Origin: Tubiluchus corallicola
Lineage: Eukaryota > Animalia > Priapulida
Reading direction: 5' to 3'
Length of the DNA: 24,645 bases
NCBI GenBank assembly: GCA_030141605.1
Contig: JAQGDQ010001810.1
Span: forward strand, 1 to 24,645
The notes below the pieces were generated by a model. That model saw only the letters and a list, made by a program, of their open reading frames with translations. It was not told where the DNA came from and did no database searches. Of this stretch, positions 1 to 24,645 are shown one piece after another. A program made the position numbers and the translations under genes. Position 1 is the stretch's first letter, and each line of letters opens with the position of its first letter.

Positions 1-755
1 GTTAGTAGCTACTTTTGCAAAAATGATTTCGGTTTTGTTTCGATATCAGTTTCCTATGTTTCAAATTTTGGTTTCGGTTTGTAATTTCAGTTTCGGTAAC
101 ATCGCTGATATTTGTTATCAATGCACTGAGGAATTAACGTTCAACCATCTTTTCATTGGCGAATTTTGTCAGCCATGTTGTCAAGCTGCTAACTGTTGTG
201 TAGTAGCAAGTATTGCAGGTTGTTACAAGACAGATGTCATAAGAAACTATTTCTACACTATCTAAAACCAATTCAGTTTTCAAAATATCATATTTTTTGT
301 GGATTTTAAGACATAAGCACGGGCCGTAGAATATGAAATTTATACCCTTCAAGGTGTGAACATTTGACTTTTATGAAACTTCCCATGAAAGCAGACCAGT
401 GCATACGTGTGCAGCACATTAAGTAGTGAGACAATCTACTTCAAAAATGTTGCTCTCAAATTATCGAAATTTTGTCAATGAATGTTTGAACTACTTGAGT
501 TTTTGGTTTGCTTCTAAGCCTACTCTTAGCAAATAATGTAGATGTATGCTGTAGTGATTATACAGGAGCTGTTTTTATGTTTTAAAACGAGTTATCAGAT
601 ATAAATTGTTGTGGTTGTTATTATATATTTTTTGATTTCTTTGTTCTGCTATTCTGTTTTTATTTAAGGTGGTTTAATGTGAATATCAAATTCAGGAAAA
701 CCTCATTTCATAGCCACAAACATTTTCCCTGTAATTACAATAGAATATTTACATA

Positions 756-1100
756 CAGTCGACCCTCGTTAAACCGGACCCCGCTAGCCCGGATATCGGA
801 TAAGATGGACGTCATGCGTGGTAAAGGAAACTGACCGATTTCTGTCTGAGCCCGAGCGCTGAACACAACACGGCCTACCGACTGTACAATAATTTCTTTA
901 TCCTCACAGTTTAACTATTTTAAAGTAATATACAGTATAGTATATAGTGCACAGTATATAGTGCAATGTATATAGGCCTTATTAAGGTGATTATTCCTGT
1001 ATAATATAGACCATATATAGTCATATCGGATAAATCGGACAATCGGCTAAACCGGACCAACCCCCCCCCCCCATTAGTACGGTTTAACAAGGGTTGACTG
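756..1100. mobile_element. pogo/Tigger-like (Tc1-mariner superfamily) MITE, 345 bp
   Basis: TIRs CAGTCGACCCTCGTTAAACCG ... CGGTTTAACAAGGGTTGACTG, TA on both sides (754-755, 1101-1102), subterminal AAACCGGAC/ATCGGATAA repeats, no transposase. Confidence 0.85.
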
Positions 1101-1356
1101 TACACTGGAAAAGATAGTAAATTCTTATTAATATGATGTGTGCTTGAATTAGACCTATGCAGACAAGGTACACATTGCCTTAAAAACAAAACGCCTTGAA
1201 TTTTACATTGTCCAGATACTTTGTACTTATAAATGTGAATCTAGATTCTTAAATGTAATACAAATCCTGTGCATCAATTTCAAAATCTCTTGTAGTTGAT
1301 TAAAGTCTTTTGCGACAATTGCATCTGTTAATTCTTGAGTCTGTTTGTTTTTTAAG

Positions 1357-1456
1357 ACGACTCTCATCACGCAGGAAATGATCCACGCCCTCTACAGTGA
1401 AAGTGTAGAAGCTCAACTTGACGCCACCCAAAAGTTTAGGAAATTGTTATCAAAAG
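1357..1456 (+). pseudogene. Duplicated, inverted copy of importin-alpha coding exon 2
   Basis: tttaag|ACGACTCTC...TCAAAAG|gtgagc encodes TTLITQEMIHALYSESVEAQLDATQKFRKLLSK and matches 6681-6780. No plus-strand exon 3 follows it. Confidence 0.85.
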
Positions 1457-1987
1457 GTGAGCAGAAATGGGACATTTACACTGTTGTTATATAGGCCATT
1501 GCAGTTTCTGGACCTTACAAGTAAAAGTCTCTATTGCATAAATTAGCTAAATGATTTTATGTTATTACAGAAGTTCATCAAAGATACTTTCAGAAATATA
1601 CAAGCCACAAACATGGCTAAACCTGGAATCACAACAAGCAAACAACTGAAACTGTAGTTTTAAGTAACACATGTAGTACTATCTTGCTAATAACTCATAA
1701 ATGGATGGGATCGGGAATTGGGCATGACTGGATATCAGGTTTATATAGACAGTAATAATCAGGATTGGGATCGGATCGGGATTTCCTGTGATTGACCATC
1801 CCTGGAGAAAATACGCAGTATAGCAAAAAAAACTGCCCAGAAACAAACAAAAAATCTACAATAATCATTTCCCTCTTATAATTTTAATTCTTTTCACTCT
1901 AATCTGTAATTTGCATCATTATTTAGACCAATTTAGATGAAGTTTATATGATCAAAGCAAGTTTGAAAGTCGTAAATGTTTGGATAG

Positions 1988-2383
1988 TTGTTGTTTGTAT
2001 TGATTACTTGTTTTGATGTTTATATTGATTACTTGTTTTGATGTTTGTATTGATAACTTGTTTTGATGTTTGTATTGATTACTTGTTTTGATGTTTATAT
2101 TGATTACTTGTTTTGATGTTTGTATTGATTACTTGTTTTGATGTTTGTATTGATTACTTGTTTTGATGTTTGTATTGATTACTTGTTTTGATGTTTATAT
2201 TGATTACTTGTTTTGATGTTTGTATTGATTACTTGTTTTGATGTTTATATTGATTACTTGTTTTGATGTTTGTATTGATTACTTGTTTTGATGTTTATAT
2301 TGATTACTTGTTTTGATGTTTGTATTGATTACTTGTTTTGATGTTTATATTGATTACTTGTTTTGATGTTTATATTGATTACT
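1988..2383 (+). repeat. 25-bp minisatellite (TGATTACTTGTTTTGATGTTTRTAT), about 16 copies
   Basis: Units start at 2001, 2026, 2051 and so on; inverted counterpart of 5383-6140. Confidence 0.95.
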
Positions 2384-3250
2384 CTTTTGGTCCGATCTAG
2401 TCTGTAATTTAGCTTATTGCTTACACTTTTTGTCCGATCTATTCAGTAATTTAGATTGTTGCTTACTGTTTTGGTCCGATCTAGTCTGTAATTTAGCTTA
2501 TTGCTTACACTTTTGGTCCGATCTATTCAGTAATTTAGATTGTTGCTTACTCTTTTGGTCCGATCTAGTCTGTAATTTAGCTTGTTGCTTACACTTTTGG
2601 TCCAAGCTATTCTGTAATTTAGATTGTTGCTTACACTTTTGGTCCAAGCTATTCTGTAATTTAGATTATTGCTTACACTTTTGGTCCGATCTATTCAGTA
2701 ATTTAGATTGTTGCTTACTCTTTTGGTCCAAGCTATTCTGTAATTTAGCTTATTGCTTACTCTTTTGGTCCAAGCTATTCTGTAATTTAGCTTATTGCTT
2801 ACACTTTTGGTCCGATCTATTCAGTAATTTAGATTGTTGCTTACTCTTTTGGTCCGATCTATTCTGTAATTTAGCTTATTGCTTACACTTTTGGTCCGAT
2901 CTATTCAGTAATTTAGATTGTTGCGTACTCTTTTGGTCCGATCTATTCAGTAATTTAGATTGTTGCTTACTCTTTTGGTCCGATCTATTCTGTAATTTAG
3001 CTTATTGCTTACACTTTTGGTCCGATCTATTCAGTAATTTAGATTGTTGCGTACTCTTTTGGTCCAATCTATTCAGTAATTTAGATTGTTGCTTACTCTT
3101 TTGGACCGAGCTATTCTGTAATTTAGCTTATTGCTTACACTTTTGGTCCGATCTATTCTGTAATTTAGCTTATTGCTTACACTTTTGGTCCAAGCTATTC
3201 CGCAAATCAGCTTGTTGCTTACTCTTTTGGTCCAAGCTATTCAGTAACTT
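2379..3250. repeat. 42-bp minisatellite (GCTTACACTTTTGGTCCGATCTATTCAGTAATTTAGATTGTT), about 20 copies, in the intron after importin exon 5
   Basis: Direct tandem units; the 14-aa periodicity of ORF 2430..3257 reflects the 42-bp period. Confidence 0.95.
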
Positions 3251-3314
3251 AACTTAACAGTTAATCATTATAAATGAATAATTTTGAAAGATAAGAAGAA
3301 CTAATTAAAATTAC

Positions 3315-3414
3315 CTTCTGAAATTCGGGAGGCGGATTTTTTCCCCGGCATAGATTTGATAAAGCCCACACAGCATTCCGAGTCATAGATAACCTATTTG
3401 ACTTACTTAGCAAT
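3315..3414 (-). CDS. KPNA: Importin-alpha coding exon 5 (ARM repeat)
   Basis: ttccag|A TTG CTA...CAG AAG|gtaatt encodes (Q)[33 protein letters not shown]. Its 1-nt start completes the phase-2 end of exon 4. Absent from the ORF track. Confidence 0.95.
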
Positions 3415-3599
3415 CTGGAAGGAATAAATAAATAAACAATCAGTCAGTACAAAGAGTTTTTCTGTAATCTGCTTAGACATCTTCTTGCAAGGTGCAAGAC
3501 AAAATGTTCTTGTTGTTGTTTTATGCTTTTACATTTATTTACACACAAAATCATTTTTAAATGTAAAGCTACGTAAACAGAAAGCAAAGCAGCTCTTAC

Positions 3600-3688
3600 T
3601 GTAATAGTGGAACCAGAATTCCTTCATTAAGAACATAGTCTCTACATTCTGGACTGTCTCCTGCAATATTGCCTAATGCCCAAACAGC
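3600..3688 (-). CDS. KPNA: Importin-alpha coding exon 4 (ARM repeat)
   Basis: ttttcag|GCTGTTTGG...TTA CA|gtaaga encodes [29 protein letters not shown](Q), containing the WxxxN NLS-binding motif. Confidence 0.96.
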
Positions 3689-4609
3689 CTGAAAAGTTAA
3701 AACAAACAGAATTAAAGAGTTTAATCCAAAAAATGAAAAGAAAGATGCAACAGACAATTGATTCATTACGATAAGTTCAAACAAGTAAGATAAACACGGA
3801 CATGTTATACAGGTTGCAAGCATAAAGGAAAGTAGTGTTACGTCAGAGTGAAATTCTACAACAAAACTGTAGTACGTACTAAGATTGAGACCGTTTAAAC
3901 TTTTAACCAACCGCTAACTGGTGTAACTGTTTAGAAAATTATTAACGGTTTAACCATGACTTTCCTTTACATGTAACACATTACACAATTTTTTCAGAAA
4001 CAAATCCCATCACACACGCAGAAAGTCACTGATGATAAGCTGTCTCAAGACTTCAATCATACCAATAGAGTACATACGTAACCTATACTAAACACACTAT
4101 TTGCTCACCAGGTGCATGGGTGGAACATCCTATAACATCGAACATCTTGAGGGAAATATTTGGACACTCGGTATCATAGCAACGAGGCTTTTACGAAAGA
4201 AATTTATTGTATCATTGCATTACTGAAAACAACGCGTAGAGTCGTGGACCTGTAACAACACTAACCCAAGGTACTTTATTGTTCCTTGTGCATTTGATAT
4301 TCAGAGTTTGCGCACGTGGCGATTCCAACATGGCAGACTCTGAAGGCATGGGTCGTGTGAGTAAACATTGCATGATTCAGAGTGGGTAACTGTGTCACAG
4401 ATATTTCTTTATAAGTTGAAAAATGTTGTTCAAAACTGCTTCAAACATTCAAAAGGTTTCATAATTTGTTCATGTTCTAAAGACATACTAAGCTGAGTGA
4501 ATTTCTCTGCTTACATAATTAGATTAGAGTTAGGCAATTTCTTCATATTAGTTGGTCATGTATATTCGATATGTTATCATATGTATGAAGTCATTGGAAA
4601 CAGCTAAAC

Positions 4610-5034
4610 CAGGGGTGTGCAAATTACCTGACTAGCCGGGCCACATTAAACATTCCCGCAATTCCTGTGGGCCACATGCAGTTTGGTCAAGGAGCCAAGT
4701 ACAGTAGGACCTAATAACGATTTTTTTTTTGCATCCGACCTGCGTACATCATTACTACTACACTCAAGAAACTATTTTAGAAGTTATTAAAATTTATATT
4801 AAAAACCATATATTTCATCATGTTGGACAGTGACATTAAGTGACAACGGTCTTATAAGGGTTAATGCCATCCGATTTAGAGGACAAAACTACCCGCACTA
4901 TCTTTGCGATATTGGTGCAGACTTCAGCTGGATTGTGTGGGCTGCACATTCATTACGTTGACAAACCTCTTCGTGGGGCCGCACAAGATTTCTCGACGGG
5001 GCGCAAGGGGCACCCTGAACAGTTTGCACACCCG
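4610..5034. mobile_element. hAT (Buster/Charlie-like) non-autonomous element, 425 bp
   Basis: Termini CAGGGGTGTGCAAA ... TTTGCACACCCG (right end slightly eroded), perfect 8-bp TSD AGCTAAAC (4602-4609, 5035-5042) with central TA, internal GGGCCACA/GGGCCGCA motifs. Confidence 0.8.
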
Positions 5035-5155
5035 AGCTAAACAGTTAACCGACAGCAATTAATGACATTTAGCCGGTTAGTTAAAAAGCCTAACTATCTC
5101 AGCATTAATTTGCACATAGACGCACCGAAAGTAAAAATATGTAAAATAAACTTAC

Positions 5156-5379
5156 CTGTTCTTGAACATCTTCAAAATCTGATGCTAGCAACCGGATGAA
5201 GATCGGTACGGCACCGGCTTCTATGACGACGCGAGTTTGTAAACTTGTTCCGGATGCGATATTTGTTAGTGCCCAGGCGGCTTCGAATTGTAGCGTGCAG
5301 TTGCTGTCATGTTGAAGAAACTCCACAAACCGAGGAACAATCCCTGTTTGTATGACTTCATCAATTGGAGGATTTGGCT
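5156..5379 (-). CDS. KPNA: Importin-alpha coding exon 3 (ARM repeats)
   Basis: tttacag|AG CCA AAT...GAA CAG|gtaagt encodes (E)[74 protein letters not shown], very close to the KPNA1/KPNA6-type sequence as I recall it. Confidence 0.97.
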
Positions 5380-5382
5380 CTG

Positions 5383-6140
5383 TAAACATCAAAACAAGTA
5401 ATCAATATAAACATCAAAACAAGTAATCAATATAAACATCAAAACAAGTAATCAATATAAACATCAAAACAAGTAATCAATATAAACATCAAAACAAGTA
5501 ATCAATATAAACATCAAAACAAGTAATCAATATAAACATCAAAACAAGTAATCAATATAAACATCAAAACAAGTAATCAATACAAACATCAAAACAAGTA
5601 ATCAATACAAACAACAAAACAAGTAATCAATATAAACATCAAAACAAGTAATCAATATAAACATCAAAACAAGTAATCAATACAAACATCAAAACAAGTA
5701 ATCAATATAAACATCAAAACAAGTAATCAATACAAACATCAAAACAAGTAATCAATATAAACATCAAAACAAGTAATCAATATAAACATCAAAACAACTA
5801 ATCAATATAAACATCAAAACAAGTAATCAATACAAACATCAAAACAAGTAATCAATATAAACATCAAAACAAGTAATCAATACAAACATCAAAACAAGTA
5901 ATCAATATAAACATCAAAACAAGTAATCAATATAAACATCAAAACAAGTAATCAATATAAACATCAAAACAAGTAATCAATACAAACATCAAAAGAAGTA
6001 ATCAATACAAACAACAAAACAAGTAATCAATATAAACATCAAAACAAGTAATCAATACAAACATCAAAACAAGTTATCAATACAAACATCAAAACAAGTA
6101 ATCAAGACAAACATCAAAACAAGTAATCAAGACAAACAAC
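5383..6140 (-). repeat. 25-bp minisatellite, about 30 copies, abutting the exon 3 splice acceptor
   Basis: (AAACATCAAAACAAGTAATCAATAY)n starts immediately next to the acceptor CAG at 5380-5382. Confidence 0.95.
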
Positions 6141-6680
6141 TATCCAAACATTTAAGACTTTCAAACTTGCTTTGATCATATAAACTTCATCTAAATTGGT
6201 CTAAATAATGATGCAAATTACAGATTAGAGTGAAAAGAATTAAAATTATAAGTGGGAAATGATTATTGTAGATTTTTTGTTTGTTTCTGGGCAGTTTTTT
6301 TTGCTATACTGCGTATTTTCTCCATTGATGGCCAATCACAGAAAATCCCGATCCGATCCCAATCCTGATTATTACTGTCTATATAAACCCGATATCCAGT
6401 CATGCCCAATTGCTGATTATTCCCGATCCTGTCCATTTATCAGTTATTAGCAAGATAGTACTACATGTGTTACTTAAAACTACAGTTTCAGTTGTTTGCT
6501 TGTTGTGATTCCAGGTTTAGCCATGTTTGTGGCTTGTATATTTCTGAAAGTATCTTTGATGAACTTCTGTAATAACATAAAATCATTTAGCTAATTTATG
6601 CAATAGAGACTTTTACTTGTAAGGTCCAGAAACTGCAATGGCCTATATAACAACAGTGTAAATGTCCCATTTCTGCTCAC

Positions 6681-6780
6681 CTTTTGATAACAATTTCCTA
6701 AACTTTTGGGTGGCGTCAAGTTGAGCTTCTACACTTTCACTGTAGAGGGCGTGGATCATTTCCTGCGTGATGAGAGTCGT
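6681..6780 (-). CDS. KPNA: Importin-alpha coding exon 2 (start of ARM1)
   Basis: 100-nt exon TTLITQEMIHALYSESVEAQLDATQKFRKLLSK+G with AG/GT boundaries; phase 0 in, phase 1 out, joining exon 3 as LLSKEPNPP. Absent from the ORF track. Confidence 0.95.
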
Positions 6781-7036
6781 CTTAAAAAACAAACAGACTC
6801 AAGAATTAACAGATGCAATTGTCGCAAAAGACTTTAATCAACTACAAGAGATTTTGAAATTGATGCACAGGATTTGTATTACATTTAAGAATCTAGATTC
6901 ACATTTATAAGTACAAAGTATCTGGACAATGCAAAATTCAAGGCGTTTTGTTTTTAAGGCAATGTGTACCTTGTCTGCATAGGTCTAATTCAAGCACACA
7001 TCATATTAATAAGAATTTACTATCTTTTCCAGTGTA

Positions 7037-7381
7037 CAGTCAACCCTTGTTAAACCGTACTAATGGGGGGGGGGGGTTGGTCCGGTTTAGCCGATTGTCC
7101 GATTTATCCGATATGACTATATATGGTCTATATTATACAGGAATAATCACCTTAATAAGGCCTATATACATTGCACTATATACTGTGCACTATATACTAT
7201 ACTGTATATTACTTTAAAATAGTTAACCTGTGAGGATAAAGAAATTATTGTACAGTCGGTAGGCCGTGTTGTGTTCAGCGCTCGGGCTCAGACAGAAATC
7301 GGTCAGTTTCCTTTACCACGCATGACGTCCATCTTATCCGATATCCGGGCTAGCGGGGTCCGGTTTAACGAGGGTCGACTG
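7037..7381. mobile_element. pogo/Tigger-like MITE (mirror of 756-1100)
   Basis: Same TIRs and TA TSD with the same flanks, so the insertion predates the duplication. Confidence 0.85.
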
Positions 7382-8365
7382 TATGTAAATATTCTATTGT
7401 AATTACAGGGAAAATGTTTGTGGCTATGAAATGAGGTTTTCTTGAATTTCATATTCACATTAAACCACCTTAAATAAAAACAGAATAGCAGAACAAAGAA
7501 ATCAAAAAATATATAATAACAACCACAACAATTTATATCTGATAACTCGTTTTAAAACATAAAAACAGCTCCTGTATAATCACTACAGCATACATCTACA
7601 TTATTTGCTAAGAGTAGGCTTAGAAGCAAACCAAAAACTCAAGTAGTTCAAACATTCATTGACAAAATTTCGATAATTTGAGAGCAACATTTTTGAAGTA
7701 GATTGTCTCACTACTTAATGTGCTGCACACGTATGCACTGGTCTGCTTTCATGGGAAGTTTCATAAAAGTCAAATGTTCACACCTTGAAGGGTATAAATT
7801 TCATATTCTACGGCCCGTGCTTATGTCTTAAAATCCACAAAAAATATGATATTTTGAAAACTGAATTGGTTTTAGATAGTGTAGAAATAGTTTCTTATGA
7901 CATCTGTCTTGTAACAACCTGCAATACTTGCTACTACACAACAGTTAGCAGCTTGACAACATGGCTGACAAAATTCGCCAATGAAAAGATGGTTGAACGT
8001 TAATTCCTCAGTGCATTGATAACAAATATCAGCGATGTTACCGAAACTGAAATTACAAACCGAAACCAAAATTTGAAACATAGGAAACTGATATCGAAAC
8101 AAAACCGAAATCATTTTTGCAAAAGTAGCTACTAACAAAACTGAAAAAAATTCTGAAATAAATAAAATACTTTTGCTTTTGCTTGTTTCCTTATATTTGC
8201 TTTTAACTTGATGAAGTAGCTAAGAAAAAAACAACCAAAAAAGTAGAACAATGTTTATGGTTAAAGATGAAGCTTAAAAAAACTGACAAATTTTATTTTC
8301 TTCCTCACCCTCCAGGGGGGCCTCACGCCGAGGTAACATTTTTTTGCTTTATGCGAACATACTGC

Positions 8366-8388
8366 CTCCTCCCTCCCTCCCTCCCTCC

Positions 8389-8421
<33 letters not shown>
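8366..8421. repeat. (CCCT)n/(CT)n microsatellite
   Basis: Directly visible polypyrimidine run. Confidence 0.9.
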
Positions 8422-8422
<1 letters not shown>

Positions 8423-8494
8423 TGCCGCACGCCTTTTTTGAAAATTTTGTGCGTAATTTTATTTTTTTCGTATTTATTTTTCATTTATCTATTT

Positions 8495-8550
8495 TTGGGG
8501 CCACCAAATTCACTTCGCCTAGGGCCTCCAATTACCTAAGGCCGGCCCTG
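8495..8550. mobile_element. Probable single terminus of a hAT-like element (...GGCCGGCCCTG)
   Basis: GC-rich end whose reverse complement is CAGGGCCGGCC, with GGGCC subterminal motifs. No partner TIR or TSD found. Confidence 0.35.
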
Positions 8551-8596
8551 ACCATTGACACAACCTTTCAGCAGCATGGCATCAAGATAATTGCAC

Positions 8597-8968
8597 ACTG
8601 AAATTGTTTCACACAGAAAGTGAAGCCACTCAAATTGTTTCACACGGAAAGTGAAGCCACTGAAATTGTTTCACACAGAAAGAGAAGCCACTGAAATTGT
8701 TTCACACAGAAAGTGAAGCCACTGAAATTGTTTCACACAGAAAGTGAAGCCACTGAAATTGTTTCACACAGAAAGAGAAGCCACTGAAATTGTTTCACAC
8801 AGAAAGGGAAGCCACTGAAATTGTTTCACACAGAAAGTGAAGCCACTGAAATTGTTTCACACAGAAAGTGAAGCCACTGAAATTGTTTCACACAGAAAGA
8901 GAAGCCACTGAAATTGTTTCACACAGAAAGAGAAGCCACTGAAATTGTTTCACACAGAAAATGAATCC
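8597..8968. repeat. 31-bp minisatellite (ACTGAAATTGTTTCACACAGAAAGTGAAGCC), 12 copies, abutting the exon 1 donor
   Basis: Units at 8597, 8628 ... 8938; the last runs into ACTTAC (GTAAGT donor on the minus strand, 8969-8974). Confidence 0.95.
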
Positions 8969-8974
8969 ACTTAC

Positions 8975-9250
8975 CGGTTGTATAATAGGCTGCTGTCCAA
9001 AATCATCCCCTTGCATGGTTGAACTAACTTCACCCTCGTCATCTTCGCCGGATGGTACCATCGAGTGCACCCGGCGTTTGAACAATTGTTCATCTCTTTT
9101 CTGTTTGCGAAGCTGGACTCCTTCTTCCTCACGACGGCGCCGCATTTCGTGAGCATCGAGGGCCTTGTGTTTGTACTGTCGGTAGCGTCCTGTGCTTGGA
9201 CTACCAGTCGATGACACAGTGGACATCGTGTCTTGGCCTTGTTCCTGCAT
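8975..9250 (-). CDS. KPNA: Importin-alpha first coding exon (IBB domain), alpha1/KPNA1-5-6 clade
   Basis: Encodes YKHKALDAHEMRRRREEEGVQLRKQKRDEQLFKRR (IBB with the autoinhibitory KRR). Acceptor ttcttag| at 9256 implies an upstream exon. Start codon is ATG 9250 or ATG 9226. Donor CCG|gtaagt. Confidence 0.95.
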
Positions 9251-9287
9251 CGGGACTAAGAACAAACAAGTTGCTTTTACTAGACTA

Positions 9288-9800
9288 CAGTGGGGGCTTG
9301 TGTATAGGCACTATGGAACAGCAGCACCCCAATTTTCACTTGATATTATTCAATATAATGAGTGTCTTTTCTTTAATTCTTCATTTATACTTATATTGCA
9401 CCAGATATACATGTTAGAACAGTGCACTTCAGCAATGTGGTGTATGGCTATTGTGCACATACGGCCATGTGCACATGTCTGAGATAAGATGCTACACTTT
9501 AGGTAGAGAGACAGCACTCTCGCTCATGCTGTATACATGTTTTGTCAGTTGGCTCATGCTTAAAAACCGTGTACTGACATATTCTCAAACTGCATCAATT
9601 TAGGCTGTCTGTAAACACTTTTTTGCTTAGCATGTTATCAAATTCATGTATAAATATTCATATGTTTGTTTGTTTAAAATTACAGTTACAATACTAACAA
9701 TATTAACATTACATTTGTTTCGTTTTATGCAATGTCAAAACAATGGCTAAAAATTTTCTGAAGCTCTGCCCAGACAAATTTTAGCTATGAGCTGCCACTG
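9288..9800. mobile_element. hAT-like MITE, 513 bp, about 30 bp upstream of the exon 1 acceptor
   Basis: Termini CAGTGGGGGCTTG ... ATGAGCTGCCACTG and a 7/8 TSD (CTAGACTA 9280-9287, TTAGACTA 9801-9808). Homologous pieces recur at 21764-22060 and 23226-23450. Confidence 0.75.
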
Positions 9801-10014
9801 TTAGACTAATTAATTATTAATAATTAGCAATTAGCAGAATTAGTCTAGAGTACTACAGTCTGTGTTGAATTCACCATTCGCACAGTATCTAAAAATCGTT
9901 GTCTAGTTTTGATCATTTAATCGCTTAAACAGTTTCATTTTAGATTAGTAACTAAAATCGTTTCCAGTTTTCCTTTACTCCTACTGTTCTACTTCTAGTT
10001 TAAATAAGGTGACC

Positions 10015-10345
10015 ACGAAGACGGCGCCATTAAAAAACGAAACACGTGGCAAACTAGATTATATTCCAATTAACATTTAAACCATAAATTAGTTACGAGG
10101 TACAGTTTTTACACAACTTATAATATTTCATTTTACAAAAGTCGTTATAATTATAGATATGATTTCCTACTTGTGAGAGAATCAACAAATTTCTCAAGTT
10201 GTTAGCATGGCGCTCCAACGTTGAAAAAGTGATCATAAAAATTTCTTTTTCGTCAAATAACCGCCAAGCGATAACGAGAAAAATTTTCCACCGCAGAGGA
10301 CTTAGTTACAGTAGTTTTCCGGAAATCGTGAAATTTGGCGTTTTC
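10015..10345 (-). promoter_or_regulatory. Candidate importin-alpha promoter / non-coding first exon
   Basis: Locally CpG-enriched; YY1-like AATGGCG on the minus strand near 10023-10031; ETS-like TTCCGGAA near 10317; candidate donor CAA|gtagga at 10170. Confidence 0.35.
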
Positions 10346-12043
10346 ACACCCTGTTCTAACTGAAGGCCAAAAGACTGATCAAAAACGTTTGTACAGCTTT
10401 AAAGCAATTTGTGTACCTCATGAAAGTGTGAGTCTCAAGAGAATATTACGTTAATATAAAGAATCATCCTATCAAATATGCGTGAATGATCATTACCAAC
10501 ATTGAGAGAACATTGTCAGAACGCTTACAGTACATTGCAATTATGAACTACATCAGACCAAGTTTATAATTAAAAACGGTCACAATTTATAATCAAAACT
10601 TTTCCACTTCGTTTCAGCCCATGATTATTCATGTTCTCGTGGTAGGCAGAGGTGAATAAAGCAATTGAAACTTAATAAATTGCATCACAGCAGAAATTCT
10701 ACCAAATTTGTGCACATATGGTAGAAACAAAAAGACCAAAAATTATGGAAAACACTAGTTCAGCTATTAACAGACTGTTTGTAGCCGAATAACCTAAATT
10801 AACCATTACTAATGTTAATAAAGTTTTAAATTTTTGCGCTTATTTCCACTATGACTGTGAAGCACAGGTGAAATAGTGCGAGTACATGCATAGGTACTTT
10901 ACAGTGACAGGACTTTGCCTCCTTAAGTTAAATAAGGTGAATAATTTTTGTTTTGTAACTACAAACACTACTACATGTACATGCAGTCCTATTTGTCTTA
11001 CCTATTATTTAATCTGAAGAACCTAAACCAGCAAATCACGGAAAATAGTGCGCGAGATTGAATTATCTTTTCGTAGGTATTTTGTCTCGAAAATAGACAT
11101 TGTGAATTCTTAAGTACAATATTCACGTTTACCTGTGTGTATCATTCTATGTGATTACATTATGTTTCAGTTATTAAAAGATAATTTTTTGTTATTTTAT
11201 GCCAGATTGAGGAAGCGACTACTATACATGCACTTAGTTGGCGAAAATTAACAGAACTTAATACAGTGCAATGAAATGTAAAAATAATTATGACGAATTT
11301 TGACTGCTATTGAGAAAATAAAAGTGAATTGAATTGAAGGTATAAATGAATAAATAGTAACTAAGACGGACGTTATTAATGACTGGCAGTTGCTAAGATT
11401 CAAATGACGCTTAAATATATTTTAATAAAGTACATTTAAATATTGTAGCAGGTTTTTTAATTTTTAATTTTGCTAAAACATCCAAAGAAAGTTACAATTA
11501 TGTAAAAAAATGAGTAAAAATGTTCTTATAGAGCTAAGAATTTTAAAATAAAACACTAGAAGCAACTTAGCCTGTACTTTGCTTAGTACATTTTTAAAAC
11601 AAATTATATTGAACAGCTTAGTGATATTGTGCTAGTATCTCTAATATTAAGGTATTATTAAGCTCCCAAATATAGCAAAGGACAAGTAACTTATCATGTT
11701 GGCTTTATATAACTGCTTTACTGGCTTAATTTTATTTTACTTTTTAAATTGAGTTGAAATGCAGTTTTACGAAGTAATAATGCACAAATAAAATAATAGT
11801 AAACGGTTAAAAAAGTGATGGAGCAGCAAGCGCTAACAAGGCAAAAAATCAGATGCACAAAATCACAATTACTTTCACTTTAATACAGTGACGTTAAAAG
11901 AATGTTACAAGATACACAAAATGAATTTTGCAAACTATAATTGTACAAAAACAATAATAAAACTGTTACAAAGCTTTAGTGTTGTTAGCTCTAACAGTTT
12001 TAAACAAAAAAGATAAGTTAGAGTAACCTTTGAGCAAACGAAT

Positions 12044-12475
12044 TCATTTTTGTAAGCATATTTTTAAAGCAAACAGTGTTACTATGCTTAACAGTAGCAT
12101 TAAGGCAGTATTAGAACGTTCACCATTTCGCAACACATTTTGCGGTGGACGTTCGATAATGTAACCTTTACTTTTAAATTTTTTATAACATTTGTTGAAA
12201 ATTGAATTTCGTGCGTGGCAGCAATTCTTGTAAAACTCTGCTGCTTGGTACTTGTACGGACTGCTTTCCTTTTCTTGACTAGCACATTTGTAGCACATGT
12301 TCTTGATTGACAGAAAATTTTTCCGTCCATTATTGTCATTTGACTCATCGTTGGCACAATATCCAATGTCCTTTTTCACAGAATTTTTTGGAACTTTTCG
12401 CAAGCAAGCATATGACTCTCCAATCGTGTGAACCAACAGAAATAAAAACGTGCAGTTTGAAAAAGCATTCATCAT
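12044..12475 (-). CDS. Uncharacterised 143-aa Cys-rich protein with predicted signal peptide and C-terminal hydrophobic (TM or GPI-signal) tail
   Basis: ATG-initiated non-repetitive ORF, long for this AT content. Hydrophobic N-terminus (TFLFLLVHTIGESYA), C...CxxC...CC...C core, hydrophobic C-terminus (ALMLLLSIVTLFAL), AT-rich UTR-like sequence downstream. Confidence 0.7.
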   Translation of the reverse strand: MMNAFSNCTFLFLLVHTIGESYACLRKVPKNSVKKDIGYCANDESNDNNGRKNFLSIKNMCYKCASQEKESSPYKYQAAEFYKNCCHARNSIFNKCYKKFKSKGYIIERPPQNVLRNGERSNTALMLLLSIVTLFALKICLQK

Positions 12476-13231
12476 AATAGCATAATAGCACTAGTCACTC
12501 TGCAGTCAATTCAACAGCATTCGTCAGAAGCTGGTGGAACTCAAGTAAGTGAAATGCACGATAGCAGTCTATTCAACATGCAGTAGTTAAAGAATGGAGT
12601 TATAGAAGCCGATTATTAAAAGAAACATTTAACATAAAGTGCAAAATTGCTTCCTTACATTATAAAAGATAATTATTTTTGCTATTTCCCTCACTATAGT
12701 TTTAAAACATAGCTGCGCTAAATAGAATTTTTCATTTTCTATACACAACTCATTGCACCAGAAAAACACTATTTGCTCTGCGATGACGTAACAATTCATT
12801 GTGACATCATAATCGTCATTAATCGTTACCGCAGTTTTGCAGCCTGTAAAAATTATTGCCACGACGTTAACAAGGCTGACATAAGCATTTGCAAAACAAT
12901 TTTGCTTGCAGGTTAAACAGTAGAATATCATGGCCTACATGTGCTTAATTATCAATGTCTGAACCAGGAACGCAGAACGAGATCGGTTATTCTCTTTCTA
13001 TATTTTCAGCTAGCTCGGTCGTCGATGATGCGTGTATCATAACAATTATCATTATGGATTTACTCTCGAATATTAGTCATCACTGTATCAACATCGGGAA
13101 ATTTACTGTAGACCTGTTTCCTAGACAACACCATCTCACACGATCCTCATCTGAAACTCCCTTCCAAATAACCATACTTCTTTTATTTTCATAATAAGGA
13201 CTATGCAGTAAAATATGCCAAGTGGTAAGGA

Positions 13232-13232
<1 letters not shown>

Positions 13233-13307
<75 letters not shown>
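13233..13307. repeat. (ATT)25 microsatellite
   Basis: Perfect trinucleotide run. Confidence 0.97.
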
Positions 13308-13379
13308 GATATCATTGCTATGGGTCTATAACTGCCAACCTTTTCAAAAACCTTTCTTTATGAATCAACTTAACTAAAC

Positions 13380-13645
13380 CACTCTTCCACCCAATAAAGA
13401 ACACATTTAGATGTTAAGACAATGTTAAAATCTTTCTCAAATGCCCTTTTGTTTTACCATTTAAACCCGGAATAAATTCGCCAGCAATTTGGCATATGCT
13501 TTACCTCTTTTAATTCCTTTGAAACTATTTTCTAGTTCAGTTTGAGAAATCTCTTGCATTAAACCAGAATCTTCAAGCAGCTGCTCCAAAGACTCATCAC
13601 ACACTTCTGTCAAGTGGACATCACCTGATTTTTGAAATATACTAC
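13380..13645 (-). mobile_element. Degenerate LINE ORF2 fragment (region just before the RT domain)
   Basis: Minus-strand translation contains LMQEISQTELENSFKGIKRGKA, resembling the I-s-x-x-E-l...K-x-GKA(PG) motif, followed by stops. Confidence 0.4.
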
Positions 13646-13647
13646 CA

Positions 13648-13875
13648 AAAGTAGCTCAATGGTAGTGCTTTCACTTACCACTCATGATGTTGTGAGTTCC
13701 ACTCTTGATATATTCACACCAAAGACTTGAAAAATGGTACCGCAGGTTCTTTGACCAAGTATACCGGTTTATTGAAGTAATATGCGGGTAATAATAATTC
13801 AGATCACCTCGGAAATAAGTAATAAGTTACGTAATGTGTTATCTTTGACTATACCTTAAACGAAACTATCATTAT
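13648..13875 (+). mobile_element. tRNA-derived SINE (old copy)
   Basis: A-box TAGCTCAATGG at 13652, B-box-like GAGTTCCACTC near 13694, then CACACCAAAGACTTGAAAAATGGTACC resembling a conserved invertebrate SINE core. The 3' end is approximate. Confidence 0.65.
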
Positions 13876-14547
13876 TCTAACTCGTAACAGCTCATCAGCT
13901 ACTGAATCTTTTTGGTCATCTGTATTTTTCATTATTAAAATGTAGGTCAGCAAAAAGTCTCCAGAAAGATAAGCTATATCTATAATATTAATAATGTAAT
14001 TATGTAATATAAATGTAATGTAAAAACTAACATAAATACTGCAGCTATGTACATTAAATTTAATTTCATAAAAAAAGTGGTAAATTATAGTGATATAGGG
14101 GTGACTGCTTCAGTCTTTCATTACCCCGTCTCTAGTTTCATATATTAATCAAAGTTTTTTTAATGTATTTTATTACATGAAAAAAAGGGATAAATGAATT
14201 CCTTGAATTTACCCATTTTCATATAACGTTATTACCTTACTACTAACAGAAAAATAATAGAAAGATTGGCAATGGATTCAAAATGCTGTCGTCATTCTGG
14301 ATTTAGTCGGTACACTTTATGGCCGAATTTCCTCTCTTGTAAGCTTCTAACGTTCGCACTTGGTGTTTTGTGTCTGATGGTGTATAAAGCTTGTCGACAT
14401 TTAAATGTATTGCAGTTTTTTTTTCAACGTTACCGTTTTTGCTACGTAATGCGCCTATATTTTAATTTTCTGGTTTATTACCTTTCTCGGAACTATTTTC
14501 AAGTAAATAATTTCATTGTTGATCTCAGGTGCATTTTTGCTTAATAA

Positions 14548-14676
<129 letters not shown>

Positions 14677-14879
14677 TAAATTATAAATCTCTTCTTGCAC
14701 GTGGCTTTAATAATTTTTTGAATGTGTTTTTAGAGACGATCTTGCTTCGCTTCCTCACCAAGCCACTTATCAGTATATGTATCAGTCTCTACACAAAAAT
14801 GTTTGAATATATATACTGATAATGCCATTTTTGCGTTTCTTGTTCATGGAATATCAGTATTTGGTTAGAGAAATTTATT

Positions 14880-15320
14880 TTAAAATTCTGTGGGAGCCCC
14901 GCATAAGACAGGATTCTATCCGCACATTAGAGAAAATTCAACAAAGAATGACCAGATTTATTCCAGGGTTGAGTAACTTAACTTATTCACAAAGATTTCA
15001 AGAAGTTGATCTACCCACACTTAAGTATAGGCGCACGAGACAGTGCATGAAATAAACTTTTAGTGTTCTCCATGGTAGTGACAAAAACTTGCATGGATGA
15101 TAATGATACAAGATGTCAACAACAATAGATAAGAGGACATTCATATGTACAAACTACACAAGCATCTTATCCAAAGCAGTTAGTCAAAACGAGAGCAAAC
15201 GATTTTCATTCAGAGTTGTCGATCCATGGAACAGGCTTCAAGCAAATGTAGTTGAAGCATTGAGCAACTAAAGGGCATGTCTTGATAAGCATTGTCAGCA
15301 GTATCCATCACAATTTATAA
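14880..15320 (+). mobile_element. CR1-clade LINE 3' fragment (degenerate ORF2 C-terminus)
   Basis: WEPRIRQDSIRTLEKIQQRMTRFIPGLSNLTYSQRFQEVDLPTLKYRR, then RGHS and FSFRVVDPWNRLQANVVEA...LDKH with stops and frameshifts; typical CR1 post-RT motifs. Confidence 0.85.
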
Positions 15321-16329
15321 ATAGATTCCATGTTAACTCAATGGTAACAAAATGTCTAATGGCATGACCTTCCTCTATCTACGTTGGTACCACTATATTA
15401 ACTTCTCAGTTACAGCAAGTTTAGTATAGAGGAAGTGTAAACAGCGCATAGATCTGCTAACAATTTGGATTATCTCTGGATTATGGTTGATGGATTTGCT
15501 TAGTTCGTACTGGGCAATTGACAGAAACAGTTACTTTATGAATGTTTTATGTCAGATTCTTTTCAGAAATATCGCTGATATTAGCCTTAATTATCTTCAG
15601 TTTAGGATTTTTGCACTAAACCCCGAATTTTGATTATTTTTAGATTAGTCACAAAAATCGTAACCTAAAACGATTGAAGTTCCGATACAAGAACTGCAAC
15701 TAAAAAACTAGCACTGTGTGAAAATGTAATAGCACCTGTCTAGTAAAATTTTGTTAATACCATTTTTGGCATTTTGCAAAAGAGAAACATTAGCTGATGG
15801 ATTAAAGAAAATAAAATAAACATAAAGAATTCTAAAACAACGAAGAAATTCTGCACACATTTATATTATACTACAGGACTGCCACTTGTAGGCAGTAGCA
15901 TGCTAATTGCTAGAAATGTACTCATATCTCGGTTTGTCGGACAAAAGTGGGGAGTTGGTCTGAATTTGCCATAACTGACCTATTGCAGTAATGTCGTGTA
16001 TTAGACTCACATTAAAGAAGAATTAATTGCTTAATTGTCTCAAAAACATCTAGCACTTCTATGCAAAACTATGTAAAAACTACCGGCAACATAACTCTGC
16101 ATAATTGTCTCTATATTTTTTCTGCACATGCTTAAATGAGATACTTTTATTCGGCCAATGAGCTTTCACTATTTTTATGTCATCTTACTTCTCTTTTGTG
16201 CACTATGATACATGTTAGCAAGCTTTATCATGTGCTAATAATTATGCTGGCCTGGTGGTTTTGTCTTGAATGTGTGTTACCCACACGTCATAATTAACCT
16301 CATTATGCAAGAATTCTTGGGGGCTAAAC

Positions 16330-16766
16330 CAGGGATGAGAATTTTCCGCGGATACACGAAATTCGGAGTTTTTGGAAGGCCAGTAGTGCCGTTTTTGTAA
16401 ATCGCGTAAATTCGTTGAGAAAATTTTCACGGACCCAGTACATTATTTCACAAGCTGACCGCTAGTTGGCAGGCCGTCACTTTATCAATTGTAGGCAATT
16501 GTTTTTATATACTTTTGCGTAGGAGCGACCAGTACTTAGGCAATTAGGTATCAATTTTGAGACAATTAGGTATCATGTATGCTTGACAATTATTTTAAAT
16601 TATGCATGAAACAAGGTAATTGATATCTTAAGTCCACTTAGAGGCTCTCCATGGTCACAAAATTGCAATTTGTTGCTGGCTCCCCTTGAACTCCATTGGG
16701 GGACTAGGTGGCCCCAAAACCCCCACCTGTTTCAGAGTTTTTTACAATTTGTCATTCTCATCCCTG
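16330..16766. mobile_element. hAT MITE, 437 bp
   Basis: Perfect 13-bp TIR CAGGGATGAGAAT / ATTCTCATCCCTG and perfect 8-bp TSD GGCTAAAC (16322-16329, 16767-16774). Confidence 0.92.
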
Positions 16767-16944
16767 GGCTAAACATTTTAGTGATACAAGTGCGTACTGT
16801 ACTGTTTTGTCGATTAAACTGCTGTTAGAAGATTAAAGTTTTAATCACTTGTGCAGTGGTTTCCATTGAAACTCCAATAATATTTAATTAGTTAACTGTT
16901 GCTGTTATGCCCACGGATGCAGGTACTGTACAGTAGGTAGTGTA

Positions 16945-17056
16945 GGTATCTGGCAGTATTCCGTGTGACTTACATACTGTACAGTAATCTGGTAATATTC
17001 TGTGTTACTTACATACTGTACAGTAATCTGGTAGTATTCCGTGTGACTTACATACG
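16945..17056. repeat. 39-bp tandem repeat, about 3 copies
   Basis: Unit ATACTGTACAGTAATCTGGTARTATTCYGTGTKACTTAC containing the palindrome TACTGTACAGTA. Confidence 0.85.
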
Positions 17057-17179
17057 TATTGTGAAAGTCATGTTTAAAGTTGTAGATCACTCACTTTGTA
17101 GAACAAGAATAAAAAACTATACTACATATTTGCACAGAAAAGTGTTTATTAAACTACATACACATAAGTAGAATGACTG

Positions 17180-17404
17180 CTGCACTGAACACTGCGAATG
17201 AGAGTCTCCTGCACTGAACACTGAGAATGAGAGTGTCCTGCACTGAACACTGAGAGTGAGAGTGTCCTGCACTGAACACTGAGAATGAGAGTGTCCTGCA
17301 CTGAACACTGAGAGTGAGAGTGTCCTGCACTGAACACTGAGAATGAGAGTCCTGCACTGAACACTGAGAATGAGAGTCTCCTGCACTGAACACTGAGAGT
17401 GAGA
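17180..17404. repeat. 29-bp minisatellite (CTGCACTGAACACTGAGARTGAGAGTGTC), about 8 copies
   Basis: Units at 17180, 17209, 17238 and onward; one 27-bp variant. Confidence 0.93.
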
Positions 17405-18211
17405 CAGTGACTAGAAAGTAAAACCAGTCAGTATATATAGGTATAGGTGAGCTATGCAGACTTGCAAAGGCTTCACAAAAACCATTACTTTAAAATAGGG
17501 GGAGAACCAGTGAATATGCATTCACTGGACCGTACAATTATCCTGGGGGAAAGTTAGCTGTTGGAATGTAACAGGATTAGTTCATAGATGGCAGCATCTA
17601 ATTAAAAATGTACAATTACAACTTCCACACGTATGAAAATCATAGAGTAGCGGCCAGTTCACGAAACAATGAACTGTGTCCATAATATACAGAACTTTTT
17701 AACGCACCAGATTTTGTTCGATTTTTCCGACATTCGTAAAAGCTAGGCCCAGCAAACTAAGATATAAGTGTACACACTGTATATTGCATTTAATGTGGTT
17801 ATGTGCACATTAATTATTTACGAATTTCCTCATAAGTTGGCTGCATCAGAAATTGTTTTTATTGACATCTAATGGGGCAATTGCAAACATAAAATAATAC
17901 AACACTAGAGTTCTCAAACAAATTAATCCCTTAGCAAGCTAAATATTGGTTAAACACGGTACCAATTTTGAGAATTAACGTGCAATAATATAGTAACAAT
18001 ATTATTAAAGAAGTACTAGTTAAGAATTTATACGTGATTCCTGCAAGTTAAATGGCAAGTATATGACATGTTAAGCACTGACATTCACAGAAGGCGTTTT
18101 TCAAATATTTGTGCACGGAAAATTTAAATTTGTTTAACTAAATAATTCCTTGGATGAGCGGTTGTATTGACATGAACTGATGACAATAAATTGAATTTTT
18201 ATGATTAAGAA

Positions 18212-20334
18212 TCTACTATTATATTAATATTCTTGGTATATATATATATTTATTTATTTATATATATATAAGATTCGAGGCTACAGCTTCGACGAGGGCA
18301 CCATTTGCGGCGATCTATATATCAAACGAAAGGTCTCGATCTAGTGTCGTCTCATTGATGGTTTATTTTTCGAATGGGGCCCACCGGGAGGAAGGGGGGG
18401 CGAAAAACCTCCAAAAATGGCCATTTTTCGGCCGTTTTTTGCAAAAGTTATACGGCTGAGATGTAGAGAACGGGAACGGGCCGAGGGTGGTGCTGGGTAT
18501 GGATAGATAGCCCGTTCAGCGGTGGGTGTCATAGGCCTATTTAGAATTCCCGAGAGGGCCACGGCGTCCCGCAACGGGCGTTTTCCCGGACCCAACTCGC
18601 GATTTTTTCGAAATTTTGACCAAACAGCATGCGGGAAAAACGTTCTAGCGGCGCCTGGTGGGACTCTCGGAAGGAGATATATAGCTCTTTACAAAGAGGA
18701 AGGACAGGGCTACACGATGATGTGGGATATATTTTAGGGCAGGTCCACCGAGAGGAGTATCAACGAGTTAGTTAGGAGTTCTATTTTCGGCAATTTTCAC
18801 TTAGAAAATTGCTGACGCAAAGGCATTGTTGTGACGTCATCCATTGTACTCTGTCTATAATCTTATAACTTTAATTCAGCAAAAAGCTACAGGCTTTGCG
18901 TTAGTTAGACAAACGGCAGGCACGATGTTAAGGGCTTTGTGTTATAAATGAGGACTAGGTAGGATGTTCGCGTATTATTGATTACGCGTGGTTTTTTACG
19001 CAAAATCTTTTGCGGGGCCTTTGTTATTTATTATATTATAGCACATAGTTTCAACTTTGTGAAAAATGTTTGGAATGGTTTTGTTGTAATGCTGTGTTGT
19101 TGGTGCTTGTGCTATAGGTGTCATCATCATTGCCACCATCATCATCATGATCACCACGTGAGGTGGTGGATTTGATGTGGTGTGGTGGTGGTGTGTTTTG
19201 TGTGTTGTGCTATGGATGGTGTGGTGGGGTGATAGGGTGTGTGGGGTGTGGTGTGGGTAGTGTGGTATGGAGTGGGTGGCGTGGTGTGTGGGTGGGTGGG
19301 TGTTGTGGTGCAGTGTGGTGTTATGGTGTGGTGCAGTGTGGTGTGATGTGGTGGAGTATTATGGTGTGGGTGGTGTGGTGTGGGTGGTGAGGTGTGGTGG
19401 TATGGTGTGGTGCAGTGTGGTGTGATGTGGTGGAGTCGTATGGTGTGGTGTGGTGTGTGGGTGGTGCGGTGTGCTGCAGTGGTATGGTGTTGTGCGGTGT
19501 GGTGTGATGTGGTGGAGTGGTATGGTGTGGGTGGTGTGGTGTGTAGGTGGGTGGGTGGTGTGGTGCAGTGTGGTGTTATGGTGTGGTGCTGTGCAGTGTG
19601 ATGTGGTGGAGTCGTATGGTGTGGGTGGTGTGGTGTGGTGTGTGGGTGGTGCGGTGTGTGCTGTGGTATGGTGTGGTGCAGTGTGGTGTGATGTGGTGGA
19701 GTGGTATGGTGTGGGTGGTGTGGTGTGTAGGTGGTATGGTGTGGTGCGGTGCGGTGTGGTGGTATTGTGTGGTGCAGTGTGGTGTTATGGTGTGGTGCAG
19801 TGTGGTGTGATGTGGTGGAGTATTATGGTGGGGGTGGTGTAGTGTGTGGGTGGTGCGGTGTGGTGTGGTGCAGTGGTATGGTGTGGTGTGGTGCAGTGTG
19901 GTGTGATGTGGTGGAGTCGTATGGTGTGGGTGGTGTGATGTGGTGTGTGGGTGGTGCGGTGTGCTGCAGTGGTATGGTGTGGTGCGGTGTGGTGTGATGT
20001 GGTGGAGTGGTATGGTGTGGGTGGTGTGGTGTGTAGGTGGGTGGGTGGTGTGGTGCAGTGTGGTGTTATGGTGTGGTGCTGTGCGGTGTGATGTGGTGGA
20101 GTATTATGGTGTGGGTGGTGCAATGGTATGGTGTGGTGCAGTGTGGTGTGATGTGGTGGAGTGGTATGGTGTGGGTGGTGTGGTGTGTAGGTGGTATGGT
20201 GTGGTGCCGTGCGGTGTGGTGTGCGTGAGGTGGAGTGGTATGGTGTGGTGCAGTGTGGTGTGATGTGGTGGAGTGGTGTGGTGTGGGTTGTGTGTTGATT
20301 TGTGCACAAAATTCTTTTTGTGGGGTTTGGCTAG
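18212..20334 (+). mobile_element. Non-autonomous Helitron-like element, copy 1 (2.1 kb)
   Basis: 5' a|TCTACTATTATATTAATA; 3' hairpin CACAAAA-TTCT-TTTTGTG (20305-20322), 8-nt spacer, then CTAG|t; no TSD. Confidence 0.7.
19160..20295. repeat. GT-rich complex minisatellite inside the Helitron-like element
   Basis: Recurring GGTGTGGTGCAGTGTGGTGTGATGTGGTGGAGTGGTAT modules; strongly strand-asymmetric. Confidence 0.93.
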
Positions 20335-21270
20335 TCTCTTATATTAATATTCTTGGTATATATATATATTTATTTATTTATTTATATATATATAAGATTC
20401 GAGGCTACAGCCCGGACGAGGGCACCATTTGCGGCGATCTATATATCAAACGAAAGGTCTCGATCTAGTGTCGTGCCATTGATGGTTTATTTTTCGAATT
20501 GGGCCCACCGGGAGGAAGGGGGGGCGAAAAACCTCCAAAAATGGCCATTTTTCGGCCGTTTTTTGCAAAAGTTATACGGCTGAGATGTAGAGAACGGGAA
20601 CGGGCCGAGGGTGGTGCTGGGTATGGATAGATAGCCCGTTCAGCGGTGGGTGTAGTAGGCCTATTTAGAATTCGCGAGAGGGCCAGGGCGCCCCGCAACG
20701 GGCGTTTTCCCGGACCCAACTCGCGACTTTTTCGAAATTTTGACCAAACAGCCTGTGGAAAAAACGTTCTAGCGTCGCCCGGTGGGACTCTCGGAAGGAG
20801 ATATATAGCTCTTTACAAAGAGGAAGAACAGGGCTACACGATGATGTGGGCTATATGTTAGGGCAGGTCCACCGAGAGGAGTATTGGCGAGTTAATTGGG
20901 AGTTCCATTTTCGGCAATTTTCGCTTAGAAAACTGTTGACGCAAAGGCATTGTTGTGACGTCATCCATTGTATTCTGTCTATAATCTTATAGCTTTAATT
21001 CAGCAAAAAGCTGCCTGCTACGGGTTTGCGTTAGTTAAACAAACAGTAGGCATGATGTTACGGGCTTTGCGTTATACATGAGGACTAGGTAGGATGTTCG
21101 CGTATTATTGATTACACGTGTATTTATACGCAAAATCTTTTGCGGGGCGTTTGCTATTTATTATATTATAGCACATAGTTTCAACTTTGTGAAAAATGTT
21201 TGGAATGGTTTTGTTGTAATGCTGTGCTGTTGGTGCTTGTGCTATAGGTGTCGTCATCGTTGCCACCACA
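20335..21270 (+). mobile_element. Helitron-like element, copy 2, head-to-tail with copy 1; 3' end not located
   Basis: Starts TCTCTTATATTAATATTCTTGG immediately after the CTAG of copy 1. About 930 bp direct repeat of 18212-19140 with scattered substitutions, diverging where the GT array would begin. Confidence 0.7.
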
Positions 21271-21763
21271 CCACCGTAACCATTATTAAAGTAAAAGCAA
21301 GCAGTTGAGCAGCCTGCTTGAATATATGCATTATGCAAATACAAGTAATTAACAATGACCACGTACAAACTAGGTTAATAATGTTTCTAATACACCACAA
21401 GTAATTGTTTAATCTAATCGATACATAAGCAATCATAAATTCACAATAGAGATGGGCGGGACAGAACGTAGCGCATCGTAGCGTCTTGATACGCTCCTGG
21501 GCATGAAGAGGTCTGAGTGTGTTAATAAAAACAAAACAATTGCATTAAAGATAGAAAAATGTAAATACTCTGAAATTTCTCTTAAAATTATCACATGAAA
21601 TAAATGCAACAAAATTGGAAATAAAAATAAACGAATGTATATAAATCACTTGCTCTAAATCACACTAACACACTAGTTATGACTTATTTGTTAAACAGGA
21701 ATTGCTCTGAAAAGCAGGAAGTCACTTTTTTGCTTACTTGTACCAAAGCTAATGTGTCTCAAG

Positions 21764-22060
21764 CAATGGCAGCTCATGTATAGGCACTGTGGAACTGCAG
21801 CGCCACCTATTTTCATTTGATATTATCGATAACATTCAATATAATGAGTCTTTTTTTCTTTATACTTGGAACATTATATAATCCTTAAGCTTAATGTCAG
21901 TAGCCATTCTCTAGTTCATAGAAAAATTACAAAAATCATTTTATTCTCAGTTCCAATGATGCGGTGATTGGCTGTTGTGCGCATGCGGCCATGACCACAT
22001 GTCTGACGTAAGAAGCTGCACGATAAATATATATAGAGAGAGTGCTTTGTCGCTCACATA
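21764..22060 (+). mobile_element. Left half of the hAT-like MITE family seen at 9288-9800
   Basis: Begins CAATGGCAGCTCATGTATAGGCAC; blocks align by eye with 9300-9390 and 9443-9527. Confidence 0.7.
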
Positions 22061-22063
22061 GTT

Positions 22064-22310
22064 AAAGTTGTGCAAGTGTAAGGTAAAGAGTTGTGCAAGT
22101 GTAAGGTAAAGTGTTGTGCAAGTGTAAGGTAGAGTTGTGCATGTGTAAGGTAAAGAGTTGTGCAAGTGTAAGGTAGAGTTGTGCAAGTGTAAGGTAAAGA
22201 GTTGTGCAAGTGTAAGGTAGAGTTGTGCAAGTGTAAGGTAGAGTTGTGCAAGTGTAAGGTAAAGAGTTGTGCAAGTGTAAGGTAGAGTTGTGCAAGTGTA
22301 AGGTAAAGAG
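22064..22310 (-). repeat. 21/23-bp minisatellite (GAGTTGTGCAAGTGTAAGGTA[AA]), about 11 copies
   Basis: Reverse complement of the array at 23538-24645. Confidence 0.93.
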
Positions 22311-22350
22311 GCGAAGTGTGGTAAAGTGTTGTTAGTTGATAGTAGAAGTA

Positions 22351-22976
22351 CAGTAAACTGCATATACCTAGAACACGTCTGCCGGAAAATTTGTTCAAGT
22401 TGTGTGACGTTACGAGTTCGACAGTGTTCGTTAGAAAACAAGATTGAGTCACTCATCAGTGTTCGACAATACACTAGTAACACTACATCCTGTGAACGTA
22501 AAAAACTGAGCTTTTAATCAAATACCAATCAACAATTTTTATGAATAATCGAACGGTAAAATGACTGGTCCACCTCTAGTGTGAGCAGCATGGTTAATAG
22601 AATTCGGCAATAATAAGATTGTGATCTACAATTCTACATTAAACAATGTTTGTTAAGCCATGTTGTGCGTAGTTCTGCTAAGGCAATACAAGAAATCTTA
22701 GCAGCTTTGTTGAAATTAGCAGTTAAAGTCGTAATGTCATGCACACTTTCGCATAGAATTTTTTGCTTGGGAAGTTATTTGAAACAGGCGATGTAATTTC
22801 AGTTAGATTCTAAAAAAATTTTCCGGAAATTCGGTTTGAGTTACGTGATAATTTGAGATACAGATTTTGAGTTACGCGATGTTTGTTAAAGAGAAAAATG
22901 AAAGGAAAAATCCCTTCCAGGAGATCTGTTCAACATAATTCAAGTTATAACAGGTCGAGTTATAAATAGTTTACTG
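22351..22976. mobile_element. pogo/Tc1-mariner-like MITE, 626 bp (diverged)
   Basis: TA|CAGTAAACTGCATATACCTAGAAC ... GGTCGAGTTATAAATAGTTTACTG|TA, with subterminal GAGTTA repeats. Confidence 0.65.
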
Positions 22977-23225
22977 TATTACTGATGTTAGATGTGATAT
23001 AGTTTGCAGTTTTACTTGCAGTGTTATTAGGTTTAGAAATATGTGTATAATTAACATAAATTCGGCTACCCGAATAATGGATTCAGGTGTTACATTCCGT
23101 TAATGCATTTATTTATTTACTGTGTCAAATATTCCTGTATATTAATGATATTCATGATTGTTTACAGTCAGTAAGTTCAGTACAACAGATTGTGTGTGAG
23201 ACCATCAGCTGTTTACTTGATAGTC

Positions 23226-23450
23226 CTGTGGCAGCTCATAGTTAAAATTACCGGGGGTGCTGCTTCAGATATTTTTTTGCCATTGTTTTAATATTGTTGA
23301 AAACGAAACAAACATACGTGATTTTAATGTTGTAATTGTAATTTTAAGCAAACAAACATACGAAAATTTATACACAAACTTGATAAAATTGTAGGCAGAA
23401 AATGATTTTCACTTACTGACAGCCTAAATTGTTACAGTTCGTGCTTGATC
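23226..23450 (-). mobile_element. Right half of the same hAT-like MITE family, inverted
   Basis: CTGTGGCAGCTCATAG...GACAGCCTAAATTG is a diverged reverse complement of 9590-9800. Confidence 0.72.
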
Positions 23451-23537
23451 CATTCGTTTTAAAACGAAATCCATTCCTCTTTTCTTACTTTGTGCAAAAA
23501 AGATTAATAATTTTCTCCTTGACCTCTGGATGACTGT

Positions 23538-24645
23538 TACCTTACACTTGCGCAACTCTTTACCTTACACTTGCACAACTCTTTAGCTTACACTTGCACA
23601 ACTCTTTACCTTACACTTGCACAACTCTACCTTACACTTGCACAACTCTACCTTACACTTGCACAACTCTTTACCTTACACTTGCGCAACTCTTTACCTT
23701 ACACTTGCACAACTCTTTAGCTTACACTTGCACAACTCTACCTTACACTTGCACAACTCTTTACCTTACACTTGCACAACTCCTTACCTTACACTTGCAC
23801 AACTCTTTACCTTACACTTGCGCAACTCTACCTTACACTTGCACAACTTTTTACCTTACACTTGCACAACTCTTTACCTTACACTTGGACAACTCTTTAC
23901 CTTACACTTGCCAACTTACCTTACACTTGCACAACTCTTTACCTTACACTTGCGCAACTCTACCTTACACTTGCACAACTTTTTTTTTTTGCACAACTTT
24001 ACCTTACACTTGCACAACTCTTTACCTTACACTTGCACAACTCTACCTTACACTTGCACAACTCTTTACCTTACACTTGCACAATTCTACCTTACACTTG
24101 CACAACTCTTTACCTTACACTTGCACAACTCTTTACCTTGCACTTGCACAACTCTACCTTACACTTGCACAACTCTTTACCTTACACTTGCGCAACTCTA
24201 CCTTACACTTGCACAACTTTACCTTACACTTGCACAACTCTTTACCTTACACTTGCACAACTCTACCTTACACTTGCACAACTCTTTACCTTACACTTGC
24301 ACAATTCTACCTTACACTTGCACAACTCTTTACCTTACACTTGCACAACTCTTTACCTTGCACTTGCACAACTCTACCTTACACTTGCACAACTCTTTAC
24401 CTTACACTTGCGCAACTCTACCTTACACTTGCACAACTTTACCTTACACTTGCACAACTCTTTACCTTACACTTGCACAACTCTACCTTACACTTGCACA
24501 ACTCTTTACCTTACACTTGCACAATTCTACCTTACACTTGCACAACTCTTTACCTTACACTTGCACAACTCTTTACCTTGCACTTGCACAACTCTACCTT
24601 ACACTTGCACAACTCTTTACCTTACACTTGCGCAACTCTACCTTA
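23538..24645 (+). repeat. 21/23-bp minisatellite (ACCTTACACTTGCACAACTCT[TT]), about 50 copies, with a 220-bp higher-order repeat; runs off the window end
   Basis: Diagnostic variants recur every 220 bp (ACAATTCTAC at 24081/24301/24521; CGCAACTCTA at 24191/24411/24631). Confidence 0.96.

What the first reader, a model, noticed from the sequence alone, without database searches (positions are those of the whole stretch)
1..8136. Importin-alpha gene folded back on itself: >=2.4-kb inverted duplication bracketing exons 3-5
Seen: an antisense copy of exon 2 and its flanking introns lies right after intron 5 begins, so a minus-strand transcript would carry a >=2.4-kb near-perfect stem with a ~3.4-kb loop containing exons 3-5 (224+89+100 = 413 nt). 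Established: long inverted intronic repeats promote back-splicing, ADAR editing and hairpin endo-siRNA production. Inference: the locus could yield a 413-nt circRNA, sequester exon 2, or make siRNAs against importin-alpha mRNA. Alternatively it is a second, convergent partial gene copy, or a haplotype misjoin in the assembly.
Basis: partly seen in the sequence, partly recalled or inferred. Interest (0 to 1): 0.8.

Follow-up and report, generated by a model that had tools for sequence, protein, structure and literature searches.

The report
Fold-back misjoin inside importin-alpha gene
The assembled sequence does show the first five exons of an importin-alpha gene turning back into a mirror copy of exon 2, but this is likely a fold-back artefact of sequencing or assembly, joined between two intronic minisatellites, and likely not a real RNA-hairpin device.

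Summary
The inverted repeat is in the assembly: 1-2383 against 5747-8136, 98.4% identical, around minus-strand importin-alpha exons 3-5 (413 nt). No exon 6 or later lies in the window. The turn is a 5-nt microhomology between the intron-2 25-mer and intron-5 42-mer minisatellites, and the left arm runs off base 1. Public contigs show two sequence types at this locus in one sample (X1, X2). At 26 of 26 listed single-copy sites the right arm equals one of them. Both arms switch between them, and 5 of 14 arm differences are X1/X2 differences, so the arms look like mosaic consensus copies of allelic DNA. A contig of that sample enters the 42-mer array from a flank absent from the window. The geometry fits inverted chimeras from amplification or long reads, but equally natural fold-backs. 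Nine arm differences stay unexplained, and no raw or long reads were available. Odds: artefact 0.67, real functionless rearrangement 0.25, working hairpin/circRNA locus 0.05. The scan noted similar fold-backs earlier in phage and fungal DNA.

The parts
8975..9250 (-). importin-alpha coding exon 1 (IBB domain), counted from the ATG; untranslated exons not examined
   Evidence: Pfam PF01749 E 7e-19; tblastn of P0001
6681..6780 (-). coding exon 2, 100 nt, in the right arm
5156..5379 (-). coding exon 3, 224 nt (ARM repeats)
   Evidence: Pfam PF00514 E 5e-22
3600..3688 (-). coding exon 4, 89 nt
3315..3414 (-). coding exon 5, 100 nt; last importin exon in the window
5747..8136 (.). right arm: native intron 1 part, exon 2, intron 2 part
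   Evidence: contigs of X1, X2 and X3 cross 8136 without a listed joint
1..2383 (.). left arm: mirror copy, runs off window base 1; likely artefactual
1357..1456 (+). exact plus-strand copy of exon 2 with its splice sites
2379..2383 (.). fold-back junction; 5-nt exact microhomology shared by the 25-nt and 42-nt units, inside a 10-of-11 match
1988..2383 (+). 25-nt minisatellite, 15.8 copies (mirror of part of the intron-2 array)
5383..6138 (-). 25-nt minisatellite, 30.2 copies, directly before the exon-3 acceptor
   Evidence: an X1 contig runs from this unit into exon 3 (table 7)
2373..3256 (+). 42-nt minisatellite, 21 copies, intron 5
2384..5382 (.). single-copy spacer (loop) holding exons 3-5
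7037..7381 (.). 345-nt high-copy element with CAGT...ACTG ends and TA flanks (Tc1/mariner-pogo-type MITE; label recalled), mirrored at 756-1100; absent from the X2 and X3 contigs

Best explanation
The mirror copy is likely a fold-back artefact: a single chimeric DNA molecule or read likely switched from the intron-5 42-mer array onto the opposite strand of the intron-2 25-mer array 3.0-3.75 kb behind it, and the assembler likely kept it as a contig end. Shown: the junction is a 5-nt microhomology between the two arrays, the gene stops after exon 5, and the arm runs off base 1. Inferred: polishing with reads of a heterozygous animal gave the two copies different mixtures of two alleles, which accounts for part of the 0.7% arm difference. 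Inferred: the real gene continues from the 42-mer array into a flank that is not in this window, and on to exon 6. The source of the chimera (strand-displacement amplification, a fold-back long read, or a path through a heterozygous inversion) is not determined.
For: (1) One search lists 40 of 53 variant rows; 26 lie in single-copy sequence, and I set aside 14 in or beside high-copy repeats. At 26 of 26 the right arm equals either the X1 or the X2 contig of sample S1, with no listed site where both differ from it. The right arm switches between them 5 times and the left arm 3 times in 1.8 kb. (2) 5 of 14 arm substitutions (6325, 6326, 6932, 7442, 7450) are X1/X2 differences with the matching letter; binomial P 7e-9, or 3e-5 with neighbours merged. 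(3) X2 and the separate sample X3 hold an allele without the 345-nt element and with shared other letters, so allelic divergence here (14 substitutions and 21 gap letters in one 776-nt X2 contig) exceeds arm divergence. (4) An X2 contig (depth 84.8) enters the 42-mer array, in the junction's register, from 88 letters whose listed 30 are not in the window; an X1 contig runs 25-mer into exon 3. (5) An intact 550-aa relative including exon 2 and all later exons exists (P0001). (6) Inverted, under 10 kb and short overlap is the main class of amplification chimera: 406 of 475 inverted, 337 of 406 under 10 kb, 2-21 nt overlap (PMC1855051, passages). Such chimeras enter assemblies as false inverted duplications (PMC6218980; 10.64898/2026.06.11.730069; passages).
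Against: (1) Nine arm substitutions (6155, 6253, 6332, 6342, 6390, 6430, 6431, 6441, 7227) and the 10-nt indel are not among the listed rows. X1, X2 and X4 contigs show no gap at the indel (X4 covers only its 6425 side). Thirteen rows were hidden and two of these sites may be among them, but a cluster of 4 substitutions plus the indel in 52 nt looks like a third real sequence. (2) Contigs are bubble-popped mosaics without phase beyond 31 nt, so left-arm letters in X1 or X2 could be a real second copy showing through. (3) Natural fold-backs have the same geometry: median spacer 3,428 bp, 2-8 bp microhomology (PMC3907307, passages). (4) Whether this DNA was amplified is not on record, and one study of amplified microscopic animals found 1 and 0 chimeric contigs in two assemblies (PMC11660948, passages). 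(5) The other flank of the 42-mer could belong to another locus or to an intact second allele. (6) That base 1 is a contig end is not shown; no genome was held. (7) S1 may be the source sample, so it is not independent.
Confidence: 0.67

Rival explanations
1. A real but functionless rearrangement carried by this animal, probably on one chromosome: a microhomology-mediated fold-back or inverted triplication, or one breakpoint of a 3-4 kb inversion between the two arrays. The copy shown is a dead allele (stop at codon 281 on intron-5 read-through); an intact allele or copy supplies the protein.
For: Geometry matches human inverted duplications with a single-copy spacer. Both arms share the same element insertion yet differ by a cluster not listed in any contig, as a third copy would. 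The junction sits in the best-matching register of the two units, as a template switch predicts.
Against: Copies made by a fold-back start identical, yet 5 of 14 differences are X1/X2 letters. At 17 of 26 sites the deep run X2 keeps the non-window letter although both arms or the right arm carry the window letter, which two copies against one would not favour (depth bias possible). No 42-mer-to-25-mer reciprocal joint is listed (weak). A simple fold-back would delete exon 6 onward of a conserved gene.
Confidence: 0.25
2. A real, transcribed intronic inverted duplication: the gene resumes left of the window, and the pre-mRNA folds into a stem of 2 kb or more that drives exon5-to-exon3 back-splicing, A-to-I editing, exon-2 skipping or siRNAs against importin-alpha.
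For: If transcribed the stem would form: the 260-nt exon-2 region alone pairs at -481 kcal/mol. Reverse complementary matches in flanking introns promote back-splicing (PMC8938519, PMC8330042; listing and abstract start). Young hairpin RNAs built from inverted exon fragments exist in Drosophila simulans (PMC10317233, passages).
Against: No exon 6 or later in the window. A different left continuation of the 42-mer array exists in the sample. Arm differences include allelic letters. Burying exon 2 with both splice sites would frameshift the mRNA (stop at codon 130). The 413-nt circle is not a multiple of three and has stops in all frames, which is neutral for a non-coding circle.
Confidence: 0.05

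Closest known systems
Inverted chimeras of multiple displacement amplification (PMC1855051; PMC9984789) and the false inverted duplications they leave in long-read assemblies (PMC6218980)
   Same: Inverted join, partners 3.0-3.75 kb apart (under 10 kb), 5-nt exact overlap (reported 2-21 nt; mostly 5-8 nt), distal sequence missing, arm running off the sequence.
   Different: Amplification of this sample is not on record. Arms differ by 0.7% rather than being identical, which needs polishing or two alleles. The reported distance peak is 250-300 nt, shorter than here.
Germline fold-back inverted duplications with a disomic spacer (PMC3907307)
   Same: Inverted duplication, single-copy spacer of about 3.4 kb, short inverted microhomology at the spacer edge.
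   Different: Those are pathological terminal-deletion chromosomes with 10 kb to 40 Mb duplications in the rows I saw; here neither copy number nor the far end is known.
Drosophila hairpin RNA loci, e.g. D. simulans hp58 and hp-ODox1 (PMC10317233)
   Same: An inverted copy of an exon of a protein-coding gene that would give antisense siRNAs.
   Different: hpRNAs are separate transcripts defined by Dcr-2-dependent siRNAs; here the mirror lies within the gene's own intron and no RNA evidence exists.
Importin-alpha of the alpha-5/6/7 group (KPNA1/5/6 in vertebrates; equivalence recalled)
   Same: IBB domain followed by ARM repeats; best named hit Priapulus caudatus importin alpha-7-like, 69% on exon 1.
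   Different: Only residues 1-263 of about 550 are encoded in the window.

Membership tests
Importin-alpha (karyopherin alpha) | N-terminal IBB domain | tested here: met
   PF01749 68.5 bits against cut-off 23.8 on exon 1
Importin-alpha (karyopherin alpha) | ARM repeats after the IBB | tested here: met
   PF00514 above cut-off on exons 3, 4 and 5
Importin-alpha (karyopherin alpha) | Complete ARM array and C-terminal part | tested here: not met
   No exon for P0001 residues after ~263 in the window; a statement about the window, not the animal
Importin alpha-5/6/7 group | Placement in that clade on a tree | not tested
   Most named hits among the 120 listed (of 479) are alpha-5, -6 or -7; no tree built
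Amplification or long-read inverted chimera | Inverted join under 10 kb with short overlap | tested here: met
   5-nt overlap, 3.0-3.75 kb; not specific to this class
Amplification or long-read inverted chimera | Junction absent from independent libraries | tested here: inconclusive
   No listed bridging contig in 4 runs; contigs show presence, not absence
Amplification or long-read inverted chimera | Sample was amplified or the junction rests on few reads | not testable with these tools
   Library not on record; no raw reads
Natural fold-back inverted duplication | Single-copy spacer with inverted microhomology | tested here: met
Natural fold-back inverted duplication | Raised copy number of arms over spacer | not testable with these tools
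   Contig depth is no copy number
Natural fold-back inverted duplication | Arms derive from one haplotype | tested here: inconclusive
   Both arms share the element insertion, but 5 of 14 differences are X1/X2 letters
Hairpin RNA or RCM-driven circRNA locus | Long inverted match within one predicted transcript | tested here: inconclusive
   Present in the assembly; existence in the genome and transcription not shown
Hairpin RNA or RCM-driven circRNA locus | Dicer-dependent 21-23-nt RNAs, back-splice reads or A-to-I clusters | not testable with these tools
   No RNA run could be laid

The most novel reading that the evidence does not exclude
A real, young allele in which a template switch between two intronic minisatellites turned a nuclear-import receptor gene into its own hairpin: it silences importin-alpha in trans through siRNAs from the exon-2 stem, or yields a truncated IBB-plus-ARM fragment, and segregates in a wild marine invertebrate. 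It would be a hairpin-RNA locus caught at birth outside flies, in a gene class linked to meiotic drive (link recalled).
Probability: 0.05. Interest if true: 0.7.

Novelty: not a real feature. Interest (0 to 1): 0.12.

Why it matters
If the best reading holds, it matters only as a warning: this assembly carries a broken, mirrored model of a housekeeping gene, and other inverted repeats near sequence ends in the same assembly should be checked against reads before they are read as biology. If the junction proves real and transcribed, it would be a directly testable case of a self-targeting hairpin born by minisatellite-guided template switching.

Tried and rejected
Whole genome: none held, so the arm's left end and exons 6 onward could not be traced. 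Junction test (2335-2465; 111 contigs laid, 31 records listed, 82 pieces not shown): no listed piece bridges 2379-2383. My sums of the depth table leave no room for one in X1, X3 or X4; X2 is unresolved (8 of 72 records shown). Not counted as evidence, because contig sets drop rare or short links between repeats. Depth as copy number (arm against loop, or array size): rejected, contig depth is flat and summed, and the unique loop was never laid. The very high 25-mer depth in X2 first looked like amplification bias; overlapping short contigs inflate it, so I dropped it. Unusual likeness of the 25-nt and 42-nt units: rejected, 1,305 of 5,000 shuffles score as high; only the junction's register is informative. 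A second fold-back at the right end (23-mer arrays 22066-22310 and 23537-24639): no shared inner flank and different unit order, rejected. Rfam: 0 matches in the window. Pfam on 8 suspected transposon frames: none above cut-off. Literature: a search for hairpin RNA, inverted duplication, endo-siRNA and importin (22 papers with 3 of 4 terms, 15 listed) showed no title or abstract start on an importin-alpha hairpin locus; a search for palindromic misassembly at contig ends gave 0. Supplements were not read. Earlier scan notes: none near this place, none by sequence. My notebook says 25 single-copy sites; the count is 26.
Full report
Observation. Bases 1-2383 are the reverse complement of 5747-8136 at 98.4%. 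The unique part (1-1987 against 6139-8136) differs by 14 substitutions and one 10-nt indel, 11 of the 15 within 1696-1972. The inner 400 nt are a 25-nt minisatellite, 15.8 copies on the left and 30.2 on the right. The left arm ends at the first base of the window. Its mirror point, 8136, lies in a high-copy repeat in intron 1 (table 2).

The gene. The minus strand holds coding exons at 9250-8975, 6780-6681, 5379-5156, 3688-3600 and 3414-3315, with canonical splice sites. They splice to 263 open codons, 256 of 262 identical to P0001, an unnamed full-length 550-aa importin-alpha. Pfam finds the IBB domain and ARM repeats. The best named relative is Priapulus caudatus importin alpha-7-like at 69% on exon 1, so the animal may be a priapulid; an unchecked scan note on another piece of this genome says the same. 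Exon 2 recurs exactly on the plus strand at 1357-1456. No exon 6 or later is in the window.

The junction. Intron 5 runs 58 nt of unique sequence, then a 21-copy 42-nt array (3256-2373), and then passes directly into the mirrored 25-nt array. The two periods overlap by 5 exact bases at 2379-2383, inside a 10-of-11 match, in the best-matching register of the two units. The units are no more alike than chance (1,305 of 5,000 shuffles reach the score). A 5-nt overlap is far too short for an overlap-based join (inference), so the turn probably existed in a physical molecule: a chimera, or the chromosome. The partner sites lie 3.0-3.75 kb apart, and about 21 by 30 unit pairs offer the same priming site.

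Public DNA. Six runs were listed; four hold part of the stretch (three of sample S1, one of S2), all as contigs, library type not on record. On the junction stretch, an X1 contig runs from the 25-mer into exon 3, the native join. An X2 contig of depth 84.8 enters the 42-mer array, in the junction's register, from 88 letters whose listed 30 have no match in the window. This is probably the real rest of intron 5, though another locus or an intact second allele would look the same. No listed contig bridges the window's junction; I give that no weight, since contigs show presence and not absence.

On the right arm (6140-8360; 40 of 53 variant rows shown; 14 rows in or beside high-copy repeats set aside), 26 single-copy sites separate X1 from X2. 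X2 and the other sample, X3, share a type that lacks the 345-nt element at 7037-7381 (clean empty site) and has many other letters. At 26 of 26 sites the right arm equals X1 or X2. It switches between them 5 times and the left arm 3 times. Five of the 14 arm substitutions fall on these sites with the matching letter (P 7e-9; 3e-5 with neighbours merged). One of the five, 6932, sits at a 4-nt X2 deletion and is alignment-dependent. A third, unrelated haplotype would be expected to carry letters absent from both runs (inference); none is listed for the right arm. So S1 behaves like the source animal or close kin and is not independent, and both arms look like consensus mosaics of its two alleles. 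Contigs of X1, X2 and X3 cross 8136 with no listed joint.

Against this reading: nine arm substitutions and the 10-nt indel are not among the listed rows, and a cluster at 6390-6441 looks like real divergent sequence. It lies in a stretch with extra repeat-family cover (tables 2 and 5), so mis-mapped polishing reads are possible, but so is a third copy. Contigs carry no phase beyond 31 nt, so left-arm letters in them may be a real duplicate. No raw reads, long reads or whole genome were available.

Mechanism. Most likely (0.67) a strand copying the gene was displaced in the 42-mer array, re-primed on the opposite strand of the 25-mer array and copied back through exon 2. An equivalent fold-back read, or a graph path through a heterozygous inversion, would look the same. 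The assembler then kept the mirror arm, and polishing gave the arms different allele mixtures. The junction anatomy is shown; the switch, its setting and the polishing are inferred. In amplified DNA 406 of 475 chimeras were inverted, 337 of those under 10 kb, with 2-21 nt overlaps (PMC1855051, passages); overlaps mostly 5-8 nt (PMC9984789, passages). Such chimeras gave false inverted duplications in a gorilla Y assembly (PMC6218980, passages) and thousands of misassemblies in single-cell assemblies (10.64898/2026.06.11.730069, passages), but almost none in two assemblies of amplified microscopic animals (PMC11660948, passages). Whether this sample was amplified is unknown.

Rivals. A real functionless rearrangement (0.25) has the same geometry: human fold-back duplications have a median spacer of 3,428 bp and 2-8 bp microhomology (PMC3907307, passages). 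An inverted triplication or one end of an inversion would also fit (PMC10766186, PMC13334657; search listing only). The copy shown would stop at codon 281 on intron-5 read-through. A working hairpin locus (0.05) is physically possible, since the exon-2 region pairs at -481 kcal/mol. Precedents exist for back-splicing driven by reverse complementary matches (PMC8938519, PMC8330042; listing and abstract start) and for hairpin RNAs from inverted exon fragments (PMC10317233, passages). But nothing shows that the gene resumes or that a transcript crosses the junction, and skipping exon 2 would stop the frame at codon 130. The remaining 0.03 is unassigned.

Novelty and verdict. The gene is an ordinary importin-alpha 5' half. 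The mirror structure is most likely not a feature of the animal, and each rival belongs to a known kind. One literature search listed no importin-alpha hairpin locus. The scan has met similar fold-backs in two phage windows and a fungal contig (unchecked notes, not support). Interest 0.12; 0.7 if the junction proves real and makes small RNAs.

Noticed in passing
window 7037-7381 (mirror 756-1100): A 345-nt high-copy element with TA flanks is a presence/absence polymorphism in intron 1: X1 has it, X2 and X3 contigs join 7032 to 7380 as a clean empty site.
   Followed up: partly
window 6140-8014: High allelic diversity: 26 listed single-base differences between X1 and X2 in about 1.5 kb of unique intron, plus 4-, 17- and 10-nt gaps; no listed difference falls inside exon 2.
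   Followed up: partly
window 22066-22310 and 23537-24639: Two arrays of one 21/23-nt minisatellite in opposite orientation, 1.2 kb apart; the second runs to the window's right end. No shared inner flank.
   Followed up: partly
window 18216-19138 and 20336-21268: A 930-nt GC-richer unit in two direct copies at 93.5%, separated by 1.1 kb of GTG-rich simple repeat; no Pfam or Rfam match.
   Followed up: partly
window 9288-9526 and 9588-9798 against 21764-22056 and 23228-23439: Sequence just upstream of the importin ATG has 73-77% copies 12-14 kb away, one direct and one inverted, on either side of the first 23-mer array; likely dispersed repeats.
   Followed up: no
window 4610-5033: About 420-nt element in intron 3 with 11-nt inverted ends (GGGTGTGCAAA ... 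TTTGCACACCC), likely a small non-autonomous DNA transposon.
   Followed up: partly
window 4080-4380: Intron 3 holds a short plus-strand ATG frame ending in a GTGAGT donor-like motif (4330-4364) and a minus-strand donor-like motif near 4110; could be chance or a nested first exon.
   Followed up: no
window 14807-15268 and 12047-12490: Broken frames that recall a LINE reverse-transcriptase tail and a cysteine-rich transposase tail (labels recalled); Pfam gave nothing above cut-off.
   Followed up: partly
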